DNA of 64,000 nt from Octopus sinensis (Eukaryota): contig NC_043006.1 of assembly GCF_006345805.1 (NCBI RefSeq), forward strand, positions 25,916,001-25,980,000, read 5' to 3'. The notes under the pieces were generated by a model. It was not told the DNA's origin. It did no database searches and worked only from the letters and a program-made list of their open reading frames with translations. The position numbers and the translations under genes were made by a program. Positions 1-64,000 of this stretch are shown here, in pieces; the first letter of the stretch is position 1; every line of letters starts with the position of its first letter.

Positions 1-163
1 CCAGTAAGGCGATGCAGGTAACGATCACACTCGAATGGTGCTTTTTATATGCCACCGGCACAGAAGCCAGTTTGTTGCTATGTCAACGATCACACTCAGA
101 TGGACCTCTTAGTGCTATATATATATATATACACACACACATACATATGTGTGTGTGTGTGTG

Positions 164-497
164 AAGGCGCATGGCTCAGTGGTAATAGTGTGAAGCTTAC
201 AATTGTAAGATTGTGAGCTCGAATCGGACTGGGCTGCATGTTGTGTTCTTGGGTGAGACACTTTATTTCACGTTGCTCCAGTTCACTCAGCTGTAGAAAT
301 GAGTTGCGACATCACAGGTGCCAAGCTGTATTGGCCTTTGCCTTTCCCTTGTATAACACTGGTGGTGTGGAGATGGGAGGCCCAGTATGCATGGACGACT
401 GCTGGTCTTCCATAAACAACTTTGCCCAGACTTGTGCCTGGGAGGGTAACTTTCTAAGTGCAATCCCTTGGTCCGTGTCATGACCGAAGGGGGTCTC
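164..497 (+). mobile_element. tRNA-derived SINE (degraded)
   Basis: Head GGCGCATGGCTCAGTGG (A-box-like) and a degenerate B-box (GAGCTCGAATC), followed by a SINE body; flanked by microsatellites. Confidence 0.55.
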
Positions 498-542
<45 letters not shown>

Positions 543-572
543 ATATATATACACACACACATATATGTATAT

Positions 573-604
<32 letters not shown>

Positions 605-639
605 GTATGCCTATATATATTATATATACATATATATAT

Positions 640-1115
640 ATCATCATCATTTAACGTCCACTTTCCATGCTGGCATGGGTTGGGCGGTTTGACTGAGAAC
701 TGGCAAGCCAGATTGCTGCACCAGGCTCCAATCCAATCTGGCAGTGTTTCTACAGCTGGATGCCCTTCCTAATGCCAACCACTCCGAGAGTGAAGTGGGT
801 GCTTTTATGTGCCACTGGCACAAGGGCCAGTCACGCGGTATTGGCAATGGCCACGCTCAAATGGTGTTTTTCATGTGCCACCTGCACAGGAGCCAGTCCA
901 GCGGCACTGGCAACAACCTCGCTTGAATGTTGTTTTTCACATGCCACCGGCACAAGTGCCAGTAAGGCGACACTGGTAATGATCACACTCAAATGGTGCT
1001 TTTTACATGCCACCGGCAAGGGAGCCAGTCAGTGGCCCTGGCAACGATCACGCTCGGATGGTGCTCTTAACGTTCCACTAGCACGGATGCCAGTCAGGCG
1101 GTGCTGTCTTCGGCC
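640..1115 (-). mobile_element. RTE-LINE-associated 3' tail repeat with ~65-bp internal subrepeats
   Basis: Reverse complement of the sequence that follows the RTE ORF at 23230-23600; ends in (GAT)n; repeated TTTTAYRTGCCACCGGCAC motif. Other copies at 1-115, 5787-6300 (+) and 17441-17750 (-). Confidence 0.65.
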
Positions 1116-1451
1116 ACGTCAGCAAAGTAGAAAAAAGATCAATTTCATACACGAACTTCTGTTTGTTTATTATATGACAATAATAAGTGACTTGTATGTG
1201 TTATTTTATATATCAATGCAGTAATGGCAATTACATAATACACAAGACTTTGGCCGACATGGGCCTGAACCCTAGGCAACATAGTTGGAAAGCAAGCTTC
1301 TCAACCACACACCCACACTTATAAAGGAGAGATACATTTTGGATAATATACTCCTTGAAACAATATGCTTAAGATGGGTTGTTTACAGTCAGAAGCCCTT
1401 TGATCTTAATATTTACTCAAGCAACTCAACAACTAACAGTGCTACACCAAA

Positions 1452-1935
1452 CAGGGTGTTCCAGAATTAACCATATGTTTCAATGAAATTGAGCAAATTT
1501 TTCAAAAACTGACAGAATTTCATGTTTATTACTAAAACAAATAGATTTATAAATCTTACATCAGACTTTTATTGAAAATTTTCAACATGTCTGTGTCCCA
1601 GCATACTTCAAATCTCTCCTTAGCATTGTGAAACACATTTTAAAGCATTTCAGGAGTTAGCTCCTGCACTGCTAACTGAATGTGGTCTTTAAGCTCGGCT
1701 GAACGATTGCTCCATCTTGGGGATGGAGGTAAAGAAAATGATTGCTGCCAAATTGAAAAAAAGCTGTCATGTACAAATAAGGGGGGTCCAACAGGAATGA
1801 AAATAAAATTATAAACAAAATTCAACATGTATACACTTTTAGCACATATTAAACATGATAAACATAAATAAAAGTGAGCTTTAAAAAAAATGCATCCAAT
1901 TTCACTCAAATGGTTATTAATTCTGGGACACCCTG
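1452..1935 (-). mobile_element. Non-autonomous Tc1/mariner deletion derivative
   Basis: TIRs CAGGGTGTTCCAGAATTAA (1452) and TTAATTCTGGGACACCCTG (ends 1935, then TA); minus strand keeps a transposase C-terminus-like stretch (ELKDHIQLAVQELTPEML). Confidence 0.65.
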
Positions 1936-2838
1936 TATTTTACTCGTCCAATTAAACAGGGGAGGGAACTCAGGAGGGGACTAATTGCAGGTGACGATTG
2001 TAGCTTCTAGAAGGGAGTGACGTGGTCAAACTCAAATGGTTGTGAGTCACAACAGCACTTAGTTTTTTGTATGAACATTTGGCCTTATATAGTTTGGACA
2101 TGGATGACATAGAAAGCAGACATGCTGCCGGGCCATCCTGTGTTGCACAGGATTGGAAACATGAAACATTAACAGGGCACTTCTGGAGAATGGACATATG
2201 GGTTTGTTGTGCCTTTACCCAGCTGCACACACATGCACATGACCCGGTGGTGCGTGGGATGGTAACATGAAGCATCAACAGGGCACTGACAAAAATTTTA
2301 ATATTCTTCTCATGTCCACTGCCAAATTGAACCAAATAGTTTTCAATGAAATATTATGCGCTACTTGTAATGCATAAGTAGTGTCAATATTTTATCGTCG
2401 GAAAATGGCCTAAAACAAAGACAAAACCCAGTGCAGTATACACAAATCTGATTAATCTACATTTTTGGGGAGCCCATAGTCGGTGTCGGAAATTTTCTTT
2501 TAGTCAATGGCAATTTGAGCAGCCTGATTAATCATCATCATCATTTAGCGTCTGCTTTCCATGCTAGTATGGGTTGGACGGTTCAACTGGGGTCTGTGAA
2601 GCCAGAAGGCTTCATCTAATATAAATTAGAGATAAAACCACTATTATGCAATTCAAACAATAATAGACATAAACCAAAACATAAATAACAAATAAAATAT
2701 ATAATAAATGGCAGTGTGGTAGGAACTTTGCTTCGTAATTATACATGTGTGTGTGTGTCTTCAAGCTGGCACCCCAGCATTTCCATAGGTTAATGATTGA
2801 AATAAGTACAATATAAAAGATATATAATATATATACAT

Positions 2839-2886
<48 letters not shown>

Positions 2887-3072
2887 AAGTAAATAAATGG
2901 CACAACGAAGCACCGATATTTACTGGAAAATAGCGAACGTAATAAATACGATGCTAATGTATAGCTTCACTGTGTATGTACTAGTAAAGATGCGTGTGTG
3001 CAACAAACATGAAAAAAAATTGTCTTACCTCTAGGAAGAACATCTGAAAAATGAAAAACCTAGAAACGGATA

Positions 3073-3144
3073 ATGCAGTACTGGTTTCAGACTCTTCAAA
3101 ATACGTTTGCCAACGTATATTTGATTTGTCTTCATCAGCTGCAT
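3073..3144 (-). ncRNA. Type I hammerhead ribozyme motif (copy 1)
   Basis: Minus strand: AUGCAG-CUGAUGA-AGAC[extended stem II closed by GGCA tetraloop]GUCU-GAAAC-CA-GUA-CUGCAU; full conserved core, 6-bp stem I. Confidence 0.85.
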
Positions 3145-3266
3145 ATACCTCGACAACATTTCAAATGTTGCCACATCTATGCCAGTACACTCGTCTGAAC
3201 GCCAAAACGTTAACAGAACGAGAACAGTGAAGAAGTTTCAATGAATATAGTAATGCAATACAAGAG

Positions 3267-3299
<33 letters not shown>

Positions 3300-3500
3300 T
3301 ATATATACATATAAAAGTAAATAAATGGCACAACGAAGCACCGATATTTACTGGAAAATAGCGAACGTAATAAATACGATGCTAATGTATAGCTTCACTG
3401 TGTATGTACTAGTAAAGATGCGTGTGTGCAACAAACATGAAAAAAAATTGTCTTACCTCTAGGAAGAACATCTGAAAAATGAAAAACCTAGAAACGGATA

Positions 3501-3572
3501 ATGCAGTACTGGTTTCAGACTCTTCAAAATACGTTTGCCAACGTATATTTGATTTGTCTTCATCAGCTGCAT
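3501..3572 (-). ncRNA. Type I hammerhead ribozyme motif (copy 2)
   Basis: Identical to 3073-3144, offset 428 bp. Confidence 0.85.
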
Positions 3573-3693
3573 ATACCTCGACAACATTTCAAATGTTGCC
3601 ACATCTATGCCAGTACACTCGTCTGAACGCCAAAACGTTAACAGAACGAGAACAGTGAAGAAGTTTCAATGAATATAGTAATGCAATACAAGA

Positions 3694-3732
<39 letters not shown>

Positions 3733-4739
3733 TTATAAACAAGGGCAAAAGAAAAAAATTTCTAATGCCAAATATGCTGAAATTAGACACAACATCCCCA
3801 ACCATACAATTCATCACTATAAGCATGCATCTCGAAGAAAGCCGACAGAAATTTCTTTAAAATTCCGTTATTATCATATCGGACCCGATTTCAGAGTTAA
3901 TTCAAAAGAACCTTCTCTTTGTCAGTGATAAATGCGGCAAAGAAATAAATGAAATACTTACTTATACCCATGGAAGAAGCAAACACTAAGTCATGAGCAC
4001 AATTAAGTACCCCAAATATATCCAAAATAGAAATTCTCCAGCCCATTCGAGACACATGCAATTCGAACTGAAAACTCTCATAGAGTGAGAGAGTCCAGAA
4101 GTGAACACTATTAAATTTACATCTAATATAGGATAAAATTTTTTAATGGCCAGCATATTAAAAAATACCTTTAAAGGTTAAATTTATAAACAACTTATAA
4201 ATAAGGGCAAAAGAAAAAAAATTTCTAATTCCAAATATGCCGAAACTAGATACAACATCCCCAACCATAACAATTCATCACTATAAACACGCGTCTTATA
4301 TATTTATAAGATTCAAATTCTTACCAGCCTGACAAGAAAGGCCCATTAAAGGCTTCGAAAGTTGAAGTAGTACAGTTTCTGAATCAAACTGCATTGCGTA
4401 ATGTGTGTGTGTGTGTATATATATATACACACACACACATATATATATAGATAGGTAAAGATAGATATTATATATCATACATATGACAAGCAAACAAGCT
4501 TAAATATGACTTCTCTTTATATATATGTTTTTATATTAATATATAAGGGTAAGACCACAAACCAAATTTCTACAAAAGTCTAATTAGACTAATTAGTCCA
4601 TCTGACTTGGGAAGGCCTAGTATTTTAGTTAAATTAATATTGCAAATCAGAAATTTAATTGAATTGGATCTTTGGCAAAATACAAAGTTCTAAATTAGTT
4701 TTGAAATATGAAATATAAAGATAATACTAGCTTTATACA

Positions 4740-5630
4740 ATTGCCACAATTGTACTGAGGACCTGAGAATCCACAAATTAAGGGGGAGCATCATGTTAAT
4801 TTTCCCAGGAGTTACAGTATGGTACAATTTATCAGCAAAAGGATTAATTGGAGTATTCCTTTTTAACAATATTGCGATTGGATCTATTTACTTGAACTTG
4901 CTGTGATAATTTATCATGCCAAACATTCAAGAGGATTTTGAAGATGTGCAGTTTATTTCCAGTACAATGAGACACCCCCACACCACAATAGTGGTTGAGA
5001 AAGAGGTTCAGTAGAATACTCTCTGTATTCACTAGATCTCACACCACTAGACATTTCTTATGAGGATACTTAAAAGATAATCTACAGGCGCAGGAGTGGC
5101 TGTGTGGTAAGTAGCTTGCTAACCAACCACATGGTTCCAGCTTCAGTCCCACTGTGTGGAATCTTGGGCAAGTGTCTTCTGCTATAGCCCCGGGCCGACC
5201 AATGCCTTGTGAGTGGATTTGGTAGACGGAAACTGGAAGAAGCCTGTCGTATATATGTATATATATATATATGTGTGTGTGTGTTTGCCTCCCTAGCATT
5301 GCTTGACAACCAATGCTGGTGTGTTTACGTCCCCGTCACTTAGCGGTTTGGCAAAAGAGACCGATAGAATAAGTACTGGGCTTACAAAGAATAAGTCCCG
5401 GGGTCGATTTGCTCAACTAAAGGCGGTGCTCCAGCATGGCCGCAGTCAAATGACTGAAACAAGTAAAAGAGAGTACAAAACTTGCAACAGTTGAGGAAAT
5501 GAGAGCAGCCATTGAACAAGAATTCACACATATACTGAACGACATGTTTCTTGATGTTTCCAATTCCATTGCTTTGTATAATCAGTAGCACCTGGACTGG
5601 AGCAACCATCAGTTTAAAAACAGGCATTCA
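4740..5630 (+). pseudogene. Degraded Tc1/mariner-superfamily transposase remnant interrupted by a SINE
   Basis: Fragments GVTVWYNLSAKGLIG, ETPPH (degenerate DGAPPH) and SLDLTPLD...GYLKD; resumes after the SINE as KLATVEEMRAAIEQEF. Confidence 0.6.
5086..5472 (+). mobile_element. tRNA-derived CORE-type SINE, near full length
   Basis: GGCGCAGGAGTGGCTGTGTGGTAAG head, CORE-like TCTTGGGCAAGTGTCTTCT, tail ending GAAACAAGTAAAAGAG, flanked by TACA. Partial copies near 8730-8885 (-), 17985-18275, 24487-24820, 30260-30420 and 47890-48310. Confidence 0.75.
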
Positions 5631-6696
5631 TAAAGAAATTTCTGTCGGTAGAATCTATTAAATTTGGAAAATTAAATGTATTTTAATAAACACTAACTTT
5701 ATAATAATTGAATGTGTGTATACATTTTTATTGACTATCCATATACATGCATATATGTATGTAGTTGTGAGTATGTATTTATATATATAGACCCAGGAAG
5801 ACATGGGATGAGGTGGTCAAGCATGACCTTCAAATGTTGGGCCTCACAGAGGCAATGACGAAAGACCGAGATCTCTGGAGATATGCTGTGACTGCAAAGA
5901 CCTGACAAATAACGTGAGTTCATGGCTGTTTCCTGCACCAGTTTCGCATAGTAGCCCCAGCCCATCCAAAGTACCTTGGATTGCAGAAAGACTTGCTGTG
6001 CTTACCTTGGATCATAGGGTGACCTGTTATGCTTGAGGAGACCTATTGAGTCAAGTATATCAACATCAAAATAAATATCAAATGGAAATTGTAGTTGTGA
6101 TAGCTGTGCCAGTGGCACATAAAATGCACCATCCAAACGTGGCCACTGCCAGCCTCCCCTGGCACGTAAAAAGCACCCACTACACTCATTGAGTGGTTAG
6201 CGTTAGGAAAGGCATCCAGCTGTAGAAACACTGCCAGATCAGTGTCAAACTGTCCAACCCGTGCTAGCACAGAAAACAGACATTAAACGATGATGGTGAT
6301 ATGATATATATATATATACACTACCGTCAGAAATTAATTAGCACCCTTGATTTGCTCTTCACTCAAGGTATGTGCTGTCACCTAGTGGCCATATCTCGAA
6401 CTATTGCTTTGTTGCGAGTTCACTGTTGCGCAGAACGATGACTTAACTTTGTTTGCAGAGCGGTTTGAGAGTCTACAGCCTAATGATGTTGACATAGCAG
6501 TGCAACAACAACTTGGAGTGTGGATGCAGACAAATCTTACTTTGTTTAATAGATATAGGTAGCGCCTCGCAAGGACCGAAATCACACCGTACGAAGTTTT
6601 CTCATCGCGTAAGACGTTTTGAACAGCTCGTAAGTTAATTGATTTGTGTATTTGCAAGATTTTTTTTACTCACAAATTCTCCTACACTCTGCTTCG

Positions 6697-6711
6697 TGAC
6701 GTCACTTCCGG
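6697..6711. promoter_or_regulatory. Overlapping CRE/ETS motif in the transposon promoter region
   Basis: TGACGTCACTTCCGG just upstream of a probable 5'UTR intron (donor GTGAGA at 6744, acceptor TTCCTAG ending at 6870). Confidence 0.5.
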
Positions 6712-6870
6712 TTCACAAAACTTTCTGTTATACATCAAATAAGGTGAGAAATTCTGCTTTCTTTCTTTTTTGTTTAATGAATAATAACTCATAGCAGTTT
6801 TGTTATAGCATAACATTATTCAAATGAATAGTTTTAATGAAAATAACTGGTTTTTATCGTTCATTCCTAG

Positions 6871-7859
6871 ATGGGCCCAAGACCTCGCATGACCTAGGAG
6901 AGACGGTACGAGGCTCTCTCGTGGCGTGGGAAGCTGTCGGAGGCTGCAATAGCCAGAAAACTTGGTGTAGCCAGGCGCACAATTCAGTGCTTATTTAAGA
7001 AATACGAGGAAACCGGATCAGCAGCTGACAAAAAGGGTAGGGGACGGAAGAGGCTGACGACCCAGCGGGAGGACCGGATGCTGATCCGAAAGTCACTGAA
7101 CAACCGAAGAGCAACGAGCCAGCAACTGGCGGAAGAGATGCAAAAGGTGACAGGGAAGCAGTTGTCTACAACCACCGTCAAGACCAGATTACTGGAAGCT
7201 GGTCTAAAATCCTGTAGGGCCGCCCGTAAGCCGCTGCTCTGGGCCCGTGCCCACAAGACATGGACCGTGCAGCAGTGGCGGACAGTGATGTTCACTGACG
7301 AGTCGCGATTCAGTCTCGTCAGTGTCAAGCCTGTCCATGTGCGACGCCGCAGAGGTGAGCACTTCAACAAAGACTGCATTGCTCCCACCATGAAGCATGG
7401 TGGGGGTGGTCTGATGGTGTGGGGGGCGTTCAGCTACAGTGGTGTTGGGCGGCTCTATGCGGTCGAAGGCAACATCAACGCAGCAAAGTACGTTGAGATA
7501 GTACGGAATGCTGCCCTACCCTCTGTGGGATACCTCTTTGGTGGCGAGGAGTACGTGCTTCAGCAGGACAACGCGCCTCCCCACACAGCCAAGCTCACAA
7601 CCGGTTTCTTCAAGGACCATGGGGTGACAGTCATTGACTGGCCTGGCCAGTCACCTGACCTGAACCCTATTGAGAACCTCTGGAGTGATTGGGTAGGGAT
7701 TTGAATGTGCAGCAATACAGGAACCGACACGAGCCGTTTGGGGCACTTCTTGCTGCATGGAGGGCCATCCCTGCACAGTACCTGCAGGCACTCATAGACA
7801 GCATGCCGGCCCGCGTAGCAGCTGTCATTGCTGCCAAAGGAAGAGCAACAAGATATTGA
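6871..7859 (+). pseudogene. Tc1 transposase, inactivated
   Basis: ATG 6871 in frame with ORF 7078-7704; HTH (IARKLGVARRTIQ); FTDESRF, QQDNAPPH and DLNPIENLW with 34 residues between the second D and E; premature TAG at codon 9; frameshifted C-terminus LIDSMPARVAAVIAAKGRATRY*. Confidence 0.9.
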
Positions 7860-8257
7860 CTAAATTTCACGATTAATAACAATTATGTAGTATGCTATGA
7901 TATGTTTAAATAAATTTTTGATTAAAAACGAGTTCGTTTCTGATAATAAGTTAATTAAATTAAGAAAATGTAAGAAAATGTAAAAATTTGAGAAGTGCTA
8001 ATTAATTTCTGACGCAAGTGTATAGCTTTCAGCTGTTACATGTATCAGACTGTGGAAATGGTAGGGCACAGCCTTGAAGAGTTTAATAGAACAAATCAAC
8101 CCCAGTGCTTATATTTTTAAGTGTGGTACTTATTCTATTGGTTTCTTTTGCCAAAACCACTAATTTACAGGGACATAGACAAACCAACACCAGTTGTCAA
8201 GCAGTGGGCTGAAGATATACACAAAGACAAAAACATACGTATTTATATGTAAATATT

Positions 8258-8437
8258 TCGCCACGATAGATCACTAGCCACTACACATTCTTTATTTTCT
8301 CTCCTTTGTTTCTTTCTGTGGAAGAGCGCAGGCTCAAAACGTTAACGACTTTTTCACTTCCTGAGTGTTATACTAATACATCTGTTTGCTGTCTACACCA
8401 CCTGTCTTCGTCTTTTGTTTTTTTGTGAATTCTCCCT
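8258..8437 (+). mobile_element. Short Penelope-like repeat with degenerate hammerhead-like motif (family D, copy 1)
   Basis: Reverse complement of 21151-21370 and 31004-31211; contains TCTTT-CTGTGGA-A-GAGC-GCAG-GCTC-AAAAC-GTT at 8311-8343. Confidence 0.6.
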
Positions 8438-10659
8438 ATATATGTAAATACATAGATAATAATGCTGTCTACTTGTTAGATGAGCATGACCACCACTGAC
8501 AACTGTCAGCGATGCCTGTGCAACTTGCACGACATCACAGAGACTCACTAATTAATACCAAGTGCAGAGACAAGCAAAGTGCAAGATATCTGGCTCTGTA
8601 GAGCAGCAGGTTTTACAAACTAGTTAAACTTCTGCTAAGGGGATTCCTTGGTCACACACTTCCAGTGGGCTTACTGACCCTCAGACACTAATCAATATAT
8701 TTCTACATCCCAACGCAATACACACTACAGGCTTCTACAGTTTCTGTCAATCGAATTTACTCACAAGGTTTTGTTGAACTGAAGGTTATAGTAGAAGACA
8801 TTTGCCCAAGGTGTCATGCAGTGGGACTGAACCCAAAACCATATGGTTACAAAGTATGTTTCTTAACCACACAGTCATGCCTATATTCATTTACTGCAGC
8901 CATCATTTGTAAACTGACAGTAGTAAGGAAAATGTTACTAAGTGGAAGTTAATAACCAAATCTCTTCCTAGACACAACCTATTAACATGTCTGGAAAGTG
9001 GGTGATTTAGAAAAAGCAATCAGAGAAAACTTGGAAATAAAGAACAATGTGAACATGAAAGAAGTGATAACAATGATTGAAGCTGATGTGATAAGGGTAA
9101 AATAGAGCGTGTAATGAAACAAGAGATGGGTGTGTCAAGTGAAGTTCGTACGCAAATAACCGGTTTAGAGGAGCAGAGACCACTGTTGTAGCAGTAACTT
9201 AGGCACAGAGAGAAGAGACAGTGTGTCTGTTGGTCAGATATGTTGGTGAGTCTCACCCACTCAGTTGGATATTCTTTTGGATATGGGTTAAAATATCAGT
9301 GAGTATAGGAGCGACGTCGTTCCATACGTGGAAGCAGTACACAACTGTGAATTTCATGTGAACTTTGGTAAGTAACTGATAAGAACAGAATTATTTACAG
9401 ACCCTGAGGAGGAAGGTTGCAGTTTTTGCTGTAATGTAACCAGGATAGATCATCAGAGATGACTTTTCATTTTGAGGATTATAGTTGTATGTTCTCCAAG
9501 ACTAACAACTAGATAGGGTAAGGCATGAGATCGTTGTCTATATAAGTAAGGATCCAACAAATAAAGCCTAAGATAGCATACCGGATGTGTAAACAGCTTT
9601 TCGAAAGTTCGTACGGCGAGGCAAGACTGCTTTCGGGTCCTTGTGGATGGAGTCCTCTCAAAATTGAAAGGAAAGTGCAAGGTTTTTGTTTACTTTTTTG
9701 AGGACACGCCTGGCAGATAGTTATGGGCCCTTCTTTAGCACTCTGGACCCAGACCAAAGTACCAGCAGAGTCAACCACTATATATAGGCCTTGTGTGTGT
9801 GTATGTGTGTTACCAGTTTGAGACAGAAAAGTGTAACGTGCTACTAATTGTATACGAACAACTGGCGACTATTATCGATTACATTACAAAGCACCTCCAA
9901 AACTCTCTATCACAAATTCTGCACTTACATCTTATTTTCGGTTATTTAAGGTTATTTTAACGAGTTGTCTGGAAGGAATTTTTTACAAAGACACCCACTT
10001 ACAATGACTAGACGGTTAGGTTCGTACACGGGGTACACATAATTGATTGAGGAAGTTACTAAGCCGAAGTATTTTAAATACTTATGTGTTGTATATTGTC
10101 CTTCTGCTTTGTTTATAATGAACTGGTATACTGTATAAATGTAACAATTTACACATTATTACTTACTTGCGATGTTTAATATACGGTTATTATTATTATT
10201 TTTTTTTTTTTTGATAAACCTATGTTTACTTTCAGTCTAAAACTCTGGTCACAATCAAAACAAATCGTGCGATTCGTAAACACAACCTTATCTCGTTTTA
10301 TAACTAAAATTTAATAGGAACTTCGTATGAAGATCACCGACGATATATAAATTGATGACGCAAACAAAGAATTTAAAACAAACCAGCCAGGGGCATTCTT
10401 TCAATGATAATTAAAATATGACTACCACTCCCACTCCAGAATGAATACAAACCACTCATATGGATACATTGACCAGACAAGTACTCTTACTCACACTTTC
10501 AGTTTCCGTGAAAGGTAGGGGTATATTAGAGTTTCCAACTCCCTGTTCAAGTTTTTTAATCAGTTTTCGGAACATGTTCTCGGTAAATTTCCTTCACCAT
10601 ACGTATGAATTTCTTTCATGGGTACCACAGAATAACCTGGTGTTCCATATTGACACGTT

Positions 10660-11117
10660 GTAACAGACATGCGCTGCACACCGGAAGTAATCGCTCGAGC
10701 GTTCAGCTATCATGGCCACCTGATCATCGGAGCAGACGATCCTTTATTTACATCCGCTTTCTCACCACTCGCCGTATAAAACTATCATACATAAACGGAA
10801 TTTTTGTGTCGGTGTACATAATGCCTTGCAATTCTATGTTCAAATCCCATTGTGGAGGTCACCTAGATTTTCAAATTTACGAGTTCACTGCAATAAATAG
10901 AGTGATTTAATCACCAATATCGTCCCCGACCTTCATTTTGCGGGTAAAGTGAAATAAGGGGGGAGGGGTCAGCTTGCATCAGAAATCATTACTTTTCAAT
11001 CTCACCATTCACAAGAATTACGGAAGGGAGTCTACTCCGGTTGATAAGTTAAATTTGTCTTAAGCGGAAGTACTGCAAAGTTTTACAAACTCTACTACGA
11101 TACTCTTGTCAAATAAG
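10660..11117. promoter_or_regulatory. Putative CpG-rich bidirectional promoter and TRNT1 non-coding exon 1
   Basis: Non-repetitive CpG-enriched region with ETS motifs CCGGAAGT (10681) and GCGGAAGT (11064); + strand donor AAG|GTAAAA after 11117; candidate acceptor TTGCAG| at 18565 upstream of the TRNT1 ATG. Confidence 0.45.
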
Positions 11118-11789
11118 GTAAAAAGAAATTGCTTGATTTTTTTAATTTAACGTTTGGATTTTCTATTTTGGGAAAAACATTCAGCTGTTAGTGAGCATTT
11201 ACATGATAATTAAAACTTTATTACTTCGCCTCTTCAATTACATATCACTAAAAATAGCACGATCTGCTTGACATCGGAATTAAATATTGACATTTTTTCG
11301 GGTTGTGATTACAAAATGAAAGTAATGATGTCGATACTCTTTCAAATGGCTCCATGGGCGAATCGAATAGACACACCCATTAAAAATGAAATTCTTCGGA
11401 TTCTTCTGTTTTCAAGAACGGAAAATAGGATTTTGCCTTTACACGCATGCACACACACACACATACCTTTTTCGTTTTTTTTTTTGTTTTTGTGGGTGGT
11501 GATTTCATATTTAAAATGCGAAGTTATTTTTTGAGATGAGAATAAGTACGATTATTGTGTGTGTCCAAAGTACTGTCAAAATATTGCGTTTTATTTTTTA
11601 TCTCCAAAATAGAAAGTCAGTCCTGTATTATCCGCACAGCTTGAAGTAAGGTGAATAAAATCAAAATAAGTAACAGGATTTCAAGTAGGGTGTATAAAAT
11701 CGTGTTACTTACTTTGATTATATATATATAAAATGTGACCTCGTGTGTACCGTTGGCGATTTTTTTTCCTGTGTCTTCCCTTCTCCTAT

Positions 11790-11824
11790 GTTTCCGACGA
11801 AGAGCTCCGCTCGAAACGTTAAAC
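11790..11824 (+). ncRNA. Minimal hammerhead-like motif, variant core
   Basis: GUUU-CCGACGA-A-GAGC-UCC-GCUC-GAAAC-GUU-AAAC; U4 replaced by C; stem III reduced to palindrome AACGUU; lies in a Penelope-like repeat at about 11752-11915. Confidence 0.55.
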
Positions 11825-11910
11825 CCTCCGTCTTTCCTGAGCGTCCAATAATACTATATTTGTTCCACGTCCTCACGTTGTTGTGATTTTTTGTGCTTTC
11901 TTGTTTGGAT

Positions 11911-11952
<42 letters not shown>

Positions 11953-12054
11953 TAAATTAGAGACAAAACCACTAGTATGCAAATCAAACAAAGAAAGACT
12001 TAAGCCAATACATAAAATAATTTATATAAATTTAGAAATTTAACAATTATAAAT

Positions 12055-12115
12055 AACCACTACGATCGTTTCATGTCTTATTTCAGCACATCTTTGAGAC
12101 ATTCTTCAGGTGGTT
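12055..12115 (-). ncRNA. Type I hammerhead ribozyme motif (left arm)
   Basis: Exact reverse complement of 12182-12242. Confidence 0.85.
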
Positions 12116-12181
12116 TCAAAACCTTCTTGGCGAGTTTTAAACTATGAGTTCATAGTTTAAAACTCGCCAAGAAGGTTTTGA

Positions 12182-12242
12182 AACCACCTGAAGAATGTCT
12201 CAAAGATGTGCTGAAATAAGACATGAAACGATCGTAGTGGTT
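12182..12242 (+). ncRNA. Type I hammerhead ribozyme motif (right arm)
   Basis: AACCAC-CUGAAGA-AUGUCU[18-nt loop]AGACAU-GAAAC-GAUC-GUA-GUGGUU; 6-bp stems I and II, palindromic stem III loop. Confidence 0.87.
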
Positions 12243-12426
12243 ATTTATAATTGTTAAATTTCTAAATTTATATAAATTATTTTATGTATTGGCTTAAGTC
12301 TTTCTTTGTTTGATTTGCATAATAGTGGTTTTGTCTCTAATTTAATATAATATAATATTTTACTATAAAATTAGATTCAATCCTAAATCTGATTTTTCCC
12401 TGTAAATTTGGATTTATTCCCTAATA

Positions 12427-12469
<43 letters not shown>

Positions 12470-13189
12470 TTTTGTGATGCAAACAAGAAAAATAGAACTC
12501 AAAACATAGATGTAAATGCTCGTGCACACACCCACACATTAATATTTGGCAGCGAGCTTGCAAGAACCATTAGCACACCAGGTGAAATGCTTTTGGCATC
12601 ATCTGTCTTTACATTCTGAGTTCAAAATCTACCGAGATCCATTTTGCCTTTCATCCTTTCAGGGTCGATGAAATAAATACCAGTTGAGTACTGGGGTTGA
12701 TGTAACTGACTTACCCCATCACCCTGAAATTGCTGGCCTTATACCAAAATTTGAAATTAATATTTGGTAGAAGTTACAAAGTGACTCAAGGAACCAAGAG
12801 TTTTGTCCATTAGCACTTATTAAAGTAGTTATAAATCAAGGGGTTATATATATATATATCAGTAGGTGAGTAAAAGTTGGAAACAGCAAATTATCATTAA
12901 TTTTCACCACTTAAAGCTGCATAACTTTTTCTTTATCTGTTTCCAACTTTTACTCACCTACTGCCAGTTTAACACTTTATCACTAATTCAGTTTTATCTC
13001 AACCTTGTAATTTCTCAGAAAAACTATTCTTCAATTATGACTTTTTAAAAGAACTCAATGAGTAGAATCTTTTGGTGAAGACCTCATCACAATATATTAG
13101 ATAGAAAAGAAGTTATGCAGCTTTAAGTAGCCAAACAATTGGTGCAAAAAAGTGCAAGGCTACAGTAGTACAGTCCCTGTTAAGAAGTA

Positions 13190-14200
13190 GCCACAAGAAT
13201 TTGATGGCAAAGTGTCATGGGAGGACTACTGTATCCAGTTTGAGCTATTGGTAGACCAAAATGGATGGGATGATAGGCAAAGAGCAGTTCAGCTTGCTAA
13301 AGGGCACTGCACTTGAGGTACTGAGTCAGTTGTCTGTGGAGGAGAGAAGCTGTTACTCTTCACTAGTTAAGTGTTAGAGAGAAGATATGGGACTATGTGC
13401 CTGAGTGAAGTGTTCAGGGTATGATTTCAGACCCACATAAGGGCTAGAGGAGAATCACTACAACAGCTTGCCCAGGAACTTTTGGCTCTTCTACTGAAAG
13501 AGCAGTTTATTGACACTTTGGGTAATGCAGAGCTCAAAGTTCAAGTGAAACAAGCACAGTCAAATATTATGCAAGAGGCATTGGCTAGAGCTCTGGAATT
13601 TGAGTTGTATGTGAGGTCTAGCACAGGAAGATTCCAGGTGGACTACAGTTCCAGATTTAAAGCAAGGAAGGTGCAAGTACATGAAACAGGAAGATTTAAT
13701 GGAAGTTGTTGGTACTGCAAGAAGATTGGACATAAAAGAGAAAGCTGTTTGAAGAAGAAAGAACAAGAGATGATTGGAATACATTGTTGGCACTATGGGG
13801 AGCCAGGACACAAGACACAAGATTATTACAGCCTGAAGAGAGAGCAAAGGCAGTATGGTCGTAAAAAGTTCAAGCTTAGGAGAGAGTGTGGGACATGTGG
13901 TGAAAAGGGAGAACTCGGTTTTGATTACTCTACATGAAAGAAAGATAGTAAGACGGTAATGAAAGGAGATTCAGAAAACTAGAAGGGGCACCGTCAGCCG
14001 AATATTTTAAAGAAACCCTAACCCTGAGAAGATGTAAAAGGACTGTAATTGGCAGCATACAAGTGAATGGAGGATTGACAGCCAGAAGTGTCACCTTGTC
14101 ATTGATCTGGCCTCGGAGCAGACTTTTGTGAGATCCAAGATGTTACAGCATCGAGACCTACCAGTTATCACGGCAGTTGTGTAGCATTACCAGGCACTGT
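13190..14200 (+). mobile_element. Gypsy LTR retrotransposon gag/protease remnant
   Basis: PQEFDGKVSWEDY...QFEL...NGWDD, CCHC knuckle CWYCKKIGHKRESC, degenerate protease; many stops and frameshifts. Confidence 0.75.
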
Positions 14201-14478
14201 ACTTATTTATGTAAAAACTGGTTTAATGGCTACTGTCACCCTAACCATTCCGTGAAAATTTTTTCTTTACCAGTTGCAGGACCTATTCATATAGGTACAT
14301 ATAGTGTAGTTTTGTGAACACTCACACAAATGTGTTTGCACGCACACACACACTTTACAATTTCTATCCACCAAATTTCCTTACATGACTTTGGTTAGTT
14401 CAGGGCTATAGTAGAAGACACTTGAGATGTTGTGCAATTGAACAGGTGTAACTTGGCGAACAACTGACCAAACGTACT

Positions 14479-15740
14479 GTTGTGGTGAGCGTCATTGACA
14501 CCCCCTGGCAGACTGGAGAGTGGACTAGGCAAACTCTTATAAAGTGTAGTAGTCAGTAGTAGTGGGGAGAGTGTTTTGGTTGTCTCGCAAAGCACATCAT
14601 GTGAAGATATTGATTAAACCTCTGCTACATAATTTATCTATTCCAACCTGTGGCGGGATATAAAAGTGGTGACAGTATATTCGAAGCTTGTGTAGGATGT
14701 TAAAATTTACAACTACAACTATAATAGCAACAACAACAATATCAACAGTTACAGGAAGTAATGTTGAAGAAGTCTGAAAATACTTTAGGTTCGTTCTTGT
14801 CAGATGGTGTAGCAAATTCAATTGGAGTATTTAGTTATAACCCAGAAGAAGGTACCATTTTCTCTTCATATTTTCAAAGATATGAAGAAACCTTCAAAGA
14901 AGAATGTAAAAATTGGAATGATGAGAAGAAGGTGCGACTATTTTTAAGAAAGTTATCACCTGCTAAACACGAAAAATACTGGTAACTATATTCTGGTGAA
15001 GAAACCAGGTGAGGTTTGTTTCGATGAAACAGTTAATTTGTTATTGAGAATTTTCAGTGAAAAATGTTCCCTGTTCAATACTTGTTGGCAATGTTTAAAT
15101 CTAGTTAAAAAAGATGATGAAGATTTTGTCACCTGTGCTGGGGTCATTAACAGAGAGTGTGAAAAATTCAAATTAAATGAATTAATCCTGGATTTGTTCA
15201 AATATATAATTTTTGTTCAAGAATTAACAGCAAGAAAAGATGCTGATATACATTCCTGTACATTAACAAAATTAGAACAGGACCAAAAATTAACTCTATA
15301 GGCAGTGACTGAAGGATGCCAGAATATTATAAATTTAAGGCATGACATGGATAAAATTGAAGAAAAAGATTGCTCCCAGATACATGTGTGTCATCCTGAA
15401 ATGGATAAAGAAAAAGAAAAACGAATGTCAAGGCCAAATCCTTGCTATGGGTGCGGCAGTTTACATTTTAGAAGTAGTTGTCCTTTTAAAAATCATAAAT
15501 GTTTTGATTGTGGAAAAATTGGTCATAAAAGCTCACATTGTATAGCAAAACAAAAAAGAAGGGTCAACAAAAAAAAAATTCTAGAAAGAATGTATTGTTA
15601 AAAAAATTTTAAGTGAGGCTCAGAAAAGAAAATTTGTGTCCATAAAAATGATTAATGTGAATATCAAGTTACAATTGGATATGAGCAGTGATATCACGAT
15701 AATTAATACAGATACATGAAGAAAAATAGGGAAACCTAAA
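14479..15740 (+). mobile_element. Gypsy-like LTR retrotransposon gag/protease remnant
   Basis: FSYNPEEGTIFSSYFQRYEE...WNDEKKVRLFLRKL, knuckles CYGCGSLHFRSSC and CFDCGKIGHKSSHC, protease-like LQLDMSSDITII; broken into ORFs starting at 14761, 14996 and 15305. Confidence 0.75.
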
Positions 15741-16346
15741 GGCAACTAACCATGATGATTAAAATGAAACTATACATTTATATTTTATTTTTTATTTACA
15801 TATAAGAACAGCAGGTTTTAGTGGGCTAAGAACAAGAGATTCAGATTTGTAGCTAATGAAGTATGTCACAATGCAGAAACACAGGACCTACAGTGCAATT
15901 ACATCTTCTATAACCCAGTTCAGTCTGTTTTCACTCGCATTGCTTATAAGGAGAATTTCTCTTCCTAGACAGTTTCTGTAACATAGGCCTTCCACATTTG
16001 TGTACATGAACATATTAAATATATATGTACAATTTATTTTAATAATTGCTGTTCAGTATGCTCTTAATTAATAAATTCCAGCTTTACAAAGCTTTGCGCA
16101 CACCAGCAAATTTATTATTGGACACCAAGAATGGTAGTTCTTAGTCTCCAGCTGTTTGGCATTGTTGGTGACACATGGCAATACCAAAAAACATGTCCTA
16201 CAGTCTGAAAATGTCATTTACAGCCCAGCCTGGTGTATTTTCACTCACATTTTACATTTTCATAATTGAGATGCTTGTGAGATGTTGATATAGTAATTTG
16301 ACATTGACCACCAAAATTCTTTACATCTGATGGATCCTTGACCCCT

Positions 16347-16730
16347 GGAAGCACTCCGTCGGTTACGACGACGAGGGTTCCGGTTGATCCGAATCAACGG
16401 AACAGCCTGCTCGTGAAATTAACGTGTAAGTGGCTGAGCACTCCACAGACACGTGTACCCTTAACGTAGTTCTCGGGGATATTCAGCGTGACACAGAGAG
16501 TGACAAGGCCGGCCCTTTGAAATACAGGTACAACAGAAACAGGAAGTAAGAGTGAGAGAAAGTTGTGGTGAAAGAGTACAGCAGGGATCACCACCATCCC
16601 CTGTCGGAGCCTCATGGAGCTTTAGGTGTTTTCGCTCAATAAACACTCACAACGCCTGGTCTGGGAATCGAAACCACGATCCTATGACCGCGAGTCCGCT
16701 GCCCTAACCACTGGGCCATTGCGCCTCCAC
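16347..16730 (-). mobile_element. tRNA-derived SINE with 11-bp TSD
   Basis: Minus head GGCGCAATGGCCCAGTGGTTAGGGCAGCGGACTCGCGGTC...GGTTTCGATTCC (tRNA-like A and B boxes); TSD CCTTGACCCCT at 16336-16346 and 16731-16741. Confidence 0.85.
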
Positions 16731-18645
16731 CCTTGACCCCTACTGGGAGCAACATACAATTGACCATATGCAAACACATTAGTAGTATTGTAAAGAAGAT
16801 AACATATTAAAATTAAGCAGAGGAAAATGAATATTTTTTCATAAGTTTTCTTAAATGAATGTACAAAACAGAAATTAATGCTTTTCTTTCCATTTTGTAA
16901 TATTTTAAAGGTGGTAATTTAATGTCTTTAATGACTGTCTTGAGAAATATGTGTGTGTCTGTATTCTTACAGGCATTCATACATACATACACACATATAC
17001 ATATATACACATGCATACATACATAGGAAGAGAACAAGAGAAGTAAGAGAGCAAGTAAAAATAACAATAGAATCAAGTGAAATTACTTGATTTTCATTCA
17101 TGACAAGGTATTCGATAATAGAATGATTTATAAAATGTCTGTAAAAAAATAAACATTCAACAATTGTATATACTCATAACAAAAGAATGACAAATATTTA
17201 TACTGTTAAACAATGCTTAGCTTATATATATTTTTTTTATTTTTAGAATTGTATTGTTTATTCATTCAAATAGAAAGGTGTGGCTCTGTAAACCTTTAGC
17301 ATTTAAATGAATCATATCTGGCCCAAATATTCCACCTATTTCATGTTCAAACTGGTCAGATCTGACCTCTTATACTTAGACTACAAAATAATTAATCACA
17401 TCATTGAAACCATGAGATAATGCATGATTAATTCTAAACAATCATCATCATCATCATCGTTTAATGTCCGTTCTCCATGCTAGCATGGGTTGGACGGTTC
17501 GACCGGGGATCTGGGAAGCCAGAAGGCTGCACCAGGCTCAAGTCTGATCTGGCAGTGTTTCTACAGCTGGATGCCCTTCCTAACACCAACCACTCCATGA
17601 GTGTAGTGGGTGCTTTTTATGTGCCAGGCGAGGATGGCAGCGGCCACGATTGGATTGGTGCTTTTTACGTGCCACCGGCACGGAAGCCAGTCAAGGCGGC
17701 GCTGGCATCAGCCATGTTCGGATGGTGCTTATTACGTGCCACCGGCACGGAAGCAATGTTAATGAATAAGCATTACATTTAACAGAGTAATCTAATTGCT
17801 AAGGGGTTAATGTATGCTGAGTTGAAATACTTCCTAAATAATCATGGGATTTCTAAAAGCCTCACAACCCTGTATAATCCCTTAGAAAACTTGCAGTACA
17901 AAAAGTATGATGGGCATGTTTAGAACCATATAAAGTTAACCCTTGAAAATAACAAAAAAATGTGGTTCCAGGGTCGGTCTCGCTGTGTGACAAGTGTCTT
18001 CTACTATAGCCTCAGGCCAACCAAAGCCTTGTGAGTGGATTTGGTAGACGGAAACTGAAAGAAGCCTGTCATATACATATGTATGTGTGTTTGTTCCCCA
18101 CCACCACTTGCCAACTGGTGTTAGTGTGTTTACATCCCTGTAATTTAACAGTTCGGCAAAAGAGATCGATAGAATAAGTACCAAGCTTTAAAAACAAAAA
18201 GTACTAGGGTCGATTCATTTGACTAAAATTTATTCAAGGCAGTGCCCTAGCATGATCATAAGTAAAAGATAAAAGACTTCACAATGGGTATATCTCTATC
18301 ATTCAACATTGTGGATTCAGTAGTTTGATCAACTGAATTAATATGTATTTATAGAGGTATATGTTGAGGGGTTCTTTTTTGTGTCTTTTGTTTCAGTTTT
18401 AATCAATACTAGTGCCAAAATAGGACATAGCTATTAAGGATCTAAGGAAAATTTCTTCATTCCATTGTATTGTTTTTTTTCTTGTTTTTTTTTTTTACTT
18501 GGCAATTATTAATTCATTAACTTTGTATCACATACAACACTAATTCTTCCTTGTTTTAATTGCAGAATTTTGCAGTCATATTTGAAAAATTTGACAATGA
18601 TATTGTAAGTATGATAATCTACTACAATGTAAATTTGTTTAAATA

Positions 18646-19998
18646 ATGAAACTGCTATTGATGAGATCCACTTGTTGGTTAAGGCTACACATACAAAAGA
18701 CATTTTATGGCACTTACAAACCAACCACACAACCTAAAATGGGAAAGCTCATAACATCTACTGTTAATACACCTGAATTTTACAGCTTGTTTAACCCAAA
18801 TTTGATATCCCTCATTAATTTGTTTAAAAAATATAATTATGAACTGCGTATTGCTGGTGGTGCTGTAAGGGATTTACTGACAGGTAAGAAGCCAGAAGAC
18901 ATCGATTTTGCTACAACTGCAACTCCTGAACAGATGAAAGATTTTTTTACTAAAGAAAACATCCGAATGATTAATTTGAAAGGAGAATCACATGGAACAG
19001 TCACGGCAAGGATCAATGATTGTGAAAACTATGAAATCACAACTTTACGGATTGATGTGAAAACAGATGGTCGTCATGCTAAAGTAGAGTTTACACAAGA
19101 CTGGCATCAAGATGCCAGTAGAAGGGATTTGACTATAAATGCCATGTTTTTAGATTTTAATGGAATTCTCTATGATTATTTTAATGGTCGGAAAGATCTT
19201 GAAGAGAGGAGGGTTTGTTTTGTTGGAGAACCTGCAACCAGAATTCAAGAAGATTATATCAGAATCCTTCGGTACTTCAGATTTTGGGGAAGGATTTCAT
19301 CACAAAACGGGTTGCATAACCCAGAGGATCTTAAAGCCATTGAAGAGAATGCAGTTGGTTTAAGTGATATTGCAGGAGAACGAATTTGGGTTGAAATGAA
19401 AAAAATTATCACTGGTCCCAATTTTACCAGTGTTATTGCTACAATGGCCAAATTAGGGGTTTTGAAATATATTGGATATGCAGAAAATGTGAATATTGAA
19501 GAAGTGGATCAAGTCTGGAAACGAACAAAGGGTTTCTCTATGTTGCCTATGACTTTGATGTCAACATTAATGTATGATAGCCAAGATGTCATGAAGCTAA
19601 ATCAGAAAGTGAAAATGTCAAATGAAGAAATGAATTTACTCAATTTTATAGTAGAAGAACGGTACAAAATATCAAAAGAAAATATTATTAAGTATTATAA
19701 AGATATGGTCTTGAGTGGACGTGATAGCAAATTGAAAGGCCGTATTTTAGAACTTTTTAAATACTTGGGTGAAGAGGACTTGCTTACAGAATTTAATGAA
19801 TGGATTCCTCCAAGATTCCCTGTGTCTGGATACGATTTAATGAAACAAAATATTCCTAAAGGCCCTATATTTAATCAAACTTTAAATTTTCTCAAAGATG
19901 TTTGGAAAGAAAGTGATTATATCCTAACAAAAGAAGAATTGTTGAGGTTGGGTGAGAAATATGTATCAGGCTCTGAAAGTAAAACTAAATTATTGTAG
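18646..19998 (+). CDS. TRNT1: CCA tRNA nucleotidyltransferase 1 (class II CCA-adding enzyme), 450 aa, single coding exon
   Basis: Motifs GGAVRDLL...DIDFAT (catalytic DxD), EITTLR, RRDLTINA, EDYIRILR and ERIWVE; C-terminal FPVSGYDL; AATAAA at 20016-20025. Confidence 0.96.
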   Translation: MKLLLMRSTCWLRLHIQKTFYGTYKPTTQPKMGKLITSTVNTPEFYSLFNPNLISLINLFKKYNYELRIAGGAVRDLLTGKKPEDIDFATTATPEQMKDFFTKENIRMINLKGESHGTVTARINDCENYEITTLRIDVKTDGRHAKVEFTQDWHQDASRRDLTINAMFLDFNGILYDYFNGRKDLEERRVCFVGEPATRIQEDYIRILRYFRFWGRISSQNGLHNPEDLKAIEENAVGLSDIAGERIWVEMKKIITGPNFTSVIATMAKLGVLKYIGYAENVNIEEVDQVWKRTKGFSMLPMTLMSTLMYDSQDVMKLNQKVKMSNEEMNLLNFIVEERYKISKENIIKYYKDMVLSGRDSKLKGRILELFKYLGEEDLLTEFNEWIPPRFPVSGYDLMKQNIPKGPIFNQTLNFLKDVWKESDYILTKEELLRLGEKYVSGSESKTKLL

Positions 19999-21099
19999 AT
20001 ATTTTCTTCTTGATAAATAAATAAAATTGTTATACTGTTCTTTATTTCTTCATCATTATCTTGGTGTTATATAATTTATATTTAGAATTCTTGCTTAGTA
20101 AAGTTAATATTGGATTATTATATGTAAGAAATATTTCTCTTTCTTTGCTAATACTTTTATATATTTTCTATTTATACAAATTTGTGAGACAGTCGAGGAT
20201 TGTGTCACAAAATTTCCTTTGGTCAATATTTACCAAAAATATATATTCTAAACAATTTTATGATATACGAATTGCTATTTCAAGCTTCTTTATATTAAAA
20301 AATTCACTAAACTGTTGTGTTTTTTAACATTTTCAAATTCCAAGTACTGTGAGGAAATACTATCTATAATCCAAGATTTTGTGAATCTTTGGTTGTCTAA
20401 CTTGAATATATTCAAATATAATACCAGACAGAGGTGCATTCATATACAAACACATGCTCACACACACATACATACATAGAAAATACACAAATATGGACAT
20501 GCAAGCACATGAATATGCAGAATATATGCATACAGATGCACACACATATATACATATACAAACACACACTCATGCACACACATACATGGATAAACATGGA
20601 CCTGCAGACACATGAATTTGTAGAATACATACATACAGATGCACACACATACATATATACATATGAATGCATACACATATACATACACACACATACATAC
20701 ACACATACATACATGCATGCATGCATGCACAGGCACACACACACACGCTGACCCACACACATGCACACAAACAAACAAAAAGGAACACAGTGTAAATAAC
20801 GGACAGAGTCAAGACTATTGAAAAGGTTGCAAAATGCAACAAAAATTTTAGGAAAATAAAAATAAGAAATAAGTGGAAATTTTACTGGTGAGTATGTTAC
20901 ATTATAAGGCACAAAAAGAAGATGACTCTTCCCAGACACAACAGAATATGCTTCAGCACATGAACTCATATAAAGACTCTTGTAAATCAAATCCCAAAAC
21001 TAAATATATATATATATATATATATAATTATGAATTGAACACACAATGCTTCTAATCTTCTAACCAACATACAAACCATTATACATACATACATATATA

Positions 21100-21150
<51 letters not shown>

Positions 21151-21152
<2 letters not shown>

Positions 21153-21369
21153 GGAGAATTTACGAAAAAAAAAAGACGAAGACAGGTGGTGTACAAAACA
21201 AACAGATGTATTAGTATAACGCTCAGGAATAGAAAAAGTCTTTTATGTTTCGAGCCTACGCTCTTCTACAGAAAGGGACACAGAAAAAAACAAGGAGAGA
21301 AACAACAAGAGAAAAAAAATGTGTGTAGTGGCTAACGATCTATCATGGCGACTAGTGCCGGACAGAAGG

Positions 21370-21370
<1 letters not shown>
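21151..21370 (-). mobile_element. Short Penelope-like repeat with hammerhead-like motif (family D, copy 2)
   Basis: Minus 21276-21239: CTTT-CTGTAGA-A-GAGC-GTAG-GCTC-GAAAC-ATA-AAAG; embedded in (TA)n. Confidence 0.6.
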
Positions 21371-21425
<55 letters not shown>

Positions 21426-22524
21426 GGTACTCAATACATAACTGTGGTTTACCCCGACTCAACCAGGGACCTACATATATATATATAAAACAAAGTTATT
21501 TTATTCCACACAGGTAGAAATATAGAAAAAGAAGTTGAGAATGAACTGGAATTTGTTTAGATTTTTTATTTTAAAAGTTTTAAAGACTTAACCAGTTTCA
21601 CAGTTTTTTCTGATGTTTGAGATAGAAAGACGTGGAAATATTCTGCAATTGTCTTACTTTTGATTGGAGTTCAAAAATTCCCTTGTTTTTATAGAGAACA
21701 TGACTCAAATCAGTATTTGTTTTAGATATGATTTGATTGGCAAAGGATAACCACATGATTAGTTTTAGAAATTTTTGTAAGTTCCTCATTATGCCCATTT
21801 TTAAATATCATGTGACAATACGTTGGGTGCTCTATGTTAAAGTTGTCACAGTTGAGTGAACATGCCCTGTGATAGTCCCAAATGATTAAGGCTGTTTGAA
21901 TTTAATCTGTCATGTGTGGTAGAGGACGATCTAGGATGATTAGGCTTAGAAATTTTTGTAGGTTTTAATATCATCTAACAATATATTTTGCACAGAAAAT
22001 TAAGACTAACATGGTTGAGTGAATGTGTCTGGTGACAGTCCAAAGCAATCAAGGCTCTCTAAATTTAATCTGTCCAGTGGTAGAGTGGGATGAGTTGTTT
22101 CTATTTAGCCCAGTGGCTGAATAGTTATGATTTGTATGCAGGTATTAAATTTCATTCTCCTCTAATTTTGTGCATCATATGAGGAAAGATCATGATTGTG
22201 TCCAAAAGATCATGTCAAGTGTCAGAATAAGTTTGTGTGTGAATAGTTGTTGGTGAATGTAGGTTGTTAAAGTCCATTCAGTTTTGATTTGCATTTTTGT
22301 TTGGATATGTTTTCTTTGTTTATCTGTGCTTGATCTGTGGTATTGACTGAACGAAGGTAAAGTAGGAAGACTTAAAATTTGGGAGACTTATTTTTCACAC
22401 ATATGTCTATGTGTCCACTCAGTGGGGTCTGTCTAGTACTAGGGTCTTGTATTTTTTATTTGTTGACAATGAATAATTAGTCTATTTCTGAGAGTGAGTT
22501 TTGTTTGACCAAAGTAATCTTTGA

Positions 22525-23600
22525 GCTCAGAGAGCTCTTACCTCTGCTGGTGACAAAAGGCCTCTCGCACAGAGTGAAAGGCAGACTGTATGATGCGTGT
22601 GTATGAACAGCCATGCTACATGGCAGTGAAACATGGGCCGTGACTGCTGAGGATATGCGTAAGCTCGCAAGAAATGAAGCCAGTATGCTCCGATGGATGT
22701 GTAATGTCAGTGTTCATAATCGACAGAGTGTAAGTACCTTGAAAGAAAAGCTGGACCTAAGAAGCATCAGTTGTGGTGTGCAAGAGAGACGTTTGCGCTG
22801 GTATGGTCATGTGGCGAGAATGGATGAAGATAGTTGTGTGAAAAAGTGCCACACCCTAGCGGTTGAGGGAACCTGTGGAAGAGGCAGACCCAGGAAAACC
22901 TGGGACGAGGTGGTGAAGCACGACCTTCGAACTTTAGGTCTCACTGAGGAAATGACTAGAGACCGAGTCCTCTGGAAGTGTGCTGTGCGCAAGAAGACCC
23001 GGCAGGACAAGTGAGTCCATAACCCGTGGCTTTCTACTTGGGACGGAGCCAGCCTACGTATGCATACCTTCCCTTCTTGGGACACAAAACTCTACTTGTG
23101 AAGACCTGTTGAGGCAAGTGAGGATCAGAATCGAAATCGATCAATGGAAATTGCAGATATGTTACCAGTGCCAGTGGCATGTCGAAACTCTACTTGTGAA
23201 GACCCGTTGAGGCAAGTGAGGATCAGAATGGAAATCGATCAATGGAATTGCAGATGTGTTACCAGTGCCGGTGGCATGTAAGAGAACCTTCCGTTTCGCG
23301 ACCGTTGCCAGCACCGCCCCGTTTCGTGTCCGTTGCCAGCCTCGCCTGGCCCTCGTGCCGGTGGCACATAAAAAGCACCATCCGTTCGTGGCCGTTTGCC
23401 AGCTCTGTCTGGCACCTGAGCGGGTGGCACGTAAAAAGCACCCACTACACTCACGGAGTGGTTGGCGTTAGGAAGGGCATCCAGCCGTAGAAACACTGCC
23501 AGATTTGACTGGGCCTGATGAAGCCTTCTGGCTTCACAGACCCCAGTAGAACCGTCCAACCCATGCTAGCATGGAAAACAGACACTAAACGACGACGATG
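22525..23600 (+). mobile_element. 5'-truncated RTE-clade LINE (ORF C-terminus plus 3' tail)
   Basis: MLHGSETWA...MLRWMC...RLRWYGHVARMDE...GRGRPRKTW (ORF 22613-23014), then a 3' UTR with subrepeats and a (GAT/GAC)n tail. Confidence 0.88.
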
Positions 23601-23603
23601 ATG

Positions 23604-23634
<31 letters not shown>

Positions 23635-24857
23635 ATATATACATATATATATTATATTATTTTATTTTATTTTATATTATATTATATTATTTTATATTAT
23701 ATTATATTATATATATATATATATATTATATATATATATATATCATTGCTATTATTTTAAATTGCTGTATGTTGAAATTTGGCCAAATGCATTTTTTCAC
23801 TATTTAATTTTGCTTGCAACAACTGGTTTTTTTGGTCAAACTATCATATCTCCGGCTGCTTCGGATGATAATTATTAAAGTGCAATGCAACAGTTTAGCA
23901 TTTTTCAAAAGTGTAGTAAGCCCCACATGCAACTTTTTTACAAAAATATTTCTGACTAAAAATATCACGCATGGAGTTATGATTTTATGGACCCAGCAAG
24001 GTGTTATTGTTAAGCTGAAACTGTTCCTAATGTAAACAGAAATGGAATGATGAAATTATTTTTTCGTTTTCTGAAAAACCAACATTTTGAACTTACAATA
24101 TTTCTGCATAATAGCAACAATATGTACACATGTATGTCATACAATTTATTCAGAACCTGCAATACTGGAGTCTGTTTGGTGCAGTACATTGGGTGTAATG
24201 TTTGTACACCCATATGCAACCTTGAGGACTCATATATTCAGTTGGCCATTTGTAATTGTACACACAACTGGAGTAAAAATCTGTTTACTTTAGTAAGTGC
24301 ATATTTGTCTTCAAGTATTGTTTGTACACAATAGCTATATCCCCTACCCGACCTTAGTGCTTTACTATTTAATGTATATATGTATGTATGTATGTATGTA
24401 TATATATATATGCGTGTGTGTGTATATATATATGTATATATATATGTGTGTGTATATATGTATATCTATATATATGTATGTCTACGTGGCACCTTGGGCA
24501 AGTGTCCTCTACTATAGCCTCGGGCCGACCAAAGCCTTGTGAGTGGATTTGGTAGACGGAAACTGAAAAAAGCCCGTCGTATATATCTATATATATATGT
24601 GCGTGTATGTTTGTGTGTCTGTGTTTATCCCCCTAGCATTGCTTGACAACCGATGCTGGTGCGTTTATGTCCCCCGTCACTTAGCGGTTCAGCAAAAGAG
24701 ACCAATAGAATAAGTACTGGGCTTACAAAGAATAAGTCCTAGGGTCGAGTTGCTCAATTAAAGGCGGTTCTCCAGCATGGCCGCAGTCAAAATGAATGAA
24801 ACAAGTAAAAGAGAGAAAGAGATATATGTATATATATGTGTGTGTGTATATGTATGT

Positions 24858-25108
24858 ATATTGTATAAAGGATCATGGATAAGGCTAAGACAAGGCAAAG
24901 TAAATAACAAAAAAAACAAATATATGAATTAATGTAGACTTACCATGTATTCAATATTTCGGGTTTTATTTTCTTGAAAATGGGGTCATAGCCCCGAAAT
25001 ATTGAATACAAGGTAAGTCTACATTAATTCACATATTTGTTTTCTTGTGATTTACCTTGCATTTACTTCGCATTGCTTTGGCCTTACCCACAATCCTTTA
25101 TACAATAT
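24858..25108. repeat. Imperfect inverted repeat enclosing a minimal hammerhead-like motif
   Basis: Arms ATATTGTATAAAGGAT... and ...ATCCTTTATACAATAT; inner arms around 24920-25040; + strand 24971-25006 UUC-UUGAAAA-U-GGGGU-CAUA-GCCCC-GAAAU-AUU-GAA. Confidence 0.7.
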
Positions 25109-25989
25109 ATTCTACACACTGCTTCATAGTAATTATTCCATTATAATGTGTGTGTGTGTTAAATAAAATGAGACAACAAAGCCAAGATTGTGTGGAATTT
25201 TCAGGACATTTATAAAGAGAAAGTTAGTCTTACAACTCTTTCTGTGAGATAATTAAATCGAGGGAAGTATTAGAGCTCAATATAAGGAGTTATTTTGGAA
25301 AAGGAAGGAAATAAGGAGTATATAGGGAAATAGGAGAATGAATGTAAAAATAAAAATATATAAAGATGTTATAGCTGCAGTTCCATTCTCCAAGGAAAGT
25401 GGTGTGTACTAGTGGTAGAAATGCTTCTTGTCTATGGTATGTTAATTCCAATAGGAGTTCATATTTTCTCATTACAAGTGGAAAGTGTGGAGACATAGAT
25501 TCCATGTGCTGTTCATTCAAAGGGATCTTGTGGTGTGAATGAAAATTTGAGAATGTAGTAGCAGTATTAAATGGATAGATGAGGGAGAAGAGATGTGTAT
25601 GTTAAAATGAGGAGAGAGGTCAAAAGAAAAGGTGAGAAAAGAAGAAAGAAAGAGGAAAAGAAAATGAGAAAAAAAGAGTGAAAGGAAGTGAAAAAGGAGT
25701 GTTAGCTGGTAGACAAGATATTATGAGGGGGTAGGAGAGGCATAGAGGAGGGGTAGGAAGAGATAAGAATGTAAGTAATGAATGTGTGCGAAGTGGAGTG
25801 ATATGTTAGAATGGCACTAAGGGATGGGTACAGAAAAAGGAATAGGAGGGGGTGAGGTTTCTAAGTGTGTAGTTAACCTTAAAACAGAAGGGAAGAATAC
25901 TAAGAATTGTCAAGTTTCTATAGACTTATGTGTTTATTCTGCTGACTAATGTGATTGTGTGGTTTGAGGTATTGGAGAAAAAGAAAGAA

Positions 25990-26632
25990 GTTGTCTGTTG
26001 CCTTACAAAAAAAGCAATCAGTGCATGACAAATCTAAAGTCATAGCGGAATTATGTAGTTTACCTGATGCAGAAATAAGAATGAGGTATTCAAAGAAGAA
26101 ATTGTACAGTTTGCAGCTTTTTGTAAGCTCCGGTCATGTAAAACAGCAGGCACTTTTAATCCATAAGGAAGGGCTTGCTCAAACCTTTCCTTATGTTGAT
26201 GTAGCTCTTGGAATATTTTTGAACTTAATGATCACAAATTGTTCAGGAGAGAGGTCATTCAGTAAATTGGGTCTGATAAAGAATTACCTGAGGACCATGA
26301 TGACCCATGAAAGACTAAGTGCTCTGAAAGAAAATACAGTTTGAAGAATTCCTTAAAGAATTTTTAAATGTCAAATGCAGAAAGAAAGACTTTTTGTAGG
26401 TATTGAAGTAGTACACAGCAGTAAGTTGGTAAAACTTGCTGTAATTAGATGACAAAATTTTGCATGAATAGATGTGTTTAAACTTTCTCTGCTAACTTGT
26501 CAAATTCAATTACAGGTAATATACAGGTTTTGAGACCTAAATCTGGTGATTTCATTAATTTTCAGTCTTGTTTCTGAGGGGCCCACTGAACTTGAAATGT
26601 CCCTGGCCCTCTTAGAGTTAAATCCGGTCCTG
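25990..26632 (+). mobile_element. hAT transposon 3' remnant
   Basis: hAT dimerisation-domain motif FP...LMITNCSGERSFSKLGLIKNYLRTMMTHERLSAL; end GTTAAATCCGGTCCTG resembles a hAT TIR (CAGGACCGGATTTAAC). Confidence 0.75.
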
Positions 26633-26668
26633 TATATATATATATGTATATATATGTATGTATGTATG

Positions 26669-26700
<32 letters not shown>

Positions 26701-28429
26701 ATGTGTGTGTGTATGTATATATATGTATGTATGTATATATATATATATAGAGAGAGAGATAGGGGGGGAGTGATAGATAGATAGGCAGACAGACAGATAG
26801 ATAGATAAATAAAGAAGGTAAAAGAAATGAAGGTATGGGATATACAGACATATCATTGTCCTTTAACATCTGTTTTCCATGCAGGCATGAGTTGTATGGT
26901 TTGAAAAGAACTGGCAAGTCAGAAGACTGCACCAAGCTCTATGGTTTACCTTGGCATGGTTTCTATGGCTGAGTGCTCTTCATAATGCTAACCACATTAC
27001 AGAGCATACTGGATGCTTTTCACACAGTACCAACAGCAGTGAAGTCACCAAATAAGTTGCAAGACAAGAGCCTTCATCTGAAGTTGGGGAGGGACAGCAA
27101 AAAGGAGTCATACATTAGAGGGGAAAACACGGCTATCTCAGGTGGGGAGAGTGTGGAGAGAGAGGCAAGAAAAAAGATGTGAAGGGAAGGGGTGGGTGAG
27201 TGAACAAAAAGTGGGAATTGGAGAGGGTGAGTGGGTTCATGAGATTGCAAAAGGTGAGATGGGAACAGACAGAAGGTATTAGGAGGATATGTTGTGGGTA
27301 AGTGATTATATTGTGTGCAGGTAAGTAAATGAGGGGAGGTATGCAGCAGGTGGAAAGAAGGGGATGCTGGGAAGATGAGTTGTGGGGGAGGTTTGTTTAG
27401 GTGTAGATTGTGTGTAGAGGGTGGGCATGAACATAAAGGACATGTCTTTATGGCCTATCTACTACCTCTAAAGATCCTCTTGGGCATTTGAGGAAGTCTA
27501 TTTCTTGTACATCCTTAGTGTCTTTTATACCTGCACATCCGCTACACACAAAGACAATACATGGATGAAGAGAAGGAAAGAAATTATTGGGAAATATGTA
27601 TAGGGAGAGGGAAATGTTAATTTTTATCATTGTTTTTTTACTGCATGAGTCATGCTGTGGGCCACAAGAGAATGAGACAACAATTGCTGGAAATAAACAG
27701 GAATAATAATTACATTTTGCAGCTAATTTGAATTTATGCAGTGACAAGATAAAAAAAGATATACAAAGACATGTAAAGGTAGATTCAACACTTTATTGCT
27801 ATATATAATCAAGGCCTATCTTCATCAAACTTCTATAAAATGTAAACTCAACTTACCTCAGAAATTTTCACTGTATTTGATATTGTCACTTATTTACGAA
27901 AATTGCATACATGCATTCATTAAGAGGGCATTACCCTAAGAAACTACTGCTGTGTTTTTTGTATTTTTAGTTTTTTTCTTTGACCTTATGGTTTTGACCT
28001 TTGAAAATTCTATACTATACTACAGATGATCAAACAAAAATATATTTCTGTGTGATACATTGATAATGATATATTTGACTGAAAATCATTTCAATAACAT
28101 TTTATTTATGATCTTTTTGCAATTTTATTGGAGGTTTTTCAGGAGTGAAGTACAATATGGGTTTTCACCAAAACATCAGCAATGGACAAAACACTTTGAT
28201 GCCATTTTAAATCATCTCATATGGATATAGAGGCAAAAAACCAGCTACCTCAGGTGACTGCTAACTACTAATTGTGTGAGTCACTTGGTGAAATTCAAAG
28301 GGCTATCAAATGATTAGCCAATGGTAAAGTTCATGGGTCTTATGCAATTCCTGCTGACATCTATAAACATGGAGGATAGAAAATACAGGAAAAACTACTA
28401 CCCTGTTTACCAGAATGTGGGAGTGCATA

Positions 28430-29100
28430 GTAATCCCACAAGAATTATTCCTAGAGACACAGGAGTCTTTATGAGACAAATAATAATAGTCTCAAACCAT
28501 TTAGATAAAGAACTTAATAACATTGAAAAATCCCACTTCAAAAAACCACTTTTAGAGATTGAAAAGAGACTCAGACTCTTCAATAAAATAGAAAAGGAAG
28601 TAAGGGCAATGAATCCTTTCTGCAAATTTGTGAAATAATTTGCTTCAAGTGTTACTAGAAAGGACCACTGTTTGGGAAAATGACTCCTTGCAAAGCAGAT
28701 ACTAAAAGTTTCAGGTCTATCTCACTGATCTTACATATCGGTAAAGTTAAGGAATGCATTGTCAGAAGGAATGTGATTACATTCTGAGAAGAAAGTGGTT
28801 TACTCACTGACATGCAGCACAGCTGTCATTGAGGAGGGAGTTTGCCTTATGCAGTTATTACTGCATGTCTGTGTACTGAAATAACTGCTCATTTATTTAA
28901 ATGTGGATGTGATATATCTCAACTTTGTCAAAGCTTTTTAATAAAGTTGATCACAGAAAGTTGTTTCAGACTGCATGATCTTGAGATAGTTGATAAACTA
29001 GGGGAGTAAATGCATGACTTTAAAAATAGGAGTCAGGTGGTTGCAGTAAATGGTACTCTCTCTGAGGGGACATCAATGTTAAGCAGAGTACCTCAGTGCT
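28430..29100 (+). mobile_element. Highly degraded CR1/L2-like reverse transcriptase remnant
   Basis: Fragments FRSISL.LHIGKV, DVIYLNFVKAF..KVDH and RVPQ across stops and frameshifts. Confidence 0.55.
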
Positions 29101-30719
29101 CAAGGCAATCCAATGCTGTTACACAGAGAAGATTGCCTGAGTGCAAAAGATAAGTTAATATAAAGTTAGGCATTAGACCCTGGAGGGGGTTGCTTATACC
29201 AACCCCTAAACTGAACATTGTTACATAGTAAGAAAAATCTAATCTCTCCATCTGGAGTAAGGACCCAAATATAGTAACAACTTAAGGTTCAAGGGCTCAT
29301 GACTTTTCAGTACCTTACCAAAAAAACAAAAAAAAGCTCAGAACTACAAAGCATAGATGAGGATGTATTAAAAAAACAGTCAAATGTTTATCTAAGATAA
29401 TAGATGACCCTACATCATGGTAAAAAATGCAAATAAAAGCAGTATTTCCAACTCTTGCATTCACTAAAATTATACACAGAGAGATCATGGAAATAAATAA
29501 ACTAACAAGCACAACAATGGTGGTGCCCCAGCATGGCCACAACCTCTACCTGAAACAAATGGAAGTAAGTATGTACATGTGTATGTATTTGCATGTATGT
29601 GATTATAAAACATTGAACAATTGATGCATTTCAGGAAGTTGTGCATAAAGACATTCCTACACCCTATATAAATGATACCCGTTATATATATATTAACACG
29701 GGGACCATTTATAGGGCAGAGCAGTGTCTAAAATATATTCCTGAAAGAAATACAAAAATATAGAAAATTATGTTCAGGTAAGTATGAGCATATTATTTTA
29801 TCTTACATATATGTAATACCCATTGTACATACAAAGATGAGGACCATTTATAGAGTAAAGCATTATCTAAAATATAAGTCCAGAAATAATCATGAAAAGC
29901 ATATTCATCAAAATACACATTGGCTTGAAAGACAAATTAATCCATAGCGTATTCTTGGAAGAACAAATTTATCAAAATATCAAAATGTTTATTGGACACT
30001 ATGTAACAGACAGTTTGTTTGGTGGTCAGAAAACTCTTCTGTAAAGCGGTATTACTCTTATGCCAAAGATTACAACCACACCATTTCATTTCTTCCGTTA
30101 GACTATACAAAGATAGACAACTTGAATTATCTTCAAAGTTTTGAATATTATCACCATATAAATGAGTTGCTTTTCTTTGAGATTCTTATTTTTAAAAAAA
30201 CCTGGAAATGAAAAAAAAAAATATATATAAGTTTAATATTTTAAAATGACAATAAGCAAGGTGCAGACATGATTCTATGGTTAAGAAGTTTATTTCACAA
30301 CCACATGGTTCAGTCCCACTGTGTGACACCTTGGGCAGGTGTCTTCTACTATAGTCTCAGACCATGAGTGGATTTGGTAAACAGTGAGAAGCCAGTCATT
30401 ATATATGTGTGATGCATGCTTATGTCTCCTTGTTTTGACATTCTCTGATTGTTGTAAATGAAGATTATTTACTTCCAATATTCAATGAAAACACATTTGG
30501 CCATGGGGAAATATGAGCTTGCTTGGAAATAGGTGAGAGTTGGTAACATGAAGAGCAGTTTGTTGTAAAAAAACTAGTAAACACCATCTTACCCATGTGA
30601 ACATGGAAAAGTGGATGTTAAAATGATGATGTGCATATATGGCATACTAGCAGCAGCACAAGAGCAATAATACTGTAGACGAGGGAAGGATGAAAGAAAG
30701 AGAGATGATATGTGGGTGG

Positions 30720-31370
30720 GTACCAAATCAACACACAAGGCTTTTGATCAGCCTCAGGCCATAGCAGAAAACACAGAAAAGCAGAAAATACTGGGACTGA
30801 ACCAGGAAATGTGCTCAAGATGCAAACTTCAACACACCACAGCCATGGCTGTCAGACAATTTCCGCAACCACATCACCTCTAACATCTGGTTACCTAACT
30901 CCCCAGACTTCAACCCCCTTGATTAATATGTGTGGGGTGCAGTTGAGCACAAGACCAACAAAACACCTTGTAACACCAAAGATGAACTGAAGGCAAGGAT
31001 TATTATAACAAGAAAGTTTACGAAAATAAACAAAAGACGAAGGCAAGTGGAGTACAAACAAACAAATGTATTAGTATAGCGCTCAGGAACAGAAATAGAA
31101 AAAGTCTTTTACATTTCGAGCCTATGCTCTTCGACAGAAAGATACACAGAAAAAAACAAGGAGAGAAAAAAAATGCGTGTAGGAGCTAACGATCTATCAT
31201 GGCGTCCTGACCAAGGATTATAGCAGCATTCACCGACTTAAGCAAGGAGACCATCCAGAAGAGTTGCAGAAAATTCTGAAGTCATCTGAAGGCTGTGGTT
31301 GAAGCCACTGGCGATTTTATTAAATAAATTTACTGTTTAGTACTTCAAATATATTTTCATGTAATTTTGG
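30720..31370 (+). mobile_element. Mariner-like transposase C-terminal remnant with a nested 208-bp insertion
   Basis: WLPNSPDFNPLD*YVWGAVE...TKDELKARII, interrupted at 31004-31211, then AAFTDLSKETIQKSC; same family as 40395-41270. Confidence 0.75.
31004..31211 (-). mobile_element. Short hammerhead-like element with 10-bp TSD (family D, copy 3)
   Basis: TSD CAAGGATTAT at 30994-31003 and 31212-31221; minus 31142-31105 TCTTT-CTGTCGA-A-GAGC-ATAG-GCTC-GAAAT-GTA-AAAGA. Confidence 0.75.
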
Positions 31371-31614
31371 GCCCACAGATCATCAAATATCCTTCCAAAA
31401 TGCCTGAGAGGACAGTGGCATCAAACTGCCTCATTGACCAAATATCACATATCGTCGGAGGTTTCAAATACATGACCACAGCTTTATATATACATATATT
31501 CTTCCTCAAAGAATTCAAGCTGTAATTACTGCCAAAGGTGGCTCTACCCCATATTAAAATATATTTATTTGAAATTTTAAGGTGTTTCCGTTATTTTGTC
31601 CAACCCCTGTATAT

Positions 31615-31649
<35 letters not shown>

Positions 31650-33987
31650 CGTTTGTGTGTGTGTACCACACAAATCAAACGGAAAAAATTATTGATTTTA
31701 GCCATTACTCATTTTGCCCCATTAAGGCCTTTTTTTTTTCTTTTTTTTTTTGAAAATTATCAAATTAGACAGTGTGGGAAAAAATTGACAAGGAATTCCA
31801 AAGAGAAAAGAATATTGGTTGTTAAACACCAAAAATTATTTAAATTATTTTATTAGCAACCTCAATTAGGATCGAATCAAAATTTGAGGAAATATTTCCT
31901 GAAAAAATGTACGTGCCACACAATTAGGTTTCAAACATTCATCTTCAACAACGACTACGCTGACCACTTTTTGCTTCAAAAGATGATGCAACAGTACAAA
32001 ATGATGATGCAATATTTTCAATGCCATGGTTTCTAACAGATTGAGAGAGAAACAAACGAGAAATGCGAAGTTACTCATTTTGCCCCAGGTAGCAATTTTG
32101 CACACATCTCCTTTACATATGTGTGTGTGTATACGTATTTATGTGTATATATATATATTTAGTTATGTGTCTATATATACGTATATATATATACGTATAA
32201 GTACTAGGCTTACCAAGAATAAGACTTGGGGTCGATTTGCTCGACTAAAGGCGGTGCTCCAGCATGGCCGCAGTCAAATGACTAAAACAAATAAAATCTT
32301 TAAAAATACGTATGTGTACGCATACATACGTATGTACTGAGAGAGAGAGAGAGGGGGGGACAGAGACAGAAAGATGAAAATTTGTTTAGAAACCCAAAGA
32401 GGTGTATAATACGAGCTAAGCATGTAGACAATTTGCATCCATGTATAACTCGAACTCGTATGTATATAGATAATTGGATCTTTTCCTTTAGTATCGCGAG
32501 TCAACGAACAAGAAACTAAACCGTCAGTCACAATTTACAGTCCCAATCAGCACCGAATTTTACAATTTAACACACAATTATTCTTAGTTTCGTACAGATT
32601 CTTTAAAAGTCAATGATGAAATACTTTAGTAGTACATGCCCTTTACACGCCTACAGATCTAAGCCCAGCCCACTTTCATCGGGTTAATAGTCAAACGTCT
32701 CTTGCGTTGTATTGTCCCCCACCGCCTATCTCACATGGCTTGCCACCCCACTTTTGCTATCTTGTTTCTATTGTAGAAAAAAATCTGAAAGGTAAAAGCA
32801 CGCCGGATAAAATGCTTAATGGTAGTTCTGGCTTTACGTTCTTGAGTTCACATTCCGGCGCGGTCGACTTTTCCCGTTATTTCGGGTTCGATAAAATGAG
32901 TATAAGTCGAACATGGGAGTCGGTGTAATCAACTTACTCTGTACCCTCATTATTGATTTTGCCTTCCAATCCACGGCATCCATCAATTTAGAAATATTCT
33001 GTAAGTTAATTACTATACCCGTTCACAAAATGTATAGTCTTTAGTCACTGTAACGAATCCTTGTTACTAATAGGAATAATAACATCATTACTATATTGAT
33101 GTTAGTACACTAGCATCTTTGGAAACTGGATCGTACAACATTTCTAGTAATAACATTGATATCTTGTATTCCTTCAAAGCACACAGTGAGATTTCGAATT
33201 AGAGAAGTGACAGCTATCTTAACTTTCCCCTAATACGATCTCATAACAAAGGAAATGTCTCCATATAACAAATTTTTGAAAAATAATAATAATAAAGCTC
33301 CTTTTCTAAAAGTCTAATATTCCTTCTCTCGGCCCATCCTAACCCCTTATTTTTACAGGCTCTGAACTGACACTCACTCTTCCAGTTTTAATGATTATCA
33401 TTGTCTATATACTCTCTTTTGTAACCGAAGTCTTTCGAATTAAATAAAAAGACTTACCTGGTATTATTGGAGAGAATATGAAGCATATTTGTTTTCTGAT
33501 TCGGTTTGTTGTATTTTCAGCGACAGCGATGTTACTGAAGTGGGTTGTTTAGGCAAAACAATTACCTTCTTAAGTTATGCGTCAAACAACATTCTCTAAG
33601 CAGCATCCCTGTAACTGACCATGCAAAGAAAAAAAAAATTGCTTCGAAGAAATTGTAAAAAACGTCTTCCCAATACATTAGTTATTACTGAAAGGGAGGG
33701 AAAAGCTGTTGAGAATTCGAAGAAACTTAACAGAAGTTAATAATTATCAAAGATGATCTACTTCAAAATTTCTAATCTGAAACACTTCGCATACCCATCA
33801 TGATTTGATGTCTGTGGAAGAAATAACATAAAGTCTTTCGAATGATTACTTTTTTTTCTTTTTTTTTTTCCTAAATACACGTCTCTCACCAGTTTGATTG
33901 ACAGATAAAAACTATTTACTGCTTGCAATATTTATCTCCAACAGAACAAAATGCATAACAAAAATTTAGAGTTAGAAAATTTTCCAT

Positions 33988-34226
33988 TCAGTTTAATCTC
34001 CTTTTTGGCCGAGCCTGTGATTTTTGGCCGAGCCTGTGGCAATGGAGATTTCAGGAATCTTGGCTCCCGGATTTCATCTCTTCTCACTGCTATAGGGGTA
34101 GAGATGTCTCTCCGCATGTGCGAGCCCTGGGAATCAGAGTGGCTGTTTCAGAGCGTCTCCTTCATCCTCCCCCGGGGCAACGCCTTTTCCATTTTGTCTG
34201 TCGGGGCCACGAGGCAAATCTGACAT
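33988..34226 (-). pseudogene. GC-rich putative small ORF, disrupted
   Basis: GC-rich island starting ATGTCAGAT shortly after a candidate splice acceptor (34258); 19-bp tandem duplication at 34002-34038; no family recognised. Confidence 0.3.
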
Positions 34227-34361
34227 GACAAATCTGTTTAGCGATAGCTGTTGTATCTCTTACAAGAAATAAGAGGAAGTTCAAGAAACAGTACTTTTAG
34301 TAACAAATTAATACTGATTAACGTGCAGAACAATAACATAATTAATAATGATACCTAAAAA

Positions 34362-34688
34362 CCACTTCGGTTAATGTTATTGTTTACAACTTGATCCGGA
34401 AACGAAAATCAGAAAAACATAGTGCAATTGGTGAAAAAAAAAATGTGTAGGAAACGAATATGAAAAAAAAAAAAAAAAATGCGCGCAAAGCAACGGGAGG
34501 ATAGGGAGAGGACCTCGGAAAATTCACAAGATCCGAGTTTTTCCCTCATAACTTTTAGGAAAATGGTTTTTTTTTTTTTCAATGAAATTTTATAGAAATA
34601 CCTTTCAAACGGCATACAATACGATTATAAAGAAATTTGTGGGTAAAATCTTTTCCAAGGGATAGGGAGAGGACTTCGGAAAATTCAC

Positions 34689-34732
<44 letters not shown>

Positions 34733-34915
34733 GTATATGTGCGTGTGTGTGTATATGTGTATATATATGTATATATATATATATAATAGAAATATTAAAA
34801 TTACTAAGTCTCTCTAAAAGAGAACAACGGCAGCGTTCCCGGAAAATATTAGTTATCGCCATACTAATATGGCATTCTTATTTTTATAAGAATGCCATAT
34901 TAGTATGGCGATAAC

Positions 34916-34947
<32 letters not shown>

Positions 34948-34949
34948 GC

Positions 34950-34992
<43 letters not shown>

Positions 34993-35550
34993 TAATAACG
35001 AGTGAATGAGAATAACGGCGGGGGGGGGGGGTAAAAAGCGTAAAAATAATTGAAGATAAAATGAAGCAAAACTGAAGCCAAAACATTAAAAATTATTGAA
35101 AGCGGGTAGAAATAAACACTTCGTAGTGTAGTAGTACTACGCTAGGGTATCTGTAGAAAGTTGAATGTGATTTCGGAATATAATGAAGAAAATTCGGCTC
35201 TTGGAAATTTTCCGAAAGTCCTCTCCCCCACAAATTACTTTATGGTCGTAATGTATGCCGTTTGAAAGGTATTTCTATAAAATTTCATTGAAAAAACTCC
35301 ATTTTCCTAAAAGTTATGAGGGAAAAACTCGGATCTTGTGAATTTTTCGAGGTCCTCTCCCTACCCTCCCGTTGCTTTGCGCGCATTTTTTTTTCTTTCA
35401 TATTCGTTTCCTACTTATATATATATATTTTTTTTTTTTTTCAATGAAATTTTATAGAAATACCTTTCAAACGGCATACAATACGATTATAAAGAAATTT
35501 GTGGGTAAAATCTTTTCCAAGGGATAGGGAGAGGACTTCGGAAAATTCAC

Positions 35551-35588
<38 letters not shown>

Positions 35589-35794
35589 TATATATATGTA
35601 TGTATGTATATGTGCGTGTGTGTGTATATGTGTATATATATGTATATATATATATATAATAGAAATATTAAAATTACTAAGTCTCTCTAAAAGAGAACAA
35701 CGGCAGCGTTCCCGGAAAATATTAGTTATCGCCATACTAATATGGCATTCTTATTTTTATAAGAATGCCATATTAGTATGGCGATAACTAATAT

Positions 35795-35847
<53 letters not shown>

Positions 35848-36382
35848 TAATAACGAGTGAATGAGAATAACGGCGGGGGGGGGGGTTAAAAAGCGTAAAA
35901 ATAATTGAAGATAAAATGAAGCAAAACTGAAGCCAAAACATTAAAAATTATTGAAAGCGGGTAGAAATAAACACTTCGTAGTGTAGTAGTACTACGCTAG
36001 GGTATCTGTAGAAAGTTGAATGTGATTTCGGAATATAATGAAGAAAATTCGGCTCTTGGAAATTTTCCGAAAGTCCTCTCCCCCACCTCAAAATTTTCCC
36101 CACAAATTACTTTATGGTCGTAATGTATGCCGTTTGATAGGTATTTCTATAAAATTTCATTGAAAAAACTCCATTTTCCTAAAAGTTATGAGGGAAAAAC
36201 TCGGATCTTGTGAATTTTTCGAGGTCCTCTCCCTACCCTCCCGTTGCTTTGCGCGCATTTTTTTTTCTTTCATATTCGTTTCCTACTTATATATATATTT
36301 TTTTTTTTTTTTTTACACCTGTTGCATTATTTTTTTTCTGATTTTCCTTTCCGGGTCAAGTTGTAAACATTGATCCAAATGG
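34362..36382. mobile_element. Foldback/MITE-like element with long TIRs and an internal ~862-bp tandem duplication
   Basis: TGTTTACAACTTGA (34381) and TCAAGTTGTAAACA (ends 36369) begin ~300-bp imperfect inverted arms; right end ...AATGG followed by TTAA (piggyBac-like); 34580-35441 repeated at 35442-36300; 78-bp perfect hairpin at 34845-34922 with a copy near 35718-35794. Confidence 0.7.
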
Positions 36383-37249
36383 TTAACTTCGGACAATTGA
36401 TATTTATTCTTTGCTGGAAAAAAATCTCTAAAATTATATCCAAATGATAATAAAAAGGAAAATTGCTGGAGTCGAAATTTTACTTGCAGCTGGTAGATTT
36501 AATTTCTTAGAAATATTAACAAATGGGTTTGAGAATTAAAAAAAAACCTAAAAATAAAACTATGCGATAAAATTTCATTTCACATTCATGAAGTATAAGA
36601 TGCGTGTAATAAAAGAAAAGATAAGCTTCTCGCTCGGTAGACCCAAGTCATCGATTTGGTTTCAGTTCCCAGTTTATTTCTCTTACACTAATGACGTTAC
36701 GAAAGGATGTTTCACAATCTTTTTTTTCTTCACTCGAAAATAAAAAATCCTAATAAAGCATGCAGTACATTTACAAAATCTGCGCGCGTGTGTTACGAGT
36801 GTATCTAAACAATACAAAATATGATACAAAACATACAAACCTGCTTCCGAATCTGCAATTTAACATCAGAGAAAGGACGAGGTATAGTGTGTGAATGAAT
36901 TATGTGTGTGTGTTTGTGTGATGAATTGTTTGAGTGCATACGTTCAGAATGCGTTTTTATATATATGATTAGGCGAGAGTGAACTTGTTAAACAAGACAT
37001 TTTAGATAAAAATGGTGATTAAACAGCGCAGAGAGAATATATTGTATATCACTGAATATGAGGAAATTAGATAAAGAATACAAGTGATGGTTATAAATGA
37101 AGAAAGAAATAAAATAAAGAGAGACGGTGAATTAAGATGACGAATCGACAAGGACTCGGAAATCTGAAATATATTGTTAACACACATATTGTGTGTTTGC
37201 AAAAGAGAGAGAAAGATAAAGTCAAACGTACATTGAAACCCGTGAGCCG

Positions 37250-37410
37250 ACTAAAGATATAGATAGAAACACAGCTTATATACAATTTTTTTTTTCAGGC
37301 GAGCGACAAGTCTGAACTTGTTTTGCGACGTGAGGCGAGGAGGTGGGCGGGGGACGAACGTTTTTTTGTTTAGTGGGCGGATACAATTGAAACTGTGACG
37401 TTTCTTGGTA
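37250..37410 (-). promoter_or_regulatory. Putative TATA/Inr core promoter with GC boxes
   Basis: Minus TATATAAG (37282-37275) 29 nt upstream of Inr-like TTAGTC (A at 37253); GC boxes GGGCGGGG and GGGCGGA; half-CRE TGACG; donor GCAG|GTTTGT at 36841. Confidence 0.5.
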
Positions 37411-38062
37411 TATTACTACTGTTGAGAGATAAATACATGGGAATATTTTGTGAAACAGAATGTATGTTAGATTGTCATTGAAGAACATTTCTGTCCGTTT
37501 ATTTATCTCGACTTCAATTCACGGAAGCCTTCTTTAAACAGAAATGTGGCTTCCATGAAAGCAGTTCTCCTTCTCTTTCTCCCTCACCTCTCTCCCTCTC
37601 TCTCTCTCTATAGAATTACAATTGAAACTGAACATGTGCTGTGAATGCCGGCGGCCTAAAAATGTAACTAAAGAGCATGAGGAGACGACGTTTCGGTTCT
37701 TACATGATACTATTTTTTTTTCTCTTTTTCCAAAAACCCTAGGTTGTGCGTTCGTCATTGAGGCGACTTTCCACCCAGACTTGTATCCATCCCGGAGGGA
37801 AACCTCTTAGGCACACCCATGGTCATTCGTGACCGACGATGTCGATTTTTTCCCCATATATATATATATATAATTATTATATATCAGGGTAGGAAAAATT
37901 TTTTTAGAAATTTTCTACTACCAGTGGCCTAGCATGTAGAAAATTAGTCAATAGACTATATATTATTCATACAAATACATTGTACATTTAAAGACATAAG
38001 AGGTGACCATCATAGGACACCTTGCACGCTAGAAGGAGTAGCCAAAATCCAAAATCCAAGTG

Positions 38063-38087
<25 letters not shown>

Positions 38088-38093
<6 letters not shown>

Positions 38094-38406
38094 GGACCAC
38101 ATGCGGTCACTCTAACGCTAGAAATAGATCCGCAAAGGGAATCCACCACTAAAGAATTGTTCTCAAGCATTAATTCAACTCGCCAAGAATGTAAGCGGGC
38201 AGGACAAATGAAAAATAACGAAAGAATGTATGTTAGATTGTCATTGAAGAAATTTCAGTCCGTTTATTTATCTCGTTATTTTTCATTTGTCCTGCCCGCT
38301 TACATTCTTGGCATGTTGAATTAATGCTTGAGAACAATTCTTTAGTGGTGGATTCCCTTTGCGGATCTATTTCTAGCGTTAGAGTGACCGCATGTGGTCC
38401 CTCTCT
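38088..38406. repeat. Inverted repeat with 134-bp arms and a 51-bp spacer copied from 37457-37510
   Basis: Arms 38088-38221 and 38273-38406, 2 mismatches seen; spacer matches upstream sequence with one substitution and one indel. Confidence 0.9.
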
Positions 38407-38523
38407 TATTACTTGTATTAATAATTTTTACTGTATCACAGTTTTTTTTACGCTAGGCCACTTGGTGTTTTAAATTGATGTTATTATTAATTAATATTCA
38501 ATTTTTTTCACCCTTATTGTGAT

Positions 38524-38567
<44 letters not shown>

Positions 38568-38576
38568 GTATGGTAT

Positions 38577-38607
<31 letters not shown>

Positions 38608-38627
38608 TATATATATAATTATATATG

Positions 38628-38658
<31 letters not shown>

Positions 38659-38664
38659 GTATGT

Positions 38665-38705
<41 letters not shown>

Positions 38706-38747
38706 TGTATGTATATAATATAATATGTATGTATATATATATGTATG

Positions 38748-38778
<31 letters not shown>

Positions 38779-38825
38779 GTGTGTATATATATGTATATAT
38801 ATATATGTGTGTGTATATATATGTA

Positions 38826-38886
<61 letters not shown>

Positions 38887-38894
38887 TATATATG

Positions 38895-38941
<47 letters not shown>

Positions 38942-39010
38942 GTATATATATATGTGTATAGATATATATATATATAATATATATGTATATATATATATAT
39001 ATATTATATA

Positions 39011-40122
39011 TATGTTAATAAAATAGAACATATGCATATATATAAACATATATGTACGTACCTACCTCTACATGTACATATACACGCATATGTGTACAGG
39101 ACACCAAAAAGACGTCGAACACATAGAGAGACGAAACACATAGACACAAACCAAGGAACAAGACAAGCAAAAAGAAGAGAGATACAGGACAATAAGCACA
39201 ACGAAAAATCCCCTTCTTCAGTCGCTAAGGTTTCATCTACTAAACGTTTCGAAGGATAAAAGCGAGACGTATACTTCGAAGAAAACTTCCTTCCCGCGAA
39301 AAGCAAATCAATTAAAATTCTGAGATCTTTTTGCAGAGGGGTAAAAAAAAAAAGGCAAGACGGTAACGACAGTACAAACATATAAACAGTAAAAAATATA
39401 TATATAAACAGTAGAAAAATAAAAATATAACAGTGAGAGACAGGACAAGGAGAACAAGATAAGAAGGGCTGTTAACGCCAAACGAAAAAAGTATTGCAAA
39501 CGCTGGATTATCGTGGACGACGAGAGAGAGAAAATGTGTCGACCAGTAGCCTTAGAAGGCGGGCGAGAAAAGACACGATAGCAGTTACGACGGAAGTATC
39601 GTCGCAGATGGACGACGGGAATGGGGGAGGAGGAGCAAGAGGAAGAGAGAGAAGAAGGGGAATGGTGCGAGGAGACCATGAAGAATGGTGAAAGGGAGAG
39701 AGAGAGGAAGAGACAAGTTAAGTAAAGAGGGAAAAAGACGAAAAAGGGAATGGGAGAGAAAGAAAGAAAGATGCAGAGTCGCGTGAGAGTTAATATCAAG
39801 GCTAACTTGATAAACAGAACAATCTTACTTAATAGGGTGCGTGCGTTTAGTCGTATAATATGTTAATAAAATAGAACATATGCATATATATAAACATATA
39901 TGTACGTACCTACCTCTACATGTACATATACACGCATATATGTGTACAGGACACCAAAAAGACGTCGAACACATAGAGAGACGAAACACATAGACACAAA
40001 CCAAGGAACAAGACAAGCAAAAAAAAAGAAAAAAAAAGAGAGATACAGGACAATAAGCACAACGAAAAATCCCCTTCTTCAGTCGCTAAGGTTTCATCTA
40101 CTAAACGTTTCGAAGGATAAAA
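39011..40122 (-). mobile_element. Non-coding element with ~250-bp direct terminal repeats (Penelope pLTR- or TRIM-like)
   Basis: 39011-39261 and 39859-40122 are near-identical; ~600-bp purine-rich interior; flanked by (TA)n. Confidence 0.7.
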
Positions 40123-40136
40123 TATATATGTATATA

Positions 40137-40252
<116 letters not shown>

Positions 40253-40394
40253 GGTATGTAGAAAAATACAACATGGACAAGAACGTATAACTCTTAGAAG
40301 ACGATACAATAAACATGGACAGGACATTCGAACCCCTCAGTCTTCAGTCAAGAACCGGATCATCGTAGTAATTTCGGCTGATTATATATATTAT

Positions 40395-41265
40395 ACAGGG
40401 TGCGGTGAATAAACTGTCGTCTAAATTACGCAAAAAGGAAATTAAACTGACGTCTCATTTTAACAGATATATTTACCAAACTTACATAAAAATATCTTGA
40501 AATACTAAAGAGTACATTTATTCAATAAAATCGCCATTGGCTTCATCCACGGACTCCAGACTACTTCGGAATCTCCCGCAACTCTTCTGGGCGATCTCTT
40601 TGTTTAAGTTGGTGAATGCTGCCATAATCCTTGCCTTCAGTTCATCTTTGTGTTTTACAAGGGGTTTTACTGGTATCTCGCTCAACTGCGCCGCACTCAT
40701 AATAATCAAGGGCAATAGTCTGGAGAGTTAGGTGGTCAGGTGTTAGGGGGTAATGTGGTTGCAGAAATTTCTGACTGCGAAGACTGAGTTCTTTTGCTGG
40801 TGTGGCATGGTGTAGAGTCCTGTTGCCAGACAGGGTGGCAGTCACTCTCTTGACCCAGGGTAGCACTACCTCCTCCAGGTACTTGATGTATCTCTGTGTT
40901 GAGTCTGAGGCCGCGTGGGAAGATAAATGGGAAGCATAACGTCGCCATCACTAGTGATCACTCTAAGCACCATGATGTTGACTGGATGTTTGATTTTTAT
41001 CTCTCTCGGCACAAGTCCTCAGAATGCACTGTCCTCAGATTGATACCCAAACACCCTGAAATGTTTGTGTTGGAGCTTCCAGCGCGAAAGCCAAGCAGCA
41101 TAGCGTGTGGTTTCCACATTTCTAGCAGAGTGAATTGCGTCATGATGCTGCTTTTCTCACAGATGGTGCCCAACTGACCCTCCTATACTGTGTAGTCGAC
41201 AAAATTAAAAGCAAACAATGCGCAAAATTTAAGATATAAAATGGCAACAATTTGCCCATTGCTCC

Positions 41266-41270
<5 letters not shown>
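40395..41270 (-). mobile_element. Mariner-like deletion derivative
   Basis: TA-CAGGGTGCGG terminus; minus strand VWQQDSTPCH, KDELKARIMAAFTNLNKEIAQKSCGRFRSSLESVDEANGDFIE*. Confidence 0.75.
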
Positions 41271-41350
<80 letters not shown>

Positions 41351-41385
41351 ATATATATATATATATATGTGTGTATATATATATA

Positions 41386-41432
<47 letters not shown>

Positions 41433-42670
41433 TCCAGTCATTTGACTGCGGCTATGCTGGGGCATCGCCTTGCAGGGTTTTAGTTGAACAAATCGACCCC
41501 AGTACTTTTTTTAAAGGCTAATCCCTTTAAAGACTTAATCCCCTTGTTTGTCCCCTCTATGTTTAGACCCCTGTGGGCAATAAAAAAATAAAAATATGTA
41601 GCTAAATGAAAATATGAAATATAAAATTTTATCATATGATTAGAGAAACTATCAATGTTGAATTACACAGAAAGACCAAATTCGTAAGTTGTCAGACGGA
41701 GAAAGGCAGTGTTCTAAAGACGTCACTCTCGGATGAACTTTTATTCTCTATAACATTAAAATTATATATTGTTATCCTAAAACTTTAAAGAAAATTAGAA
41801 TGAAATTAAGATGATCAAAGAGGATGTAAAGTGTGGATCTATCCGAGTACAGATTTGGAAGAGAATACACCATAGTTCTTCTCTAGAAAGGCAGTGATAT
41901 ATTTCACAAGATTATATTTTCAGTTAAGTTTTATTTATGAAGGGAAATCTTATCTCGTGAGCAAATCTCAGGTGTTGTCGTCTAACAAACAGTTTAAAGC
42001 ATTTAAATGCACGAATATATTCACGAATACAGCTTGAAATTATGTTATTAAGGATTATTGAATTTGTACATTCAATAATAAGTATAGCATACAACAAGAA
42101 ATTTACTCAGAATTCCGATAAAAAAAAAGAAGTATGTGAAAATATTTCGTTTCAGAGGTAAAAACAAGCAAGGCCTGTGTTAATGGTTGTACAGTTTGCC
42201 AAAGCAAATCAAGGATTTAAATTACATCATGAAAATGTAATTTATATTCTAAGTTTTTAGAACCCCCATATGCACCGGACACATGTAGTACATCTAAGGT
42301 GACTGCAAAATGTATGTCTGTGCTGAATGTAACTTGTGTTAAATGAATCTGTATGTAATCTGATTTAAACATTGTTTTAGTTTTCACAGTTACACAGTAA
42401 TACACACACACACACACACACATTTCACGTTACCTTATATGGAGATATAAATAAAGTAACATGAAAGTTACATCGACATGCCACAGATTAGACTCGATCG
42501 GAATTTTTTGTTAGAAATCATACAAGTCTTTCTTTGTCTTTTAGTTTGTTGTTCCACACACATATCTGGGAATAGGTAGACTAAGGTCTCTGTAAACTTG
42601 GCATTTAAACTATTAAGGAAATACAATACAATAATTTAATTTATTTCATCCAGGATGAGTTGTAACGTAT

Positions 42671-43772
42671 CAGGTTATCCCATAAGTTCTGTCTGAATTT
42701 TGAATAAAGAAAACAAGTGATCAAATGTTATATTTAATTGAAAATTAACCATCAATGTACTTTCCCTGTTTATCTATGACTTCCTTCCATCTATTTACAA
42801 GCTTTTTAATCCTATCAATGTAAAACTCTTTTGGTTTCAAAGCGATGAACTCTGAAATGTCAGTTTCGACCTCCTCCTAGCTTGCGAAAGTTACATCCCC
42901 CAAATGATTCTGTAAACTGCGAAACAAATAGTAGTCTGAAGGAGCAAGGTAGGGAGAATAAGGTGGATGAGGAATTTTGCCCCAACCAATCTCTTCGATC
43001 TTCTGTGATGTGATCTTTGCAGTGTGGGGTCGCGCATTGTCCTAATGAAACATCGCTCCTTTTCTATTCACTAAAGCTGGTCTTTTTCCTTCAAAGCTTG
43101 GTTCAAACGCTCTAATTACTGACAATAGACTTGAGCATTGATTGTTGCATTAGGTGGTAACAATTCAAAGTGAATTACTCCTTTGCAATCCCACCAGACA
43201 GAGAAGAACCTTTTTTTCCGTGAAGTTCCCTTCTCGGTTGTGGTTGAGCTTTTTCTCTTTTTACCAAGCCACTGTTAACGACGTTTAACATTTCGATAGA
43301 AGATCCATTTTTCATCACCAGTCACAAGTCTATCCAAAAAGGGTGAAATGAGTTTGCGAGAATGGAAAGAAGGGCAGATGTCAACTCGGGATTTGCAGTT
43401 GCTTTCGGACAATTCATGAAGCACCCATTTTCCAAGTTGAGGAACGTTTCTAAGTTATTGAAGATGACGATGAACAGTTGTATGGTTTGAACTAAGCTTT
43501 ATTGCCAATTTTTCAACTTATAATGCTGGATTTTCTTTAAGTAATGCCTCAAGGAGCTTATCATCAAACTCAACTAGACGTCCTGTTCGATCTTCATCTT
43601 CAAGGCTGAAATCTCCACTTCTGAATTTTTCAAACCATCTTCTTCAAGTTCTTTCATTCAAGCATTCTTTCCCATAAACTGAGTGTATGTTTCGAGTCGC
43701 TTCGATTACAGAGTTTCCTTTTTTGTACTCATAAAGCATTACGTGCCTAAAATACTCTCTGGATACTTCCAT
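42671..43772 (-). pseudogene. Mariner (DD34D-type) transposase pseudogene
   Basis: MEVSREYFRHVMLYEY...RRWFEKFRSGDFSLEDE, WVLHEL, TGDEKWIFY, DNARPHTA and HPPYSPYLAPSDYYLF with stops and frameshifts; one TIR TA-TCAGGTTATCCCATAAG. Confidence 0.88.
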
Positions 43773-44145
43773 GTTAGAAAGGGGTTTAATTAAAGAAATT
43801 TTAATTCTATTATTCTGTAAAATAATATTTAATTAGTTTAACTGTACACAAATACATAAAAATAATTTTAATTCCATTAGACATTCTAAAATACTATTAA
43901 ATTTCATTCCATTCCTCGTCCAATTGTTTTGCTTTTCGACATTCTTGCCAACACTAAGAATCATTAATTCCACCCTCTTTTTAACATCAGGCTTCATAAC
44001 ACCGCCAGATTTAACACCCAACCCCGTAACTCCATACTTACTGCTCTTTACCATCAACATCTTGACCACGTTCTCTCGTCCAAATTCATGCACAGGAATA
44101 TGTTGGACTCTTGGAACATTAGCATGAACTTATATATATATATAT

Positions 44146-44182
<37 letters not shown>

Positions 44183-44231
44183 TTCACTCACACGTGCGCA
44201 CATAGATAGATAGATGCATGAAAGAATATGC

Positions 44232-44277
<46 letters not shown>

Positions 44278-45121
44278 ATATGTATATATATATGTGTGTG
44301 TGTATGTATGTGTGTGTATATATATATCTCAATCAATGAAATTCCAACTTTTGATGTTTTATTATTTGCAATTTTTACAATTTTACAATATTGAAATAAA
44401 CTAATACTTTTATGTGTTACACAATACACACACACACACACACTCAAGCATATGTGTGTGTTGTATGTATTAAATAATGACGCTCACATCAACAGAAGTT
44501 TTAAAGTTTTTTTTATTCATAAGTAATGACAAAATATGTTTATAAAATTTTCATTACTTTAACAACATCGAACTGTCTCATAATATAAACAATTCATCTC
44601 CAACTCAAATTTTACAATCAGATTCAAAAGTAAAAACATAGCCCAAAGCGCACGGTCTGTAGCCATTGTACTATGGCAATTTTCTGGTAGAGAATGGAAT
44701 GAATAAGTATTTATTTATTCCATCAACATTTTAGTAACCATCACTCAGTAATTCTCATTTTATCCACAATATTTCATCAACAATTTTACCGTTACCATGG
44801 ATGATACTATTTTTGTTCGTTTATGCTTTATATTACAAATGACCAAAAAAGGACTGTATTGGTAATTGAGAAGGTGAATATTGGGATATGTGCCACCAGC
44901 CAGGTAATAATCTCATTCTTGTTTCAGGTTTAAACAAGAGAGATCCAGTGTCAATTAGCTTCCGCAAAACATCTTTATTCTCAGTAGAAGTATTGTATAG
45001 AATTCAATGACATTCCTGTAGGAATGTATATCAAGAATCAATTACTTCTACTTGGGTTTTATATCTTATCATAAAAACCATATAAGGTTATTTTCAGAGT
45101 TCATCTTGACTGATTCTTTCT

Positions 45122-45244
45122 TCATGGATATGGTTCCGCTTTAACAACAGGATTCTCTTGAGCCTTCAGATCCATAAGCATTGACAACATTTCTTGGTAT
45201 AACTGCTTTAGATTATTATTCTTGGTTGTCAGTTCTTCCAGCAC
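45122..45244 (-). CDS. bZIP transcription factor, coding exon 3 (leucine zipper)
   Basis: Acceptor TTGCAG|, VLEELTTKNNNLKQLYQEMLSMLMDLKAQENPVVKAEPYP*; heptad L-L-M-L in register with the basic region. Confidence 0.85.
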   Translation of the reverse strand: MLEELTTKNNNLKQLYQEMLSMLMDLKAQENPVVKAEPYP

Positions 45245-45778
45245 CTGCAATATAAAAGAAAATTGTTTGAAATAACCCAGTTGTTACTTGTTCATATTGA
45301 GTTTAGTTATTTTTCTGGTTTTTTTTTTTTTCAGTGAGTTGATTGAAATTTTTTATCACCAGGTCTGGCACTTGAAATTAACAAAATCTTCATTAATTAA
45401 AGTAAGAGACAGCTGGCTAATTACAGTGGAATGTTAACAATGAGATATAAACCTCTTATCTCATAATTTGAAACATTCTCAATTCAACCACCTGTGTATA
45501 TACTGATTAATTGTGTAAACTCCAAATTCCAAAAGGTTTTCACTTTGCTTCTATATAACTCCAGATACTTTGGAAAAGGCTCATATCACACCAAAAAGTA
45601 TTAACAGCATATATAAAGCAAAATAGAGGGTATATTTACTTTACATTTATGAATCCCTTGGATTAGAGAAAATTGCATTTTGAAATACAAAAGCTGGTTC
45701 ATTTTGTTAAAAGCTTCTTAAATACACCATAATAAACAACATAATCATTTCAATTTACAACAAAATCTATTCACTGAC

Positions 45779-45886
45779 CGTTTCATTTTCATATTTCTTC
45801 ATCCTTTGTTTATCACGATATTTCTTGGCAGCAACTTTATTTCTATTCTTCATTTCATTTCTTCGTTGTATTTCTGAAGGAGACAT
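45779..45886 (-). CDS. bZIP transcription factor, coding exon 2 (basic region)
   Basis: Acceptor TTTTCAG|, 108 nt encoding MSPSEIQRRNEMKNRNKVAAKKYRDKQRMKKYENET with the N-x7-R signature; donor ACG|GTCAGT (phase 0). Confidence 0.88.
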
Positions 45887-46143
45887 CTGAAAATATAAAA
45901 AAGAAATAAAGGAGATAAAAAAAATTTGAATAACATCCAACTGTTATTATGATATACATACATACATACATACATACGTATATATATAATTATATATATA
46001 TATATATATTATATATATATATATATAACTGTTTTTACAAATATATACATACAGATATATATAAATACATTATGCATATATATACACACATATATATGTA
46101 CATATACACACACATAAACACAGTTTTACACACATTCATATAT

Positions 46144-46187
<44 letters not shown>

Positions 46188-46607
46188 CTGTACATTGTTA
46201 ACCAGCTAGGAGATGTCCTCTTGGGGTTAAAAAATCGCAGTAGAGTCTGCTTGAACGGACAGCCATGTTAAAGTGGCTACAAATATATATAAATACATAC
46301 ATAGTTGACATCATAAGAATTTATAAACTTTTGAGAGAACATTAAATAATAATTTTTTTTTTATTAACTGAATCTCACTATATATATATATATATTAAGA
46401 TATAAATAATACCATGTAAATATTAGATTGAAAAACCCTTTTGAATAAAATAAAAGTCAAAGGTTGCCTGTGAGATTTGAACCCACAACTCTTGTCTATG
46501 CAATATTTACATACTATTATTTATAGCTTTATATGTACTTCGAGATCCAATTCCCCCCCAAAAAAGTGAATGTGGATTTGGTAGACAGAAACCAGAAGAA
46601 GCCCACC

Positions 46608-46662
<55 letters not shown>

Positions 46663-47132
46663 CACACATGTATGTATGTATGTATGTATGTATGTATGTA
46701 TTCGAGTGAGTGCGCTAACGAAAGAAAGAGGCACTCAGCTCATTTAGTTGGAGTCGTAGCTTTTGGCCTTGAGCGCGTTTTGTAGGCTTCTTTCAGAAAG
46801 CTCGTCGGACTCAAGGAACTAGAAAACCTTGAGTCACAAAAGGTCGAAATCAAACTGTTTTAAACAACAACAACAATAATAATCCTTTCTAGTAAAGGCT
46901 CAAAGCCTGAAATTTTGAGGGGAGGAGGGGACTTGTCAATTACATCAACCCCCCAGTGTTTCACTGGTACTTAATTTTTCGACCGTGAAAGGATGGAAGG
47001 CAGAAAAATAATAATAATAATAATAATAATAATGATAATAATAATAATAACAACAATAACAATAATAATAATGATGATAATAATAATAATGATAATAATA
47101 ATAATAATGATGATAATAATAACAACAATAAC

Positions 47133-47178
<46 letters not shown>

Positions 47179-48037
47179 GTGTGTGTGTGTGTTTTTATGT
47201 TTGTCCACCACCGCTTGACAACTGGTATTGGCTTGTCAACCTCTTGAAAGGAGCGGCAAAAACATCGGTAGAATAAGTACCAGGCTTCAAAAAATAAGTA
47301 CTGGAGTCGCTTCATTTGACTAAAATTCTTCAAGACAGTGCCCCAGTATGACCAGAGTCCACTGAGAAAAAATAAAATAAAGATACACACACACACCTAT
47401 AAGTGTGTGTGTGTGCATAGGAGTGTTGCACTTCCAAAGCATGTTAAACCAAAACATTCGTCACCAACAAAACCGAAAAATCTAATGAATCACGTGGTTG
47501 CTAAGACCAGCTGCATACTACGTCATACCTACAATTTCTAGTTGCACTCTTTGAAGAGCAATTTTCGATCAGTTTTCGATCTTTTTTCCTCTCTCTCTGT
47601 CTTTTTTTTTTTTTTTTTTTCTTTTTTTCTCTTAACCAGTTTGACCAAATCTGATTGTGCCGAAGTGATATTTCTTACGATTGATTCTGATAAATGGAAT
47701 TATCTCCTGTCAGATGTTTTGCTATAATTATTTATATACAAATAATCCAACTTTTCTAAGTTTTATTTGAGGTTTGGGGCGAAGCATGTGTGTGGCACAC
47801 ACGCATGTATGTATGTATGTATGTATGTATGTATGTATGTATGTATGTATGTATGTATGTATGTATGTATGTATGTATAGATAGATAGATGAAGAAGTTT
47901 GATTCCTAATAACATCGTTCCAGGTTCAGTCCCAGTGCATGGCACCTTAGGCAAGTGTATTTTTCCATAGCCTCGGGCCGACCAAAACATTGTGAGTGGA
48001 TATGGTACACGGAAACTGAAGGAAAGAAAGAAACCCG

Positions 48038-48115
<78 letters not shown>

Positions 48116-48407
48116 TATGTGAGCGTGTCCTACCACCACTTGACAACCGGTTTTGGTGTGTTTATGTCCCCATAACTTAACAGTTCGGCAAAAAGACCAA
48201 GCACCAGATTTTAAATAAGTACTGGAGTCGCTTCATTCGACTAAAAAAAAAAAATTCAAGTCGGTGCTCCAGCATGGCCGCAGTCTAATGACTGAAACAA
48301 GGAAAAGATATATATATATATACATATGCATGTGTGTGTGTACGGATAGATGTGTGTAAATATGTGTGTGTGTGTGTGTGTGTGTGTGTTTACGTAAAGC
48401 AACATAC

Positions 48408-48641
48408 CTTATATTCCGGTTTAGGTTCAGCGTCAATGTCCAAGCTTTGCCCGTTTCGGTGTCTTTTGAGTTGCAATTTAGATTTTAACTCAAGCTTAAT
48501 CATTGGTAAAAGGCTGTTGTTTTTCACACAGATATCCGCTGTTTTCTTCACATCAGTGTCCAAGTCAGTCACACTTGGTAAATAAAGAGAATTTTCTTCC
48601 AGCATTGATTCTGAATGATCCAAATGTGTTTCGTCTTCCAT
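48408..48641 (-). CDS. bZIP transcription factor (ATF3/Fos-like), coding exon 1
   Basis: ATG 48641, 78 codons ending PEYK at donor AAG|GTATGT (phase 0); LLPMIKLELKSKLQLKR resembles the pre-bZIP motif I recall from molluscan ATF3-like proteins. Confidence 0.8.
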
Positions 48642-48704
48642 TTGTTTGTTTTAGTGTGTGTGTAAACGAGAGACACGAACGTCAGCCGATAAGCAAAACA
48701 GTAG

Positions 48705-48790
48705 AGTGATTTCTTTCGCGGAGGTCGTCACTTTTATAGTTCAGATTCGAGCAAGTTTCAACATGTTTCGCGGCGAAATGGGCGGAGCCT
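48705..48790 (-). promoter_or_regulatory. Core promoter of the bZIP gene
   Basis: Minus TATAAAAG (48738-48731) 31 nt upstream of Inr-like TCACTC (A at 48707); E2F-like TTTCGCGGCGAAA (48766-48778); GC box GGGCGGAGC (48780-48788). Confidence 0.7.
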
Positions 48791-49519
48791 ATTAAAACGA
48801 AATTCATTCAACAACACACACTCTCTCTATCTCTCTATCTCTCTTTCTCTTCCTCTCTCTTCCTCTCTCTCCCTCTCTCTCCCCTCTCTCTTTCTCACAC
48901 TCTCTCTCTCCTTCCATATTTCTCTCTCTTCCTCGCTCACATACAATTTTCTTTCTCCCCTCTCTTTTTTAACCGCTTCCATTTTCTGTCCCTCTCTTTT
49001 CTCTCTTTCTCTTTTTTACTCTCTCTTTCTCTCTTTCTTACTGTCTCTATCTCTTTCTCTCGTTCTCTTCCTCGCTCACACACTACTTTCTCCCGCTTCT
49101 CTCTTTTTTTTAACCCTTTCGTTTTTCTCACTCTCTCTCTCTCTCTTCCTTGTTCATACACTATTTTCTCTCTCCTCTCTCTCTCTTTATAACCTCTACG
49201 TTTTTCTCTCTTTTGTTTCTCCATGTGTCTGACGCATTCCAGTCGAAAGTTTCACTATACAGTGAACAATTCATTTTCTTTCATTTCACTGCCCTCGATA
49301 TTTCGCCGTGCCTCTTCTCGTTGTAACAGTTTACACGGATTAGCAGCAGCTTTCTGGATAATCTGCTTTCCGACCTCGTACATTCTCTATCGAAATAAGT
49401 ACGGTGGTTTTGCAGAAGTGGTAGAGCGTCTGACAAATACTTTCGAGTTACGCCTCGTTACGTTCCTAATTCAAATATCGCTGTGGTCAATTTCCTGGTT
49501 CGATCAAATAAAGTACTAA

Positions 49520-50217
49520 CCTATTTCTTTACTACCCACAAGGGGCTAAACACAGAGAGGACAAACAAGGACAGACAAACGGATGAAGTCGATTATATTG
49601 ACCCTAGTGCGTAACTGGTACTTATTTAATCGACCCCGAAAGGATGAAAGGCAAAGTCGGCCTCGGTAGAATTTGAACTCAGAACGTAGCGGCCGGCGAA
49701 ATACTGCAAAGCATTTCGCCCGGCGTGCTAACGTTTCTGCCAGCTCGCCGCCAAACCAATGGGTCAGTTCCATTGACTATTCCTTACTCCTAAAATTACC
49801 TTGTGCCAATGTTGAAAATATCAATAAGAGTCCTTTCCACAGCTGAAATAAGTACTTAATTGTTCTTCTGAGTCCAAATTCCACCGAGGTCGACTTTGCC
49901 TTTCATTCTTTCGTGGCGGGGGGGTCTATAAAATAAGAGTCAGTTGAATACTGAGGATCGATGAAATCGACTTCCCCACTCACCCGAAGATGCTGGTCTT
50001 GTGCCATAATTCGAAATCAGTGTATTTCTTTACTGCCTACAGGTGGGGCTAAACATAGAGGGGACAAACATCGACTCCAGTACGAAACTGGTACTTTATC
50101 GACCCCGAAAATGAAAGGCAAAGTCGACCTCGGCGGAATTTGAACTCGGAACGTAAAGACAGACGAAATACGGCTACGCATTTCGCCCGGCGTGCTAACG
50201 TTTCTGCCAGCTCGCCG
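49520..50217 (-). mobile_element. Cluster of tRNA-derived SINEs (GGCGGCGAGCTGGCAGAAACGTTAG head family)
   Basis: Copies near 49520-49752 (-), 49865-50020 (+, partial) and 50022-50217 (-) sharing GTCGACTTTGCCTTTCATCCTTTCGGGGTCGAT; other copies near 12548-12770, 32800-32940 and 56875-57080. Confidence 0.75.
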
Positions 50218-50566
50218 GCTTATAAGTATAATACTTAAATGTTACCACTTCGAATCTATTTTACTTTCTCTTTTAACTTAATGAAATATAGTGCCGTATC
50301 TAGTACACGTTTTTTCGTTTTCTCTTTCCTCCTTCGTTCCGCATGATCTCTGTCGCTTTCCTAAATTTTCTCCTTTTCACATGTCAATATGTGAATCACT
50401 TCAGAACCTGTTTCTCTTATTCAACTTCCTGGCTTTTCCTGTCTTGCAATACTTTTCGTCACCGCCCTTACACACGCGCACTTTTTCCAAATCTGTATGT
50501 GTGTATACACAGACAGGAGCACACAAACACACACATATGTATGTATAAATGCATAATTGGGTACAC

Positions 50567-51885
50567 ACATACATACGTACATACATACATGCACACACAC
50601 ATACATACATACATACATACATACATACATACATACATACATACATACATACATACATACATACATACATACATACATACATACATACATACATACATAC
50701 ATACATACATACATGCATGCATACATACATACACACACACATACATACACACACACACACACATACACACACATACTACATACATACATACATACATACT
50801 ACATACACCACACATACATACATACATACATACATACATACATACACACACATACACACATACATACATACATGCACACACACATACATACACACATACA
50901 TACACACATACATACATACAACATACATACATACATACACACACACACATATATATACATACATACACACACATACATACATACATACATACACACACGC
51001 ATACATACATACATACATACATACATACACACACATACATACATACACACACATACACACACATACATACATACATGCACACACACACACATACATACAC
51101 ACATACATACATGCATACATACACACACATACATACATACATACACACACACATACATATATACATACATACATACACACACACACACATACATACATAC
51201 ATACATACATACATACATACATACATACATACTTTCATACATACATACACACACACACATATATACATACATACATGCATACATACATACATACATACAT
51301 ACACACATACATACATACACACACATACATACATACATACATACATACATGCATACATACATACATACATACATACACACACACACATACATACACACAC
51401 ATACATACATACATACATACATACACACACACATACATACATACATACATACATACATACATACATACATACATACATACATACATACATACATACATAC
51501 ACACACACATACATACATACACACACATACATACATACATACATACATATATGCATACATACATACATACACACACATACATACATACACAACACATACA
51601 TACATACATACATACATACATACATACACACACACATACATATATATATACATACACACACATACATACATACATACATACATACATACATACATACACA
51701 CACATACATACATACATACATACATACATACATACATACATACACACATACATACATACATACATACATGCATACATACATACATACACACATACATACA
51801 TACACACACATACATACATACATACATGCACACATGCATACATACATACATACATACATACATACATACATACATACATACATAC
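50567..51885. repeat. ~1.3-kb compound (ACAT)n/(AC)n microsatellite
   Basis: Directly visible; explains the long HTYI/MYVC ORFs. Long (TA)n-type tracts also at 38520-39010 and 40122-40250, (ATA)n at 47007-47177, (CT)n at 48820-49220. Confidence 0.97.
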
Positions 51886-52389
51886 TTGCACACGAATGAA
51901 TGAATTAGATACTGTGTTCCAGAATGGTGTTGTCTGAGAAGTTAAAGTAAGTTAAATAACTAAATAACAAAAAAAGAAAAGAAAATCAAATGAATATGCA
52001 GAAACTGCCACAGAAATGATGATTACGCCAGGTTGCACAAATGATAGGGGAAGGGCTTTGATATCAGTCTAGTCGCATTTAGTTCAAGACAGCGTCCGGT
52101 TAAATATAACGTTGAAATCAACTATGTCAAACAATCAAAGCTTAGGAGAGCGACATTTAATGAGTCAAGGACTCAACTCTTCAATATTGTAGTATTCGGC
52201 GTGTGAATGAATCATAGTCAGACATAAGACAAGTTTTCCAAGGTCAGGCTTACTTTGGCTTTGTAGAAGGTTAGCAACTGATTGGAAATCGAGCGTTTTT
52301 CGATCTTGAAGAAGGAAACTAATTTCGGATTTATTAAGTATATGAAGTCACCATTTTAAACCATATTATATATGTGGGGGCCACCAGTT

Positions 52390-52839
52390 GGATCTTTTCG
52401 GTTTGAACGGCGGTTTTTTCTAGCGATGTCATGAAATTGTCACCCATAATTATGACCCTAGTATCGATCTATTGCATTTCAGTCTATTTTAGGGTTAGAG
52501 TTAGTTAGGGTTAGGATTAGGGTTAGGGTTAAGGTTAGGGATGGGGGAAAAGGGTATCTTTTTTTTCTTCACAAATGTAAATAAACCCAATCTGTTTCTT
52601 AAACGAGGGACATATTCATACGGCACAGAATGTTGTTTACCTCAATGGACGTCAGTGATTGGTTGAAATTGCAGAAATTGAAGAAAACAACAACAAATAT
52701 CTTACAAACTATAGAATTTTCTCAATAAAGGCAAGAGAAAAAGATGTTTTATAAACACATTCTACCAGTATACGAAGTTTAAATTTTTTTAGTTACCTAG
52801 AAATTATGTTAAAAACTGCCGTTCAAACCGAAAAGATCC
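52390..52839. mobile_element. 450-bp MITE with 8-bp TSD and internal telomere-like repeats (possibly Merlin-like)
   Basis: TIRs GGATCTTTTCGGTTTGAACGGC and GCCGTTCAAACCGAAAAGATCC; TSD CACCAGTT at 52382-52389 and 52840-52847; degenerate (TTAGGG)n at 52489-52540. Confidence 0.85.
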
Positions 52840-52902
52840 CACCAGTTTTATGTAGAATCATCAGTTTTATGTGGTTTATGTAGAATCATCAGTTTTAACT
52901 AT

Positions 52903-54050
52903 ATAGGAACTCTCCGCGTTGCGAAAACGTTTATGAAAATTCATTATGATGCGAAATTAATCTTTCCATTGATTTTCATGCTATAAGTTGATAATGTGTT
53001 TCGACGGATTGTATCGAAAAACAACAACATCGCACACACACAAAAAAATACGACCACTTTAATGCGTGAAAATAGCATACATATTACAATATGTATACAT
53101 AAAACAGAGGAAATACAATAGAGAATAAATAAGAATCGGAATATCATAATAGCGTGAAATATGCTGACTACTATATGTAAGGAGTGTAGTTAGTAAAATA
53201 GCAGATATTGGAAGAATAGCTCATTATCAACATTATCTACCAGAGTGACCAAGAACTTATCCAAAATTGTTTGCTGCTTGTGATGTGTCATTTGGTATAG
53301 CCCAGTTTAGGAACTGAGCTCATTGTAAACCCCTCTTGTAAGTTTCTTGTAAACACTCATGATTAGGGTTATCAGCAAAAACTTGTAGACCTCCCACTAA
53401 AAGTTCCAACCTTTCAGCAATATCAGCGAATTTATATGGAGTAGGTGGCATTTTTGTATTCTCAGTTTGCTCTTGTTTCAACAACACCAGCTTCTTGTTA
53501 AAGTTTTTCTATGGGTCATCCGTAACTCACCCGCATCGACTTCTATAGTTTCAAATCTGACGCCATTTGCAAATATCACGAAACAGTTTTACCATGTATT
53601 TTTACAAGCAAAATTCAAAGCTGCGGGATTTCATTTCATCTTAAGACTCAGTTATGTTATCCATAGCAACCATTATGTTGAACTTCTTGTAGAAGTCTCT
53701 AATTAGAGATTTATCCTTCCTGCCAATTTCTTTCATAACTTGTTTGAAAGTTCTCAGATGATATGCTTTGAAGATAGCTACTATATCTTGATCTACTGGC
53801 CGGAGCAAAGAGGTTTTAATTCATTTTAATTCACTGAGTGTCATGGTGCATTGTTTAAAAGCAGTAATACTTTGTTGGAAATATTATGTCTGGCACTCTT
53901 CGAAAAGGATCTTAGTAATTTATGCATTCTTTTTTGAGCGCCAAATCAGAAGTAACCCTTGAAAGCTCTTGGACTTTCGGAGTGATACACTGGTAGAAGC
54001 TTTAATTTCACATCACCAGTCGCGTTTCTTCCCAGAAGAAACATCAAGCT
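52903..54050 (-). mobile_element. pogo/Tigger-like transposon remnant
   Basis: Minus fragments KVLLLLNNAP*H and SLLRPVDQDIVAIFKAY (degenerate DNAPxH / QPxDQGII motifs). Confidence 0.6.
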
Positions 54051-54051
54051 C

Positions 54052-56080
54052 TGTAAGGGTGAATATGTTGTCTATTGGACTGTAGTTCTTCCGAATGCAA
54101 GAGGCTTTTGTTGTTGGACGGAGCTGACCATTTCGATTTCCATAGTTACCGACATTACTACTGTGACAGCGGTCGCATTCACTGACACTACACTCTTGTT
54201 CTTCTGTTTGAACGGGATGAACTTCAAACATCTCAAGTTTCTGTAGTACACACGGTAGAAATGAGTGAGGATACCGTTGTCAAATCGAGTGTTTGATTCG
54301 AAACGGTTCCGAGAGACGACCATTTAGTCTGACCACCGAGAAGATGCAGCTACATGTTGAAGCGATTCAGCCTCAGAAAACAAGACTGAAACTCACTGCA
54401 TTGAATGTGGTGGAAGGAAGACCGGAAGTGGGGAGAGATGACTTCATGTCGGCGAGAGAGAAGAAAAGTTTCCCTATTTCTCGTGCTATCTGCGACAGAG
54501 GCGAAACGTAACGATAGAGAGGTCGTGACAACACGTGTTAAGAATTGAACAATTTGCCAGGTACCCGATTGCAAGTCGAGGTAAGAAGGACTTTATTTTC
54601 GTGCCTTCTAGCCAACGTGCTATTTCGGCACGTTGTTACCAGCTGTAAGGATACGTCCGAGAAGTGGATCTTTTATATTTTTCTGTTGCTCTTGCTGGTG
54701 GTTTTTTTTTGTAATGACCACAAAAATCAGAATCGGTAGTGATTTGTGGCGAAGCTGCAGAGAATAGATGTGGCTAGCTTTACGCTGTTGTACTTAGAAG
54801 GCAGTGCACTGAATCTCTACCTGGAGATGGATGACGTGGACCAAGAGAAAGTGGAAAAAAATTGAAGAGCGGCTGAAGGACGCGTACATGGGACGGGCTT
54901 TTAAAGCTTACAGCAAGCTCGGGAGAGGGAGATGGACCGGCTAGCAGATAGATGATTACGTGAACGATATTAGGAGGTTGGTGGGCCTAGCAGGGCTTTC
55001 TGGAGCAGCAATGGAGCGGATGGTGAAGCTGTTTTTGTGACCGACTTCTCCGACCATATCTCTGTACGTCTGCAGTAGATGCCGGACATCGAAACGATGT
55101 TGGTAGGAGTGATGATCGACAAATCGTGGACGTTGTCATAAAGCGACACTCACGACGTAGCGGCAATAGTGACGACGGATACGAGCGGAGCGAAGAGGCA
55201 GGTAGCAAACAACGATAACAAGATGTCGAGGTTCTCACATGGTCAGGGGATTAACGGAACCGAAGCCAATGGTGGTGTGTTTCCGATACGGCCACCCTGA
55301 GCACATAGCGAATAACTGCAAGGAGTGAAATGAACAAAGGAGGACAACTGCGCCGCTAGCTCCCTCCACGATCAATTGAAGGCGCACTACCGAATGTTAC
55401 CTGTAGTGAGGCTTATGGTGGGGGCGGGGGACGCACGAACCCTATTGGATACAGGTTGTACAACAACCCTGGTGACTGCAACAATAGCCGAGAACTGGAG
55501 AGGAAACACCAGGCTCAGAGCGGTAGATAGTAGGGAGGTCAAATGCAAGGGCGTCAGCGACATGGAAATGGAGATACAGGGGTCCTTGTTGAGGCTTTAG
55601 GGGATTGTAGTTGACGAGGTGGTGGACGGCATCGACGTAGTTGTCGGAACGGACGTGATTACACGATTGAACGGTGTGACGGTTGGCGGGGCAGGAGTAG
55701 TTTGGTAACCAGTGTGCCACGTGCCGCGAGTGCGGAGCGGAGAAAGAAAACTAAGGGTCACGGATTACTGGCACAGAGAGGGTCTTCCGTTGAAGACGAG
55801 GACTTCCGTGCTGAGTTCGACGGCGAAAAATGGACACAGGAATACTTCTTGGAAGGAGAACCTCTCGTACTGAGAAACAGGGTGAGCTGCTACGAGCACA
55901 CCCTGAAAGGAGAAGCCAGGTTTGAATTCGAGACAGAGGTGAACAGGTGGATAGAAGAGGGCATTCTGATGCCATGGAGCGAGGAGATGACAGGCGATGT
56001 GCTGCCGTTGATGGCTGTGGTTCAGCCGACAAAGAATAAGGTTCGACCGGTGCTAGACTTCAGGGAACTGAGCGAATATG
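54052..56080 (+). mobile_element. Gypsy LTR retrotransposon 5' part (LTR-like, gag, protease, start of RT), degraded
   Basis: gag-like LYLEGSALNLYLEM, protease LLDTGCTTTLV, RT N-terminus VLPLMAVVQPTKNKVRPVLDFRELSEY. Confidence 0.8.
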
Positions 56081-56542
56081 CTTTCTTATGTGCCTGGTAT
56101 CATTGTTACGTGTAATTGTCCATCTAGTTCCTGAAACAGTTTTTTTCTGGTTTGCTTCAAACAATCTGTTTCGTCTGAATTGTTTTGTTCCATTGTCATA
56201 TCTTTCCAGTTTTGTTTTGATTTCTTCTACTCTTTGTTTCAATTCTTTCAATATCAAATCATACCTTTCATCTCTTATTCTGACCCCATGTCGTCAGTAT
56301 GTGCGTGCGTGTGGGGCGGGGGAGTGACCGTGCGTGTGTGCATATGTATACATTAATATGTATGAGTAGCACAGTCTGTAGCGTTCGCGGTTGTCTATAC
56401 TTTGTCGCATCCTGCTTTCTTCATTGTTAAGTGTGTTTGTTTATATATATGTGTAAATGCGCGTCTGTAATTGTATTTTCTATGTATCTTACTAAATAAA
56501 CATACACAAACACATATGCACTCGCTCAAATATATATAAATA

Positions 56543-56578
<36 letters not shown>

Positions 56579-57735
56579 TCACACGCACATACGCACATAC
56601 GTACACACATATACTCACACAGAGTTGAAGCGCTGTTTGATTTTTTTTTCACCGTTGAATTTTCGCCATCCCTCTTCTATCGGTGGATATATAAATATAT
56701 TTTACGCACGCACAGATTCACATAATCACAATAACCAATGTGTGTAGCCAATTCGCTATACATATACATACACAGACACAGTTCAGATTGTCATCATCCC
56801 TTCCTTCGTCAGTCATTTCTTGTGACGAACAAAAACACAAGAGAATTATATATTCGTAGATAGACGTTCTTTCCTAGCTGGCAGAATCGTTACCACGTCG
56901 GGCGAAATGCTTAGCGGCATTTCGTCCGTCCTTACATTCTGAGTTCAAATTCCGCCGAGGTCAACTTTACCGTTCATCCTTTTAGAGTCGATAGATTAAG
57001 TACCAATGAAATACTGGGGACGATGTAATCGACTAGGACCCTTCCTCCAGATTTCAGGCCGTGTGCCTTTAGCAGAAACGATTATTCTTATGCTTTCATT
57101 CTGCATTTCCCCTCTATTCAATCTATAAACTTTTCTAAATGATTTTTAAACTTTGTTTCTCACAAATTCGTCTACGCCGGTATGGTTGTTCTCTTCTTTT
57201 GTATCCAGTTCTATCTGCAGTAACCATAGCTGCAGCCCCCCAAAATTTTGTTAGTTTCAGTTATATTTCCGGTCTGGAATAGCCTAAGGACCGAATCTAT
57301 CTTTTCGGTTTCAACTTTGAGTTTGCGTCGATCAATGTACCTCAGATTGGTGGGTGGGGTGCTTGATCCTTGTCTTCTCTAATATATCGGCACAACATCC
57401 TCACTATGTCTTGTTGGTCATCATCGTATTCTTGTGACAGAGCTCTTCCCATTACTTCAGCTTCATTTGCTGAGAACACATTTACATTTTGCTCTACATC
57501 TTCACTGTCGCCATTCATTTCTCTGTCCTCGCTGGGGACATTATCTGCTGGTGAAGTATTATTTCTGTTTTCTATTTTCCTTTTTATCTCTTCAATTTCC
57601 ATGCCCGTTTAACCACCCTTTTGCTCTTGCCTGGTCAGCTAGTCGTTGCTCATATATTTCGAAGAGTCCTATTTCATTCCATTTTGCTTTCATGGAATCC
57701 CCTTCTACTGGGTTAATTTCTGATCCAGCATTCAA
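56080..57735 (-). mobile_element. Fragments of an R4/Dong-like LINE N-terminal region (56080-56285 and 57100-57735)
   Basis: LKELKQRVEEIKTKLERYD...RRNRLFEANQKK and WNEIGLFEIYEQRLADQAR...KGWL. Confidence 0.55.
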
Positions 57736-57739
57736 TTAA

Positions 57740-57935
57740 CGTTCGGTTTGCTTCTTTATCCCAGCTTCTCCCCTGCCAGGTTGGCGCTTGTCATCGGAAG
57801 TCTGGTCGAGGAGGCACAAACGGGTGCAATCCCGAGCAGGTTTATTCACAACAACCTCCACCTTATGCGATACATCGTAGGGAGGGCTGGGACTAAAGAT
57901 TGCTTCGGTAGGGATCTGATCAATTTAGATCAGTC
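57740..57935 (+). mobile_element. L1/Tx1-like RT fragment
   Basis: ARLALVIGSLVEEAQTGAIPSRFIHNNLHLMRYI...INLDQS. Confidence 0.65.
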
Positions 57936-57949
57936 GAATACGTGGATTA

Positions 57950-59945
57950 GATTTCCCCTACGCCTATATTGACGATCTTATCATAGCTAGTTCTTCCGCG
58001 AAAGAACATGCAGTTCATTTGAAGCAACTTTTCGAAAGGCTTTCTCAATACAGAATTCGTATCAACGCTACCAAATGTATTTTCAGTGAGCCTTCTCTCA
58101 CTTTCTTTGGACACACCACTGATAAGGATGGAATTGGGTCCTTGGCAGAAAGGGTTGAGGCTATAGTAAAAATTCCAGTTCCTGTTTCATTAAGACAGCT
58201 CAGGCAATTTCTTAGATTAGCTAATTTCTATCGACGTTTTATACCTCATTGTGCTGAAACTTTATACCCTCTCAACAAATTACTGCAACACTGCAAGAAG
58301 AAAACAGAAAAAATCACTTTAACTCCTGCTGAACTACAAGCTTTCGACGGTGTTAAACAAAAAATATCTCGTGTCTCCATGCTGGCTCACCCCATTCCTG
58401 ATGCCGAAATTTCTCTTGTAGTTGACGCGTCCGAAATTGGCATAGGCGCAGTTATTCAACAACTTCACCATGGCGAATGGCAACCTCTGGCATTTTCTCT
58501 AAGCAGTTAAAACCAGCTGAAACTAAATATAGCGCGTTCATTCGTGAACTGTCAGCTATTTACCTCTCAGTTAAACACTTCCAACACATTTTTGGAAGGG
58601 AGAAACTTCACCATTTTTACGAACCATAAGCCGTTATCTTTCGCTTTATACTGCAAGCCAGAAACATTTTCTTCGAGTGACATTCGATATTTGGATAACA
58701 TTTCACAATTCACGAGTGATATACGATACATTCCAGGCTCTGAGAACAATGTTGCAGATTCTTTATCCTGTTTACTCGTCAACGCGTTATTTTCAACTGC
58801 GGAAATTAACATGGACGAAATGTCTAAAGATCAACCATCCGTTGATTTAAATGATATATCAGAACTAATTCCTTTCGACCTCCAATTTTTCCCAGTTGCA
58901 ACATCAAACAAACAGATCCTTTGCAAGTTTTCTTCTGATAAACCTCGCCCTTTAGTTCCTGAAAAGCATTGCCGTGTCGTTTTTTCGGCACTACTCAATA
59001 TTTAACATTGTATAACAGCAACATTGAAGCTTATTTCAGCTCCTTTCGTTTGGCCGAACATGCGTCGAGACACAGCTAATTGGACTCGTACCTGTGTCGA
59101 GTGTCAAAGATCTAAGGTACATAAACATATCCGTACACCGCTGGGGTCTTTCTCCACCCCAGATGCACGATTCCAGCACATACATGTTGATATAGTAAGA
59201 CCTTGGCCTGCAAGTCAGGGCTACCCGCTTTTATTAACCTATATCGACTGTTTTTCCCGCTAGTCAGAAGTCATTCCAAACACAGACATCGCTTCTCTAA
59301 CTATGACACAAGCTTTAGTCACAGGATGGATTTCTCGTTTTGGAACACATGTAACAATAACAACAGACCGCGGATGTTAATTTGAAGCTAAGCTTTTCCA
59401 GGAGCTTTCCAAGGTTTTAGGAACTAGACACATCCATTCCGCCAGTTACCACCCACCTAAGAACGGTATGATCGAAAGATTTCACTGACAGCTTAAAGCT
59501 GCGTTGTGTGCTTCTTCTGATTCATCTCGATGGATTGAATTTCTTCCTATTGTTCCTTTGGGTCTCCGCTCTTCTATCAAAGAAGATATTGGATATTCTC
59601 CTGCAGAATTACTTTACGGTTCTTCCTTGACGCTGCCTGGTCAGAGGATTGTTCCTGCAATCACGCAAGATAGCTACACTACAAATTTCATTGAATGCTT
59701 GCGTGATTATATGTCAAAGTTACCATATATGAACACCAGAAAACAAGACATTAAAACATATTTACCAAATGCCTATTTTTCCTGAGCTCATGTTTTTGTC
59801 CGCAACGATGCTGTTAAACATCATTTAACAGCACCGTGTGCAGGATCCTACCGTGTGCTTTCTTGCACAGATAAAGTTTTTACCTTAGATCTCAACGGTC
59901 GTAAAGACACTATTTCTGTTGACAGACTAAAAAGAGCTCACATAG
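57950..59945 (+). mobile_element. Gypsy pol remnant (RT, RNase H, integrase)
   Basis: AYIDDLII, QFLRLANFYRRFIP, VDASEIGIGAV, TNHKPL, NNVADSLS, CVECQ, HVDIV, TTDRG, NGMIERFH, GPY and ISVDRLK; many stops. Confidence 0.9.
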
Positions 59946-59977
59946 TAAAAAAAACTATTTCCACCCCCACTACAGAC

Positions 59978-60072
<95 letters not shown>

Positions 60073-60170
60073 CATTACAAACGCTGTTGTTCTACTTTTT
60101 CTATCTCTGAACTTTCTTGCATAGATTATTTCATTCAACTAGTCTCTACAATTTGATTCCGTGTATTACC

Positions 60171-60608
60171 TATTTCTTCACAACCCACAAGGGGCTAAAC
60201 ACAGAGAGGACAAAAAAGGACAGACAAACGGATTAAGTTGATTATACCGACCCCAGTGCGTAACTGGTACTTATTTAATCGACCCCGAAAGGATGAAAGG
60301 CAAAGTCGACCTCGGCGGAATTTGAACTCAGAACGTAGCTGCAGATGAAATACTGCTGAGCATTCCGTGTATTACCTATTTCTTTATTACCCACAAGGGG
60401 CTAAACACAGAGGGGACAAACAAGGGACAAACATAGGTATTAAGTCGATTACATCGACCCCAGTGCGTAACTGGTACTTAATTTATCGACCCCGAAAGGA
60501 TGAAAGGCAAAGTCGACCTCGGCGGAAATTGAACTCAGAACGTAACGGCGGACGAAATACGGCTACGCATTTCGCCCGGCGTGCTAACGTTTCTGCCAGC
60601 TCGCCGCC
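60171..60608 (-). mobile_element. Two tandem SINE insertions sharing one triplicated target site
   Basis: TTCCGTGTATTACC at 60157, 60363 and 60609 brackets a 5'-truncated copy and a full-length copy. Confidence 0.8.
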
Positions 60609-61126
60609 TTCCGTGTATTACCATCGATAGAAGAATTAAATATATTTTTATGTAGTAAATATATAGATCTTGAATTTATTCTTTCATCTCTGTATGAACT
60701 CTTGTAATAACATACACACAGCCACATCAACACCTTGTGCTGTCTATATATATTTCACTACACTAAAATGGCAAGAGTGGATGGTACCACTCTCAGTGTA
60801 GACCTGTGAGTCGGAAGAAACGAGTTGGAGAGGGCACTCGTCCTTGGTATTCAGGATGATCTTGGATGGTGGGATTCCTTGATTATCCCTAGAGGTTCTC
60901 CTGTATACAGGAGGACCCCATCACTATCACTTTTCCCCCCTCTTCTTCTAGTGTCGTATGTTTTGTATACTTACCTTTTTCTAGTGTATACCGCTTATAC
61001 TGTTTTTTGGGGTTTTTCTTTATTCCATATGTAAACCCCCACATTTTATGCCTTTGTATTGTCCCCATCATCCTTTACCTTGGTGGAAAATATAAGAAAT
61101 CATCATTATTATTATTATTATTATTA

Positions 61127-61160
<34 letters not shown>

Positions 61161-61161
<1 letters not shown>

Positions 61162-62286
61162 GTCATTTACTTTTAATCTGCATGTTTGATACAATCACTT
61201 GCCGGGGCACACCCAGCGCCCTAGGGCAAGTGAAGGTTAAGAGTTGTTGAAATATAGCTGAAAGCTTGGGGAGGGGAAGTAGAGAAATATCTCCATGTAA
61301 TACAACACAAACATTTACATTGATAGGGTTTTTCTAAGGATGTGGGCAGTACTTGTTAGCACAATCTTTTGGATTTCCTTGAGACATGGTTCTCCAGGGA
61401 TATTGTCTAGGTGTTTCTGACATCCCTTTTTTATCATACCTAGGGCACCTACAATAACAGGAACAGTTTTTGTTTTAAGATTCCACATCTTTTGTATTTC
61501 GATTTCCAGGTCCTTATATTTACTAAGTTTGTCGAATTCCTTTACAAATATATTGTTATCAGTGGGGACGCTTACTTCTATTAGTCTGCAGGTATTTTCT
61601 TCCCTGTCTTTAATAATTATGTCTGGTCGATTAGCCTTGATCGTTCTGTCAGTGTTGACTGGAAAATCCCAGAGGATGGTGACATTTTTACCTTCAACAA
61701 CTGGCTGAGGATGATGTTCATACCAGTTAGCAGGAGTGCCGAATTTGTAGTGTTTACATATCTTCCAATGTATATACTGTCCTACTCTATCGTGGCGATT
61801 TTTGTATTCGTTTGGTGTCAGCACAGGACATCCGGAAACGAGATGGTCTATTGTTTCGTCAAATGTGTCGCAGAATCTGCATTTAGGGTCAGTACCGTTT
61901 CGGAGAACGCTAGCCTGGTAATTTCTGGTAAACAAGCTTTGATCTTGTGCTGCCAGTATGAAGCCTTCAGTTTCTGCTTTCAATCCTGAACTCTTCAGCC
62001 ACTGATGGGTTGTTGCTTGGTCTACATCAGCATTTTGGCTTCGGAGAATATATTGCCCATGCAGAGGCTTCTGGATCCACCGCCTCTCAATTTGATTCTG
62101 CCCGTTCTGTTTTTGCAGTCTGCTTGATTCGCTTTGCTTGCTTGGTAGCAGTGGTTTCCGGTTCTTCATTTGATTCAAGGTTAATGCCTAGTTCCCTTTC
62201 GAACTTATAAGCTTCCTTGACAATAGAATGCAGCTTTTTGCTGCTTTCGTGTTCGCACACAAGTCGCAGCATCCAGTCCTTTGTCC
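61161..62286 (-). mobile_element. 5'-truncated R4/Dong-like LINE with restriction-like endonuclease
   Basis: ORF 61315-62178: LHGQY, AETEGFILAAQDQ, CCHC CRFC...HLVSGC, RHD, RPDIII...E...KLSKY; (TAA)n on both flanks. Confidence 0.85.
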
Positions 62287-62297
62287 TTATTATTATT

Positions 62298-62404
<107 letters not shown>

Positions 62405-63074
62405 TACCGCCGCCGCCGCCGTCGTCGTCGTCGTCATCATCATCATCATCATCACCATCATCATCATTATTATCATTATTGAGTGAGAGAGCAGTGCATG
62501 GCATCAAAGTAAAGCATACGAAGCCCAGTATACCCATCATGACTACCCGCCTGATAAGGGTATACCAGGCACATGCATCACAACCATATGTGCACGACAT
62601 AGCGATTTCATATCAAGATAAACAGCGCATGACCTTGCAGGTGGGGCCCAGGTAGAATTTCCTTCAGGTCGAGTAGCCCATCCTGCTCAGCAGGTCCCCG
62701 AATAAGGTTGTTTAAGGAAGTTGAATGAAACATGTTTCCAAAGATGAATTATCCAAACCCCAGAGAAATCCTCTCAACACTTTGATGCTCCCCCACTACT
62801 TCTGCTCGTGATCAGAGATGAACATATCGACAGCCACTAAGGTACATGCTCAACTGATTAAGGTCAAGTAAATGACAAGCAAATCTGTGGTATTGAGCAG
62901 AATATTTGCTGTAGCCGATCTTTTATACCAAGATAAAGCAATGTACATGATAACACTTCCAATCAGTTAGGAACAGAAGCCATGAGAGCCACTGCCTAGT
63001 GGCTCTCATGGCATTTATTATTATTGTTATTATTATTATTATTGTTATCATCCTCATCATCATCATCATCATTA

Positions 63075-63892
63075 TTCGAGCAGGATTGCCAATCTCACCC
63101 AGAAATAGGCAAAGAGGAAGCTGTCCCTGAAAGGTCGGGCGGAGTTGGCGAATGCGTACATCGCTTCCGTCATCTACTGTCACCTGACCGTCATCCCTTG
63201 CCCTGCTTTGTGACTGATCAAGCTGGAACGCTTACTCTTCCGCTTTCTGCAGAGTTCTGTACGGCATTAGTGGAGGGAAAGAGCGACGACATCCTCGGGA
63301 AAACTCTGGGTGTCGGGAGGGATCAATTAACTGGTCTTTTCCCGAGGACTTTCAGGCCGGGCCCTATGGATAACTATCAGAAATTCCTGGCCTGGCAGTG
63401 CTAGCAGGGAGCTCTACCGGTTTGAGACAAGTTCTAGAGACACAGAAGTGCTGTCAGACGGACCTGTCTGAAGTGTGCGCAGGGCGACGACACCGTCCTG
63501 CATGCACTCGTCCAGTGTCCGTGCATTACTGACATGTGGAGCTTTGTCGAAAAGCTGTTGTAGCGCGTAGGACGAATTCTGTTATCAAATGAGTCCATCG
63601 TGAAGATCGTCCTGCCGCCTTCCTTTGGCCGGGAAGGAAAGGTAGTTTCCTTCTGTCTGGTGGCTGTGGCGAAGAAGGTAGTGTAGTGGACGAGATTAAA
63701 AGGACTGAAGACAGATACTTTCCTCTCCGGCCAGTCCCTCATAAACTTCTTCAAGTTCCACTTGAAAAGAAAAGTAAGGGTAAAGAGGGAAGTTCTCCCC
63801 ACCTAATCCACCCCAGTAAATCTGTTGAAAGGTGGGTACATGTGGAAAGGATGGCCCGTGTGAATGGGCCTACTCTGAACTTTCGTTTGTAA
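63075..63892 (+). mobile_element. L1/Tx1-like LINE ORF2 C-terminal remnant
   Basis: YQKFLAWQC..., zinc knuckle CLKCAQGDDTVLHALVQCP, then VAVAKKVV*WTR; stops and frameshifts. Confidence 0.7.
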
Positions 63893-64000
63893 ACCAGAGA
63901 AGTTGAGAAGGAGAGAGGCACCTGCTGAAGTGCATCTGCCAGCCGGAATAACCAGAATGTGTGGGGTTCCTCGGTCGTCCCTGTGAGGAACTTCCTCCTT

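What the first reader, a model, noticed from the sequence alone, without database searches (positions are those of the whole stretch)
2880..3694. Tandem 428-bp unit with an intact hammerhead ribozyme per copy: candidate retrozyme / circular RNA generator
Seen: two head-to-tail copies, each with a minus-strand type I HHR. It has a complete CUGAUGA/GAAA/GUA core, a 6-bp stem I, a long stem II capped by a GNRA-type GGCA loop, and a minimal stem III (2 bp, 2-nt loop). Established: tandem non-coding repeats of a few hundred bp with one type I HHR per unit are the architecture of animal non-LTR retrozymes and of Penelope terminal repeats, and HHRs with tiny stem III often cleave as dimers. Inference: cleavage at 3507/3506 and 3079/3078 would release an exact 428-nt monomer able to circularise. 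I cannot tell whether this family has been described.
Basis: partly seen in the sequence, partly recalled or inferred. Interest (0 to 1): 0.82.

Follow-up and report, generated by a model that had tools for sequence, protein, structure and literature searches.

The report
Duplicated copy of Penelope-type retrozyme
This is a locally doubled, shortened copy of a non-coding repeat that lies scattered in hundreds of copies through this animal genome and carries a predicted self-cutting RNA motif; its kind (retrozyme) is known, and the shape of its insertions suggests that Penelope-like retrotransposons likely spread it.

Summary
In detail: 2865-3292 and 3293-3720 are identical over 428 nt, each with a minus-strand type I hammerhead. 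The repeat belongs to a dispersed non-coding family with several hundred copies. Its native unit is about 430 nt, with a unique linker between units. In the window that linker is replaced by (TA)n, a junction found in 1 of 130 family loci against 69 with the linker. The copies differ at 0 of 372 sites, against 1.5-11% in native tandems. So the dimer is most likely a secondary duplication, or an assembly artefact, of one truncated insert. Both copies carry a change that breaks the family's palindromic stem III, so the proposed 428-nt circle is unlikely. The family looks like an animal non-LTR retrozyme: covarying hammerhead stems, more-than-unit inserts, Penelope-type inverted arms with a one-sided tail, and (TA)n targets. 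Cleavage, circles and the helper element are untested. A pile-up of 5' ends at the cut site did not pass a matched control. The scan has noted similar octopus families on other DNA.

The parts
3314..3694 (-). Upstream copy: 381-nt body of the retrozyme unit, 5'-truncated at the end of the family linker
   Evidence: 91-98% identical to dozens of dispersed copies
2886..3266 (-). Downstream copy: identical 381-nt body
   Evidence: 0 differences in 372 compared sites
3267..3313 (-). 47-nt spacer: the element's TATATGTATA 3' end run into (TA)n, standing where the family has a 47-49-nt unique linker
3501..3572 (-). Type I hammerhead, copy 1: stem I 3572-3567 with 3506-3501, core CUGAUGA 3566-3560, stem II 3559-3517, GAAA 3516-3513, stem III with 2-nt loop, predicted cut after A3507
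3073..3144 (-). Type I hammerhead, copy 2; predicted cut after A3079
3510..3510 (-). Loop-3 base that departs from the family (A here; G in 98 of 110 family segments), breaking the ACCGGT palindrome; same at 3082
   Evidence: table 3 shows the family letter in nearly all laid depth at 3082
3315..3352 (-). Predicted hairpin just before the main 3' end (also 2887-2924); possible recognition signal, covariation not shown
2849..2885 (.). (TA)n target tract at the 3' end of the insert
3695..3728 (.). (TA)n target tract at the 5' end of the insert

Best explanation
The locus is two identical copies of a 5'-truncated member of a dispersed, non-coding, hammerhead-bearing repeat family (native unit about 430 nt); the family is likely a non-LTR retrozyme copied by Penelope-like (PLE) enzymes, and the doubling likely arose afterwards at the DNA or assembly level. 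Proposed cycle. (1, inferred) A more-than-unit copy is transcribed and its hammerheads cut as a dimer through the palindromic stem III, releasing a unit-length RNA that is probably circularised. (2, inferred from insertion anatomy) A PLE GIY-YIG endonuclease nicks a (TA)n tract, and the PLE reverse transcriptase primes where the RNA's own TA-rich patches match the target: at the linker start (TATATGTATA) on one strand and about 65 nt further on (TTTTCAT) on the other. (3, pattern shown, cause inferred) Copying runs on for up to about two units, straight through cut sites, and stops at scattered points; this gives partial tandems and two-armed inverted inserts with a tail on one arm. (4, inferred) The window's insert stopped after 381 nt, lost its stem III palindrome, and was then duplicated between its flanking (TA)n tracts. 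It is probably a poor cutter and not a source of new copies.
For: Family size: 98 exact matches to a 23-mer, 287 full cores with ACCGGT, 481 matches to a C-prefixed 14-mer, controls 0-2. Native linker junction in 69 of 130 loci, TA-only junction in 1. Of 156 arms in 106 loci, 93 end at unit positions 385-394 and 35 at 20-29; 110 of 131 such ends run into TA repeats; 33 of 45 loci with both orientations pair one end type with the other. This matches the PLE anatomy described in 10.1101/2021.04.23.441226 (partial tandems, inverted 5'-truncated copy, tail on one end, (TA)n bias). Hammerhead pairs: 95% of cells paired, 37 double changes against 15 in shuffles, 25-40% paired in slid controls (70 sequences). 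Older subfamilies change stem I to ATCCAG/CTGGAT and stem III to another palindrome, ACCTAGGT. Two segments of one locus agree at subfamily-variable columns in 524 of 548 cases (450 of 474 without the window and L092 duplicates) against 62% for random pairs. RT plus C-terminal GIY-YIG ORFs exist in the genome. Exact microsatellite-bounded duplications: 5 in 205 loci (742 kb), 3 outside family sequence.
Against: No autonomous element sharing sequence with the unit was found (20 GIY-YIG loci; family flanks). The tail is about 65 nt, longer than the 30-40 bp described for PLEs. The first pair of stem II is A-U in 34 and unpaired in 23 of 70 copies, not the usual G-C. Only 1 of 9 Xenopus retrozyme dimers cut in vitro (10.64898/2026.07.22.740005), so a motif does not guarantee activity. 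The excess of 5' ends at the cut site is about two-fold and not significant against a matched position. Agreement within loci also fits a linear RNA from a recent, homogeneous multimer. Double changes are shared by descent within a few subfamilies, so the 37 cells are far fewer events; and part of the loci were chosen by an intact-core pattern, which inflates core conservation.
Confidence: 0.78

Rival explanations
1. One reading: the window dimer is itself a working retrozyme locus that cuts at 3507 and 3079 and releases a 428-nt circle.
For: Both cores are complete. The 428-nt monomer folds with z -7.75 (the TA tract contributes a long hairpin). It meets the working definition of an 'active' retrozyme in 10.64898/2026.07.22.740005. 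9 of 110 family segments share the loop-3 change.
Against: Palindrome broken: 4 of 6 intermolecular pairs, self-duplex +1.4 kcal/mol. The junction is unique among 130 loci, so no daughters were seen. The linker and tail that define the second priming site are missing.
Confidence: 0.1
2. The family is only the terminal repeat (pLTR) of an autonomous PLE, and its copies are 5'-truncated pieces of that element.
For: The insertion anatomy is that of PLEs. Hammerheads with palindromic stem III are typical of pLTRs (PMC4209133). PLE 3' ends here also carry GAAACCGGT (L140, L145).
Against: Upstream of a full unit lies another unit or the target, not an ORF, in the loci examined: 69 native junctions, inserts up to 880 nt, 5 arms spanning two hammerhead sites. 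PLE ORF pieces in 9 flanks are separated from the unit (L183 and L192 inspected in full, the rest judged by coordinates).
Confidence: 0.08
3. The family spreads as linear read-through RNA from a few tandem master loci, and the hammerhead is inherited baggage that no longer cuts.
For: 72 of 156 arms span one cut site and 5 span two. The excess of 5' ends at the cut site is not significant. The first stem II pair is atypical.
Against: Compensatory changes and a replaced but still palindromic stem III across subfamilies 70-98% alike. No native array longer than about two units was seen, so linear copying with 5' loss would shrink the family (only listed places examined).
Confidence: 0.15

Closest known systems
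Metazoan non-LTR retrozymes (coral, mussel, axolotl; Cervera and de la Pena 2020, PMC7229834; seen: passages, mussel results section, discussion)
   Same: Non-coding unit of a few hundred bases, low GC, one type I hammerhead per unit, tandem and dispersed copies, PLEs in the same genome; mussel units are 350-390 bp.
   Different: Unit about 430 nt, long stem II, arrays of at most about two units in the loci seen, (TA)n targets with inverted arms and tail; expression as circles not tested here; the window dimer is not a native tandem.
Animal retrozymes as non-autonomous PLE derivatives (Li, Clavereau, Pollet 2026, bioRxiv 10.64898/2026.07.22.740005; seen: parts 1-3 of 5, abstract to discussion; supplements not seen)
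   Same: Proposes origin from pLTRs and mobilisation by PLE enzymes; also proposes local tandem amplification by unequal crossover.
   Different: Their evidence is co-occurrence and sequence similarity to Xenopus pLTRs in 35 genomes (the four invertebrates are three insects and a coral). Here the link rests on insertion anatomy, and no parent pLTR was found.
EN+ Penelope-like elements (Neptune, Naiad; Craig et al. 2021, 10.1101/2021.04.23.441226, passages and one section; Cervera and de la Pena 2014, PMC4209133, parts 1-2 of 4)
   Same: Partial tandems, inverted 5'-truncated arm, tail on one end, (TA)n bias, hammerhead with a small palindromic stem III predicted to act as a dimer.
   Different: No ORF; tail about 65 nt against 30-40 bp; no spliced copy seen.

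Membership tests
Type I hammerhead ribozyme | CUGANGA, GAAA and NUH core held by stems I, II, III | tested here: met
   0 hits in 20 shuffles
Type I hammerhead ribozyme | Compensatory base changes in the stems | tested here: met
   5 of 24 pairs with double changes, 37 cells against 15 shuffled; stem I G-C to C-G in older subfamilies; counts are not independent events
Type I hammerhead ribozyme | Palindromic stem III/loop 3 that allows dimer cleavage (window copies) | tested here: not met
   ACCAGU, 4 of 6 pairs, +1.4 kcal/mol; the family has ACCGGU, -8.3
Type I hammerhead ribozyme | Self-cleavage | not testable with these tools
   Indirect footprint inconclusive: 5 of 183 copies start at the cut site against 7-9 of about 519 at a control site, Fisher p 0.18-0.29
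Non-LTR retrozyme | Short non-coding unit, one type I hammerhead each, head-to-tail repeats | tested here: met
   69 of 130 loci hold the native unit-to-unit junction; no window ORF of 150 aa or more overlaps the locus
Non-LTR retrozyme | Dispersed retrotransposed copies without LTR, PBS or PPT structure | tested here: met
   Hundreds of dispersed copies with fixed 3' ends and variable 5' ends; PBS and PPT not scanned for specifically
Non-LTR retrozyme | Expression as unit-length linear and circular RNA | not testable with these tools
   Only assembled contigs of runs guessed to be RNA were available
Non-LTR retrozyme | The window dimer is a native multimer of the unit | tested here: not met
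   TA-only junction in 1 of 130 loci; 0 of 372 differences
Penelope-like element, non-autonomous | Partial tandems, inverted 5'-truncated arm, one-sided tail, microsatellite target | tested here: met
   33 of 45 two-orientation loci pair the two end types; 110 of 131 ends in TA repeats
Penelope-like element, non-autonomous | Sequence shared with the end of an autonomous partner | tested here: inconclusive
   No match in 20 of 147 GIY-YIG hits examined
Penelope-like element, autonomous | RT plus GIY-YIG ORF within the element | tested here: not met

The most novel reading that the evidence does not exclude
This family is a fossil record of retrozyme mobilisation. A Penelope-type enzyme primes at two fixed TA-matching sites 65 nt apart on a single unit-length, probably circular, RNA and copies round it for more than one turn, and across subfamilies 70-98% alike the dimer palindrome in stem III was kept while its sequence changed. 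That would turn the proposed retrozyme-PLE partnership into something read directly from insertion sites and testable with a named template and priming sites.
Probability: 0.5. Interest if true: 0.55.

Novelty: new member of a known kind. Interest (0 to 1): 0.32.

Why it matters
The helper of animal retrozymes has been proposed from co-occurrence and terminal-repeat similarity (PMC7229834; 10.64898/2026.07.22.740005). Insertion anatomy like this ties a retrozyme to Penelope-type enzymes and predicts the priming sites, which can be tested. The case is also a caution: a perfect dimer with two hammerheads can be a secondary duplication or an assembly artefact, and tandem-repeat pipelines would count it as an active retrozyme.

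Tried and rejected
1. Pile-up of 5' ends at the cut site as proof of cleavage in vivo. First seen; the junction rate was 0.0075 per nt at unit positions 189-205 against 0.0006 just upstream and 0.0026-0.0035 background (P 0.02-0.06). Five distinct loci start at 187-189 among 183 copies, plus one at 186. A matched control at position 224 gave 7-9 among about 519 (51 of 55 hits examined; Fisher p 0.18-0.29). Not significant, so not used as support. One search had a faulty yardstick and was redone.
2. An intron (GTAAG to TTTTCCAG, unit positions about 239-343): no spliced genomic copy and no joint in the RNA-guess contigs. Dropped.
3. The 3' hairpin as a selected signal: 93% paired but covariation not above shuffles. 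Left as a lead.
4. Reads to verify the duplication: only short contigs, none spanning the stretch. No RNA holder listed on record; four runs guessed to be RNA hold family pieces, which shows neither strand, ends nor circles.
5. Partner search: the RVT_1 search was not PLE-specific and gave no loci; GIY-YIG loci gave no match to the unit.
6. Literature: five searches listed no paper whose title or abstract start describes an octopus retrozyme or retrozyme insertion anatomy; of the listed papers I read four in part. Repbase and Dfam could not be searched, and supplements were not seen, so the family may already be catalogued.
7. No look-alike of this sequence in the scan's earlier findings.

Full report
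Observation. The window holds an exact tandem duplication: 2865-3292 equals 3293-3720 (period 428). Each copy has, on the minus strand, a type I hammerhead with a 6-bp stem I, CUGAUGA, a long interrupted stem II closed by GGCA, GAAA, a 2-bp stem III and GUA, with predicted cuts after 3507 and 3079. The same scan found none in 20 shuffles. Rfam sees only a weak HH9 match. The host is a 2.72-Gb animal genome; that it is an octopus is my inference from recalled repeat types and from earlier scan notes, not a tool result.

The family. The 381-nt body matches dispersed copies at 93-98% (1780 first-look candidates, 40 scored). Exact patterns give 98, 287 and 481 matches, so there are several hundred copies, plus older subfamilies down to about 70% identity. 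In other loci one unit joins the next through a unique 47-49-nt linker, so the native unit is about 430 nt. Below, unit positions refer to the natural monomer in L007 (cut after 188, linker 381-429). Of 130 family loci, 69 have the native junction and only the window has body-(TA)n-body.

The window dimer is secondary. Its copies differ at 0 of 372 compared sites, while native direct tandems differ at 1.5-11%. The only other zero is L092, where a truncated copy is triplicated together with its flank. Exact duplications bounded by microsatellites occur 5 times in 205 loci (742 kb), 3 of them outside family sequence. Slippage or unequal exchange between (TA)n tracts, or an assembly error, explains it; the available runs were short contigs and could not decide. 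Both copies carry A at unit position 185 where 98 of 110 family segments have G. This turns the palindrome ACCGGU (self-duplex -8.3 kcal/mol) into ACCAGU (+1.4). Hammerheads with so short a helix III are described as needing the dimer fold (PMC4209133), so these copies are probably weak cutters (inference).

The ribozyme is under structural constraint in the family. On 70 distinct copies, 95% of cells pair, with 37 double changes against 15 in shuffles and 25-40% pairing in slid controls; the changes are shared within subfamilies, so they are few events. In older subfamilies stem I reads ATCCAG/CTGGAT and stem III is often ACCTAGGT, another palindrome (6 of 11 listed motifs). Against this, the first pair of stem II is unpaired in 23 of 70 copies, and some loci were picked by an intact core.

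Insertion anatomy points to Penelope-like enzymes. Of 156 arms in 106 loci (3 duplicate loci dropped), 93 end at 385-394 and 35 at 20-29 of the next unit; 110 of 131 such ends run into TA repeats; 5' ends are scattered. Of 45 loci with both orientations, 33 pair one end type with the other, so one arm has a tail of about 65 nt. Partial tandems, an inverted truncated arm, a one-sided tail and (TA)n bias are the PLE features described by Craig et al.. [quoted passage not shown]

Template. 72 arms run through one cut site and 5 through two; the longest is 880 nt. The two segments of one locus agree at subfamily-variable columns in 450 of 474 cases, secondary duplicates left out, against 62% for random pairs. 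This fits more-than-unit copying of one monomer, as proposed for circles (PMC4209133; PMC7229834), but a homogeneous linear multimer also fits. I tested whether 5' ends pile up at the cut site: 5 of 183 copies start there, against 7-9 of about 519 at a control position (p 0.18-0.29). This is not support.

Comparison and verdict. The family meets the sequence-level definition of an animal non-LTR retrozyme and works like a non-autonomous PLE; cleavage, circles and the partner are untested. The class and its proposed PLE link are in print (PMC7229834; 10.64898/2026.07.22.740005). My five searches listed no description of this family or of such anatomy for retrozymes, but repeat libraries and supplements were out of reach. 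The scan's earlier notes describe other octopus retrozyme families with the same footprints; I recorded my reading before seeing them and did not check their loci. Verdict: real feature, new member of a known kind; the particular dimer is the least typical part. Interest 0.32.

Noticed in passing
window 11946-12430: Two-armed inverted insert (arms 201 of 203 identical) with a type I hammerhead on each strand (stem I AACCAC/GTGGTT, palindromic stem III ACGATCGT), extra sequence on one arm only and (TA)n on both sides: a second, unrelated PLE-type family. A fragment lies at 2622-2668, a 73% relative in L135.
   Followed up: partly
window 18643-19998 (+): 451-aa open frame with PolyA_pol and PolyA_pol_RNAbd domains, likely a large exon of a CCA-adding-type nucleotidyltransferase gene.
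   Followed up: no
window 6898-7704 (+) and 57929-58510 (+): Tc1/mariner-type transposase frame (DDE_3, HTH_Tnp_Tc3_2) and an RT/RNase H fragment of an LTR-type retrotransposon.
   Followed up: no
L092 (G000:C4:114660000-114669000) and L094: Truncated family copies multiplied together with flanking DNA (L092 three times, period 524-527, identical bodies): another false 'retrozyme array'.
   Followed up: yes
L140, L145, L192: Other elements carry the same stem III motif GAAACCGGT: downstream of GIY-YIG ORFs in L140 and L145, and about 60-80 nt before a (TA)n end in L145 and L192. Possible leads to the helper clade.
   Followed up: no
family loci, unit positions 341-346: 16 of 91 arms start here; probably explained by an 8-nt inverted match within the 3' hairpin and by TA microhomology.
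   Followed up: partly
unplaced contigs such as C1794, C8702, C12462: The best RVT_1 hits sit mostly on small unplaced contigs with many identical scores: a very young element family or foreign DNA in the assembly.
   Followed up: no
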